NCBI RefSeq assembly: GCF_035594765.1
Contig: NC_085842.1
Span: 314,325,749-314,389,748, forward strand
Source of the DNA: Anolis carolinensis
Taxonomy: Eukaryota
Direction: 5' to 3'
Length of the DNA stretch: 64,000 nt
The number at the start of each line of letters is the position of its first letter. Positions within the stretch are counted from its first letter, which is position 1. Positions 1 to 64,000 of this stretch are shown here, in pieces. The translations under genes were made by a program, and so were the position numbers. Under the pieces are notes generated by a model. That model saw only the letters and a list, made by a program, of their open reading frames with translations, searched no databases and was not told the origin of the DNA.

Positions 1-533
1 AAGTAGACTTACTCCGGGTCTACTCAGGAGTCGTAGCTTGGCTTGGCCGCCAAGATCTGGAAACCTGGTTTGGAAGAAGCAGGAGCTAGAGTCGGTGAAC
101 CTTTCTCAGGAAATAGCAACGTTGACACCGCAAAGTGTCCACGGTGTAAAACACTTTTATGGAACCCAAATAGATCACAAATAAGGGAAGCCAAACTCCT
201 AAATGTTCTCAAGGGAAAACCTTCTATCCATTATCCCCTCAAGATGCCAAGCGGTTACTCCTGCGGAGTCCTTGTTTTTCAGATCTCTGGAGATGCAGAA
301 ACTCCCTTCTGTTGAAGAACACATTCTCTGGGGAAATAAGAACATCTGGTTCAGCCATGGGAGTAATATTTTTGCTTTCTCTCCCAATTAAGGAATCACC
401 CGAGCTATCAACAGTCGGCAGCTGTAATTGAAAAGAGCTCTGTGGACTGGATAAAAAGTCAGAATAAGCTTCATCCTGGTCAAAGTTCATTTCTGGATAA
501 TGTTCAGAAACCAAAGGTGGCTGGGGTATGACA
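1..533 (-). mobile_element. Gypsy-like LTR, 5' (U3) part; continues past the window start
   Basis: The minus strand begins TGTCATACCCCA, similar to TGTGATGACCCA of the solo LTR at 51454. It shares the encoded peptide motif and the downstream GAGAA..TTTA(A)GGAGTTT block. TATA-like CATAAAA near 155-161 (minus). Confidence 0.7.
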
Positions 534-600
534 CATTGGCTCATGGAAAGCCAACCCAGGTATTTGGGGTTGACTTGTTGACTAAAATTTCTGGACTTAC

Positions 601-654
601 GGGTAACTTTATGCGGTGACGTTCCATTATCTGGGCGGAGGCCACTAGGGAGTG
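601..654 (-). CDS. Candidate internal exon of an unidentified minus-strand gene
   Basis: Acceptor ccttctctctctag| and donor |gtaagt; 54 nt; two open frames (HSLVASAQIMERHRIKLP or LPSGLRPDNGTSPHKVT). Confidence 0.4.
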
Positions 655-2827
655 CTAGAGAGAGAAGGATAGTCCATTTTACAGAGTTGGATTTTCCCCA
701 TTTTCGCTGGTTATGCCCCTCCCCTCTTTGCATATTATATGGTTTCCCTCCTTCAATCCCCCTTCAACCTTTTCTCTCTAGCACCCTCTAGTAGCCTCTG
801 CTCGGATAATGGAACAGAACCCTTTCTGCATGTGGAGTCAATGCATTAATTGCATTATACTACCCTTAAGCCAAGTGGCAGCATTGCATGGCTGAAACAT
901 AACAATGTATGTGCTGACCCCTCCCCCCCCCCCCCCAAGAAAAAACCCCATAGTGACTTCACTATGAGGTTGTGGAGAGTGCAGGCCACACCAGACATGT
1001 TGCATTCATCAGTGGGGTTGTACCAACAATGGGATTTGGATGTGGCCAAGGCAAGAGGGAAAGTAATCAACTAATGCTGGATGGCCACCTTTGCTTTCTC
1101 TAGTCACTGAAGCCTGGCAGGGCGGAGTTCTGTCCTTCCCATGTTAGCTGGATTTGTTTATAGTGATCCAACTTCTTTTCCCTTTGCTGCCACACAGCTG
1201 ACTCCTCCCCCAGAAGTTAAAACAAACTTCAACTCTAGCAACAACCACTTGTATTTTTTCCAACAGTATGCCAAAACACATGGCCTGCTTTAAGTTGCGA
1301 AGATAAATACGGATTAATTTGTCTGTCTGATTGTTTAGGGATACATTTTTCGATTAGGCTAACCATATATTTTGAATTTCTGGCTCTTTCCTTACTCTTT
1401 CTGTGGTCCATAGGTAGGATCAGGAGCAAAGAACTCGATGCTCTCTCCTTCTCTTTGTGTGTATACAGATACACATATGCACACTTTCAAAATGCAGGGT
1501 ACAAATACAGAATTTTTTTTAGTTATAATATTATAAAATTGTCAGGTATGGGAGGTTCATAGGGGTGACATGATAAGTTACTGCATGGGGTGACACCAAC
1601 CTTATTTATTTATTGCATTTATATACCACTTTTCTCACTCCTGAGGGGACCTAAAGTGGTTCACATCAAATAAATGGAACGCCGCATTACAGTAGTCTAT
1701 TAGAAATGTAACAAGAGTGTGGACTACCATAGCCAACAACCTAAGTGAAGCCACTGCAGTTGAATCAATTGACATATGGCAGACAGTAACATATAGTTAT
1801 TACTATGAAAGAAGGTGTGACTAAATTGGCAATAGGGACATGCCTATGCAATTATATAATAAATAGGGATCTTATACTATGGCAAAAAATAAAATCACAT
1901 GTGTAAAGGAACTTATGTGTGTAAAAGACCACCAAGATGCCAACTGATTGTTTCTGACTCTTTAAAGGTATAAAAAGTGAGAAGGACATACCTGGACATG
2001 CTGGGAACAACACCCATGATTCTCCCAAATCCTGAAGATGACCAATCAACCTCTCCTGCATGTCGGAAAGATAATAAAAGAATGCAGATTTTAGAGGCAC
2101 ATCATCCATCACTGCTTCATTAGTATATGGCTGGAATCAGAATTGCCACTTCGTTTTGTTCCAAGTAAAAGCTGAAATTAATTTAGAAGGTGATGCTCAG
2201 CCAGAACATCTGTGAGAATTTTGAAGAAGGTCCAGAAAAATTGAGATAGGATTAGTGAAATTTCTCAAGGGGGTTTTGCACATCTCAGCTGGACGGTGCT
2301 TGGGGAAGCCAGGTGTGTGGAGAGTGGTGGTCAAAGCCAAATAGTGGAGCATCTTGGGATTTATCCATCGCTGCTGGAGATGTGAAACGAAAACTCATGG
2401 CAGGAAGAGAAAAGGCAGTGATACTTAATGCAACACATGTTTCTATCATTTCCATCCAAAACGTTTGTGTCTGTGTGATAAATGAAAATGGGAGTGGCAA
2501 GTAGCCAAAAAAACAGTTTTGCTAGCTGAAGTAATCTTGCTCAGTCTCTCTTAATTTTGGACCCTTCAGAAAGTTTGGATTTCAACCACGAGAAGTCCCC
2601 AGCCAGCATGTCTGATAGTCAGGAATTCTGGGATCTGAAGTTTCAAACATCAAAAGGACCAAGGTTTGAGAAATTCTGATCTTCACGATTTTGGCTTCTG
2701 GAAATCCTCACCATAATGGTTGGAGAATATCTACTGATCTATCAATTGACAATAGACTTAATCGAGAGGTTTAGGTAATGTGAAATTCGTTTGCAAACCA
2801 ATGCCTTCCACGTGGGTGGAACTACAA

Positions 2828-3062
2828 TGAGCCTCCGCCATCAACTCCACCGAACTGGCTACATTGTCCGATGCCCGATCACCATCTCCTGAAACAGTTA
2901 CTCTACTCCCAACTCAAGGATGGAAAACAGAATGTTGTTGGACAGGAAAAGAGATTTAAAGATGGACTTAAAGCTAACCTTAAAAACTGTGGCATAGACA
3001 CTGGGAATGGGATAAAGGGAGAAACAGGTCAAGAGGAAGAAGGTGCATCAAGACAACCCCGA
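2828..3062 (+). mobile_element. RTE-clade LINE 3' fragment
   Basis: Encodes MPDHHLLKQLLYSQLKDGKQNVVGQEKRFKDGLKANLKNCGID, a typical RTE ORF C-terminus. Confidence 0.8.
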
Positions 3063-3195
3063 CCAGGACCTGGTCTGTTTCCTTTCGCCTTTCCTGAAAT
3101 GTGGGTACTTGCTCTCCTCCTCAGATTCCAACTGCCCCTCTGATTCATGAACACTTTCCTGCTTCCCTTCCTCTTTGGAAGAAGAGGAATCCCTA

Positions 3196-3412
3196 ACACT
3201 ATGCCACAGTTTTTAACATTAGTTTTCAGCCCATCTTTAAATCACTTGTCCTGTCCACCAACGTTCCATTTTCCGTTCTTGAGTTGAGAGTAGAGCAAAC
3301 CTTTAGAAAAATGGTGATTAGGCATTTGGACAATGTGATGAGTATTGCAAAGTTGGTGGTGAAGGATCGTCACTTCAGTGGTGGTAGTCTTTGCTAGTGG
3401 AAGCAGCAAAGG
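3196..3412 (-). mobile_element. RTE-clade LINE fragment, inverted relative to 2828-3062
   Basis: Minus ORF contains MPNHHFSKGLLYSQLKNGKWNVGGQ, the same family as the adjacent copy. Confidence 0.8.
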
Positions 3413-3712
3413 GCTTGTCAACAGCCACCCAAATCTATACATTATTGGACTTTGGGGAGTGGGAGTGGATGGTGACTTAAATGAGTGCTACTTCCCACCC
3501 TGAAGCCATAGGGAGCAGCATAGCAATGATTTCAGTCACCACTCACTCCCACCAAAGTCTCCTGGAATCATGAGAGTAATAGTTTGGTGCGGTACCAGCA
3601 CTATTTGGCAAAGAAAGTTAAAATCCTATAGAACTACAACTCCCATAATTCCATAGCATTGAGCCATGGCAGTTAAAGTGATGTCAGATGGCATTAGTTC
3701 TACAGTGTAGAG

Positions 3713-3899
3713 CAGGCATGGGCAAACTTTGGCTCTCCAAGTGTTTTGGACTTCAACTCCCACAATTCCTAACAGCCTCAGGCCACTTAAGATCACTCAG
3801 CTTAAACAGCTGAGGGGGAAAAGGAAGGGGCTGAGGCTGTTAGAAATTGTGGGTGTTGAAGTCCAAAACACCTGGAGGGTTGAAGTATGCCCATGCCTG
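3713..3899. mobile_element. Non-autonomous hAT MITE nested in a Harbinger-type MITE (host about 3560-3915)
   Basis: TIRs CAGGCATGGGC...GCCCATGCCTG; 8-bp TSD gtgtagag/gtgtagat. Confidence 0.85.
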
Positions 3900-4840
3900 G
3901 TGTAGATGTATCCCAGGTCTCGGATTGAGGAGCCACCAAGACAAAACCAGTTTCTGTATCCTTGTGTCCACCCATTCGTTTATATTGCCTCCGCTTTCTG
4001 TTTTCTGTTTTCTGTGATGATACTTTGGCATGCAATGCTGGGCATACTCCACTGTGAGAGTTATTTCAAGTTTTTTTTAACAGCCTGATCAAGAGATCAA
4101 ATGCTGGGAAAGGGTTATTATGCATCGAGCTCATATCATAAATAATATGATAAAAACATAGCAATCCGGAGCATAAACAAGCCAGCTAAATTCAATCTTC
4201 ATGGATAGTTCAATGGAAAGTTCGCCTGGAAAAATGCAGCGTATCGTATTTCATGCCTTTAATAGGGTTTTCATGATTTTACAAAGTGCTTCAATGAGAC
4301 AGCCTCAGCTGGAGGTTACACAGCAGGAGACCCTAAAACAGTGCATCTGTGTTTTTCAACTCCTGCCAAAATCTCTTGAATCTGATCTGGAATGACTATG
4401 CATCTTTGGAATGCGTGTTCACTTTTCTCCTGCCTTATCCAAATAATAAGAAAGAGAAAGAAAAAAAGAAGGAAGGAAGGGGGTGAGAGGAAAAGAAAGA
4501 CGTCCTGGGTGAATTCCATATGGAAACACTAAACCAACATTAGAAAGGATTTCCTATAAACAAAATCATAGTCACAAATTTTGGACATGGATCAATTTAA
4601 AAACAAAGGGCCCCGTATGCCTCTTTTTAAAAAATATAGATGACCTATATATGTACATAGGCACACATGCACACATTTCTTGGAAGAGTCATTGGTACTT
4701 TGCTAAAGATCGTCAAAGTACTCATAAAAAGAAGAAACTTCAATCTTTCTGCTCACTATGAAGTCTCCAAATACATTTCTGGAACTTAATAAAAACACAA
4801 ACACAGCCCTCCTTAATTTGAATCACATGTGCCATGTTAC

Positions 4841-4928
4841 GTATTTCTGACGGTGGCAGGAGTCCAGATAGTAATTGAATGGTCTCCTGCAAATATTTGC
4901 TGTAAGGAGCAGATATGTCCTTTGGTTC
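4841..4928 (-). CDS. Candidate internal exon of an unidentified minus-strand gene
   Basis: Acceptor tttcctatctcttacacag| and donor |gtaaca; 88 nt; all three frames open. Confidence 0.35.
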
Positions 4929-5287
4929 CTGTGTAAGAGATAGGAAAACACATTTATTGTCTGATTTTGTTTGGGCACCAAACCTTGAAGATATTTCCAC
5001 CCCATGGAGATATAAAAAATGAATTTTTCCAACTTTTAGAGTGGCAAAGTGTGTGATAAAAGTGTATGAGAAATTCGTTTTCATTAGTTTCAGTGTTTAA
5101 ATGTGATGAAAAGAAAAGAAAAGAAAAAGGAGAATAACATAGGAGGTGATGCAGAGGACAAAATAATGCTATGTTAGCCAACACTTAGTAATCACATTTA
5201 AAAATGTTATTTTTTTGTTTACAATATATTTATACTGCCATCAACATTAAAGTTACACATTGGAAACACTTTAAATATAAATATACT

Positions 5288-5650
5288 TCGTTTATATTCC
5301 GCTCTATCTCCCTGAGGGGACTTATAGTGGATTACAAAACACACACACAGCAAGGATTCAATGCTGTGATACTATTAACAAGGACAGACAATACACAAAC
5401 AGAGGTAAAGGCATTTCCCATTTTATTTCTGGCATCTTGGGGGCTGTGCTCGACTCTGGCCATGGGGAGATGGGGTGCAGTCGCTCCATCTTTCGTGCCA
5501 AGGAGCTTTGTTGTCCTTGGACATTCTCCTGATTGATGTCCTTAAAGACATCTTTTATTACCTCCCTGCTAAAAGAGGTACCTATTTATCTACTTGCATT
5601 TCTGCTTTCGATCTGCTAGGTGAGCAGGGAGCTGGGGCTGATGGCGGGTA
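5288..5650 (-). mobile_element. Old Anolis SINE2-like SINE (Sauria-like body, L2-type tail)
   Basis: Diverged similarity to the copies at 24601, 41178 and 48866 (L2-type tail; ggtacctatttatctact block). Confidence 0.65.
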
Positions 5651-6267
5651 TTTTCTGCAGCTAGTGGTTTAGGATGGCGATAGAATACTTAAAGCACTGC
5701 CATTTTGTTTGTCCAAAAGTTTGGAAGTAACAAGTTATAAGCGATTTTGGTTACTGTTATACATTGCTTTTGAATCTTGACTAGGGCCAGAAGCAGATGG
5801 AAGAGACTCTATCCCAACTGCCACTGCCCTGTCCATGGAAGTATCCTTCCATGGCAGGTACAGATCCATCAGATCTTGGTCCAAAGCGAATGAAAGGTCC
5901 TTCCTTCTTCCCGACAGCCACTGACCTGGCCTTGTAGGGAGAGGAGAAGAGGCAGGCACAGATCCATCATGCCTTGGCCCAGAAGCAGATCTAAAGGCCG
6001 TTCCTCCATACCGACTGCACTGCCCTGACTTTGGAGGGAGATAAGTAGTAGTCATTATTTCCCCTTTTGTGTCATGTCTTAACTAGACTATAAGATTTAA
6101 AGTAAAGATTTGGTCTGTGTTCATTTAACTTGTAAAGCACCATGTATGATGACTGTGGTGTAAATAAATAAATGGTGACAAGAAGAAAGAGAGAAAGAGG
6201 AAGAGGACATAATGATGTGACTTTTACAAAATACCAATTAACCGGTTAACCTTTTTACTATTTTTAT

Positions 6268-6450
6268 TTGTTGTTGTGTGCGGTCAACTCATTTTTGATG
6301 CACAGCAACTTTATCATCAGGTTTTCTTTGCAAGATTTAAACCAGGGATTTGCCATCGCCTTTCTCTGAGAATGTAATTTGACTAAGCTTTCCTTGACTG
6401 AGCAGGAATTTGAACCCTGGTCTCCCAGAATTTTGTTCCAACACTCAAAC
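6268..6450 (-). mobile_element. Old tRNA-derived SINE remnant; similar remnants near 47365, 47890, 52630
   Basis: B-box-like ggaatttgaaccctgg and a (caa)n-like tail on the minus strand. Confidence 0.5.
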
Positions 6451-6841
6451 TTTCTTAGAAGTTCACGGTCAATTCTATTCTATACTTGTACACAATCCTT
6501 TTTTGCATTTTTCCTGCTTGCTCAGAAAATCACAGCAAGCATAGCTTCTACTGGCTGTTCTTCCAGACGCCAAGAAAGAGTAAAAACACTTGGGCTTAAC
6601 AACAGTTGCCACAACTCCACCGTCAAAATGGCTGCTCCAACATCTTCTTTAGCAATGGTATTGGGAGGACATGAAAGGCATGCTGATTTAATGCTGTCGG
6701 CATCATTTCAAGATCCATAATATTGACTGAAATAGGCTTAATCTCTTGGACACCAGCTGAGTTTGAGTTTGTTGCTTTTAAGTCAGGGCAGACAACCCAG
6801 AAATACACATAATTGTAAACATTACAGATCAGACAGCTTAC

Positions 6842-6887
6842 CTCTGGCCTCCTTCAGCAAAGTGCTCTGTAAATACCAGAGATATAG
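6842..6887 (-). CDS. Candidate internal exon (LYLWYLQSTLLKEAR in phase 0)
   Basis: Acceptor ttttatcttctcag| and donor gag|gtaagc; 46 nt. Confidence 0.35.
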
Positions 6888-7401
6888 CTGAGAAGATAAA
6901 AGCCATAACAGTGTTTTGTGGCTTCCTGGCAATTTGTAGGACCATTTGTAGAATTGGTAGGACTCCAGATTGGTTTCTCTCGTCTCCTTGCTTCTGTAGA
7001 TGCAAACCGGTTTCCAAAAGCAAGGTCACTTTTGATGTTTGCCCAGATGCTTAAAAACTACCTTTCTGTGAGCAGCTTCTGTTTAGCTTAGGAAACATTT
7101 AAGCAATCCTTGTTGCTTTAACTGATTGACAGTCATGCCTGAACTTCTATGTTCAGGTTGAACACATGCATGACTCTTTTGGGCCCTAAAGGTACATTGA
7201 AGAATTAATGCAGTTTGTTACTACTTTAACTGCCATGGCTCAATGTTATGGAATCTTGGCAGCATTCAGAGGCAGAGAAGAATATATCTGGTAGCCATAT
7301 TAGTTATGGGAATATATCAGAGTGAGAGCATACCAAACATATACTAAAATTACTCCACTGATCTTTATCTAGGTTAGCTACAGGATTGCCTTCTCACTTA
7401 C

Positions 7402-7470
7402 GATCCACTGTACACTTAGGTCCTCTGAGGGACATTCACTCCAACCAAACAGAACCATCACCCAGAAGAC
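7402..7470 (-). CDS. Weak candidate exon (VFWVMVLFGWSECPSEDLSVQWI)
   Basis: Strong donor |gtaagt, mediocre acceptor tgatgaaaag|; 69 nt, phase 0-0. Confidence 0.2.
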
Positions 7471-8035
7471 CTTTTCATCAAACATTGAGGAGAAGCAGAT
7501 AGCAAATGAAATTTATTTTTGCTGTCAATATTGTAGAAGTCTAATTGGTTTTGTGCACATAATATTACTGCTTGAGATGCCCTGGTATAGATGCAGAGGT
7601 TTTTAAGACCAATGTTGCATGTTCTGTGGTTTTCTGCATGACAAGAAATTTCAGTTGATCCTGTTGCCCTGGAGTAAGAGATTACTAAGTACTTGTTCCC
7701 TGATTTGCAAATATCTACATAGCATGTATTACCTACATCTTACAAAATATGTCCTCTCTATGAATTTTCAAGGTTCTCTAGTTGATTCTATTTCACATTT
7801 CTGTTAAAATTACCATAGCATTGGCTTGGAGAACCTACAACATTCTTGAGAATGTATCTTTCTGGGAATTTGCTGGGTCACTTTATGGTAACTTCTGGTG
7901 GAAGGTGTTCACTCCAACAGGGTTCACTATTATCCACATTTTTCCGTTTCCACTGTTAGTTCAGATACATACACCCCCACCCCACACCCCGATACAGGTC
8001 TCATATTGTATTTCCAAGTGATTGTATGCTTTGGC

Positions 8036-8421
8036 CTGACCATGAGGTCATGAGTTCGAAGCCAGCCCGTGGCGAGGTGAGCACCCATCAATTAAAAAAT
8101 AAAAAATAGCCCCTGCTCGTTGCTGACCTAGCAACCCGAAAGATAGTTGCATCAATCAAGTAGGAAATAAGGTACCACTTATAAAGTGGGGAGGCAAATT
8201 TAACTAATTTACGATGTTGGAATGAGGAAGTGCCGTCACAGTGGATGATGAAGCAGCTGCTCCCTCCTGTGGCCGGAATCGAACATCCCCTCAGGAGAAG
8301 GTTAAATTGCCTCTGTGTCTGTCTCTGTCTCGGTTCTATGTGTATATGGGCATCCACCCTGAGTCCCCTTCGGGGTGAGAAGGGCAGAATAAAAATACTG
8401 TAAATAAATAAAATAAATAAA
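8036..8421 (+). mobile_element. Anolis SINE2 (5'-truncated)
   Basis: B-box gagttcgaagcc; L2-type tail ccctgagtccccttcggggtgagaagggc followed by (TAAA)n; near-identical to 43892-44349. Confidence 0.9.
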
Positions 8422-9579
8422 TTGCCCTACATTACTGAGAGTGTCTTGCTTGACATCCTTCTAGCACAAAGTTTGCTCAGTTCATAGATAGCAAGCCTCA
8501 AACACGAAATCAGATACAATATATTTGTTAAATTTCCCATCTGGAGCTATTGCAACTATCTCTGTGTATCCCCCTTCCCACCCCAACAGCAGAACGCCTT
8601 GGGATTTTAAAAGTGAACGCCTTCATATTCCATTCCCTTTCATCTTGGTATTAGCTACATACTGCCCTCTTCTTTGACTTCTTTAAGCTTTCAAAGCAGA
8701 GAGACAGAAATATACCCTCATTTAGCTTTCACTTTGCTGAGGTTCAGCCATCATGTAAATCAGTGTCGAGCAGAAAAACCTTGGAGAGTGTGAACTAATC
8801 AAAAGTGCAGGCTTTGATATGTCTCGAAAGGAAGCAAACTCACACAAGTCTTTCTGGAACACCTTTCGCTACCATTGGAAACCTTGCTCTTCCTCAATTT
8901 TCATTGCTTAGCTCCTGATTTCTGCTTACACTTCTACAGTGATGGAGATCCTATATCATGTTCGTGTGACATAAATTTCCACACACATTATGAAGTGGCA
9001 ATTGAGCTACTCCAGTCTTTTTCTGAATAATTGATGTTGCATAAATGTGATTGCCTATCTGCCAATGTGTTTGCTTGTTGTTCTGATTGCACTGGGGGTC
9101 AATCCTAATGAAGCAAGTGATACGTTGAAGATAATAGGAAGCATCCCACAAATGTACACATGCATGAGAAAAGGTTACACTGGAGCATGTCATTGAGAAC
9201 TGAATGACAAGACCTGGCTGAAAAAGAAAAACATACATAAAGGAAGTTGCATGCATGTAAAACACCAATGGGATACCACACAACAATACACAATGAAAGT
9301 CCTCATGACAGATGGAAGTCCAGCTTTTGTTTCAAAATCTCTAGAAAAGGAGACTCCACAACACGCTGAGGCAGCAGCATATGCCACTATTCGTCCTAAT
9401 GTTTAAGTGGAATCTCTTGTTCCTGCTACTTGAATCCATTGCACTGTGCATCAGTCTATAGAACCTCCTCAGTGCAGAAGATGATTCCAGGAGCATATAT
9501 CACTGAAGTGGTACCATAACACTGCTGTAGAGAAGCTTGTGAAATTGATTATTTCCATACCTGTACGGCTGCATCTACA

Positions 9580-10424
9580 GGCCTTCCACACAGCCATTAG
9601 ACTTGTGCATTTGGGGTAAACACTTACCCATTTTGTGTCCTGGCTTGATCCATTTTTGGAGCCTCCCAAAATCGGGTGGGTAGATATCTGTTTTCGCTCT
9701 CCAGTGCCCAAAGAACTGTTTTCTATCAGCCCATTATGGGGGAGGAGGCTTCCCACCTAGGCTCCCCACCCAGACTCCCCTTCCTGGTGAGTGCTTTAAG
9801 GAGGCTTTTTCTTACCTGCTGTTTCCACCCTAGAGTAAGAGCCACTCAGCTGGCTGCAGGCCCTGGCAGGTGTGGGTGCTCCTGCATGCCATGCATGCAT
9901 TCTCCTTGGAAAGAGAGAGTGTGTGTGGCATGCAGACAAGCTCATGTTTGCACCTGTCAGGGCCTGCAGCTGAATACCTTTTATTTGGTGCTCATTGCAA
10001 GCCCTGGCAGGTGAGGGCACTCTGGGCCTGCCTGCATGCCACACACGCACTTTTCTTCCAAGGAGAATGCATGTGTGGCGTGCAGGAGCACCCTCACCTA
10101 CCAGGGCCCACAGCCGAGTGCCTCTTACTCTGTGATGCCGAAAAGCAGGTCAGGAGCCAAGACCTGCTCTTGCTTGCTTTGAGGTCAAGCTGATTTCTGT
10201 AGCAGGAGGGGCTTTCCTGTTTTGTGCTCCCAAAGAAACTAAAGACACGAACAAACAAATGAAAGGGGGGAAATGAATTCCGCACACAACTCTGACAGCC
10301 ATATAACCCAGAATATCAAGGCAAATAATAATCCACAATATCTGCTTTGAACTGGGTTATCTGACTCCACACTGCTATATAACCAGTTCAATGTAGATTT
10401 TATACAACTGTGTGGAAGGGGCCT
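9580..10424. mobile_element. Harbinger-type palindromic MITE split by a hAT insertion
   Basis: Ends ggccttccacacagc ... ctgtgtggaaggggcc; the two halves rejoin at the duplicated acagccat. Confidence 0.75.
9598..10294. mobile_element. Non-autonomous hAT element with internal tandem repeats (copy 1)
   Basis: Imperfect TIRs TAGACTTGTGC / GCACACAACTCTG; perfect 8-bp TSD ACAGCCAT (9590-9597, 10295-10302); homologous to 55527-56394. Confidence 0.85.
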
Positions 10425-10801
10425 AAACTGCCATTTAAGGCTGTATAGGAAATGCATTAGCCTAGTAAATCAACACGATGCACATGACTAATGCAAGTTA
10501 ACCCAGAATGAACCAATTAGTCTGCGTTTGATCCCAGGTTAAGAACAACACTGAGAAAGGTGCAAATCATCCAGGAAGATCCAGAAAACTGCCATCTTAG
10601 TTACCCATGTGGGATGCAAGATCACGTCCCGACAGCCATTCCATACTCCCTGGGCTCACGCAGCATGAGAAAGTGGAAAGTCTCCTTATTCTTGCAATAA
10701 ATTTTCAGGAACTACACCTTATCATCCTTGCAGACTATGTACTTCCTGTAACTGCGTCATACCAGCAGTGACAGAGCTTTGTTGTTGGGAAGGTAGCTTA
10801 C

Positions 10802-10854
10802 CGCTCCAAAACTTTGTTGCTGCCAGAATGACACATATTCAGGAAGTACAGAGC
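10802..10854 (-). CDS. Candidate internal exon (GSVLPEYVSFWQQQSFGA or ALYFLNMCHSGSNKVLER)
   Basis: Branch-like ctaac plus tatccctgcag| acceptor; donor |gtaagc; 53 nt. Confidence 0.4.
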
Positions 10855-11566
10855 CTGCAGGGATAGTTAGGGATGCTATTCCATAGTATCTTGTGGTGAT
10901 GAGGGTGCAGGGAGGGTAGGAAACACAACCAATACCCAGCCCTGTTGAACTGGCTTTGGCACGGCTAGGCTGTCTGGCTGTTGTCTTGTCCCCATGCGAC
11001 TCGGAACCGGCATTTTTTAATGCCAGTTTCAGCTGCATTTGGTGTCTGTATGTATGAGCCCCATGTTTCTGTTTGCTTAAACAATGCAATTACTATGAGA
11101 CAACAGACTGGTATAATAAAGCGTGTTAAATCTCAAAGCTTCCTACTCTAAAAGAGACCATTATTACTTATAGAGACCTCTTATTTCCAAATTGTTCTCT
11201 ATTTCAGAGGAGTCTGTCACCTGAGGATACAGACAGACTAGTTCATGATAATCTCAATAATGTTATGCAAATCCCTTAAGAATGCCTAGAGGGATTCCAG
11301 TCCAAGTTCAGAACATAAACCTATAAGTCATAAGCCATGAACTGTATACATCACCCCATTTAATTGCTAAACTTGCCACCACTCTCTTGATACACACAGC
11401 AGTAGTGACCAGAAAAAAGCTTTAAGGTGAGTTAACCAGGTTCTGCTTTCAGTCTGGATTGTGTGCCAAATAGCCTTTTAGATGTGAGATTTTGCTTGGA
11501 AAGAAGGCACATTTATTTACAACATTTTTACCCCGCCTTTCTCACCCAAGGGGACTCAAGGTGGTT

Positions 11567-11769
11567 GGGTTGTTGTGTGTTTTTCGGGCTGTATGGCTAT
11601 GTTCCAGAAGTATTTTCTCCTGACGTTTCACCCACATCTATGGCAGGCATCCTCAGAGGTTGTGAGGTGGGTGAAATGTCAGGAGAGAATACTTCTGGAA
11701 CATGACCATACAGCCCAGAAAACACACAACAACCCTGTGATCCCCGCCATGAAAGCCTTCGACAACACA
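11567..11769. mobile_element. Short palindromic Penelope-like element remnant
   Basis: Same termini as 15111-15929 (gggttgttgt... / ...gccatgaaagccttcgacaacaca) with the interior deleted. Confidence 0.8.
11618..11659 (-). ncRNA. Minimal type-I hammerhead ribozyme motif
   Basis: Minus strand reads cct-CTGAGGA-t-gcctgc-catagat-gtgggt-GAAAC-GTC-agg. Confidence 0.7.
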
Positions 11770-11867
11770 AGGCACATTCTCCTCATGCTAAATATTTGGT
11801 TTGCTCAGTAGGAACAAAGTTTGGTCCCTTATGGGTTCAGGAGTGCAATGTGCTCCCCATCTCACAA

Positions 11868-11869
<2 letters not shown>

Positions 11870-11920
<51 letters not shown>
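11870..11920. repeat. (TA)n microsatellite
   Basis: About 25 TA units seen directly. Confidence 0.95.
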
Positions 11921-11925
<5 letters not shown>

Positions 11926-12212
11926 GCATAGGGGGCATGACTTGAAGACATGAGTTCTAAATAGCTTTAAGCATCTGTTCATGAAAAAAGCTTAGCAAAT
12001 GATATTTACCATGTTTTGCTACATATTACATCCAATTGCAAGATGATATTTTAAAAAGCACCTATTTTCAACTTATGTCAGGATAGAATATAGTATGATC
12101 CCCATGTCTACTGAGGAATGGGATACGTCTCTGTATTCACTGTGGAAACAGAAAACTATGGATAATAGTGAATCCTATTGCAATGAATGACTTCTACCAA
12201 AGGTTACCATAG

Positions 12213-12358
12213 GCCCCATCTACACTGCCATGTAAGGTAGTCTGAAACAGCATTATATCACCATATGCAGTTCAATGCAAGTTAATGGCATTATTTGAGT
12301 CTACACTGACCATATAATGCAGTTTCATACTGCATTATATGTCAGTGTAGATGGGGCT
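12213..12358. mobile_element. Harbinger-type palindromic MITE
   Basis: TIRs ggccccatctacactg ... cagtgtagatggggct. Confidence 0.8.
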
Positions 12359-12485
12359 ATAGAATCATGCTAGAGGACCCCAGAAAAGTCTTATTAACAG
12401 GAATGTAAATAAGCAGTGGTAAGTTAGTCGCAGGAAAATGAAACAGGGTAGACAGTGCTGTGGTTTCCAAATGGCTCAACATATA

Positions 12486-12808
12486 CAGTAGAGTCTCACT
12501 TATCCAAGCTAAACGGGCCAGCAGAAGCTTGGATAAGCGAATATCTTGGATAATAAGGAGGGATTAAGGAAAAGCCTATTAAACATCAAATTAGGTTATG
12601 ATTTTACAAATTAAGCACCAAAACATCATGTTATACAACAAATTTGACAGAAAAAGTAGTTCAATACGCAGTAATGTTATGTTGTAATTACTGTATTTAC
12701 GAATTTAGCACCAAAATATCACGATATATTGAAAACATTGACTACAAAAATGGCTTGGATTATCCAGAGGCTTGGATAAGCGAGGCTTGGATTAGTGAGA
12801 CTCTACTG
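12486..12808. mobile_element. Tc1/mariner MITE, full length
   Basis: TIR CAGTAGAGTCTCACTTATCCAA, TA on both flanks; other copies at 32781 and 63773. Confidence 0.9.
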
Positions 12809-13201
12809 TAATTGAATCATAGAATCATAGAGTCGGAAGAGACCCCAAAAGCCATCCAGTCCAAACCCATTTCACCATGCAGGAATGCACAAGCAAAACA
12901 CGCCAACAAATGGCCACCCAGTTCTCTGCCTAAAAAATCTCTCGAGAAGGAGACCCAACCACATCCCAAGGCATATCCCACCAATGAACAACTTTTGCAG
13001 CCAGGAGTTCTTCCTAATGTTTACATGGACCTCGCCACCCCCACCCCCGGGGCAATGTGAATCCATTGCACTGTGATCTAGTCTCCAGAGCATCAGAAGT
13101 CAGGTTTGCCCCCCCCCCCCCTCAATGTGAAATCCTTTCAAATATTTAAACATGGCTGTCATCTCTCCTCTCATACTTCTTTTCTCCAAGCTAAACACAC
13201 C

Positions 13202-13255
<54 letters not shown>

Positions 13256-13587
13256 ACTTTATTTGTACCCCGCTAGCATCTCCCGAAGGACTCGATGCGG
13301 CTTACAAAGGCCAAGGCCTCAACACACAATATAACAATACAAAACAAAAGGCAAATTAAAAACAATTAAAACAGTATAAACAACAAGCAATAAACAATAC
13401 GCTAAAACACAATAAAACTGGGCCGGGCCAGAGTAATGGGTACAAGATTAAAAGTGCTGATGTGACAGGTGATATATAAGGCTTATAGGGCAAGTGCAGA
13501 GTGCGATATACGATCTTAATTCTAATAAAGTGCTTATGGGACTTGGTGTTGGAGATTTCCTATTAATCTGGGAAGGCACATTGGAAC
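13202..13587 (-). mobile_element. Young L2 LINE, 3' end only, with (TAA)n tail
   Basis: Near-identical to 37199-37592 (only a few visible mismatches). Confidence 0.9.
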
Positions 13588-13597
13588 CTAGTCCCCA

Positions 13598-13887
13598 TTT
13601 TTTTTAGTGTCAGGAGCAACTTGAAAAACTGCAAGTTGCTTCTGGTGTGAGAGAATTGGCTGTATGCAAGGATGTTGCCCAGGGGATGCCAGGATGTTTT
13701 TGATGTTTATACCATCCTTGACAGAGGCTTTTCTCATGTCCCCACATAGGGAGCTGGAGCTGACAGAGGGAACTCATCTGTGCTTTCACCAGATTAGAAC
13801 TGGCAACCTTCAGGTCAGCAACCCAATCTTCAGGTCAGCAGTCCTGCTGGCACAAGGGTTTAACCCATTGCACCACTGGGGCTCCAT
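13598..13887 (-). mobile_element. tRNA-derived SINE with A-tail (possibly Vingi-partnered)
   Basis: tRNA-like head ggagcccccagtggtgcaatgggttaaacc on the minus strand and a poly-A tail; copies at 30303 and 47567. Confidence 0.75.
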
Positions 13888-15160
13888 GTAGCTCCCTAAG
13901 CTACTCCGAACCTTTGGCTTCCAAAACTTTGTCCATTTTGGTTACCCTTCTCTGGACATCATCTATCTTGTCCATATCCTTCTTGAATAGCTTTGCCCAG
14001 AACTGGACACAGTGCCATTCCAGGTTAGGTTTGATCAAAGCAGAATAGAGTTAGACTATGACTTCCATCACTCTCGATATACTATATTCCTACTGATGCA
14101 GCTTGAATCACATTGGCTTTTGAGTTGCCACATCCCACTGTTTTTAGCTGCCACATCAAGTGGCATTTTGGATAAAGGATATGTACCATTCAGCAAAGTA
14201 GGTGAGAAACTAACTTCAACAGACTTCTTTTACTCATGTAGGAATCACTGAATGATTGCCACTGTGAGCCCCAGACATTTTAGTGTATTAAGCTGCGGGC
14301 AGGGGGCAGGAATGTAAAATTGCAAGAAATGTGTCCAAAAACTACCCCTTCTCTTTCACTCCCTCCTTTGAAAGTTGGCATATGTTTTTGGGGTAATAAA
14401 ATGCCAGGAAACAAATGTTTCAGTGGAAAAGGAAACTCTCAAAAGACTTTAGATCAACAATGCCCAGAAATGGGAGAGGGCCAAGGCTGGTCTGAACAAG
14501 CTCTTGAATGTAGGCTGAATGTAATCGGATGCTGTTCCTGAAAGGCGGCACGGTGCAAGGTCAGTTGTAGGGCAGGGCGGGGGATTTCTCCCGTCACCTC
14601 ACATACTTGGTTTCTTAGCACAATGAATATTTTCATTGTGAAAGGATTTAACTGGAATATTTAGGCAACTAAGAAGTAATGCAACTGCTCCCCGTTTGGC
14701 AGATCTGAATTAAACATTGCACTTCTGTCGCTTGCAAATTTCAATCCAATAATTTGGCACTCATTTTGAAACTCATTAGTTTTTCAATAAATATGACTTA
14801 AAGCTGTTGCAGAATGTGAGAAATATTTATGCTTCTCACAAGCAGAATACAGTAAGCCCTTTTCATGTGTACATTGATTATTCATGTAACTGTATGGTCT
14901 ACGTCTACTTCAGGTTGACAATAGAGGTTTGCTGTAGAACCAAGAGGTTGTTAAAGAGAGTGCCACTCTATGAATCTTTAGGTCCTTCAGCTCCATTCTA
15001 TGGTGGATATTGACCATCAACTCACACTAAGGATTCCTAGAGGGAACACTTCTCCAGACATTTGTAGGTCCTCCAGTGCAAAGTTCGATGGGACCTAGAA
15101 ATGCAATGTAGGGTTGTTGTATGTTTTCCGGGCTGTATGGCCATATTCCAGAAGTATTCT

Positions 15161-15204
15161 CTCCTGACGTTTCACCCACATCTATGGCAGGCATCCTCAG
15201 AGGT
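15161..15204 (-). ncRNA. Minimal type-I hammerhead ribozyme motif
   Basis: CTGAGGA, helix II, GAAAC-GTC on the minus strand. Confidence 0.7.
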
Positions 15205-15456
15205 TGTGAGGTATAGAGAAACTAAGCAAGGAAAGTTTATATATCTGTGGAAAGTCCAGGGTGAGAGAAGAACTCTTTTGTCAGTTGGAGGCCAGTGAGA
15301 ATGTTGTCATTAATCACCTTAATTAGCATTGAATAGCTTCATCTCCTGGCTTCTTCCTGTCCGTGGGAATCCTTTGTTCAGAGTCATTAGCCACCCCTGA
15401 TTGATTCATGTCTGGAACTCCTCTGTTGTCAGAGTGTGGCTTCTTATTTATAGTAA

Positions 15457-15498
15457 CCTCTGAGGATGCCTGCCATAGATGTGGGGGAAACGTCAGGA
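15457..15498 (+). ncRNA. Minimal type-I hammerhead ribozyme motif
   Basis: cct-CTGAGGA(15460-15466)-tgcctgccatagatgtgggg-GAAACGTC(15487-15494)-agg. Confidence 0.65.
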
Positions 15499-15524
15499 GA
15501 GAATACTTCTGGAACATGGCCATA

Positions 15525-15858
15525 GGTAAAGGTAAAGGTTTTCCCCTGACATTAAGTCCAGTCATGTCCGACTCTGGGGGTTTGTGCTCATCTCCATTTC
15601 TAAGCCGAAGAGCCGGCGTTGTCCGTAGACACCTCCAAGGTCATGTGGCCGATATGACTGCATGGAGCGCCGTTACCTTCCCGCCGGAGCAGTACCTATT
15701 GATCTACTCACATTTGCATGTTTTCGAACTTCATAGGTTGGCAGAAGCTGGAGCTAACAGCGGGCACTCACTCCGCTCCTGGGGTTTGAACCTGGGACCT
15801 TTCGGTCTGCAAGTTCAGCAGCTCAGCGCTTTAACACACTTCACCACCGGGGCTCCTT
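15525..15858 (-). mobile_element. Sauria SINE, full length
   Basis: tRNA-like head, BovB-type (ACCTTT)n tail; 12-bp TSD aacatggccata/aacatagccata. Confidence 0.9.
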
Positions 15859-16096
15859 AACATAGCCATACAGCCCAGAAAATATATAACAAACCTGTGA
15901 TCCCGGCCATGAAAGCCTTCGACAACACAATGCAATGTAGTTTACACTGGGGCAAGCTGATGTGCATTAATGGCTCTGATTTGGAGTATCCCCCAACTTT
16001 GCTTATCTTGGTTTAAAGAATGCTGCAGTGTACCTTTGTGGCATGGATTGTATACTATGTTGTCAAGCTGCATTAAATGGTCAGTATAGATGTGTC

Positions 16097-16423
16097 TTCT
16101 TGGGCCGCAAGAAGACCCAACCAGTCCATCCTCCAGGAGATAATGCCCGGCTGCTCACTGGAGGGAAGGATATTAGAGGCAAAGATTAAGTACTTTGGCC
16201 ACATAATGAGAAGACAGGAAAGCTTGGAGAAGAGAAAGATGCTGGGGAAAATGGAAGGAAAAAGGAAGAGGGGCCGACCAAGGGCAAGATGGATGGATGG
16301 TATCCTTGAAGTGACTGGTTTGATCTTGAAGGAGCTAGGGATAGCGACAGCTGACAGGAAGCTCTGGCATGGAATGGTCCTTGAGGTCACGAAGAGTCAG
16401 AAGTGACTGAACGAATAAACAAC
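16097..16423 (+). mobile_element. BovB (RTE) LINE 3' fragment
   Basis: Encodes WAARRPNQSILQEIMPGCSLEG...YFGHIMRR...GKRKRGRPRARWMDGI; 11-bp TSD atagatgtgtc. Confidence 0.9.
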
Positions 16424-16554
16424 ATAGATGTGTCCTGAATCTTTCTCCCATCACAGTGTCCAAAGATGCTGCATCCTTCTTTTAGAATGGCTTCAAACCA
16501 TTCCTGGAGCATAATCCATTTCTCCTTCGTGCTTCTTTTCTAGCTCCCTCCCAC

Positions 16555-16846
16555 CTTGAGAAGCATGTGCTTCTCGTTCCAGCTCTTCTAACAACTTGGT
16601 TGTTGAGCTCTTCTTTCCTTCGTCTATCGAGTCCGTGGCGAGTTTCCCTTCTTCATTAAGGTGGTTTTTCAAATGGGACCAGAGCTCTTTCCCAGATGTG
16701 GATCTTGCGCAGACAGATTGCTCGGCTGTAATCGCTTCCAGCTGCTGGCGAGGCCTTGCCAACCAATTCCCCATCAGGAACGCAGGGTTTGCACCACAAA
16801 TCAGGGAGAACATTGTAAAACGATAATGTGTTACACTCCGCAGTAC
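16555..16846 (-). CDS. Candidate 292-nt coding exon of an unidentified gene
   Basis: Acceptor tcattcttccag|, donor caag|gtggga; open frame VLRSVTHYRFTMFSLICGANPAFLMGNWLARPRQQLE...LEREAHASQ; CpG-retaining, non-repeat composition. Confidence 0.45.
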
Positions 16847-17454
16847 CTGGAAGAATGATCGGCTTTATAACTGAACTAATTGGCATTGGGGGGGGGGGGG
16901 GGTGCGGAAGGGGTGAGGTTACTACGAAGGTCAAAGAAGTGACAAAGGATTTTTAAAAGAAAAAGGTCTTCTGTTGGATTGATTTTGCTTCGTTTGTTTT
17001 GGTTGTCAAGATATTCCCAACTCATCTGGGATTGCAATTTGTAACGGCGGTTCCTTTGTGTCCAGAATGTACTGCGGTAAACTCAAGGGACTTGGAGGTA
17101 AATGGAATGCTCTACTTACAGGAGAAATTTCCACTCATGGAAACTTATATTTTATTAATTTTTATTTAATTTTTATTACATTTTTCAGAAAATAAAATTT
17201 AAATTCAACCAATTAAAAAAGCAAAATAAAACCAGACACAAATAAAGCAAACAATAAAAAATAACCCCCTAATTCTCTCTCTGCATGACTTTCCCCTCAC
17301 TCTTATATCCCCTCCCCTTTTTTAAAAAAATACTTAGAACATTAAAAAGACACAGCTTTATGACTGAAAGCTTTTGCCGGTGACTACAGCCTGTTTCTGT
17401 GAATGGAGAAGTTTGGATCCAATTCATTGGCTGTTTGGCACCATGGTTGGAATC

Positions 17455-17620
17455 GTAGAATCATTAAATGTCAGAGCTGGAAGGGAACACAAAGGTCATG
17501 TAGACCAACCCTCTTGCCAATTCAGGAAATCCCAGCTAATGGACCCTTTCAAATGACCATCAATCTTCTGCTTTAAATCCTCCAACAAAGAAAAGCCTAC
17601 CACTGTCCAAGATAGTGTAC
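17455..17620 (-). mobile_element. CR1 3' fragment; more degraded pieces at about 18740-18990 and 19715-19990
   Basis: Similarity to the other CR1 3' ends in the window. Confidence 0.6.
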
Positions 17621-20600
17621 ACTCCCAAAACTTGCCATATCTGTTTAGCCAAATCTGTCCATTAGATCTGGAGCAGCATAAAAAAATATTGCTCACTATT
17701 ATTTATATAAATAAAAATGTAATGTCAGTTTGTGAGGGACCTCATATCTCTCAAACTACTTCTCCAATTGGTTCAAAATTTGGACACAACGTAGCATTTG
17801 AACTGGTGAGTGTTTTAGAGTATTCACATGCCAACTATTATACACCAGTCACACCTGAGCCAGGTGAAACCATGCTTTGGTTCACGAACAGAGCCATCTG
17901 CTGGACAAACAAGCAACAGCCGCTGTACTACAAACGTGTTTTTAGGGAAGGAGGAGAAGGGCGTGCAGAGATGGTGAGGGCTCATGTTGAATCGCTTCAG
18001 TGACATGGAGTCATGGCCATTCCTATGGGTGGTCTCCTACCAAGCATTGATATTTCTCTCCCCAAATCCTGCTTCATGAACCTGGCTTAATTTTAAAATT
18101 AATTTAATAATTAAAAATACTGAAGTTCCAAAATATCACCACTTAGTTTCCCCTGTCATTTCTCCTTTATAGTCATTTTGGCTTTTGAAATTGCGCTAAG
18201 GCTAGCTTTTAAAATTTTGTTTCAGACTTCCGTGATTGAGAGCAATGAAATTGGGAGGAAGGAGATGACCTCAGAGAAGGGAGAAATAGAAATCAATGCC
18301 TTTTATCTCCTCGAGGGTTACAGGATTGGAGGGGGAAGTCTAAATCCCCAAAGTGGGGTCTATTCTCTCAGGACAATGCATTAGGTTTACTTGGGAGTAG
18401 TAGGACTGGAACAGAAAGTCTATATCCCCAAAGATTTTTTTCCTTAAAAAATTGAGTGGATGGGAACTGTACTCGCTCATGTGATAAATCTGAAAATGGA
18501 TGATTTTGGGGAAAAAGACAAGAAAGAACCATATGTGATGGGATCTGAGAAACAATACGATTTACTTTCTAATGCAACAGGACATAATGACATGGATATA
18601 TGATGCTTTCCCCACCCCACATGGGATGACTTCCTTAAAAATTACAAGGGAAGGAACAGTCTATATATGTTCAAGGAAGCTATTCCAAGATTTGGAGCAA
18701 CAAAAGAGAAAGGATGAAGCGGAACTGGGGCCATCTAGTCCCATCCTTGCTATGCAAGAAATATAAATAATATGGTCATCTGACCTGTGTTTAAAGATAT
18801 CCAAAGAGAGAATCTGTCACCTTTGAGGCAGTATGTTCCACAGTTGAACAGCTCCTACCATCAGGTCTTTCTTTTCAAAGTTTGGGTGAAATTGCTTTTT
18901 TTTTTCATTTGAATCCATTGGTTTGTGTTCTGGTCTCCAGAGCAGCAGAAAACAAGCTTGCTCTATTTTCTATACAACATCTCTTCAAACATCACATTTT
19001 GTATTCACCTTCTTTTTATGCAGAAGCTAAAAAAGAAAAAAACCCCACACACCTTCCATTGGCATCTGATTCTCATTCTGCTCCTGGGACTCACAAGCAA
19101 AGTGAAAATGCTATATTAAAGAAAAAATATATAAATGAATTTCAGTATATAATACTAGCCTTCACTAGCACCATGCAGAATTCATAACTCAAGTGACTGC
19201 AAGAAGGGAAGAAAGAGCTTTTTTTGCATATATGAGAAATTTTTTGCATATATGAGAAGATTTCCTTCTCTGAAACCCCCAAAGAATAGATTTAGAAGGA
19301 ACACTTCCTGCTATAACATGGTAGAAACCATGGAGATGTGGACCTCATGTAGGAGTCGAGTCTTCATGGAAAAATGTCTGAGCATTTGAGCAGAAAATCA
19401 GAATCAAAGTATAAAACCTGAGGTTTAATAAATAGTTCATTTCTGCAAGTGTTCCTTTGAATTAAAAAGGCTACCTCTCCCAGAACACTACACATCGAAA
19501 AGATATGTTACGTAAAAATAGCTATGTTGGAAGACATCAAAAGGATGACCTAGTACAATATTTGTAACTTAGGCTGCATCTACACTTAAAATTAATACAG
19601 TTTGTCACAGCTTAATCTGCAATGGTTCACTGCTATACATGGCATTGTTTAAACCACTCTTAATGTCAAGCCACTTTTAATATTAAATTCAAATATACCA
19701 TCCTAGAACTTCAAACCATTAGACCTGGTCTGGAGGCAGCAGAGAACAGGCTGGCCCACTCCTCTAAGTGATAATTCATGGAGTATTTAAAGAGGGCAAT
19801 CGGGTCATCCTCACCAGCTTCTTCATCATCTCCTCAAATGTTTTCTTCTCCAAACCTTTCCACATTCTGCTTGTCCTTCTCTAAACTTGCTCCAACTTGT
19901 CTATATCCACCTTAAAATGAGGTTTCCAGAACCAAACTTAGAACTCGAGGTGAAATCTGACCAATGAAGAATATAGTGGGAATATTTTATCACTGGCACC
20001 TTCAAAGATCCTCTTTTCCTAATTTCAAATTGTTTTCAAATCCCAGTCCTTCTATTCTTGAGATCTTCCTGCCTTAGTGAATGTTGCAGAAGGATAGTCA
20101 CCACCCCTACATTATAAAATCAATGTCATTAATCAGGAAATCTTGGCAGACAAACCATACTTAGAGAAAAATGTAAGAGAATAAGTGAATTAATCAGTTA
20201 TTTCCAAGCTGGGTGGAAGAAATGTGGGGTGTGTTTTAGAATGCTATTTAAGACCCACATGTCTTCCCTCCATAAAACAAGTCCTGATTGATGTCTTTCC
20301 CGCAAACGTCTAAACACATTTTCCCTGTAGTACGACCATACTTTTTCTTTTAGCTGTTCCTACTAAATATGTCTTTGGTCTTTCTAATGTTTTGACTTAA
20401 ATGACAGTCTCTTCTTGTGGCATTTAAATTTTTAAAAGGATATATTTAAAGGACAATGTTATTATGCATGCAATACTTTCATAGATCAGGGGCATCGTTT
20501 CATGATTTAGCAGTGTGTCATTTCGAATCACTGTGTCATAGGGTTAGAATTTGTAACACAAGTACCTGAAGTGCTTAAAAAACCATAGAAGAATGAATTG

Positions 20601-20829
20601 TAGATTTTTTTTCCAGTTTTGGAATGGTGTTGGGAATATTGATTGCAATCAGCACTAGTATCACAGCTAGCTTTTCAGCATTCAGATCTATTGTTTGCTC
20701 TTCAATAGTAACTGTGATGGAAGCTACAAGCAGCGTAGACTCATATAATGTAGTTCAGTGCAGTTAAACTGCATTATAAAATTGCATTATAAAATATGGC
20801 AGTGTAGATAGGACCATGGTACTGGAAGA

Positions 20830-21345
20830 GATTATAAGAGCTGCCCAGTCCAATCCCATTCTCCTGAACAGATAGCTATCCAACTTCTGTTGAAACATTT
20901 TGAGAGAAGGAGAACTCTACCACACTCCTGGGAAGAATTTTTCACTGTCAAGTAGTTCTTATCCATCAGGAAGGTCTTTGTAATGATTAAGCAGAATCTC
21001 TTTTTCTGTAGTCTGAACATATTGCTCTGTGTCTACCTTCCATAAGTTTTATCTTCCATAAGACATTATTTCGAAATATTTAAACATGGCTATCATGTCC
21101 CATCTCAACCTTCTCTTCTCAACATTCCCAGATCCCTAAGCCGCCTCTCATAGGAGTTGGTTTCTAGGCCTTTAACCATTTTGGGCATCCTTCCCTGGAC
21201 ACCTTTTAGCTTGCCAATATCCTTCATGAATTGTGGTGCCTAGAACTGGATGCAGTATTCCAGGTGAAGTCTGACCAAAGCAGAATAGAGTGGGATGATG
21301 TCTTCTCTCAGTCTAGATACTATTCTCTTGTTAATGCAGCCCAGA
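20830..21345 (-). mobile_element. CR1 LINE fragment
   Basis: CR1 blocks such as aatatttaaacatggctatcatgtcc and agaactggatgcagtattccagg. Confidence 0.75.
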
Positions 21346-21452
21346 AGAACAGTCAGTCTCTTGCAGTCTCCTGTCATGCCGTCTGCCCCCTAAAGCTCTT
21401 GCACACTAAAGAATTATGCACCATTATTTTACTTTAACTGCAATTACAATAT

Positions 21453-21500
21453 CCGTCACGACTAGACTTAACGTCAGGGGAAACCTTTACCTTTACCTTT
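21453..21500 (+). mobile_element. Sauria SINE/BovB 3' tail fragment
   Basis: cacgactagacttaacgtcaggggaaacctttacctttaccttt. Confidence 0.75.
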
Positions 21501-23707
21501 ATATAAGTAGAAAGGGCCACTACCATGAATACTTTTTAAATATTAAAAATACTCTTTTATTTCATTTCCAATGAGACAGAGTATTAGGCACTTTACAGAG
21601 AAAGAAGGTAGGCATACAGACTATTCAACTACATTGGTTACACAAACAAACAAAAAGGGGAAAATTCACATTTACTCCAACATTCATTCACCATCCATTC
21701 ATTCATCATGCATACATTGCATCCTTTCTTCTATCTCCTGGAGAGGACATAGGCCAGTTCGCATCCCCTGCAAATCTGCCATTTTACAATACACCATTTT
21801 TCTCTGTCCCTTGGAGAAAGAGGTGAGTGTACAGACTCTTCCTGCAGTCTGCCACACTTTGGGAAAATAAAAATGTCTCTTATATATAGCATATTTCTTG
21901 CTGTTGTCATTCCAAGAAGTTAACTGACAGCTTGTTTTGCAGCTAAAACTTGTTGACTCCATCAGTTCCGGACAGATGTTGGCTTTCCTTCTTAACTAAT
22001 GTTTGCTTCCTTAACTTAAAGACTAATTGTCTTTGACTATGTAAACATGTTGTTTTCAAACAAAAATTAATCAATGCCTCTGGTCATGTCAGCAGTTCAG
22101 CAATTTAGTAGTTTTTCCGTCATCAGTCTTTTGTAGTTTTCCATTATGCCAATTTTAGGCCTCAGTGTTCTTAGGATGATGTCATCAGTCTTCACCAGAC
22201 CCCAATCATACACCTTTCATAAAATTTCATTCAATCCACACATCATATTTATCACACTACTCCGAATTCTCCAACAGCTCCAGTCTCCTGATAAAACTCC
22301 AAATCTCAAGATTCCATAGGATGCCATTGGTATATATTGGAATCACAATGCTATAGTTCTGTAATGGGAAGGAACTCCTGAAGAGACCAAGCTGTTCTTG
22401 ACCATTAGGTTAATGATCTGTATATACCAGTAGAAACTATTATCATCTAAAGATGGCTGAGGGTTTCATTTGGTTCATTTCCTTCCCAGTAAGAACCTTC
22501 CAGAGTTCATAGATCTCTTCACAAACACCCTGGGGCTGGAGACCGAATGAATCCAACTGTCCAAGTTGCTCATTTTGGGAGAGTATTTCCGAATGATTAG
22601 TTCTTGACAATCTGTCTTTTGGAACCCCTGTAAATTCATCTAGATTTGTTGTACAGTTTGAGCATCCTTTATCTAGAAACCTCAAATCAAAATTACTCTA
22701 AAATCCAAAATGCTGAGATAATGACACCTTTGCTTTCTGTCAGTTGAAACACAAGGTTTTCACATGAAGGTCTTTCATTCTTAAAATGATATAAATTGAA
22801 GATGAATTGACTACAATTATTGACAACAGCATCATCTTCATCATTATCATCACAGTAACAATAATTTAAAATCTGCATGGCAGGTGTGCAAAAGCAAATA
22901 GCGGATAATTTTAGTTTTTACTTCTTTTTTAAAAATACTTTCTATATATATCTGATGATAAAGAGCCTGGATTCTGTTATTTTTAAAATCAAATATGGGG
23001 AAAAAGAGAAACAGATTTATCTTTTTATGCTATGATTTTGTTCATGGAACTGGAGGTCTTGACAGAGATGCTATGCTGGATCTTCTAATACTCCAGAGAT
23101 GGCTAATGTCTAAAATAGTAGCGCTCTAAATATGATGAGAATTAGAAAAACTGTCCACTTATCACTCTTAAGCCAAAAAATCAATAGCAAATTTCTCTTT
23201 GCTCAAAGGACAAAACTATTTGCTTCACTTAGGCAGCAGCTGGCCAATCCCTCCCGCCAAAGATCTGACATTCCCATCCGAACTCAGTTTGAAGATATTG
23301 GCCTAATTCAACTGGCTAGCCTCTAATCATAGAAGGATTAGCACCTGCGATCTGTTCAAATTAGATAAACAGCTTCCATTACCTACAATGGGCTTAGTGG
23401 GAATGGGAGAAGGAAGGCTTCTTAAATTTAGAAACATTTGGTGCCATTGGCTGCTGTCTTTGATATGACCTTGGCGACAGCAGCATCAGACATTTCATCT
23501 GTTTTTGAAGCCCTCTTCTCAGTCTTGCATGGGATGTAATGCAAAGCTATCATGTTGTTCTTATCTGATATTAAGCTGACTTTGAGTTAGGGTGATTCTA
23601 TGCAAGATCCCCAGTCATCAGCTGCTCAGCTCAGGTTTTCCAAACACGGAGAAGACACAATTTTTTGAATGAATCAATACATTTCTAACAAAATCTTTCT
23701 CTTCCTT

Positions 23708-23928
23708 GGGTGCATCTATGCTATAGAATTAATGTCATTTGACATTACTTTAACTGCCATGGCTCAATGGTATGAAATTCTGGGATTTGTAGTTTGGTAA
23801 GGCACCAGCACTCTTTGACAAAGAAAGCTAAAGGCATGTAAAACTACAGCTTCCATGATTCCATAGCAGTGAGCCATGGCAGTTTAAGTGGTGTCAAACT
23901 GCATTACTTCTATAGTGTAGATGCATCC
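23708..23928. mobile_element. Harbinger-type MITE; related pieces near 7190, 40141 and 46268
   Basis: TIRs gggtgcatcta ... tagatgcatcc and an internal inverted structure. Confidence 0.75.
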
Positions 23929-24095
23929 TTATGCTTTGTTGCTTTTTCTTATTAGCCATGTTTTTTCACAATACATTCCAAGGATGGGAGTCTCAGTTTA
24001 GTCATTTTGGCTTCTAGAGAGGGGAAAGTTGATGTAGGTTTTCTTTTTCACATTCCTTATTGATTTGCTTGCTGCTCCGCAAATGCTGATGAACA

Positions 24096-24346
24096 GGGTT
24101 GTTGTGTGTGTTTTTGGGCTGTATGGCTATCTTCCAGAAGTATTCTCTCCTGATGTTTCGCCTACATCTATGGCAGGCATCCTCAGAGGTTGTAAGGTAC
24201 ATGGAGAAACTAAGCAAGGAAGGTTTATATATCTGTGGCAGGTCCAGACTGGGAGAAGAACTCTTGTCAGTTGGAGGCCCGTGTGAATGTTATAATTAAT
24301 CACCTTAATTAGCATTGAATAGCTTCATCTTTTGGCTTCTTCCTGC
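24096..24346. mobile_element. Truncated Penelope-like element with a mutated hammerhead (GAAACATC)
   Basis: Colinear with 15111-15360. Confidence 0.8.
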
Positions 24347-24600
24347 CACTGGTTGACCTTGGGCAAATACCACTCTCTCAAGTGCAGAGGAACGCAATGG
24401 CAAATTCCCTCTGAACACATCTTACTCAGAAAACCCAGTGATAGCTTTCCTTATATGGGGATCCACCTGAAGGCATACAAAAACAACAATAACAAATCTT
24501 GCAGTAATAAATACAATAAATGCAATGTCCATAGGAGAAGATCCTATATCATACCTACATAGTGTACATTTACACTCATATAGATAAGTGGTGATTGTAC

Positions 24601-25063
24601 TATTATTTATTTACAGTATTTATATTCCGCCCTTCTCACCCCGAAGGGGATTCAGGGCGGATTACAATGAACACATATATGGCAAACATTCAATGCCAAC
24701 AGACAAACAACATATATAGACAGACACAGAGGCATTTAACATTTTTTTCCAGCTTCACAATTCCAGCCACAGGGGGAGCTGTTGCTTCACTGTCCACTAG
24801 TGGCTGTACTTCCTCATTCCTTTCCTCGTGTTTTGCTGGCAGTTTTATGATGTTGTAAATTAGTTAAATTAGCCTCCCACATAAAGCGTACCTAAATTTC
24901 CCTACTTGACAGATGCAACTGTCTTTCGGGGCTGCATAGGTCAACAGCAAGACGGGCTATTTAATGGTCGGGGGCTTAACCCGACCCGGGTTTCGAACTC
25001 ATGACCTCTCAGTCAGTAGTGATTTATTGCAGCTGGTTACTAGCAAGCTGCGCCACAGCCCGG
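24601..25063 (-). mobile_element. Anolis SINE2-family SINE, full length
   Basis: Head ccgggctgtggcgcagc, B-box, L2-type tail with (TAAA)n. Confidence 0.9.
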
Positions 25064-25563
25064 ACCTCTTCTGTTGATTACTATGCCACTCTTCTGTTGA
25101 TTACTGACATTACAAAACTAATTTCATATTTGTGAAAGTGTTGGCTGTTTCTGTAATCTCAGTGGTTCCTTGCAGGCCCTCGTGAGTAGTTGCAACACTT
25201 TCAAATTCAAGAATATGCTTGTAGAACTCCATTTATGCAACAGTAAAAAATGTCCAGGGAAGCTTGTTAATATTTGTCATCAAGTGGGCTTCCACTTATG
25301 GTGTGACGCCATGAATTAGAGACATCTAAGATCTCCAGTCATCAAATGCCCTGCTCTGGTCTTGCAAACTTAGGACTTGACTTCCTTGATTGAATCAATC
25401 CACCTCTTATTGCTTTTCCAGTTTTCCAAGCATTATCATGTTTGCCAATGAGTCATACCACCTCATGATATACTGAAAGTATGAAAACCTTGATTCTAGG
25501 AAGAGTTAAGACTTAATTTGTCATAAGATCCATTCATCTTTTTAGAAGACCACAGTATTGGTA

Positions 25564-26447
25564 CAGGATGAGTGTCTCTTATCCAGAGTTCTGGAATCTC
25601 AAATACTTCAAAATTGTCTGCATGAGTGGCTGAGATAGTGGCACCTTTGCTTTCTGATGGTTCAATGTACACAAGTCATGCACAAAATTATTAGAAATAC
25701 TGTGCATACAATTACTTTCAGTCTCTGTGTATAAGGTGTACACGGAACATGAATTAATTTTGTATTTAGATGTGGGTTCCATCTCCAAAATAGCTCATCT
25801 ATATATATAAATAATGTAATGTACGTTTGTAGGACTGATTAAACAACAAAACCACTGAACCAAATCACACCAAATTTGGCCACAATACACCAACACATCC
25901 TTCACTCAACCCCCCCCCCCCCAAAAAAAAAAACAAAAAAAAAAAAGGATTGGCCTAGGTATAACACAGCCAGGCATTCAAGCTGCCTGAATTCAAGCAA
26001 TTTAACCAGACCAACAAATGATTAACCTTGGTAGAAGGTGGCCAGGCTTTGAAGCAGTGATACTACTCTGTACTACTGAAGCTGGCCAACTAAAGATTCC
26101 CCTAGGTAGCAAGCAGCCAGGTTTTGAATCAGCGAGGCTATTCATTGCAACTCTATCAGTCCAGAAAACCATTTCCCCAGAACACAAGTTCCCAGCCTTC
26201 CAAGCAGCAAGCCTATTCCATTGCATTCTAAATCACCAAACAAGGATTCCCATAAGAAGAAAGCGGCCAGACTTTGAGGCTGCTAGGCTATTCACTGCTA
26301 TTCCACCTGGCCAACAAAGGATTCCCATACGCCACAGCAATGCATGGCCGGGCACAGCTAGTTATGTATATGCAAATAATACAAAATCTGAAAACAAGCC
26401 AAAACACTTCTGGTCCCAGGAATTTTGGATAAGGGATGCTCACCCTG
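25564..26447. mobile_element. Tc1/mariner MITE interrupted by a Helitron; related pieces near 22670 and 34727
   Basis: TA-flanked imperfect TIRs caggatgagtgtctcttatcc / ggataagggatgctcaccctg. Confidence 0.75.
25798..26361 (+). mobile_element. Non-autonomous Helitron
   Basis: 5' TC, subterminal hairpin gcca..tggc, 3' CTAG; inserted between A25797 and T26362 with no TSD. Confidence 0.85.
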
Positions 26448-27981
26448 TAGAACTCTTTTCAAGAACTTACATGGGTGTGAAACAGCAACAGATGGGAGCC
26501 ATTATTTTATATTTAAACTAGAGGATGTATTCAACACTCATACCAATCCATGTTCTTTCCCTCTGCAACACAGGTATTCTTGAACTCCTTTATGATGATG
26601 CACTAGTGACCTTCCAGATGTTGCTGGATTTGAAATACCATCACTCCCTTTCAGCCTGGTCAATGGTAAAGAATGATGGGAGTAGGAGTTCATCAACGTC
26701 TCAGGAAGCGACATATTTTTCAGCAAGCACCCAGTTTTTCCAGAGTGGCTGTTTATTTCTTCGCAGGCTTTCATGGTGCCTCCCTAACCCCTTTTTCAAC
26801 AGCTTGAAAACTTGTGTGGCAGGTAGCTGCTCTCAAGGGATTTTGCTACTCAGTATTTTAAGACAGAATCTGCTTTTTCAGCAAGAAAAAGTGACAAACT
26901 CTGGGAAATGAATTCTGACTTTTAGCAAGCCTTGACATCAATCTTGGGAATATATTCCCTGACATTGAGATAAAGCTTCCTTCTTTGTCTCTTTCTTCAA
27001 GGCAGGACGTTTCTGGACAATTATCGGCTGAGAAGAGGAGAAATAGTGGGAACAGTTACTCATCTGCACTGGCAGACCCATGATCAAGTACTGCCAGTCT
27101 GAGACTGAGCCTGCAAATCAGAATTGATATTGAACTAAAAATCACTGCAGAACTTCAAGTGCATTTGCTCAAGATGCTCCCAATTGCAAATACCCAGGAA
27201 CAGACCCCTCCAGCTTGCAGTGGCAACCAGAGAAAAGCCAGGTATTGTAGAAGCACAAGCACAATTTGACAGTCTACCTTCAAATAAAGCAAATAGTCTA
27301 TTTCCCCCTGTATAATTTCCCTACTTTCTCTATGTATTTTCCCTATTTCCCCCTGTGTATTACCCCTACTTTCCCCCTATGTATTTGTCCTACTTTTCCG
27401 GTGTATTCCTACTATGTATTTCCCTTTTTTCCACTATGCGTTTTCCCCTATTTATTTTCCCTAGTTAGGGTAAAAAAAAGACTGTTAAAAGAAATTTTAA
27501 TCTCTTACTATGTGAAATGGATATAATGTCCACACAGACAGAAAAAAAACTGCTTTAACCTGCATTTTCCTGGTTAACACACACACGTATCCATATTACA
27601 TCGAAGTGAGACTGTTATTATCAACCACATGTTTCTCCTACGTGAGTTCACTTTAGTGTTAAAGTGCAGTCCAGTGATGTTCAAATGTGCTATACTTTGC
27701 ATTATTCCTGGCTGCATGGCTGTGGCCATTCCATTTTTCTCTTCCCATATATGTTAATACATAAATGTCCGCATTTTGTACACATGCCTCAACAAGGCAT
27801 TGGCCATCCCATTCAGTAAAGTGTCTGGAATTTAAATGCTGATTGACAGAGTTGCACTAATACGATTCACACAAAAACATCTCCAAAAAATTGCATGCCA
27901 GCAAAAAAGAAACAAATGGCATCTCATCGTGGGACCGATCAGGAGATTCTGATCTACCTGTTCTGTATCTATCTCCCGATG

Positions 27982-28465
27982 TATTATTTATTTATTATTT
28001 ATTTACAGTATTTATATTCCGCCCTTCTCACCCTGAAGGGGACTCAGGCCGGATCACATTATATACATATAAGGCAAACATTCAATGCCATATACACATA
28101 GAACAAAGACAGAGACAGATGCAGAGGCAATTTAACCTTCTCCTGAGGGGATGTTCGATTCCGGCCACAGCGGGAGCAGCTGCTTCATCATCCACTCTGA
28201 CGGCACTTCCTCATTCTAACGGCGGCTGGATGATTTTTATGGAGTCGTAAATTAGTTAAATTACCCTCTCCACTTTATAAGTGGTACCTTAATTTCCTAC
28301 TTGATAGATGCAACTATCTTTTGGGTTGCTAGGTCAGCAATGAGCAGGGGCTATTTTTTATTTTTTAATTGTCGGGTGCTCACCCCACCACAGGCTGGCC
28401 TCGAACTCAAGACCTCTTGGTCAGTGATTTATTGCAGCTGGCTGCTCACCAGCCTGCACCACAGC
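27982..28465 (-). mobile_element. Anolis SINE2
   Basis: Homologous to the other SINE2 copies. Confidence 0.9.
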
Positions 28466-28469
28466 TATC

Positions 28470-28780
28470 TCTCCCAGTTGTGTAACATCTACAAATTTGA
28501 TGAGGATTTGCTTCATCCCCTCATCTAAATCACTGTTCTTTTTTTAAAGAGTGTTGGCCTCAGGACCCAACCATGTGGCCCTTCATTTGAGATCTTCCAG
28601 TTTGAAGCACAGCCACTGATGACAACTCCTTGCATTTGTTTTCCATCAATCAATCTGATGGTCTTTTCTTCTATTCCATATGTATCCAGTTTGCTAATCA
28701 AAATATCATCAGGTACCATATCAAATGTTTTGTTGTAACCCAGAAAAACACACAGCATTCCCACCATCTACTAAACTAGG
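28470..28780 (-). mobile_element. Old CR1 RT-region fragment
   Basis: Minus ORF has KTFDMVPDDILISKL...VVISG..SNWK...GPHGWVL, a degenerate CR1 RT. Confidence 0.65.
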
Positions 28781-30302
28781 TCCCATTCTAATAGTGATCA
28801 GAGCACAGGGAAATGATTTCTCTGTACAATTTGGAGTTGGGATCGAGCCAGGAGAGGCTACTCAGTTAAGTAATCTTAGATAAGATTAGAATCCATGAGT
28901 TCAATATCCACAGTTTCACTTACCCACACTCAAAACATATCCCACCCCCCAATTCGAAAGTGTTTATGGGGATCTTTAGTTTCTCTGGTGCAATTGTATG
29001 TTATGCTTCCAGTCCAATCATAGTCAAAATTTAGGGTTTGCTACTATCTGTGAGTTCAGATATCTCACAAGGGATTTTGAAACATATCCCCCGTAGATAT
29101 AAAAAGCATAGTATACTGGCTATTTCTAGCAAGTAAATGACAGATATTTTATTCATCTGTGTTGATTCCTTTCACACCCAACAACCCAGACCAAGTTGGT
29201 TTTGAGAGACCTCATGTACTTCAACTCGCCCAAAGGATTAGGTTAAGAGTCTGCTTAGGGAATCCGCTATGTGTAGTGTTCTGTTTTAGAAAACCAAACA
29301 CACACTTTAGCTTAAGAAAGATCTCAGCAAATTGGATTGAGTCCAGGGCAGGATATAACCAGGGATCATGAAGCCTAAGGAACTGGTTTATTAGGAGGGC
29401 TGAGAAGAGCTGAAATATGTATCTCGCCATTCAAAGAGACAATTAGGGAGGAAAGAGATGAGACCAGTCAACAAGTATTTTTGAAAGGTGCTAACAATGC
29501 AGAGAATGAGGAATTATTTAATGTGATAGATGAGAGCATGGCAGAGCAGCATGATTAAGTTAAGAGAAAGGAAATTTATGCTGAGAACCAGGGAAAACCT
29601 TTTGACAGCAAGATGTATCTAATATGCAATTGGAAAAAAAGCAAAAAGGAGCTGCAGAGAAATTGAAAAAAATAGGCTGATGCTCTCAGACGGGCAACCT
29701 GACACTAGACATGCTTATTTGAAAGCAGGTTCACTTAAAATCAGCAAGACATGTCCAGAATGAAAGCAACTGAGTTGAGATTCAGACCCAGCTATGTCTA
29801 AATAGGATATGAGGTGGTCAACTTGTGTCCGAAATGTAGCTTGTCAGATGGCAGATGACCCATCAAAAACCATGTTGGTAGAGTGATGAATCCTCCTCAG
29901 CACTGCACATGTTGATGTGCGGGGACGTGCAGTGCACACTTTGTTGTACAAATGCTACACTTGACCAGTGCCATGTAACTTAGAGAATGTAAAGCTATGC
30001 GCTATCTATGCAGTGTACCATTTTCAATGTGTGTGTGAGATCTTCAACCTGTTGTATCCTTCAAGGGGGACCTTCTTCTGAAATCTTTCTTCCAGGAAAG
30101 CTGAAGACAGAGTCAACTTTTGGAATGTTTCATGATGAGGAACTGAACAACAAGGTAAACAATATTGTGACTGAGAAAAAAAGGTATATTGGGAAGGGTG
30201 AGCTTTTTCATATACACATTCAGCCAATGCTCTTCACATGAGAATTAGTGGTTTACTCTTAGACTACAGGTATCATATCTAAGTCAATGGGGGATTTGAT
30301 CT

Positions 30303-30582
30303 GCCCCCAATGGCACAGTGGGTTAAACCCTTGTGCCGGCAGACTTGAAGGTTGGGTTGCTGACCTGAAGGCTGCTGGTTCGAATCCCACCTGGGAAGAG
30401 CGCGGATGAGCTCCCTCTATCAGCTCCAGCTCCATGCGGGGACATGAGAGAAGCCTCCCACAAGGATTGTAAAACATCAAAAACATCTTGGCATCCCATG
30501 GGTAATGTCCTTGCAGACGACCAATTCTTGCACACCAGAAGCGACTTGCAGTTTCTCAAGTCGCTCCTAACATGAAAAAAAC
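30303..30582 (+). mobile_element. tRNA-derived SINE with A-tail
   Basis: B-box ggttcgaatcc and A-tail; same family as 13598. Confidence 0.8.
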
Positions 30583-30789
30583 CCATTATGTTGATGGAAG
30601 TAATGGGAGTTGCAGGTTTCCATATGAGGAGCATAGTGCATCTTCCTGTTTTCTCAGGGCACTACCAAAGGTACTGAAAATATTTTGAGTGTAGTTGAAC
30701 ACTAAAACACAGAGTAGATTCACTAATCCACTCAAATAAAAGTCCCTAATCACTATAGGGTTTCAGTGGGTAAATACTAAGAGTGACTT

Positions 30790-32205
30790 CATCATTGTGC
30801 AGCAGAAAAAAAAGTCAATGTGATTCTAGGGAGCAGCAATAGTAGCATATAGATCTAGGGAAATAATAGTACGCTCTATTTTGCTTTGGTCAAACTTCAC
30901 CTGAACTATTGTGTCATAATTCAAGACGGATATTGACAAGCTGGAACATGTCCAGAGAAGCCAGTCAATGATCAAAGGTCTGGAAGCCAAACACTATGAA
31001 AAGTGGCTTAGTGATCTGGCCATGGCTGGCTTGAAGAAGATTAAAAGGAGATGTCATAATCATATTTAATTATTTGAAGATGTCATACTGAAGATGGAAC
31101 TGGCTTGTTTTCTGCTGTTGTAGAGTCTAGGATACAGAGCAATGGATTCAAACTGCAGAAAAAGAGATTCCACTTGAACATTAGGAAAAGCTTTCTGATG
31201 GCAAAAGCTGTTCAATAGTGGAATATATGGAATATGCTGCTTCAAAATGTTGTGATTTCAGCTACTGCAAGAACTGCAGGTTTGGAGGTCTGGCATGTCT
31301 TACTTCCCTGAAGGCCAAATGAGACACAGATGGGTAGAAAGCAAAATCAGAGATTTATTCTCAATGGCCAGATAGGATGTCAGCCGAGAAAGCACTCCAA
31401 TTGCAAATACAGAGCACATTTATGTCATTTGGCAGCTATCCAAAATACCTATGCCATCTCCTGATTGGCTCAGAAACTGTTTAGTAATGATTTGCTTCAT
31501 AATGGGTCTGGGATTCCCTTGGATGTCATTGCTGGTTGGTTCCCTACAATGGTGGGGAATTTAAACTATAATTGGATTATTTTGGACAGTCTGTCCATTT
31601 ATTGATCTGACCCCAAAAGGGATGCAATCAGAAAGGAATGAGATATGGCACTTTTGATGGGCTAAATGTTTGGGTTCCAGTGGAAACAATGGTGTTAGGC
31701 CAGATATACTATGGGTGCTTTAGGGTGATGATCATCTCAGTGAGTGTCATAAAGGATGGATCTGTCTTGCAGCATAGAAAGGGAAATGTTTCCAGATTAT
31801 ATCAGGTGAAAACAGAAAAAAGTACCCCAGGCTCTGATACAAGTTCCCACATCTCCCGGTTCATTGTGAAGAGATTATAATAATTTGAGGGAATGTTTCC
31901 TTGCGTCTGGAGTATGCTGAGCCACATTCCAAAACAATTCATGAAGGTTTACTACAGGACAAGGACATGCACACTTGCTGTATGTCTCAATGGAGCCATG
32001 TCTAGAAATTCATATAGTTAATAATTTGGGATCCAATTTTTCAATAACAAGAATGTGGTAGAGTTGCCTTCTTTGGAGTTGCCTTCTCTGGAGTTGCCTT
32101 CTCTGGATGACCATTTGTCAGGGGTATTTCATGCACTCCTAAATGGCAGAAGGAAGTTGGACTGGATGGCCCCATGGAGCTTTTCCAACTCTATGATTCC
32201 ATGAT
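30790..32205 (+). mobile_element. CR1 3' region split by a solo LTR
   Basis: CR1 sequence up to 31247 resumes at 32050 and ends ctatgattccatgatt. Confidence 0.75.
31248..32049 (-). mobile_element. Solo LTR (ERV- or Gypsy-like), about 800 bp
   Basis: TG...CA termini (tgttgtga / tcaataaca); imperfect ~4-bp TSD aaaa/agaa; CCAAT, TATA-like and AATAAA in correct order on the minus strand; interrupts a CR1. Confidence 0.65.
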
Positions 32206-32780
32206 TAATTCTACCCCAAATACTGAGGTGGAGAAAGGTGAATCAACACATCCTTGACTTGGCTTTGCCAGTTTTTTCTATCTCTGACTGAAATTTCACT
32301 CTTTTCCCCACTTGCTTTCTTCTTCCTGCAAGTTTATTTTGCCATTTTGCTTTCCTTCACAGACAAATAAGGAGTTATTTGTTTGTTGGTATATTTTCCT
32401 GCCACCCCCAAAGGCTATTACACTTGGTGGGTGGATGAATTATTTTCACTTAGATTTGTTTTTGGGGAGGTGGAAAGGGAGTAAAGTCATTATTATTTTT
32501 GGCTTTCAGGGGGTGATATTTGTTATTATTGTTCTTTTAATTATTCCTCCTGGTGTGTTTTCAGCTTCCATTTACAATATATGTGTGTTCTCCGATCCCT
32601 TGCTCCTTAGAAAACTGAATATAAGCATTTACAGCTTAAACTGATTCCCCAAACATTATTATGACTGTATATTATTTTGTGTGTGTATACAGTATCAGTG
32701 GGTATGAAGTGCATATCAAATTTGGACTCATAAAAATGTTGTTGTGTGCAAATTATAACCACAATAGCATTTTCGATATA

Positions 32781-33085
32781 CAGTACAGTCTCACTTATCC
32801 AACATAAACGGGCCGGCAGAAAGTTGGATAAACGAATATGTTGGATAACAAGGAGGGATTAAGGAAAAGCCTATTAAACATCAAATTAGGTTATGATTTT
32901 ACAAATTAAGCACCAAAACATCATGTTATACAAGTTTGACAGAAAAAGTAGTTCAATATGCAGTAATGCTATGTAGAAATTACTGTATTTACGAATTTAG
33001 CACCAAAATATCACGATGTATTGAAAAAATTGACTCCAAAAATGTGTTGGATAATCCAGAATGTTGGATAAGTGAGACTCTACTG
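32781..33085. mobile_element. Tc1/mariner MITE
   Basis: Same family as 12486-12808; TA flanks. Confidence 0.9.
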
Positions 33086-36079
33086 TACCTACAAGACCTA
33101 CACTCTATACTCATTTATTTTTTTGAATCTACCAATGTGCATTCTCAGAACTATCCTTTGATCCAGTTTTAATGATTCTTCAAATCATATAGTTTCTTGT
33201 GAACACACTTACAAGCATGTAGTGTTGTTTTCATTGTTGCTTTTCTCATTACATTCAGTGATGTATGGGGATTATGATATGCAAGTAACAATAATGCCCA
33301 AAAACACCACACTGGGTAACACCAACCTTAGTAATGCTGCTGCCTCTGTTACCACATTTTCTGATCAAAGAAATAATGCTCAGGAACACACCTGCTTTGT
33401 TAATGGAGGTATACTTGTTCATGCCTCTGTTCCCATCTTGACCAGACTTTTCTTGGCTGCCTTAATCGCTATTAATCACCATTATGCATAATGGCCTATT
33501 ATTCACATCAGCAAGCCATCTCTTGACACTGCAATCATCTATTGATGAGTGTCCACATGGGACTCTTAGAGTTGGTCCAATAAAATAAGCCACTGAACCA
33601 TTCAGGGCTTTATCCATCTTCCTCGCATCTACTAAAACAGCGTTTACAGAGAGCTAGCAGGAATGTCATAAAAAGCAATTGCAGTAAAGGGCACCGAAGA
33701 AGATCAGCTCATTTTGTATTCTAGTCAAAGGAGCAGAATCACTGGGCTTCTAACAACCTACACTTTGAGAAAAGCTTTCACTTCTTGAGTAAAAAAAGAA
33801 GATTTTTCCCCCCTGCAGAACAAATAATAGCTCTTTCTCAGCAGCTGTGAGGGCTCTTTAGGGCTTTTCAAGACCAGACAGCTGCGAAGATTGAAGTGGA
33901 AAGGGACTTCCAAGATGTATCAAAACTTTATTTGGAGAGGAAGGGAACATATTCCAGTACATTCCCATTATCTGTTGTGCGGGTGCCAAAACTGAAGTCA
34001 CCAAGAAAGCAAAGGCTTCAATTTATGATCAAGTGTGGGAAGGTCTTAGGACGGGAGCCAAATAAAAAGGCAAAAAGGACATCCGTTTTCGGCAGATCCC
34101 ATTTCCTGCTGATTTGGTCATTTTCTCCCATTCTCCTGAGACTAGGAGAAACAGAAATTGTTTAAAGCTGGAATGGGAAACATCTGGCCTCCTAGTTGTT
34201 TCTGGAGTCCCATCAACTCTAGACAACATGGCCAAGGATGAGGGATGATGGGAGTTGAAGTCGAGCAATGTTTCAATACATTCAGCTGCAGCAGTAAAGA
34301 CTGTTCTGCTAAGAGTTTGTACTTACTTCCATAGTATTTTTGGTGAAAGTTCCAGGTTCGATTCTTTGGTGGATGATGGGATGAGAAACAGCTCTCCTTA
34401 GGCCTCTAGAAAGACTTTTTAGAGTAGGCTGTAAAAGAACAAATCAACAAATGTCCAAAATTGCGATGAGGCATCTTCCTATTTTCTTAACCGGTATATG
34501 TTAAGAGCCTCGGGTGAAGGAAGAGGAAGAATCCATCATAAATGGATTAGCTAAATGACAGAAAGATGTCCGTTGAGTCTCTGTATGGACAACGATCCAG
34601 AAGGAGCACATTATGTTCTAAGTCCTAGTATTAATCCAAATTACAGGAGGCCCATTCAGACTTTATTATATTCCCTCACAAAGAACCTTCTCAGCAAGAA
34701 ACTATAGAGGTGCCTCTTGACATAATACAGGTTGAACATTTATTCTTTGAACTTTCAAAATCCAAAATCCTCTAACAACAAAATTGTTCAAATGGGTGCC
34801 TGGATAGTGACATCTGTGCTTTCCAGTGCTTCATTGTATACAAACTTTATTCCATCCACAAAACTATTAAAGATATTTTGTAAGATTGCCTTCACTCTAT
34901 AGTATATGAAACATAAATTTGGTGTTTAGGATACCATCTCCAAAATCCCATGATGTATATATGTATATGCTGTGTAGTTACAATGGTGACACTACTGCCA
35001 CAACATACTTTGACAGGGATGAACTTCATGGGAAGAAAGGTGGGGTCTAAATAAGGATTATTCTTATTATCACAGCCTGATATTCTATATCAGGTTCTTT
35101 ATTAGTACCAGTCATGATTATTGAACAGTTACAGATGAATACAGTCCCTCAAATAACCTAGACAAACATCACTGACCCATTTTTCTCAAAGAAAGTTCTT
35201 CAACCAACAGTAAACATATTTTATTGGCCTAATGCTTTTTAAATTTTGTGTTGTATGCAAATTATTTAAATTGCAAATAATTTAGGAGTATATAAAATAT
35301 TCCCTAGGTTTTATTCCTAGTCCCAAATAGAGTAGAATCACTGGACCAGTTGCATTTAATTATGGGTTGACTCATTATCCATCAGTAGATTCAGTGGTTC
35401 TGCTTTAGTTGATTGTTATATGACCTGGCCATTGTATTCCCTGAAGAAGAACATTCTCGACTTGAAACTATGGAGGTGTCTTTAGACAATGGATAGGTTT
35501 TGCAAAGTGTCAGTGGTTTGAAAAGTTTCTTTTTTGAATCACAAGTCTCTGAATTCTGCAGACAGCATGTTTTTCTAAGCACTTTCTCAATTTTAAATAG
35601 AATGACAATAAAAAGAGGATGCTTTTTTATTTACTGCCAGGTTCTGCCTGGAGAAGAATGGTTGAAAGTATTGCTGATCGCTATTTCATCCATAAACCAA
35701 GTAACCAAGCACACAGATAACATCACCATTATTGATTTTTCTTATAGTTCAATGGTCACACCTCCTGCTCTGACCTTTTGACCCATACTGAAGATGAAGT
35801 CAACTGAATCAGTACATGGGTTTGTACAATTCAGGTTAATTCAGATTGTATATTATGGCAGAGGGTCTGTGCTGTGAAATGAATCATAAAGTTTTGCTAT
35901 GGTAGAGTTATCATACATCCCTCCTCCCCACTTTCATGCTGTGGGCCCCCCTTCATGCTTCATGCATAGTGGGCTATTGCTGAGAAACATCTGGCCACAT
36001 GGCAACCAAATGTACAACAATGATGACATCTTCCAGGGCCTTCAGAGGACTCCTGGGAAGATTTGGAGGATGCATTGAT

Positions 36080-36385
36080 AGAAGCATAGCATTGGAAGAG
36101 ACCCCCAAATCCATGTGGTCTAACACCATTCTGCCAACGTACTCTTGACAGATGGTCATCCAGCCTCTATTCGAAAAGCTCCAAAGAAGAAGATTCCACC
36201 AGCATGTCTTTAGTGTCTCCCAGTCATCATATTCCATTGTCAAATGGTTTTTTACCATCATTAATATCTTTTCTTGTAGTTTGAATCCATCTGTCCATTT
36301 TTTAGTCTCTGGAGCAACAGAACTCAAGGTGGTTCCACCTTCAAGATGGTATACTTTTCAATACTTAAACATGGCTAATAAAGTA
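36080..36385 (-). mobile_element. CR1 3' fragment
   Basis: CR1 motifs; minus ORF contains DGFKLQE. Confidence 0.65.
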
Positions 36386-37198
36386 TTGTTGTTGTATATC
36401 ACAAGTTTGGACTCCTGCTGTTCCCTGTGTGTGTGTATGGATTGTAATACACACACACAGGGTTAAGACATGGTGTGTGTTAGTGTCCAGCGAGGTCAAA
36501 GGTTGCACCATATTTCGTACATGAACCTTGGAGGGACTTAGTAGGTCCTCAAGGTGGTGACCACAACAATGGGATGAAGGTGTAAGATGGGGACAAGGGA
36601 AGGCATTCACCTTTGGTGACATGCAGCGAGATTGTAGAAATATCCCATATGGGGATAGCACTGATTTACACAGAACCTTATGACTGCTGAGATAAGTAGT
36701 GAAAATAAAGAGCTGAAACCTTACAGGGGATTGGCCCTTTTGTGAGAAAAGTATATAATTCCAACTCTGCAATGATAAGAAATGACACAAAATCAGAAAC
36801 GATTTGAAGGCACTTAATAACCACAGCAACCTATGTGTGTATCACTAACAAAATACCAGTATACAAGATCTCTGACAATACAGTTTCATAAGCTCTTACT
36901 ATGAACATCTAAAGAAGAGTGGGCAACTACTTGAGGTGAAGGAATTGCACTTCTTTATTGGTTCCTGGAGGGTTGCCCTCTATCACTCTCCAATGCTCTA
37001 TTTTGTTATGTTTAACTTAAAAAAAAAAGCTCCTTTCGGTTTAGTTCTTGGCTATAAAATGGACTCATCTGCATCTAAAACTGTCCAGTCGAAAGGGGCA
37101 TGGCAATTTTTTTTGGAGGGAGACAAAACCCAGGAAGCAACAAATGTAATCAGGAGAAAACAGAAGGGACACATTTCAAGGAGCTCAGTGGATGAATA

Positions 37199-37199
37199 G

Positions 37200-37261
<62 letters not shown>

Positions 37262-38967
37262 ACTTTATTTGTACCCCGCTAGCATCTCCCGAAGGACTCG
37301 ATGCGGCTTACAAAGGCCAAGGCCTCAACACACAATATAACAATACAAAACAAAAGGCAAATTCAAACAATTAAAACAGTATAAACAACAAGCAATAAAC
37401 AATACGCTAAAACACAATAAAACTGGGCCGGGCCAGAGTAATGGGTACAAGATTAAAAGTGCTGATGTGACAGGTGATCGATAAGGCTTATAGGGCAAGT
37501 GCAGAGTGCGATATACGATCTTAGTTCTAATAAAGTGCTTATGGGACTTGGTGTTGGAGATTTCCTATTAATCTGGGAAGGCACATTGGAACAGCCAGGT
37601 CTTCAAGTTCTTTCTGAAGACTGCCAATGTAGGGGCCTGTCTGAGATCCTTGGGGAGGGTGTTCCAGAGTCGGGGGGGCCACCACAGAGAAGGCCCTGTC
37701 TCGTGTCCCCACCAACCGCGCTTGCGACGCAGGCGGGATCACGAGCAGGGCCTCTCCAGATGACCGAAGTGAGCGCGTGGGTTCGTAGACAGAGATGCGG
37801 TCACGGAGGTAGGATGGTCCCAAACCGTTCAGGGCTTTGTAGGTAAGCACCTGCACCTTAAATTGGGCTCGGAAAGTAAATGGCAGCCAGTGGAGCTCCT
37901 TGAACAGGAGGGTTGACCTCTCTCTGTAAGGGGCCCCAGTTAACATCCTGGCTGCCGCTCTTTGGACCAGTTGGAACTTCCGAGCCGTTTTCAAGGGCAG
38001 CCCCACGTAGAGCGCATTACAGTAGTCCAGTCTGGAGGTGACCAAGGCATGGACCACCCCGGCCAGATCAGCCTTCGCGAGGTACGGTCACAGTTGGCGC
38101 ACGAGTCTCAATTGTGCGAAGGCCCTCCCAGACACCGCCGACGCCTGAGCCTCGAGCGTAAGCGATGAATCCAAGAGGACTCCCAGACTGCGGACCTGTG
38201 GCTTCAGGGGGAGTGTAACCCCATCCAGCACAGGTTGCCACCCTATACCCCGGTCAGGTTTACGATCGACCAGGAGGACCTCTGTCTTGTCGGGATTGAT
38301 CTTCAGCTTGTTCCTCCTCATCCAGATAGACACAGCGGCCAGGCACTCGTCCAGCACCCGAGAGGCCTCCTTGGAATTAGGTGGAAAGGAGTAGTAGAGT
38401 TGTGCGTCATCTGCATAGAGGTGACACCCAACTCCAAAACTCCGGATGACCTCTCCCAGCGGTTTCATGTAGATGTTAAAGAGCATGGGAGACAGAATAG
38501 AGCCTTGCGGGACCCCACAGCTCAAAGGCCAGGGGTCCGAGCAGGCGTCTCCCAGCTTCACCATCTGGGATCGACCCTCCAGGAAGGATCGGAGCCACGA
38601 CAAAACCGTGCCCCCGAGACCCATCCCAGAGAGTCGTCCCAGAAGGATACCATGATCGATGGTATCGAAAGCCGCTGAGATGTCCAAGAGAACCAACAGG
38701 GTCACACTCCCCCTGTCCAGCTCTCTACGGAGGTCATCCACCAAGGCGACCAAGGCTGTCTCGGTGCCGTGACCAGGCCTGAAACCAGACTGTGACTGAT
38801 CTAGGTAGTTGATGTCATCTAGAAAGCCCTGGAGCTGGGAGGCAACCACCCGCTCCAGCACCTTACCCAAGAAAGGGAGGTTGGAGATTGGTCTGAAATC
38901 GTTCAGCACCGTGGAGTCAAGGGAAACCTTTTTAAGGAGTGGACGAACCACAGCTTGTTTCAGATGG
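37199..38967 (-). mobile_element. Young L2 LINE (3' 1.8 kb; 5' part lost in the gap)
   Basis: RT ORF, L2 C-terminus HALVTSRLDYCNAL, 3' UTR and (TAA)n tail. Confidence 0.95.
37539..38967 (-). pseudogene. L2 ORF2 reverse transcriptase region with one nonsense codon and one frameshift
   Basis: FRPISNLPFLGK, QSGFR, LLDISAAFDTIDH, GVPQGSILSP, YADD; in-frame TGA at 38088-38090 (LVRQL*PYL); frameshift in the G-run near 37672-37678. Confidence 0.9.
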
Positions 38968-39463
38968 NNNNNNNNNNNNNNNNNNNNNNNNNNNNNNNNN
39001 NNNNNNNNNNNNNNNNNNNNNNNNNNNNNNNNNNNNNNNNNNNNNNNNNNNNNNNNNNNNNNNNNNNNNNNNNNNNNNNNNNNNNNNNNNNNNNNNNNNN
39101 NNNNNNNNNNNNNNNNNNNNNNNNNNNNNNNNNNNNNNNNNNNNNNNNNNNNNNNNNNNNNNNNNNNNNNNNNNNNNNNNNNNNNNNNNNNNNNNNNNNN
39201 NNNNNNNNNNNNNNNNNNNNNNNNNNNNNNNNNNNNNNNNNNNNNNNNNNNNNNNNNNNNNNNNNTTTATNNNNNNNNNNNNNNNNNNNNNNNNNNNNNN
39301 NNNNNNNNNNNNNNNNNNNNNNNNNNNNNNNNNNNNNNNNNNNNNNNNNNNNNNNNNNNNNNNNNNNNNNNNNNNNNNNNNNNNNNNNNNNNNNNNNNNN
39401 NNNNNNNNNNNNNNNNNNNNNNNNNNNNNNNNNNNNNNNNNNNNNNNNNNNNNNNNNNNNNNN
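38968..39463. other. Assembly gap (N) with a 5-bp island tttat at 39266-39270
   Basis: Seen directly. Confidence 1.
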
Positions 39464-39547
39464 ATTTATTGCTCTTTCCAATTAAATCAAACTGAAATGT
39501 TACTTTATGAGCTAGCATGCAGCAATGCATATGAATATATGAAGCTA

Positions 39548-39722
39548 CTTTATACCTAGCTGGATCATTAGTTTCTCTAGCTCAGTATTGCCAGCTGTGA
39601 CGATCAGAAAGGGCTCTTTGAGGTTTCCGACAGGAATCTTTCCAAGTCTTATCCGTAGATCCCTGGTATATTCTGGTGGTCTCCCATCCATGTACTAATG
39701 GGACCCAACTCTATCAAGCTTA
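39548..39722 (-). mobile_element. Old 5S rRNA-derived SINE remnant
   Basis: ggtctcccatccatgtactaa is the reverse complement of the 5S internal control region. Confidence 0.55.
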
Positions 39723-40349
39723 GGGTGCCGTGGCTTATCTTCTTCTTTTCTTAATAAAGTGTGCACATGCACACACACACACACATACACATCTTTACCA
39801 AAAATGCAGCTTCCCAGTGATTCATTAAACTCAAAATGCAAGGGCTCCCTCCTTACACAATTAAAACACTTTGCATTTGTGTCAATAGATTTTTTTCCAG
39901 CTGCAGTGTGTGTGTGCTTCTAATCACATTGGGAAAAGAAACATTCCCCTCATTACTTGCAGTGTTTTTGATCAAGGCTCTGCTCCTGCACTCTTGTAAT
40001 TTTAAATGAAAGATAGGACATTTAGCTATCAAGAGGCAGCCCAAGTGCTCTTGCTGCCTGAGGACCTGAGTCTGCACAATCTAAGCAAGGATAAATAAAT
40101 AGAGTGGCTTGAAACTGTCTTATTTATGGCATTAGTCAAAGGGTGTATCTACACTGTAAAATTAACGCTATTTGATGCCACTTTAATTGCTATGGTTTAA
40201 GGCTATGGAATCCTGGGCATTGTAGTTTTGAGAGGCAACAGCACTCTTTGGCAGAAAGGCTGTAGACCTTGTAAAACTACAATTCCCATAATAACACTTT
40301 TTTTTGTAATGAAAGCACAATTAATATAACAACTTTGAGCCTAAAAACC

Positions 40350-40553
40350 CTTGAAGAAGCCAGATTCCCTGTAATTTCGAAAACTAAGCAGGATCAGTCC
40401 TGACCAATATTTGGGTAGGAGACACCCAATGTATGCCAGGTGTTGTTGGCTACATTTTAGAGAATGGAACTTGCAAAAACACCATTAATATTTGAAATTA
40501 ATGGGATCACAATAAGTCTACAGGTGACTTGAAGGCACACACACAACACAACA
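40350..40553 (+). mobile_element. 5S rRNA-derived SINE with Sauria/BovB-like tail
   Basis: Degenerate 5S head (aactaagcaggatcagtcctg...gggtaggagac) and tail gacttgaaggcacacac. Confidence 0.6.
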
Positions 40554-41177
40554 AGTATCCAGAAGAAATTTGTTTGAGAATGGGTAGATCACAACTAGCC
40601 TACAAATAGCACCTAATAGTTTCCTACTTACCATTTCCAGATTTATATGTTGAATTATCTCTTGGTCCTTTCTATGAGTTCAATCTCCTTTTCCTCTTCT
40701 GCCTGGTAGATAATGAGCAAGTGACATATCACCTTTCTGAAATGGCTGCCTGAGGAAATTTGAGCAGAGAGAAGAAAGCTTTAGGAGCTTCTCCAATCAA
40801 GTTTAGAGACTCCATGCCATTGTTTTCTTTTCCTTATGTTTCTTTTAACCTCATCGCCATGCCACTATCATTGACATACTCTGATGTTACAGCTGTAGGC
40901 ACACAACCCTACCTTGTTTTACTTGGCCAGCATCAATATCAAACCACCCCAGTTCCTCCTTCCCATAACCATTGCTGTCACCATTCCTAGAAGAAAATGT
41001 AAGGGGAAATGTTGAAGGAACTGGTCATGAACAGTTTAGTGAAGACAAGACTGAAGGGATGACATGATGGACACTTTAAATATTTTAAGGGTTGACACAG
41101 AGAGGAGCATATTTGCCTGTCCTTTGCTGCCCTAGAAGGTAGAACCAAGCCGAATGGTTGGAAGTTATGGGACAGGC

Positions 41178-41643
41178 ATTTATTTATTTTATTTATTTAT
41201 TTACAGTATTTATATTCCGCCCTTCTCACCCCGAAGGGGACTCAGGGCGGATCACATTATAACACACATAGGGCAAACATTCAATGCCCATAAACACATC
41301 AAACAGAGACAGAGAGAGACACGCAGAGGCAAGTTAACCTTCTTCTGAGGGGATGTTCGATTCTGGCCACAGGGGGGAGCAGCTGCTTCATCCACACTGA
41401 CGGCACTTCCTCATTCCAGGTCGTAAATTAGTTAATCTTGCCTCCCCACTTTTTATAAGTGGTACCTTATCTCCTACTTGATAGATGCAACTATCTTTCG
41501 GGTTGCTAGGTCAGCAACGAGCAGGGGCTATTTTTTATTTTTAATTGACGGGTGCTCACCCCGCCACGGGCTGGCCTCGAACTCATGACCTCATGGTCAG
41601 AGTGATTTAAGGCAGCTGCTCAACAGCTGCGCCACAGCCCGGC
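41178..41643 (-). mobile_element. Anolis SINE2, full length, young
   Basis: Complete head-to-tail match to 43892-44349 in inverted orientation. Confidence 0.9.
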
Positions 41644-42154
41644 ATCAACAAGGAATTGCACTGTTTCAATTGTGATTGTCACAGCTTCACAATTGTTTTC
41701 ACAATCTCAATGAATCAAGTGGTACAATGAAGAAACTTCATCCAAACTGTGAAGTTGGATACAACATTGTTAACACTTAACAACATTGTTAAGTGTGTGG
41801 AATAATAATAATATAATAAAACTTTATTTGTATCCCACCCTATCTCCCTGAGGGGACTCAAATCATGCGCTGAAGAGCATTGTTTAATTACAAAGAAACA
41901 TACAACTGCACACAAAAGGGATCTTATGTATGTTTGTGGGGCCAACAAGATTCTGCCCATAGCATCCTACCAAGTCAATAGCGAAGAATTTAGAACAAAG
42001 ATTGGAATGGGATTTCTCTCATAGGTCTCATGGGTCCCCTGAAGTCATTTGGTTGTCCTTGGAACATTTTGTCATGCTCCATGAGAAAATCACACCTCCA
42101 GGAGCTGAAAGACTCCTCTAAAACATGTCATTCATATATATATATATATATATA

Positions 42155-42690
42155 AAAGCTGTGCCCGGCCACGCGTTGCTGTGGCGAAGTATAGTGGTAT
42201 GGGAAATAAATTATTGAGGAATTGGTAGTAGTTAAGGTAAAGGGTAAAGGTTTTTCCCTGACATTAAGTCCAGTCGTGTCTGACTCTGGGGGTTGGTGCT
42301 CATCTCTATCCACTTCAAAGCAGATAAGATTCTAAATGGGTTATATAGCTGTGTGGAATAGTCTACACTGAGTCTACACTGCCATATAATCCAGTGCAAA
42401 TTAGATAATCTGTGGAAGAGGCCTAAGTGAAGCCTAACTCTGCCTGTCCCCTGGGCAGAGTCGGTTGCTAGGAGACCAAGTGGGCGGAGCTTAGCCTTCT
42501 AACAGGCAGCAATTGGATAAAAACAATTATTCCTCTCCCTCTAATTAGGACTTTATTTTTCTTTTCTTTTTGTTGTATCAACCTAGAGCCGTGGATGATG
42601 GCTTGTGTTGTCAAATTTCGAGGTTGGGGGGCCTGTAGTTCTGTTGTTTTGTTTGCTGCCCTGATGCCATCACTCTTTTATATATATAGA
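42155..42690 (-). mobile_element. Non-autonomous Helitron carrying SINE and MITE fragments
   Basis: Minus 5' TCTATATATATAAAAG after an A; 3' hairpin gccacagcaacgcgtggc-cgggcacagct as in 25798-26361; terminal CTAG degraded. Confidence 0.8.
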
Positions 42691-42702
42691 TAGGCATACA
42701 TA

Positions 42703-43022
42703 TAGAATCATAGAACTGGAAGAGACCTCATGGGCCATCCAGTCCGACCTCTTGCCAAAGCACCACTGACAGATGGCCATACAGCCTCCGTTTAAAAGCC
42801 TCCAAAGAAAGAGCTTCCACCACACTCCAGGGCAGAGAGTTCCACTGCTGAACAGCTCTCTCTCGCAGTGAGGAAGTTCTTCCTAATCTTCAGGTGGACT
42901 CTTCTTTCCTGTAGTTTGAAGCCATTGTTGCACATCCTAGTTTCCAGAGCAGCAGAAAACAAGCTTGCTCCCTCCTCCTTATGACTTCCCCTCACATATT
43001 TGTACATGGCTGTCATGTCTCC
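42703..43022 (-). mobile_element. CR1 3' end
   Basis: MYKYVRGSHKEEGASLFSAALETR..NNGFKLQERR..LKIRKNFLT and a tagaatcatagaa tail. Confidence 0.9.
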
Positions 43023-43387
43023 TTGGTTTTTTAATACAGAAATTCCATTGCTATTAAGAAGGAAAAGGTTGCTTTTCAAACTGGAAGGTGACTTTCTAGA
43101 TATTTCCACTTTCCTTGCAGTGACTGATCTGGTCCTTGGAGGCTTCTGGGTGCCTTGAGTTTGCCCACTAATGTTACAGGTCTTTTGACTCCCTTTTTCA
43201 GAAGACCATTGACCTTTGTTTGCAATCTAATCATCCAATTTTTCTCTTTATTTCCTGTCTTACCTTCTAGAGCATATTGCAAGATCTCCTAATTAAAAAA
43301 CCCTCAGCACTTAAGATATATTTCCTTTATCAGACAGCCGCAGAGTGTCTGCCTCACCCACCCTGACACGCTACACTGCATTATTAC

Positions 43388-43528
43388 CAGTTGACATTTC
43401 ACAAAAGGCCATTTTCCACACTTGAGATTCTGCACACCTTCTGTGATCACCCAGGACTCCGCGATGTTCAGATTGGAATCGTTGGTGTCGTACAATATCC
43501 AGTCCTGTCCTCTGTCTATCATTGCTTC
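43388..43528 (-). CDS. Candidate 141-nt exon (EAMIDRGQDWILYDTNDSNLNIAESWVITEGVQNLKCGKWPFVKCQL)
   Basis: Acceptor ccttctag|, donor ctg|gtaata (an alternative gtgagg donor gives an end at 43358); phase 0-0; CpG-retaining unique sequence. Confidence 0.4.
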
Positions 43529-43891
43529 CTAGAAGGCTTAACCTTGTTCCGGCGGAGGGAGAAAAGGGGGAAACATGGCAGAAGGTTCGGTGCATGCAAG
43601 CTTCAGAAAGGAATACATTTCCAGGGGATCAGAAGTGCATTTGAGCTCAGTTATCTTTATGAAATGAAACTGTGAAACTGAACTGGATTAGGCAGAACTG
43701 GCAGAGAAGCAATGTCCCTCCAAGGCAAAAGACAGGATCACTTGCTTTTGATCCCAGACAGCGTTCATAAGTAGTCAAATTATCAGGTTGCAAACAGATG
43801 TTGGATGCAATCTGACATCCCTTCAGAGGAGCATAAATGTCCACGTGTGGAAATACATTGCAATTTCACTAGCCAACCTCCATGCAGAATG

Positions 43892-44349
43892 GCCGGGCTG
43901 TGGCGCAGGCTGTTGAGCAGCCTGCTGCAATAAATCACTCTGACCATGAGGTCATGAGTTCGAGGCCAGCCCGTGGTGGGGTGAGTACCTGTCAATTAAA
44001 AATAAAAAAAATAGTCCCTGCTCGTTGCTGACCTAGCAACCCGAAAGATAGTTGCATCTATCAAGTAGGAAATAAGGTACCACTTATAAAAGTGGGGAGG
44101 CAAGTTTAACTAATTTATGATTTGGAATGAGGAAGTGCCGTCAGAGTGGATGATGAAGCAGCTGCTCCCCCCTGTGGCCAGAATCGAACATCCCCTCAGG
44201 AGAAGGTTAAATTGCCTCTGTGTCTGTCTGTCTCTGTTTGATGTGTTGTTTATGGGCGTTGAATGTTTGCCCTATATGTGTATAATGTGATCCGCCCTGA
44301 GTCCCCTTCGGGGTGAGAAGGGCGGAATATAAATACTGTAAATAAATAA
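43892..44349 (+). mobile_element. Anolis SINE2, full length
   Basis: Head gccgggctgtggcgcagg, B-box gagttcgaggcc, L2-type tail; the (TAAA)n tail resumes after 45562. Confidence 0.92.
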
Positions 44350-45562
44350 TCTATATCTATATATATAATAAAAGTGAAATCGGAGTATGTATCAGCGTTT
44401 TGATTGGCCTGGCGGAATATGTGCTCGCGTTTTGATTGGCCGCCACTATCCCAGGCCACTGAGACCAACAGGAATGACGGATCTGCACCAAACTTGGCAC
44501 ACTTCATCCCCACGATGCACTTTATGACCTGCTGCCATTTGGGGGAGGATGGACCACAGATGATGGGATTTGCAGTACTTTCAAACACTTTAACTCCCAC
44601 AGACTACTGCAATGCCCACCAATGATAGAAATGGACCAAACTTGGCACACAGAACTCCTGTCGACCCCTTTACATCCTGATGTATATTGGGGCAGGATGG
44701 ACCAAGGATGATGGAATTTGCAGTACCTTCCCTCACTTCTTGAGACCACAGCAACTGCCACAAATCACACAACTGAACCAAACCAGGCACACATATCCCA
44801 AATGACACACTTCACATGCTGCAGCAGTTTGACGGAGGGTGGACCAAGGATTATGGGATTTGCAGTACATTCATCCAATTCACCTCCCACAAACCACTGT
44901 GATGCCCATGAATGACAAAACTGTATCAAACTTGACACGCAGGTGCAGTGTAGCCCACTTTACATCCTGGTGCAGTTTGGGGGAAGAGGGACCGTGGATG
45001 AGGGGACTTACAATATCTTCAGTCACTTCCTGGGACTACTGTGACCCCCACCAATGACTGATCAAGACCAAACTTGGCACATAGAGCCACCATGGCCCAC
45101 TCTACATCTTGGTGAGATTTGAAAGAGCTTGGACCTTGGATGATGGGACTTGCAGTATATTCATTCACTTCCTGAGACCACTGTCACCCCCATCAATGTC
45201 TCATCAAGACCAAACTTCAAACAGAGAACACCCATGACTCACTCTACACCCAGGTGCAGTTTGGAGGATGATGGACCATGGACGATGGGACTTCCAATAC
45301 CTTCACTCACTTCCTGAGAGCACCGCGACCCACACAAATGACTGATCAAGACCAAACATGGTACATGGAGCCCTCATGACCTATTCTACATACTGGCTCT
45401 GTTTGGAGGGGGATGGACACTGGACAATGGGACTTGCATATGGGAGTTGGAGCTCACCCGCACCCACTGAACCCAGCTGACATTGGATATAGGCTACACT
45501 TGGAACACAGGCAAACAATGCCTTTCTCAAATGACCCGGGCATCGCCGGGTCTCCAAGCTAG
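44350..45562 (+). mobile_element. Non-autonomous Helitron with an internal ~143-bp tandem array
   Basis: 5' TC, hairpin GACCCGG-gcatcg-CCGGGTC, 3' CTAG; A^T insertion into the SINE tail. Confidence 0.88.
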
Positions 45563-46419
45563 TAATAAATAAATAACATTACACAACACTAAACTGAGTG
45601 TCTCATGCAATGCATGTTATGCAGTGTACAACCACAATGTGCAACATCACTGCATGTGAAACTCCCTTCCTCCTTTTAGGATAATATATTTTGTTAAGCT
45701 GAATATGTTTGTTGTCTTATGGCAAATAATTCACACCACATAACGGAAACACTTGTATCTAGTTGAAAGCAACCCCTTATGTTTAAAAAAGGATGGGAAG
45801 TGCCTTTGTGGCTTTTAAAACACACAGCGTCCAATATCCTGTGTAGTGTAAATCTGCCACAGTAAAAGCAGGCTATATATTTGTGGCCAATTTCAGGTAG
45901 AAGAGATTGGTTGCTCCATGTAACCTGTCCCTTGGGAGAAAGATTTCTGAAACTCTTGCTGACTCATGGAAGTGGGAACTCTCCTATGGATGAGTTCCCA
46001 CTTCCATCCATCCTATCCTATGGATGTGGTTCAGTTCCTTTTGAGTGATAGCAAAGGCAACAAAAAAGTGGCTGTTTTGCTTTGGCTGCAAAAAAGACTA
46101 TGAAGAGAGACTCAGAGAACATTGCATTCAAATACTGCACACATTTGTTAAAAAACAATTCATCTCAGCAACCTGTGAGTTGGGAAGCAACCTGGCTGAT
46201 CAAACAGGGCTTTTGCCTGACTGCTTGAGGAAGGAAAAGATGGAACCATCAAATCTTGCTTCTCTTGGGGTGAATCTACATTGTAGAATTATTACACCAG
46301 TTTAACACACATGGCTCAATTTTAGGAGTTGTAGTTTCTCTACTAAAGCATGCTAATACCTCAACCACAAGTCCCAGGATACTCTAGTATTGAGCAAAGA
46401 TCCCATGGTCATACTGGCT

Positions 46420-46990
46420 TCTAGGATAGTTGGGAAGTTCAGGCTTGATTTGCCCTAGGACCCATTTATTTGTCTTTTCAGCAGCCCATCGTATTCATAG
46501 AAATTCCTCCAGCACCCCATCTCAAATGAGTCGATTTTATTCCTATCAGCTTTCTTCACTCTCCAGCTTTCACAAACATAGTAGTTCTCAACTTGTGGGT
46601 CCCCAGATGTTTTGGCCTTCAACTCCCAGAAATCCTAACAGCTGGTAAACTGGCTTGGATTTCTGGGAGTTATAGGCCAAAACACCTGGGGACCCACTGA
46701 TTTAGAGAAAGGGGAATGCGATGACATGAACCATCCCCACTTTAGTTTTCATTGGTACATATTGACACTTCTGGATTTTATTGAGTCCCAAGTCCTAGTC
46801 ACCTTTTGATCTCTTGACTGCAGTCTCCATTCTGATTACGTTGACCTAGCCAAAGGATGGCAAATCCTGAACTATAATAAATAAGACAATTAATATTTCA
46901 GTGTCCTCATTATCTACTTTAGGCCACAAACACTTTGACCACCCACTGGGTTAAAGTATTAGCGGAGGTTAGCTAAGAGTTGTTTCCCCC
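46420..46990 (-). mobile_element. Degraded BovB/RTE fragment interrupted by a hAT MITE (about 46580-46700)
   Basis: Reverse-complement RTE blocks; MITE tagttctcaacttgtgggtcccc...ggggacccactg. Confidence 0.6.
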
Positions 46991-47566
46991 CATGTTAGCT
47001 TTGCTTGCTAATTTTATCACGTTAATTTTGTTTCGTAATGGCCATTCTTCCAAATTGCACCTGGTTTCATGGTTTATTAATTTGAGTTTTGCAAGATTGT
47101 TTGAAATATGCCTGGATTTTTCTATTAATCACTTTATGCTTCCCCTCGGGGAGCAGACAGAGCATAAAGTGTTTATTTTCTCAGATAAATAATACCCATT
47201 AACACATTGCAGAGATAAAGTGGTTTTACCATTTCACATATAAGTCTGTTCAGGGAGAGGGATTGAAGAGTGGAGTTAAAATGAGGCTGAACTTCTGCTA
47301 CAATGGGAATGGAATAGGAAGCAGGTACAAATGGTACAATTTAAAACAATGCCTCCTGCTCTTTGTTGTTGTTGTTGAGTGGATTCAAGTCATTTCTGAT
47401 TTATGGTGATCCTAAACTGAACACATTACAGAGTTTTAATGGCAGAAATTCTTCACAACAGTTTTGCCATTCCTTTCCTCTGAATCTGAGAGGGTGTGTA
47501 TCCTTGGCTGAGTGGGGATTTGAATTTAGGTTTCTAGAATCATGGTCCAAGGCTCAAGCCACTCCA

Positions 47567-47828
47567 TTTTTTTAATGTCAGGAAAAACTTGAGAAACTGC
47601 AAGTTGCTTCTGGTGCGAGAGAATTGGTTGTCTGCAAGGATGTTACCCAGGGAACGCCCGGATGTTTGATGTTTTACCATTCTTGTGGGAGGTTTCTCTC
47701 ATATTCCCAAATGGGGAGCTGAAGCTGACAGAAGGAGCTCATCCACGCTCTCAGGTCAGCAACCCAATCTTCAAGTCAGCAGTCCTGCTGGCACAAGGGT
47801 TTAACCCATTGTGACACCAGATGCTCCC
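47567..47828 (-). mobile_element. tRNA-derived SINE with A-tail
   Basis: Same family as 13598 and 30303. Confidence 0.8.
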
Positions 47829-48289
47829 AAACCTCTCCATGATGGCTCTTCTTTCATTTCTACTAATTAGTAAAATGTTGGCTGGCATCCTCTTAGTGTT
47901 TGTTCAAAGGAGGTTTCTCCTTGCCTCCCTCTGAAGCTAAGAGGGCATGGCTCTCACAACATCGCCCAGTGGGTTTCCATAGCCAAACAGGGATTCAAAC
48001 TCTGGTCTAGAGTCAGAGTCCAATGCTAGTTCTCCATGGCACTCTCTTAGAAGCCTTTAAAATGTTCATGCTGGAATAAAACTTTCCCCCCCACCAACAG
48101 AGAGAAAGCAAACAGCGGGCCATTACTGCCTTCTAGATAGGAAATTCTAGAGCCTAAGGGCAGCCACCTAGAAGGCTCAATCTCTCATCCTTGATAATTG
48201 TATCTGTGGAGGTAGTGAGACTGAAAGAAGGGTCTTCCCTGAATATCTCAAGGCCAGGTGGGTTCATATGGGGAGATATACATGAAAAT

Positions 48290-48866
48290 ATATGGTTCAG
48301 GTCCAGGCTGTTTGTCAAATCGCATCTCCCTGTATAGACCATCTTGGGCACTTTGGTCAGCGGAGGAGGCCCTGCTCTCAGTCCCACCCCCGTCACAAGC
48401 ATGGCTGGTGGGAACGAGAGAGGGGGCCTTCTCCGTGATTGCCCCCCACCTCTGGAACTCCTTACCTATAGAAATTAAAATGGCCCCCACGCTCCTCTCC
48501 TTTAAGAAACTGTTAAAGACACATCTATGCACCTTAGCATACGGAGAGGAGGAGGACTAACATAACTGCCACCCCATAGCAGCTATGGTCTAAGAGAACT
48601 AGAACAAGGACTGAATATTTTCAGAAACTTGGTCACTTAAATTGGTCCAGGTATAAGTTCGCTCTGTGCAATAATGTTTTTACTGACTGTCATGTTTAAA
48701 TTTATTGTTTTTTCTAATGTGGAAATTTTGTTATAACGTTTATGTTAGTCATTTTATACTTTTGATATTAATGAAGAAATTGCGGCATTCAATGTTTGCC
48801 GTTTATATGTATGTTAACTGCGCTGAGTCCTTTTGGGGAGAGAGGGTGGTCTAGAAATAAAGTGTT
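48290..48866 (+). mobile_element. L2 LINE 3' end (older subfamily); an inverted L2 fragment lies at about 48140-48280
   Basis: GSGPGCLSNRISLYRP...GTREGAFSVIAPHLWNSLP...SFKKLLKTHL followed by an L2 tail. Confidence 0.85.
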
Positions 48867-49371
48867 ATTATTTATTTATTTGTTTACAGTATTTATATTC
48901 TGCTCTTCTCACCCCGAAGGGGACTCAGGGCAGATCACAATATACACATAATTGGCAAACATTCAATGCCATATACACATAGAACAGAGACAAAGACAGA
49001 CATAGAGGCAATTTGAACTCCTCCAGCTTCCAACTTCCTGAGGGTATGCTCGATTCCGGCCACAGGGGGAGCAGCTGCTTCATCATCCACTGCGACGGCA
49101 ACTTCCTCATTCCAAACGCTTGCTGGATTATTTTTTTAGGGTGTCGTAGATTAGTTAAATTAGCCTCCCCATATATAAGTGGTACCTAAATTTCCTACTT
49201 GATAGATGCAACTATCTTTCGGGTTGCTTAGGTCAGCAACGAGCAGGGGTTATTTATTTTATTTTAATGGGAGGGTGCTCATTCCGCCACGGGCTGGCCT
49301 CGAACTCATGACCTCTTGGTCAGAGTGATTTATTGCAGCTGGCTACTAACCAGCCTGTGCCACAGCCCGGC
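48866..49371 (-). mobile_element. Anolis SINE2, tail-to-tail with the L2
   Basis: Full head and L2-type tail. Confidence 0.9.
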
Positions 49372-50034
49372 CCCTAACTATTATATAACTATTTAGGATT
49401 TTGTTGGGCCATAACCAGCATTTTGAATTGTGCCCATCATGCCCTTCATACAGTATATTTCTGGCAAATTATGCAGAATTTAAATTGCGGATTCACACTT
49501 CCTTCAGTGCTTATAGTTGAATAATTCATCTGGCAAACCTGGCAATAGGCTTTGAAACATTACACTTTGGGATTACAAAGCCCAGAACTCCCTCAGTCAA
49601 CATGGCCAATATCCCAAGGTGGCCCACCAATATAGGTAGGGAGTCTGCTAAGGCCCAGTTTGCTGTCTGATACATAGAAATTGAGCCAATCTCATCTGGG
49701 AACATCTGTCTTGTGTTGGGAGAAATGGGAGAACACCTTGCAACCCCAAGGCTATGGGAAACTGTTGTTTCATGAGAAGGAAACCTCTATGGTGTCTTTT
49801 TATTTTGTCAGCTTTAGCTTTGTTGCTCTCAAGTTCCTGACATTTCTTTCTAAAATACTTCAGAATATTGCTTATTGAGTTGCTGCCAAGCTGAATAAAA
49901 CACACTTTGTTATTTAAGACCAAAGCGATACTGGATCACATAATGACATACGCTGGGAAGTATTTATTAGTTACAAAGCCCCTGGATATGTCTGAGGCCA
50001 AAATTGTGTTTTGACTGTCTGTCTCCAAGAACCA

Positions 50035-50330
50035 AATACCCCAAAGACACCAGATTTTGTTTAATTTGGAAGCTAAGTGAAGTTGGTCTTGGTTATTATT
50101 TGGATGGGACACGGTCAATGGATATCAGGTGCTGTGGGCTGTATTTCAGAGGAAGGAGATGGCCAAACCACCTCTGAAAATTCCTTGCTTAAGAAAACCC
50201 TATGGAATCAGTGGTGTTACTGTAATTCAATTACCTTGAAAGTACATATACACAAATACTCAATACCTTAAAGACACCAGATCTCATCTGATCTTGGAAG
50301 CTAAGCTGGATCAGCCTTAGTACTTCAATC
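50035..50330 (+). mobile_element. 5S rRNA-derived SINE followed by a second 5S head fragment
   Basis: cagatctcatctgatcttggaagctaagc and ttggatgggacac...caggtgctgtgggct match the 5S rRNA sequence. Confidence 0.7.
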
Positions 50331-50724
50331 TGAGAATTGTAGATTGTATTGCTAAACTTTGACTGAAAATCAAGATGTTTTGTTGTAAATTCTGGTTTGA
50401 GCTCTTCTTAGTGGCAGAATTCATAGTCTAAAATTCTACTGGTTGCTTTCCAGTAGGCCCACTGATTGAGTTGTTGAATGTTGAGTATAGAGGTATATTC
50501 TATCAATTAACTGAATCTACTCTAGCTGGATGCAGAAAATCATTGATATGCAATTGGTCCCAAGTTTGCCCAGACAATCTGAAATGCTACCTCTTTATGT
50601 TGTGGTGTTCAAGTCATTCCCATGATCTTTATGGAATTTTCTTGGACTGAGAGCACATGACTCTATGCTACCAATTTCCTTATCTCAAAGGTGCTATCAG
50701 ATCCTTTTGCATATAGTTCTAGTG

Positions 50725-50859
50725 CAGTGGTTCTCAGTCTTTGGGTCCCCAGGTGTTTTGGTCTACTACTTCCAGAAATCGCAGCCAGTTTACCAGCTGT
50801 TAGGATTGCTGGGAGTTGAAGTCCAAAACATCTGAAGACTCAAAGGTTGAGAACCACTG
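50725..50859. mobile_element. hAT MITE with CAGTGGTTCTCA TIRs
   Basis: TIR cagtggttctca...tgagaaccactg; imperfect 8-bp TSD ttctagtg/ttctagca. Confidence 0.8.
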
Positions 50860-51453
50860 TTCTAGCAGGAACTTCCAGATTTTAAAAATATAGCTACCTG
50901 CGCTGCAAACATCTTGTCGGAAACTGTGCAAAAATAATTAAAAGAGACAAGGAGAGTAGCTTGGGAAAAGCTAATTATTGAGAATACTAGGTGTCTCATT
51001 GGGCCTTGAATATTCTCTGGGCTTTGATTTCAGGACATAGATGCTCAAGTCCTATAATGCACAAGTCAACATTTGCTTTCTGGAATTTTTATAATCATAA
51101 TGTTTGATTTGTGTGAAAGGTAAAGTTGTTGCCATTGCTAATTTGATTCCTCAAAGGGTTTTCTTGGTTTAAATAGAGGAAATTTAGGTTTACTTGACAT
51201 TGCTATTGATGGGTTTTGGTACCAATTCAAAGGGAAAATATAGCCTAAGGAAATCTGGGTTTTGCTACTCCTGGTGTAACAATAGGGAACTAGATAGCAG
51301 CAGTGAGTGGAGTGTTGAATACACTTTTGGTGTTAGCCTGTAGTTAAAAGAAGCTTTCCTGGGTGCTGAATCTTGTCTCTAAAACAGCTTCAGCACTCTG
51401 GATAAATAAATCCCTGAACGGATTCACAGCCCTGTGAACACAGAATCCACGGA

Positions 51454-52426
51454 TGTGATGACCCATGGGCCTTGTAGTCCTGCTCAGGACATTGTAATTC
51501 CTGATGAAGATGAAAACTTGGGTTTTTTACCTTCCCAGTCTGAACTGGATTCCTCTCAGCCAGATCTTTCCCAGGCAGATCTGGGAACCTTGCACCTGCA
51601 AGAAAGTTGTCTCCCAGAAGTATGTCAAACAAGCCCAGAGCCTACTTCTCCCGTGTTCTTGCGCCGGGAGTTTTGTAAACAACAGAGAAGTTTGGAATCA
51701 GCTTCGCGCAGGAGTGCGAGGATTGCAGCTAAGAATGTAGCCAATTAAGACTGCTTCTCGTGAGAATCTTTAAGGAGTTTAACATCTGGTCTCAGAGTTT
51801 AGCTTTCGTTTCTGATTCCCAGAGAACTGCTTCGGTGGGAAAGTTAAACGCTATATAGGTGTTTTACCCGCGTAGTAACTTCGCGGAGTCAATTCGTCAG
51901 CCTACGGAGCGAGTTGTGTCTGGACAGCGCGCTCCGATTCAAGCCTCGCTCCTGCTCAAGCCTTGCCCTGCTTTCCAGCCTTCGCCTTGCTTCCCAGCCT
52001 TGTTTACCTACGGACTTTGCCTTGTTGCCCAGGACCAATCCTTGCCTTGTATCACGGATTTTACCAAGTTATTCCACGGACCTTGTTCTTGTTCCTTGTT
52101 ACCTTGTTCCACGTTTTAAGCCTTGCTTCAAGTATCAAGTTATTTCCTAGCCTTGCTCAAGTTTATGGACTAAAGGACCTTGTCATCTCCCCTCACTTTG
52201 CCTGGCAAAGTGTGTGTTTCGGTTACTGGATTACAACTTTGGACCTTAATATTTCATATTGGACATCGCTTTTTTGGACTAATTTAGACCTTTCCTGAAA
52301 GGTCTGCTTTTGGACTATTTCACATACTTGCTTTTATTAACTTTATATATTCCTTCAATAAAGATATTAGTTAGATTCTGGCCTCTGTGTTTGGTTATTG
52401 GTGCCTTTGCAACCTGGGTCGTGACA
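51454..52426 (+). mobile_element. Solo LTR of a Gypsy-like retrotransposon (973 bp)
   Basis: TGT...ACA ends with imperfect TIR tgtgatgaccca/tgggtcgtgaca; perfect 5-bp TSD ACGGA; TATATA near 51852; AATAAA near 52357; CpG-rich, so probably young. Confidence 0.92.
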
Positions 52427-54004
52427 ACGGAACACTTCTTCAACTAGATGAGTTTCCGGTCTGATTTTGGAGACTTGAAACTAGACCTTGGTGAAGGTTT
52501 TTTTTTTTTGCAGTATTGTGAGAGTTATCATCCCCAAAATAGTTTCATGAACTCTATTTAAAGCAATATGAATAGTACATTGCTGTCGATAATATGCTTC
52601 CATTCCTGATCCCTGTGAAAGCATGACATCAGGGTGACCTTGGGCAAGTCACATGCTCTCAGCCTTTGAAAAACCCCTGATGAGTTTGCCTTGGGGTCAG
52701 CATGAGTCGTAAATAATTTGAAGACACACAACAACAATAAAATGCTCCATTAATATGATTAAAATATTTCTATTCCACCATTTATCACGAGATCTCAGGG
52801 TGGCATACTATTAAAATAACATTAAAAAGTTTAAGGCAATTCTAGTTAAAAGCAACATAATACTTTAAATAGGTTCAATAAATCATCCGTTCAAAAGAAA
52901 AGGCTAAAACTGTTAAAAATCATATGATGTATCTTTTTCCTCCCGATCTCACTTGTAAATATTGACTTGAAAACAGAAAGCCAAACACTTCTTACAGTAT
53001 CTTCTTTTGATGGAAGTTTGCCCTATTAGAGTTGCTGGGGCTGTTAGAAACCTGATTAACAATTGAGTCAGTGCTTGGTCAACCTGCCATGTAGCTTGTC
53101 AGTCATTGCTTCCATCACATCTTCATGACCCCAGTTTTTAAAATGCCATAACAGGACTAGCCGAGTGATACACAAAAAGCTTTAGGCCTGACAGATTTCA
53201 GAATTTCTTTTGCCTCTAACTTCAATTTCATTTTCAAATTAAGCAACAATTGCTTTTAGAAATTTTCAAAAAGGAAATCTTGAAGACCCAGGAGCTGTTG
53301 GATGTGTAACTAGTTCCCTTTCCCATTTATCCCTCACGCACTGTGTGACTGTTCCAAAAAACTGATAAAACCTGTTTTGGATGAAAGTGGGGAGAACATA
53401 AATCAAATGAAATCAATCTGGTATGTGGAAGAAACACAAATGAATTTCCATATCTTTACATTTCTTTTAGTTTGCAAGAAAGAGCAGAATCTGGGTAATC
53501 CTACAGCATGGGGAAATGAAATAGCCAGTTCCCCTTCCATATATTTTTCCGATTGAAAATCCATCCACACGTGATTGATGCTAAAATGGTATAATCTAAA
53601 AAATATTGTTGAAATGCAATTGTGGATGTTTCATTCTCATTTGACTGGGCATTTTTTTTAGAGTTTCTCTTGAGACAGAAACATTTAGCAGAATTTCAGA
53701 AGTATGTATCATATCCAGATTACAAAACATACCAACCAATTTCTCTTGCCTTTTTTTTTTTGCCTTTCCTGTATATCTTCCAAATGGCTGGATCATGTGC
53801 CAAATGACTCAAGTGCACCATCTATCTTTAATAGCTACCTTTGTGCCATATGAGTCTATAACACCTGCTTGCCAAGTGACCAAGAAATCAGAGCTTAGCA
53901 AAACAGCGGCTTACATCAGCCTATGGCTTTAACGTACATGTAGGTGAAACTGTTCCAACTGCAGCATTATTTCTGGGCCAGTCTACCACCTTGGCAAAGA
54001 AAGT

Positions 54005-54290
54005 CCTGGCAGTCTCACAGTTCCTGAAGGATATTGACAATCTGGAAAGTGTCCAGAGAAGGGCAACCAAGATGATCAAAGGTCTGGAAACGGATCCTTA
54101 TGGGAAACGACTTAGGGCATGGGGTATGTTTAGCTTGGAAAAGAGACAACTGAGAGGTGATGTAAAACCCCTTTTTAAATACTCAAAAATAAGTCATGTA
54201 GACTTTGGTTTTGGCTGCTACAGAGCCTATAACATAAACCAGTGGATTCAAATTATTAAAAAAGGGATCTCACTTAAACAATAGAAAGTA
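54005..54290 (+). mobile_element. CR1 fragment
   Basis: QFLKDIDNLESVQRRATKMIKGLE..PYGKRL...MFSLEKRQLRGD. Confidence 0.85.
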
Positions 54291-54369
54291 CAATTAAATT
54301 CCCATAACTGAAGGCAGCCAAAAATTGACCTAAAAGCAACAAACCAGATGCAATTTGCAGTCCATTTCT

Positions 54370-55070
54370 TTTTATTTCTTTTTAATTTTATTTTTTATTG
54401 AAATATATTGCCAAATTGTTATGTATCCTTCTTTTATGTACATAAGAAGGTGTGTTGTTTCCATATTATCTAGCTCAATGCGTAAAATATAATGTGATAG
54501 ATTAACATTTTAAAAATGCAGTCCCCATGTTGGAATTTTCTTTTCTTCCAGTAAATTTTTGAAAGGTTCCCAATTTTTCTTGAATATTGAAGTGTCTTTT
54601 ATCTGAAGATATCTTGTCAAAATTTCAATTTCTTCTATTTCATCTACTTTTACTATTCATTCTTCCATTTTTGGTGTTTCTTCTAGCTTCTACGTCTACA
54701 CACACACAATTCTTGCTGTAGTTGTCATCAGAATTAGCACAATTACTCTAGATAAATGGGAATGTCTCTGGAAAATAAAAGTAAAAATATTCAGAAATTT
54801 CTCACTGCTGGAAAACTTTTATAAAATGTTCTATCAATATTACACGACACCTGCAAAAATAGTCAAAATGCAACCACAATAGAAAGATACCTGTTGGAAA
54901 TGTAAACAAATAATGGGATCATTTTTTTTCATATGTGGTGATCATGCAAGAAGGCAATTTTTAATATTTAGATTGAGATCCATACAACTATAGAAAAAGT
55001 ATTACAACTAAAAGTACCCACAAATCCAGAGGCATACTTCCTAGGCATAACAGATAGATCTCTTTTGAAG
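54370..55070. mobile_element. Old L1-like ORF2 3' fragments in opposite orientations
   Basis: The plus piece encodes a degenerate CWKC...FFHMW.SC zinc-knuckle region; the minus piece looks like an L1 end with an A-rich tail. Confidence 0.6.
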
Positions 55071-55526
55071 ATATAGGACAGACTTTTCATTCTGGAAGTC
55101 CATTTCTGGTCCTGAAAATTTCATGGATGGATCCATTCTTTTGGAAATAAAAGTGGCAGCCCAAGATACGAAAACAGCTTTGAAGGCTATGCAACTTGGC
55201 TTCTGTTTACTTCTGCGGTAAATAAGGATATAGGATGAGATCATGCCTTGAGAGTATGTAATGCAAATTTCCACTGGCAATAATATCACATAGTGTTGAA
55301 TTGTTGTTGTGTGCCTTCAAGATATTTCCACCTTGTAGTGAACCTATGGTGAACCTATTACAGGGTTTTCTGGGCAGTTTGAATTACATTTGCCGTATCG
55401 GTAAGTGATAGCCAGAAAGGGTGCTCCTGGGACTTGATGACTGCTCCATTGTGGAAGATTTTGTAGTGGACCATGTGAACAATAGAAGCCTTCCCAATTA
55501 CTATGTATGGGGTGAAAGCTGGATAG

Positions 55527-56394
55527 TAGGGTTGTGCTTTCAGGGCAAACCTTGATCTGTTTTGTGTCTTTACTTTCAGTGGGGGCTGCAAATCTGTTTT
55601 TTGAGAGCTCCCGAAATTGGGAGGGCAGATATCTGTTTTTGCTCTTAGGTACTAAAAGAACCATTTTCTATTGGCCCACTATGAGGAGGGGGGCTCCCAC
55701 CCATGCTCCCCTTCCCAGTGTGCATTTTAAGGAGGCTTCTTCTTATCTGCTGTTTCTACTCTAGCGTAAGAAGGGCTAGGCTGCAGGCACTGGCAGGCGT
55801 GGGCGCTTTCTGAGCCTGGATGCCACAAATGCACTCTGCTTGGAAAGAGTGTGTGTGTGTGTGTGGCATGCAGGCCCAGAATGCCCATGCCATCAGTGCC
55901 TGCAGCCAAGCACCTCTTACTCTAGAGTAAGATGCACTCAGCTGCAGGCACAGGCGGAAGTGGGCACTCCTGCATGCCACACACACCCTCTCCTTGGAAA
56001 GAGAGTGCGTGTGTGGCGTGCAGGCCCAGAGTGCCCGCACCGCCAGTGCCTGCAGCAAAGCTCCTCTTACTCTAGAGTAAAGAGGCACTCAGCTGCAGGC
56101 ACTGGCAGGAGCAGGCACTGCTGCACGCCACACACACACTCTCCTTGGAAAGAGTGTGTGTGTGTGGCGTGCAGGCCCAGAAAGCATCCACGCCTGCCAG
56201 TGCCTGCAGCCTAGCGCCTCTTGCTCTGTGATGCTGAAAAGCAGGCCAGGATCTGGGACCCACTCCTGCCTGCTTTCATGTCAATCAGATTTTAATACAG
56301 GGAGGAGCCTTCCTGTTCTGTGCTCCCGAAGAAACGAAAGATACAAAAAAAAGAAAGAAAGAAACAGGAGAAACAAATTCCACGCACAACTCTA
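55527..56394. mobile_element. Non-autonomous hAT element with internal tandem repeats (copy 2)
   Basis: TIRs TAGGGTTGTGC / GCACAACTCTA; 8-bp TSD ctggatag/ctggacag. Confidence 0.88.
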
Positions 56395-56633
56395 CTGGAC
56401 AGTGAACTGCTATCAATACAAATCAAGATGACAACACTATATTTTGGACATGCAATGAGATGTTCTGATTTATCAGAAAAGTCAATCCCCCACTTTCATT
56501 GGAATTATGGGCACAAGACACTCACAAAAATGAAAGACTCCCAAGACAACACCCCTAAATCTCTAGGTTCTCCAGTGTGAGTCTATAGTTAACATCTACA
56601 AAAGCTAACCATAGAATTGTACTGGAGGACTTA

Positions 56634-56762
56634 GATCCCTTCTACACTGCCATATAAAATCCAGATTACCTTCTTTGAACTGGATTATATGAGTCTACAC
56701 TGCCATATAATCCAGTTCAAATAATATAATCTGGATTTTATATAGCAGTGTAGAAGTGGCCC
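56634..56762. mobile_element. Harbinger-type palindromic MITE
   Basis: cccttctacactgccatataaaatccag ... ctggattttatatagcagtgtagaagtggcc. Confidence 0.8.
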
Positions 56763-58454
56763 TAGAGGTTCCTAAAGAGAACATTTTAATCATATACATG
56801 AATATGCAAATATTCTGACCATAGAGCTGACCGTAGTACTATGCGAAGCAGAAGGCACCAGGAAAAGATGACTACATTACAGGTGGGTCCATTCCATCAA
56901 GGAAATCACATTCTTGAACTTACGAGACCTGAACAGGGGAACCCAGGCTCTTGGAGGTCTTTCATTCAAGGGGTTGCCATACGTCAAAGTTGACTTAATG
57001 GCAAATAACAATGATACAAGAACGAACAAATTCACACTTTATATCCTTACCTCAGATAGATGAGCACACTCTATAAATCGGGACACATTGCCCCCTTACC
57101 CTCTAAGCAGAAACAATTTGTCTGACCTGGGCGAACTTGGGAATTTAGAGCTAGATACTTTGGAATCCCCAACCATTCTTGATTTATCTCTAGGAAAATC
57201 TACAAAATTAGAGTTCTGAAGCAAACATAGTTCTATTCCTGAAACAAGAATATTCTCTTTAAGATATATTTATGGGTAATATCAGTGGAAACGATAATGC
57301 CGGTAAATGTCTGAGACTCAAATGCTTCAGGCTGGATGGAAAGATAATATTTCATCATGAAAGTCAATACACTTGATAGCTTGCTTGATACCAATTGTAA
57401 TTAGACCTTGAATCAGGGAAAGGCAGGCACTCCAATAAACACAGCCACTTGTTTTAGGCTTCCCACCTGAATACAAGCACAGCTCCGTCTTCTCATAACA
57501 CAGCTGTGTAGCATTTACTGAGCAGGCAAACCAAATCACAGTTCCTTTTTACCAGTTCTGGTTGGCTTTTTTCCAGTTTGAGATTGGAAATAGTCTTAAG
57601 ACTATTTTTTATTTCCATTTGGGTCCAACTGGAAGAGAAACTGGTCTGATCATAAAATTATATCCATAATCAGATGGCCACTTGGAATGACTGCTTTAAG
57701 ACATCATCAACGCCGCCTTTGCTTTGATGCCCCATAACAACGTCTAGGATTGATTGGAAACACACCGTGAGATGGTCCAACAGGATCATATACTGAAGCC
57801 AATTAAGTGCCAAGTCTTGTAGCAAGAAATATATATTCTCCTAATTAGGGATGGAAAAAGAATTTCATTGGGTTTGTAATTCTCAGAAAAAGTACTCCTG
57901 TGACTGGTCATTAGGCAAACCATACCCCGTCTCCGTATTACATGCATTTGCGATTGTATTTCAGAGAATTGTATGAGCATATATAACTGGATAAAGAGGC
58001 ATAAACTTGGAAAAAAATACACACAAAACCCCTTGAGCATGAAAAAATGTCAGTACTAAGAATGCCACAAAATACATACTAATTTTCCTTAAATGTGCAC
58101 ACATTCCTTTCAAAGTGGTCCAGACAATATCTCGCCATCCAACACAAAATGAGGATTTGACAAGAATCCAAATGGGATTTTGTGTAATTGAGACAGAAAA
58201 TTTCATCTTTAAAGATGAATGCTGAATTCCTAATGGTTGTATTTTCAACTGTAAATTTGTCTGGGTGTTTGTTATCCAATACAATATTATGATTAGTAAA
58301 TATTACATAAACAATGAAAAATCAAATCACAATAGTGTTTTAGACATGCATGATTGTTGGTCAAATCTACAGTAGACACTAGACATGCTGAATCAGTGGT
58401 AACTTGATAGGTCAATAGATATATTGGTAGGTTAGTTTTCAAAATCAAAACATA

Positions 58455-59010
58455 CCATACAGGATGAGTGACACCTGGCTCGACAACAGAACATATGAAA
58501 AAGATCTTGGAGTTTTAGTTGACAACAAGTTGAACATGATCCAACAGTGTGATGCAGCAGCCTAAAAGGCCAATGGGATTTTGAGCTGCATCAAAAGGAG
58601 TCTAGTGTCTAGATTGAAGGAAGTCTTGGTGGGTCTGTTTAGTCTGCAGAAACGAAGGGTGAAAGGAAACGTAATCACCATGTTTACATATTTGAAAGGC
58701 TGTCATAAGGAGGAGGAAGCAGGTTTGTTTTCTGCTGTCCTGGAGACTAGCAGACTAGCAATAGGTTCAAATCACAGGAAAGGAGATTCTGCCTGAACAT
58801 TAGGAAGAACTTCCTGACTGTAAGAAGATCTGTTCAGCAGTTGAACTCTCTGCCTCAGCGTCTGGTGAAAGCTCCTTCCTTGGAAGCTTTTAAACAGAGG
58901 CTGGATGACCATCTGTCAGGGATACTTTGATTATGCTTTGTCTGCATGGCAGTGGGTTGGACTAGATGACCCATGTGGTCTCTTCCAACTCTATTATTAT
59001 ATGATTCTAT
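58455..59010 (+). mobile_element. CR1 3' region with an internal deletion
   Basis: CR1 coding blocks and a gattctatg tail. Confidence 0.85.
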
Positions 59011-59219
59011 GAACTAATGTAAAACAGTGAACTGGTGTCCACTCATTCAATTTCTTTTGTGGGACTCTGTGGTAATTTCTTGGATCTGCACTAGGACTCT
59101 TCTAATTTTTTTAAAAAAATAATCCATAATTTGCTGAGATGGTCCTAGAAGAGCAACTTTTCTCCTTTTGTAAAATGCCTCTGAGTATTAGTGTTATAGT
59201 GCAAGAGTAGTATGCCACT

Positions 59220-60125
59220 CATAGCATCGTAGAAACACAGAGTTGGAAAAGTTAAAAAGAGCCATCAAGTCCAACCACCGCCATACAGAAATACATAATA
59301 AAAACATTCCCAGTCTATCCAGACTCAATTTAAAAACTCTGCTGCAGTATTTTCTACTGCCAAGCAGCTTTTACCATCAGGAAGTCTTTTCTAATGTTTA
59401 GATGGAATATCTTTTCCTGTAGCTTGACTCCATGGCTTAGGTTTCTTCTACACTGCCATATAAAATCCAGATTATCTGCTTTGAACTGGATTATATGGCA
59501 GTGTAGATTCATATAATCCAGTTCAAAGCAGATAATGTGGATTATTTGCTTTGATAATCTGGATTATATGACAGTGTAGAAGGGGCCTAAGATACTCCTC
59601 AGAAGGATTAATGGTTTCCAGACGTTTGACCATTTTGATTACTCTTCTCTGGACACACTCCAGTTTGTGGATATTCTTGAATTATGCAATCTGGACACAG
59701 CATTCCAGGTGAAGTCCAAGTAAAACAAAATAGCATGGGACTATATTACTTCCCTCAGCCTAGGCAGTGACACTATACTTCTATTGATGTTGCCTAGAAT
59801 TATATTGGCTTTTTAAAGCTACCACATCACACTATTGATTCCTTTTCTTCTTATGTTCTACTAAGACTTGCAGATCCCTTTCACTTGTTCTGTTTTCAAG
59901 CCAGGTGTCACCCATCCCATATCTGTGCATTTCATTTTTCTTGCCTAAGTGTACATTTCCTCTCTGTTGCCATTCATTTTGTTAGTTTCGGCTCAGCTTT
60001 CTAATCTGTTAAGGTCATTTTGAATTCTGGCCTTGTCCTCCGGAGTATTAGCAATCCCTCCTAATTTGGTGTCACCTGCAAATTTGATCAGCCTGCCCTC
60101 TATTCCATTATCCAAATCATTTATA
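59220..60125 (-). mobile_element. CR1 3' region, tail-to-tail with the previous copy, interrupted by a MITE
   Basis: IYINDLDNGIEGRLIKFAGDTKLGGIANTPEDKARIQNDLNRLE (degenerate FADD). Confidence 0.85.
59440..59587. mobile_element. Harbinger-type MITE
   Basis: Palindromic, with TTA/TAA flanks. Confidence 0.8.
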
Positions 60126-60134
60126 TATATACCT

Positions 60135-60869
60135 GTACTTTGATACTTTGGAAGAGCCTGAAAACTTGACTCTTCCAACAGGCTTTTGGCGACTAACCTC
60201 CTTAGGTTGGGATTGCCCTGTTTGTCCATTCTGTTTTTATAGCATTTTTACTCCTTGCCGTATATAGTCTTTAGGTGTATGCCTCCTCCAGCATCTTAAT
60301 GGGATAATAGTCCTTGGTACCTACCTCTTTCCTAATCTGTACTGTACAAAACTATTTGCACTTTTCTGGCCCACTACCCTTTTTGGAGACGACCCAGGTT
60401 TTTATCAAAGTGTGCTTATTGCTTATTGGTATATGTGATTTTATTTGTTTAAAAAGGTAAAGGTTTCCCCTGACGTTAAGTCCAGTCATGTCTGACTCTG
60501 GGGGTTGGTGCTCATCTCAATTTCTAAGCCAAAGAGCCGGCATTGTCCGTAGACACCTCCAAGGTCATGTGGCCGGCATGACTGCATGGAGCACCGTTAC
60601 CTTCCAACCAGAGTGGTACCTATTGATCTACTCACATTGGCATGTTTTCAAACTGCTAGGTTGGCAGAAGCTGGAGCTAACAGCGGCCACTCCCGCCACT
60701 CCCGGGGGTTGAACCTGGGACCTTTTGGTCTGCAAGTTCAGCAGCTCAGTGCTTTAACACACTTCACCACCGAGTTATTGCTGAGTTTTATATTGCTTGT
60801 TGCCTGGGCTTGGCCCCATGTAAGCCGCTCCAAGTCCCCTCGGGGAGATGGGGCGGATATAAAAATAAA

Positions 60870-60913
<44 letters not shown>
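60135..60913 (+). mobile_element. L2 3' end with (TTA)n tail, interrupted by a Sauria SINE
   Basis: Tail tgtaagccgctccaagtcccctcggggagatggggcggatataaaaataaaa followed by (TTA)n. Confidence 0.7.
60454..60772 (-). mobile_element. Sauria SINE
   Basis: Colinear with 15525-15858. Confidence 0.9.
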
Positions 60914-60914
<1 letters not shown>

Positions 60915-61321
60915 TTATTATGACACAGCAAACAAGATAGATATGCTGGATTTCATATCACAAAATCACAAGTCGAATATTTCCCAAGTGTCTAGGACTG
61001 TGTGATGTATTTTCAGATAATGAGTGCAGATCCCAGCAGGGTGGCCTTTTGCAGCTGGCAGATCGTAATTTTGTCAATGTCTATTGTTTCCAAATGCCGG
61101 CTGAGATCTTTTGGTACGGCACCCAATGTGCCCATCACCACCGGGACCACCTGCACTGGTTTCTGCCAGAGTCTTTGAAGTTCAATCTTGAGGTCCTGAT
61201 AGCGGCTGAGTTTTTCCTGTTGTTTTTCGTCAATGCGACTGTCACCTGGGATGGCAACATCAATGATCCAAACCTTGTTCTTTTCCACAACTGTGATGTC
61301 TGGTGTGTTGTGTTCCACAAC
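60914..61321 (-). mobile_element. R4/Dong-clade non-LTR element 3' end (restriction-like endonuclease)
   Basis: HNTPDITVVEK..VWIIDVAIPGD..IDEKQQEKLSRYQDLKIELQRLW..VVPVVMGTLG..LQKATLLGSA, a PD-(D/E)xK-type RLE. Confidence 0.9.
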
Positions 61322-61338
61322 TATTATTATCATTATTA

Positions 61339-61500
61339 TTTTATTATGACACAGCAAACAAGATAGATATGCTGCATTTCGTATCACAACATCACAAGTC
61401 GAACACTTCCCAAGTGTCTAGGACTGTGTGATGTATTTTCGGATGATGCGTGCAGATCCCAGCAGGGTGGCCTTTTGCAGTTGGCAGATCATAATTTTGT
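61339..61500 (-). mobile_element. Second, shorter R4/Dong 3' end
   Basis: Repeats the first ~160 bp of the previous copy; flanked by TAA repeats. Confidence 0.9.
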
Positions 61501-63366
61501 ATTATTATTATTATTATTACTACTACTACTTGCCTCAACTGCTTTGGCTACTACTCTTAGAGGGCAGAGAAATGCTGGACGTGATGACGGCATATCACTA
61601 TTTCTTTTACCAGGCAGTGCCAAGGGGAAATGGGTTGGCAGCAGCCTGGCATTCCCTCCCCAAAACATCCAATTAGGCCTCTGGCCAATCTCTGCCACAC
61701 ATATTCATTCATTGCCACACATATATGAAATGGGAAGACCTATGCTCAGATTACAACGCTAACCATGACATGGTAATGATGGAGACAACGGAGAAGGCGG
61801 AGGCATTGCCAAATGGATGAGGGGAGTGTCCAATAGTTGTACTCCTGTCCTTCTTGTAATCATTTATTTTAAAAAAGTCTCTCATTAATTTGGGTCTGAA
61901 TTTGGGTCTGAATTTGGGCCTGAATTTCTCCACACTTGCAAGTGTGTGCAAAAGAGGCAGAAAGGGGTTAATCAATCTGAGGAAAGGGGAAAAAAACGAC
62001 GGACCCTGCCAAGGTTCTCTCGATTTTTCCCGCTGATGGCAATTATCCGGAGTTGGCATCCATCCCAGAAACATGCAGCTCTACAGTCCCGCTGCTGGGG
62101 CCCCCACTCCACAAAGCCAGCCATCCTGAGGGGCTCACTTGGTGTGGTGCCCAGGAAATGACAAACAGAAAAGGTCACACATTCTCCAAAAAAAAAGAGG
62201 AGAGAGATATATACCATTCAGCAAACGCTGTGGCTTCTCACTGCTCTCCTCCCTCCACAACCCACTACCTTCCCTGTGAATGTGCAGAGACTTCGTAACG
62301 TTTAGCAGAAGCAGCAAATAGCAGCACAAAGAAAGGTCTTTAAAATAAATTATTATTTTGTTTCAATTAAAAGGGAGGGGGGACCAGACACCACATTGCT
62401 CAACCCTTATCCCTACAGGAAATAATTTCACACTTGGATAATATACTCAGTATGCTAGCAAAGGCTAATTTGTTGTTGCCTTAGCCTCGGCTTATAAATT
62501 GGTCAAGCTCGCTGTCTTTTTCGTTCACTCCCACCTTTTAAATCATGGAGTTTCTTGCTGTGGAATATTCTTCCCATCTTTATTTCCTCCTCTGTATCAA
62601 ACTCATGCAGCTGCCTAAGCATGTCAAGGGCTAGTTTCCTATACAGCGCGTGATCCCTGGAATTTATCTTACAGCAACCCAATGTTTTTTAGTCACAGAG
62701 AGCTGCCTCTATCTCCAGGTGGTATTTTATAATATATATAACAGCACACATGGAAATGCTAGAAGACATTTTAGTATCCAAATCAATCAGCACGAGGTGG
62801 CGAGGAAGGCAAAAGGGATCAAGATGGAGGAAGACGAACACTCGTCGGCATTCACATCCCGTTTGTTTGGGCGCCATTTTGTGCAGAGCAATTAAAACGC
62901 ATGGCCGGATTGGACTCTCTGCCAAATACAGATGGATTGGCAGACTGGGAGACAAAGCGACAATCAGGAAAGCAAATTGAGAGCAGGGCATAATGTGCTA
63001 AAGCTCATAATGTGCTAAAGCGCAAAACATTTCTCAGCATGACCGCTCAAAATTTTGGAAGAACCGAGGGGAAATTTATGGCTGGGGTGACAGTGAAAAT
63101 AGCGCAGGTTCATTCACGTTGACAGATGGCACTGAACATGGTTTTTTAAAAATAAAAACTGGCAAGAATTTTGAATCAATCACCTTAAACCATACATGCA
63201 CACGAGACCCATGTTCATAGACTCTCATTTGCTTCAAATTTTTCTAGAGTTGGCTCCTAAATGTTGCAGAACAACAGAGAAGCAGAGAAGTTCTGCCACT
63301 GAGACCATGGACATTTTGGAATGGTGTCTAGTGTCAAATTAAACTTGTGGTATTGTTAAATATATA

Positions 63367-63622
63367 CTATATATACTTGAGTATATACCTAGTTTTTCAG
63401 CCCTTTTTTAGGACTGAAAAATACCCTCCTTGGCTTATACTCGGGTGAGGGTCCTGGTGGGCTTATATTCAGGTTGGCTTATACTCAAGTACTGTATATA
63501 CTCGAGTATAAGCCTAGTTTTTCAGCCCTTTTTTAAGACTGAAAAAGCCACCCTTGGCTTATACGCGGATGAGGGTCCTGATTGGCTTATATTTGGGTCA
63601 GCTTATACTCGAGAATATATGG
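63367..63622. mobile_element. Two tandem ~125-130-bp Tc1/mariner-type MITE units followed by an AT-rich low-complexity tract
   Basis: ctgtatatactcgagtataagc...gcttatactcgagaatatatgg unit present twice. Confidence 0.7.
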
Positions 63623-63772
63623 TACATTTATTATTTTTCTCTATTATTATTGGTATTATTGCATTTATTATTTTTCTCTATTATTGTTGCTACTATTACA
63701 TTTATTTTACTCTATTATTATTATTATTATTATTATTATTACATTTATTATTTCACTCTGATATTATTATTA

Positions 63773-64000
63773 CAGTAGAGTCTCACTTATCCAATACTCG
63801 CTTATCCAACATTCTGGATTATCCAACGCATTTTTGTAGTCAATTTTTTCAATATGTTGTGATATTTTGGTGCTAAATTCGTAAATACAGCAATTACAAC
63901 ATAACATCACTGCATATTGAACTACTTTTTCTGTCAAATTTGTTGTATAACATGATGTTTTGGTGCTTAATTTGTAAAATCATAACCTAATTTGATGTTT
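63773..64000. mobile_element. Tc1/mariner MITE (runs off the window end)
   Basis: TA followed by CAGTAGAGTCTCACTTATCCAA; inverted relative to 12486. Confidence 0.9.

What the first reader, a model, noticed from the sequence alone, without database searches (positions are those of the whole stretch)
51455..51748. Conserved ~97-aa peptide encoded in the U3 of two divergent Gypsy-like LTRs, ending in an RRSxR motif
Seen: the solo LTR (51454-52426) and the LTR at 533->1 (minus) are hard to align as DNA. Yet both have an open frame starting at LTR base 2 (xxT|GTN), each 294 nt to the stop. The peptides share D[EQ]DE...FL.S and SP..VF.RREF...QRS.....RRS.R.A (VFLRREFCKQQRSLESASRRSARIA vs VFFNRREFLHLQRSEKQGLRRSNRLA). 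Shared residues use different codons (RR = cgc cgg vs aga agg; S = agt vs tct), which suggests protein-level selection. Known: some Ty3/Gypsy pol ORFs read through the PPT into the 3' LTR, and short Arg motifs in KSHV LANA and foamy virus Gag bind the nucleosome acidic patch. Inference: the LTR encodes a selected C-terminal integrase tail (acidic linker plus NLS or chromatin tether), or a small LTR-borne protein that every solo LTR carries.
Basis: partly seen in the sequence, partly recalled or inferred. Interest (0 to 1): 0.75.

Follow-up and report, generated by a model that had tools for sequence, protein, structure and literature searches.

The report
Lizard retrotransposon integrase's HMGN-like nucleosome hook
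The reading frame at the start of these lizard retrotransposon end-repeats is the last ~100 amino acids of the element's integrase, kept by selection and ending in an RRSxR motif like that of HMGN chromatin proteins, which likely hooks the integration machinery onto nucleosomes.

Summary
51454-52426 is a solo LTR of a young 6.4-kb Ty3/Gypsy chromovirus of a lizard, likely Anolis. In 19 of 19 full-length copies fetched, pol reads through the polypurine tract into this frame and stops at LTR base 293-295. The peptide is therefore the integrase tail behind an HP1-type chromodomain. The LTR at 533->1 belongs to an older sister family with the same in-frame junction. The equal 294-nt lengths are a coincidence: that copy has an early stop. 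Across 17 subfamily copies the tail is under purifying selection (omega 0.31; 0.13 in the F..RRSxR[LI]A block), confirmed by DNA-guided controls. The motif, RRSARIAA, matches yeast Dot5 RRSARIAT and HMGN RRSARLSA, both tested acidic-patch binders. A Podarcis relative ends its tail with RRSARLKA. A predicted complex with lizard H2A-H2B scored 0.73 against a best control of 0.02, which may reflect memory of solved structures. A separate LTR-borne protein is unlikely, because the frame lies upstream of the inferred transcription start. Best reading: a likely bivalent chromatin tether on integrase. Binding is untested. New variant of a known kind; no paper found in 10 searches.

The parts
51449..51453 (+). 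left target-site duplication ACGGA
51454..52426 (+). solo LTR (973 nt) of chromovirus family A; full-length copies are 6417-6421 nt
51455..51748 (+). U3 frame encoding the last 97 aa of Pol/integrase plus stop; in full-length copies it continues pol across the PPT
51455..51649 (+). acidic, Pro/Ser-rich linker, residues 1-65 (12 D/E, 0 K/R); omega about 0.46; likely disordered (inferred from composition)
51656..51730 (+). conserved basic block F-x-R-x-x-[FY]...RRSxR[LI]A, omega about 0.13
51707..51727 (+). RRSARIA, HMGN/Dot5-like motif (R85, R86, S87, R89); predicted to contact the H2A-H2B acidic patch
51852..51857 (+). TATA-like box
51883..51892 (+). 10 nt complementary to the element's primer-binding site; inferred transcript 5' end and self-primer, so U3 ends here
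52357..52362 (+). AATAAA, likely polyadenylation signal
52427..52431 (+). right target-site duplication ACGGA
1..533 (-). 5' part of a 3'-truncated LTR of older sister family C (runs 231 nt past the window edge)
239..532 (-). family C integrase-tail frame; this copy has an early stop at codon 98
245..265 (-). RRSNRLA motif of family C
122..131 (-). 10 nt complementary to the family C primer-binding site, which was predicted from it and then found in the genome

Best explanation
The frame is the selected C-terminal tail of a lizard Tf1/sushi-type chromovirus integrase, encoded in U3 of the 3' LTR, and its terminal RRSxR[LI]A motif likely works as an HMGN-like arginine anchor on the nucleosome H2A-H2B acidic patch. 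Shown: pol (PR-RT-RH-IN-SH3-chromodomain) reads through the PPT into the LTR; the tail is under protein-level selection, strongest at the motif; the chromodomain keeps the three HP1 cage aromatics. Inferred: the tail stays on mature integrase. The chromodomain would read methylated H3K9 while the motif, at the end of a flexible acidic linker of 53-71 aa, would grip a nucleosome face. Together they would tether the pre-integration complex to chromatin. Solo and 5' LTRs carry the frame passively, upstream of their inferred start site.
For: Read-through: 19 of 19 full-length family A copies have one 1261-codon pol frame ending at 3' LTR base 293-295. The frame is in register across the PPT in 30 of 30 family B loci and in 4 of 5 family C 3' ends. 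Domains. Chromodomain best match HP1beta, E 3.9e-10, with F/W/F at the cage positions. Selection, 17 natural copies, one per subfamily: omega 0.31 whole tail (lnL -3767.5 vs best -3856.2 at omega 1), 0.46 linker, 0.13 C-block (lnL -978.9 vs -1056.0). DNA-guided control on 8 pairs: mismatches at codon positions 1/2/3 are 140/141/251 in the tail (p 1e-10) and 338/307/358 in the downstream LTR (p 0.14); indels are multiples of three in 5 of 6 vs 13 of 87. Motif columns in 17 copies: R 17, R 16, S 16, anchor R 14, L/I 17, A 16; the first R uses 5 different codons and Lys appears once. Yeast Dot5 RRSARIAT binds nucleosomes, needs R6/R7/R10 and the acidic patch (PMC13347269, passages). HMGN RRSAR and Dsup RRSSRLT bind the patch by cryo-EM (PMC12487698, parts 1-2 of 5). 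Podarcis relatives end in RRSARLKA after an otherwise unalignable acidic tail. Predicted complex of tail 62-97 with the host's H2A-H2B: score 0.73, best of 3 controls 0.02; this mark was reached by 51 of 78 solved complexes and 2 of 108 mismatched pairs. Confident contacts fall on tail 82-92 only: R85-H2B Q47, S87-H2A E61/E64, R89-H2A E61 and H2B H109, the Dsup register.
Against: No binding, localisation, protein or RNA data. The complex passed in 2 of 3 runs (0.73, 0.77, 0.02); runs share at least 10% of contacts, partner pLDDT is at least 44, peptides are outside the calibration, the pass may come from memory of solved acidic-patch peptides, and H2A D90/E92 are not among the named contacts. 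The motif is short and also fits an NLS or a basophilic kinase site (own knowledge). The anchor Arg is absent in 3 of 17 representatives; in family C, 21 of 32 scored copies keep it and the other 11 differ by transitions at a CpG codon. 126 of 130 related chromodomain-bearing Pol proteins lack R[RK]SxR after the chromodomain, so chromoviruses in general do without it. The 8 control pairs share members and are not independent, and omega rests on a protein-guided alignment. Protease removal of the tail could not be tested.
Confidence: 0.7

Rival explanations
1. The tail is selected as a nuclear localisation signal for integrase or the pre-integration complex, with the acidic linker as spacer.
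For: The C-block holds 7-10 K/R. In plant CMT2, RRSxR repeats lie in an N-terminus whose section heading links it to nuclear localisation (bioRxiv 2024.07.11.603080, one passage).
Against: Lys replaces a motif Arg once in 51 positions, and Ser and the L/I-A after the anchor are kept. Classical NLSs usually accept K for R (own knowledge). The sequence matches tested acidic-patch motifs at 6-7 of 8 positions.
Confidence: 0.12
2. The F-x-R-x-x-F...RRSxR block is a basic helix or phospho-regulated site that binds DNA or a non-histone host factor, as the CRM CR motif is thought to.
For: The upstream F (17 of 17) and R (16 of 17) are as conserved as the motif and lie outside the confident contacts of the model. 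An SP usually precedes the block.
Against: The Podarcis tail keeps RRSARL but not the F-x-R-x-x-F pattern. The predicted interface centres on RRSARI. This reading can coexist with the best one.
Confidence: 0.1
3. The frame is a stand-alone small protein expressed from solo or 5' LTRs.
For: Families A and B have an ATG at codon 2. Some public gene models start at this ATG or splice into the frame (P0185, P0187, P0189, P0038).
Against: The frame is continuous with pol. It lies upstream of the TATA box and of the inferred start site. The codon-2 ATG is missing in 8 of 17 copies. Old solo copies gather stops and frameshifts.
Confidence: 0.04
4. The conserved stretch is a DNA or RNA cis-element of U3, and the peptide is a by-product.
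For: Families A and C share a 9-nt run across RRS, and the motif Ser uses only AGY codons.
Against: Third-position excess and frame-keeping indels are confined to the frame. Over all pairs the motif has pS 0.83 against pN 0.26.
Confidence: 0.03

Closest known systems
Tf1/sushi group chromoviruses (GyDB V-clade: Sushi-ichi, Amn-ichi/ni/san; MAGGY, Tf1)
   Same: [quoted passage not shown] Fish relatives also appear to read a short way past a G-rich junction.
   Different: An 85-105 aa LTR-encoded acidic tail ending in RRSxR[LI]A was seen only in Anolis and Podarcis; 126 of 130 relatives lack the motif after the chromodomain.
Plant CRM group A centromeric retrotransposons (CR motif, CHDCR)
   Same: [quoted passage not shown]
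   Different: The CR motif replaces the chromodomain (PMC6317226), whereas here the tail is added behind an intact one. No Pfam match to the tail. The CR partner was unknown in that paper.
HMGN nucleosome-binding core (RRSARLSA) and the HMGN-like motifs of Dsup (RRSSRLTS) and yeast Dot5 (RRSARIAT)
   Same: Family A RRSARIAA matches Dot5 at 7 of 8; family D RRSARLAE and Podarcis RRSARLKA match HMGN at 6 and 7 of 8; all three arginines needed in Dot5 are kept.
   Different: The motif ends a transposon polyprotein and the acidic region lies before it. No HMG14_17 or PDB match. Binding is only predicted.
Retroviral chromatin tethers: foamy virus Gag and MLV p12
   Same: An Arg anchor on the H2A-H2B acidic patch tethers the pre-integration complex (PMC11054761, PMC5053271 passages).
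   Different: Those tethers are Gag-derived. This one is on integrase, is LTR-encoded and is paired with a methyl-lysine reader.

Membership tests
Ty3/Gypsy chromovirus, Tf1/sushi group | LTRs TG...CA with 5-bp TSD and domain order PR-RT-RH-IN | tested here: met
Ty3/Gypsy chromovirus, Tf1/sushi group | chromodomain at the integrase C-terminus, group I with three cage aromatics | tested here: met
   PF00385 E 3e-9; alignment to HP1beta; definition in PMC3350952
Ty3/Gypsy chromovirus, Tf1/sushi group | [quoted passage not shown] | tested here: met
   10-nt complement about 30 nt after the TATA-like box in families A and C; the family C site was predicted, then found at 3 LTR-gag junctions. Sequence test only.
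Ty3/Gypsy chromovirus, Tf1/sushi group | RT phylogeny within the V-clade with named reference elements | not tested
   no tree with Sushi-ichi or Amn references was built; nearest proteins are lizard, frog, fish and fungal chromoviruses
CRM group A (CR motif) | integrase frame runs into the 3' LTR | tested here: met
CRM group A (CR motif) | CR motif in place of a chromodomain, plant CRM clade | tested here: not met
   canonical chromodomain present; vertebrate host. Not a member; works alike.
HMGN protein family | stand-alone small protein matching the HMGN family profile | tested here: not met
   no Pfam match at E 0.1, no PDB match at E 10, fused to Pol
HMGN-like motif (Dsup, Dot5) | RRSxR[LI] with three conserved arginines | tested here: met
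HMGN-like motif (Dsup, Dot5) | acidic-patch-dependent nucleosome binding | not testable with these tools
   prediction only: 0.73 vs best control 0.02, 2 of 3 runs

The most novel reading that the evidence does not exclude
Squamate chromoviruses evolved a self-encoded bivalent nucleosome reader on integrase: an HP1-type chromodomain plus an HMGN-like acidic-patch anchor written into the 3' LTR. It has been kept since the Anolis-Podarcis split while the linker turned over completely. This would be the first HMGN-like motif in a mobile element and an integrase-borne counterpart of foamy Gag and MLV p12 tethers. Each solo LTR leaves a copy of the module that the host could splice onto its own proteins.
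Probability: 0.55. Interest if true: 0.72.

Novelty: new variant of a known kind. Interest (0 to 1): 0.6.

Why it matters
How vertebrate chromoviruses reach chromatin is little known; the chromodomain evidence cited in PMC3350952 comes from fungal elements. This gives a 7-residue, testable candidate tether next to the chromodomain, with natural variation across 17 subfamilies and two lizard genera. It adds a mobile-element example to the few HMGN-like motifs described (HMGN, Dsup, Dot5), and it parallels the LTR-encoded targeting domain of plant centromeric retrotransposons. It also explains why the start of U3 in these LTRs evolves like coding sequence, and why gene predictors call small genes and exons in them.

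Tried and rejected
Equal ORF length as evidence: rejected as a copy-specific stop. Full-length family C element: no pol upstream of 30 top LTR hits or 12 pattern hits, and a PPT pattern found 0. Only broken 5' parts and 3' ends were found; 40 of 43 hits were inside LTRs or not examined. Tail profile against 1.84 billion representatives: 3 hits, all Anolis gene models; it missed the Podarcis tail, so the search is weak. Tail profile against P0183, a Podarcis model lacking the motif end: probability 0.1%. Tail against Pfam and PDB: none. The tool for DNA around public proteins was closed, so the LTR position of the Podarcis tail is inferred from protein models only. The downstream exon of gene model P0038 was not within the 40 kb searched. 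Literature: searches listed no paper whose title or abstract start describes this motif in a retrotransposon; 'HMGN-like + retrotransposon + integrase + nucleosome' gave 0. Repbase, Dfam, subscription journals and supplements were not seen and may already annotate the read-through. Earlier scan findings: none.

Full report
Observation. Both frames are as described: 97 codons from LTR base 2, with the quoted peptides. They share a 30-residue C-terminal match (47% identity, E 3e-6), while blastn finds no DNA match. The 51454-52426 repeat is a solo LTR with TSD ACGGA. The equal length is chance: the LTR at 533->1 has an early stop at codon 98, as do 5 of 24 in-frame family copies, while 19 run on. 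That LTR is also 3'-truncated at base 764 of about 886.

What the element is. The solo LTR has 39 further full-length matches at 97-99% among the 40 best of 4263 candidates, nearly all in pairs 5.45 kb apart. I fetched the 19 pairs. All are 6417-6421 nt with TSDs, a gag frame (split by a stop in 1 of 19) and one 1261-codon pol frame ending at base 293-295 of the 3' LTR. Their two LTRs differ at 0-1 positions, so the family is very young; these are the best hits, not a random sample. Pfam reads protease, RT, RNase H, integrase zinc finger and core, Tf2-type SH3 and a chromodomain at 1090-1138. About 25 residues later pol crosses the PPT and enters the LTR. Named protein hits at 88-95% are Anolis carolinensis gene models that already include the tail, so the host is likely that lizard. 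The chromodomain aligns best with HP1beta and keeps aromatics at the three cage positions; the MAGGY group I chromodomain binds H3K9me2/3 (PMC3350952, passages).

Where transcription starts. The primer-binding site is complementary to 10 nt at LTR base 430 (window 51883), about 30 nt after a TATA-like box. This fits the self-priming of the Tf1/sushi group (PMC6317226, passages). I used the rule to predict the primer site of the second family and found it at 3 LTR junctions, each followed by gag. The frame therefore lies in U3 and would be transcribed only at the 3' end of full-length RNA. This is inferred; no RNA data could test it.

The second family and others. No pol lay upstream of 42 family C LTR loci, and 22 of 24 scored copies have TSDs. 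A search with a family C integrase end found five 3' ends with chromodomain, PPT and this LTR, in frame in 4 of 5. It also found several more subfamilies. Family B is in register in 30 of 30 loci. Family D ends RRSARLAE or a near variant in most of 28 copies read.

Selection. I aligned one unbroken natural copy from each of 17 subfamilies; choosing unbroken copies means open frames are not themselves evidence. Tails of 85-105 aa share 19-68% identity with family A. A codon model gives omega 0.31 for the tail, 0.46 for the linker and 0.13 for the 26-column C-block, each far better than omega 1 (2dlnL about 177, 50 and 154). Because a protein-guided alignment biases this, I re-aligned 8 pairs as DNA. 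Third positions carry 251 mismatches against 140 and 141 in the tail, with no such period in the next 500 nt of LTR, and indels keep frame in 5 of 6 against 13 of 87 (Fisher p 0.0009; pairs share members). In the motif the first Arg is invariant across five codons, the second Arg and Ser are kept in 16 of 17 and the last Arg in 14 of 17.

The motif. HMGN proteins bind nucleosomes through RRSARLSA. Cryo-EM places HMGN2 RRSAR and Dsup RRSSRLT on the acidic patch, with Dsup R363 at H2B Q47, S365 at H2A E61/E64 and R367 as anchor (PMC12487698, parts 1-2 of 5 read). Yeast Dot5 RRSARIAT needs R6, R7, R10 and the patch (PMC13347269, passages). Family A reads RRSARIAA. A Podarcis muralis Pol has chromodomain, GGPGRGDGV junction, a different acidic tail and RRSARLKA (5 of 15 listed cluster members). 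The same tail opens three gene models that go on into gag, as expected if it lies in both LTRs (DNA not checked). Of 130 related proteins with a chromodomain, 4 have R[RK]SxR behind it: two Anolis, one Podarcis and one frog model of doubtful relevance.

Predicted complex. Tail residues 62-97 with the host's own H2A and H2B scored 0.73 against a best control of 0.02. The mark was reached by 51 of 78 solved complexes and 2 of 108 mismatched pairs. Runs were 0.73, 0.77 and 0.02, agreeing in at least 10% of contacts, with partner pLDDT at least 44. Confident contacts are limited to residues 82-92 and follow the Dsup register. Peptides were not calibrated and the pass may be memory of solved acidic-patch complexes, so it shows likeness, not binding.

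Mechanism. Shown: read-through, domain order, selection, motif match. Inferred: the tail remains on integrase; the chromodomain reads H3K9 methylation; the motif anchors on H2A-H2B; the acidic linker (8-15 D/E, 0-4 K/R) gives reach. Together they would hold the integration complex on chromatin, as foamy Gag and MLV p12 are described to do (PMC11054761, PMC5053271, passages). I put this at 0.7, an NLS at 0.12, DNA or other-partner binding at 0.1, a free small protein at 0.04 and a cis-element at 0.03.

Known kinds and novelty. By sequence the element is a Tf1/sushi-group chromovirus (no reference tree built). An LTR-encoded integrase tail with a targeting role is known from plant CRM group A, where it replaces the chromodomain (PMC3059260, passages). 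It is not an HMGN protein but carries an HMGN-like motif. Ten literature searches listed no description of this combination; repeat libraries, subscription papers and supplements were not seen. Verdict: new variant of a known kind, interest 0.6.

Noticed in passing
P0007, P0013, P0014, P0020, P0025, P0104, P0130: Fish chromovirus Pols carry RPRGRPRR right after the chromodomain (AT-hook-like; label recalled) and a short tail past a GGGSV/GGGNV junction ending SP[ED][YF]. This may be a second, DNA-binding solution at the same position.
   Followed up: no
P0038 (XP_062826559.1); first exon at L235:57-257: An NCBI gene model joins a host exon in frame to a whole LTR tail with its RRSARIAA motif: possible exonisation or a prediction artefact. 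The tail exon was not within 40 kb downstream.
   Followed up: partly
L096/L095/L094 and L092/L091: Family B LTRs spaced about 5.4 kb apart, each preceded by a PPT and integrase end: tandem elements that share LTRs.
   Followed up: no
L080:695-1177 (minus strand), about 8 kb left of the window: Another LTR of the family A/B group lies close to the window edge.
   Followed up: no
L061:1956-2205 region: gag and pol overlap by about 45 nt in different frames in 19 of 19 family A copies, which suggests ribosomal frameshifting.
   Followed up: no
L180: A second LTR start lies just after the tail stop of the first: a nested or chimeric LTR of another subfamily.
   Followed up: no
window 38968-39463: Two runs of N, 491 bases in all, unrelated to the finding.
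   Followed up: no
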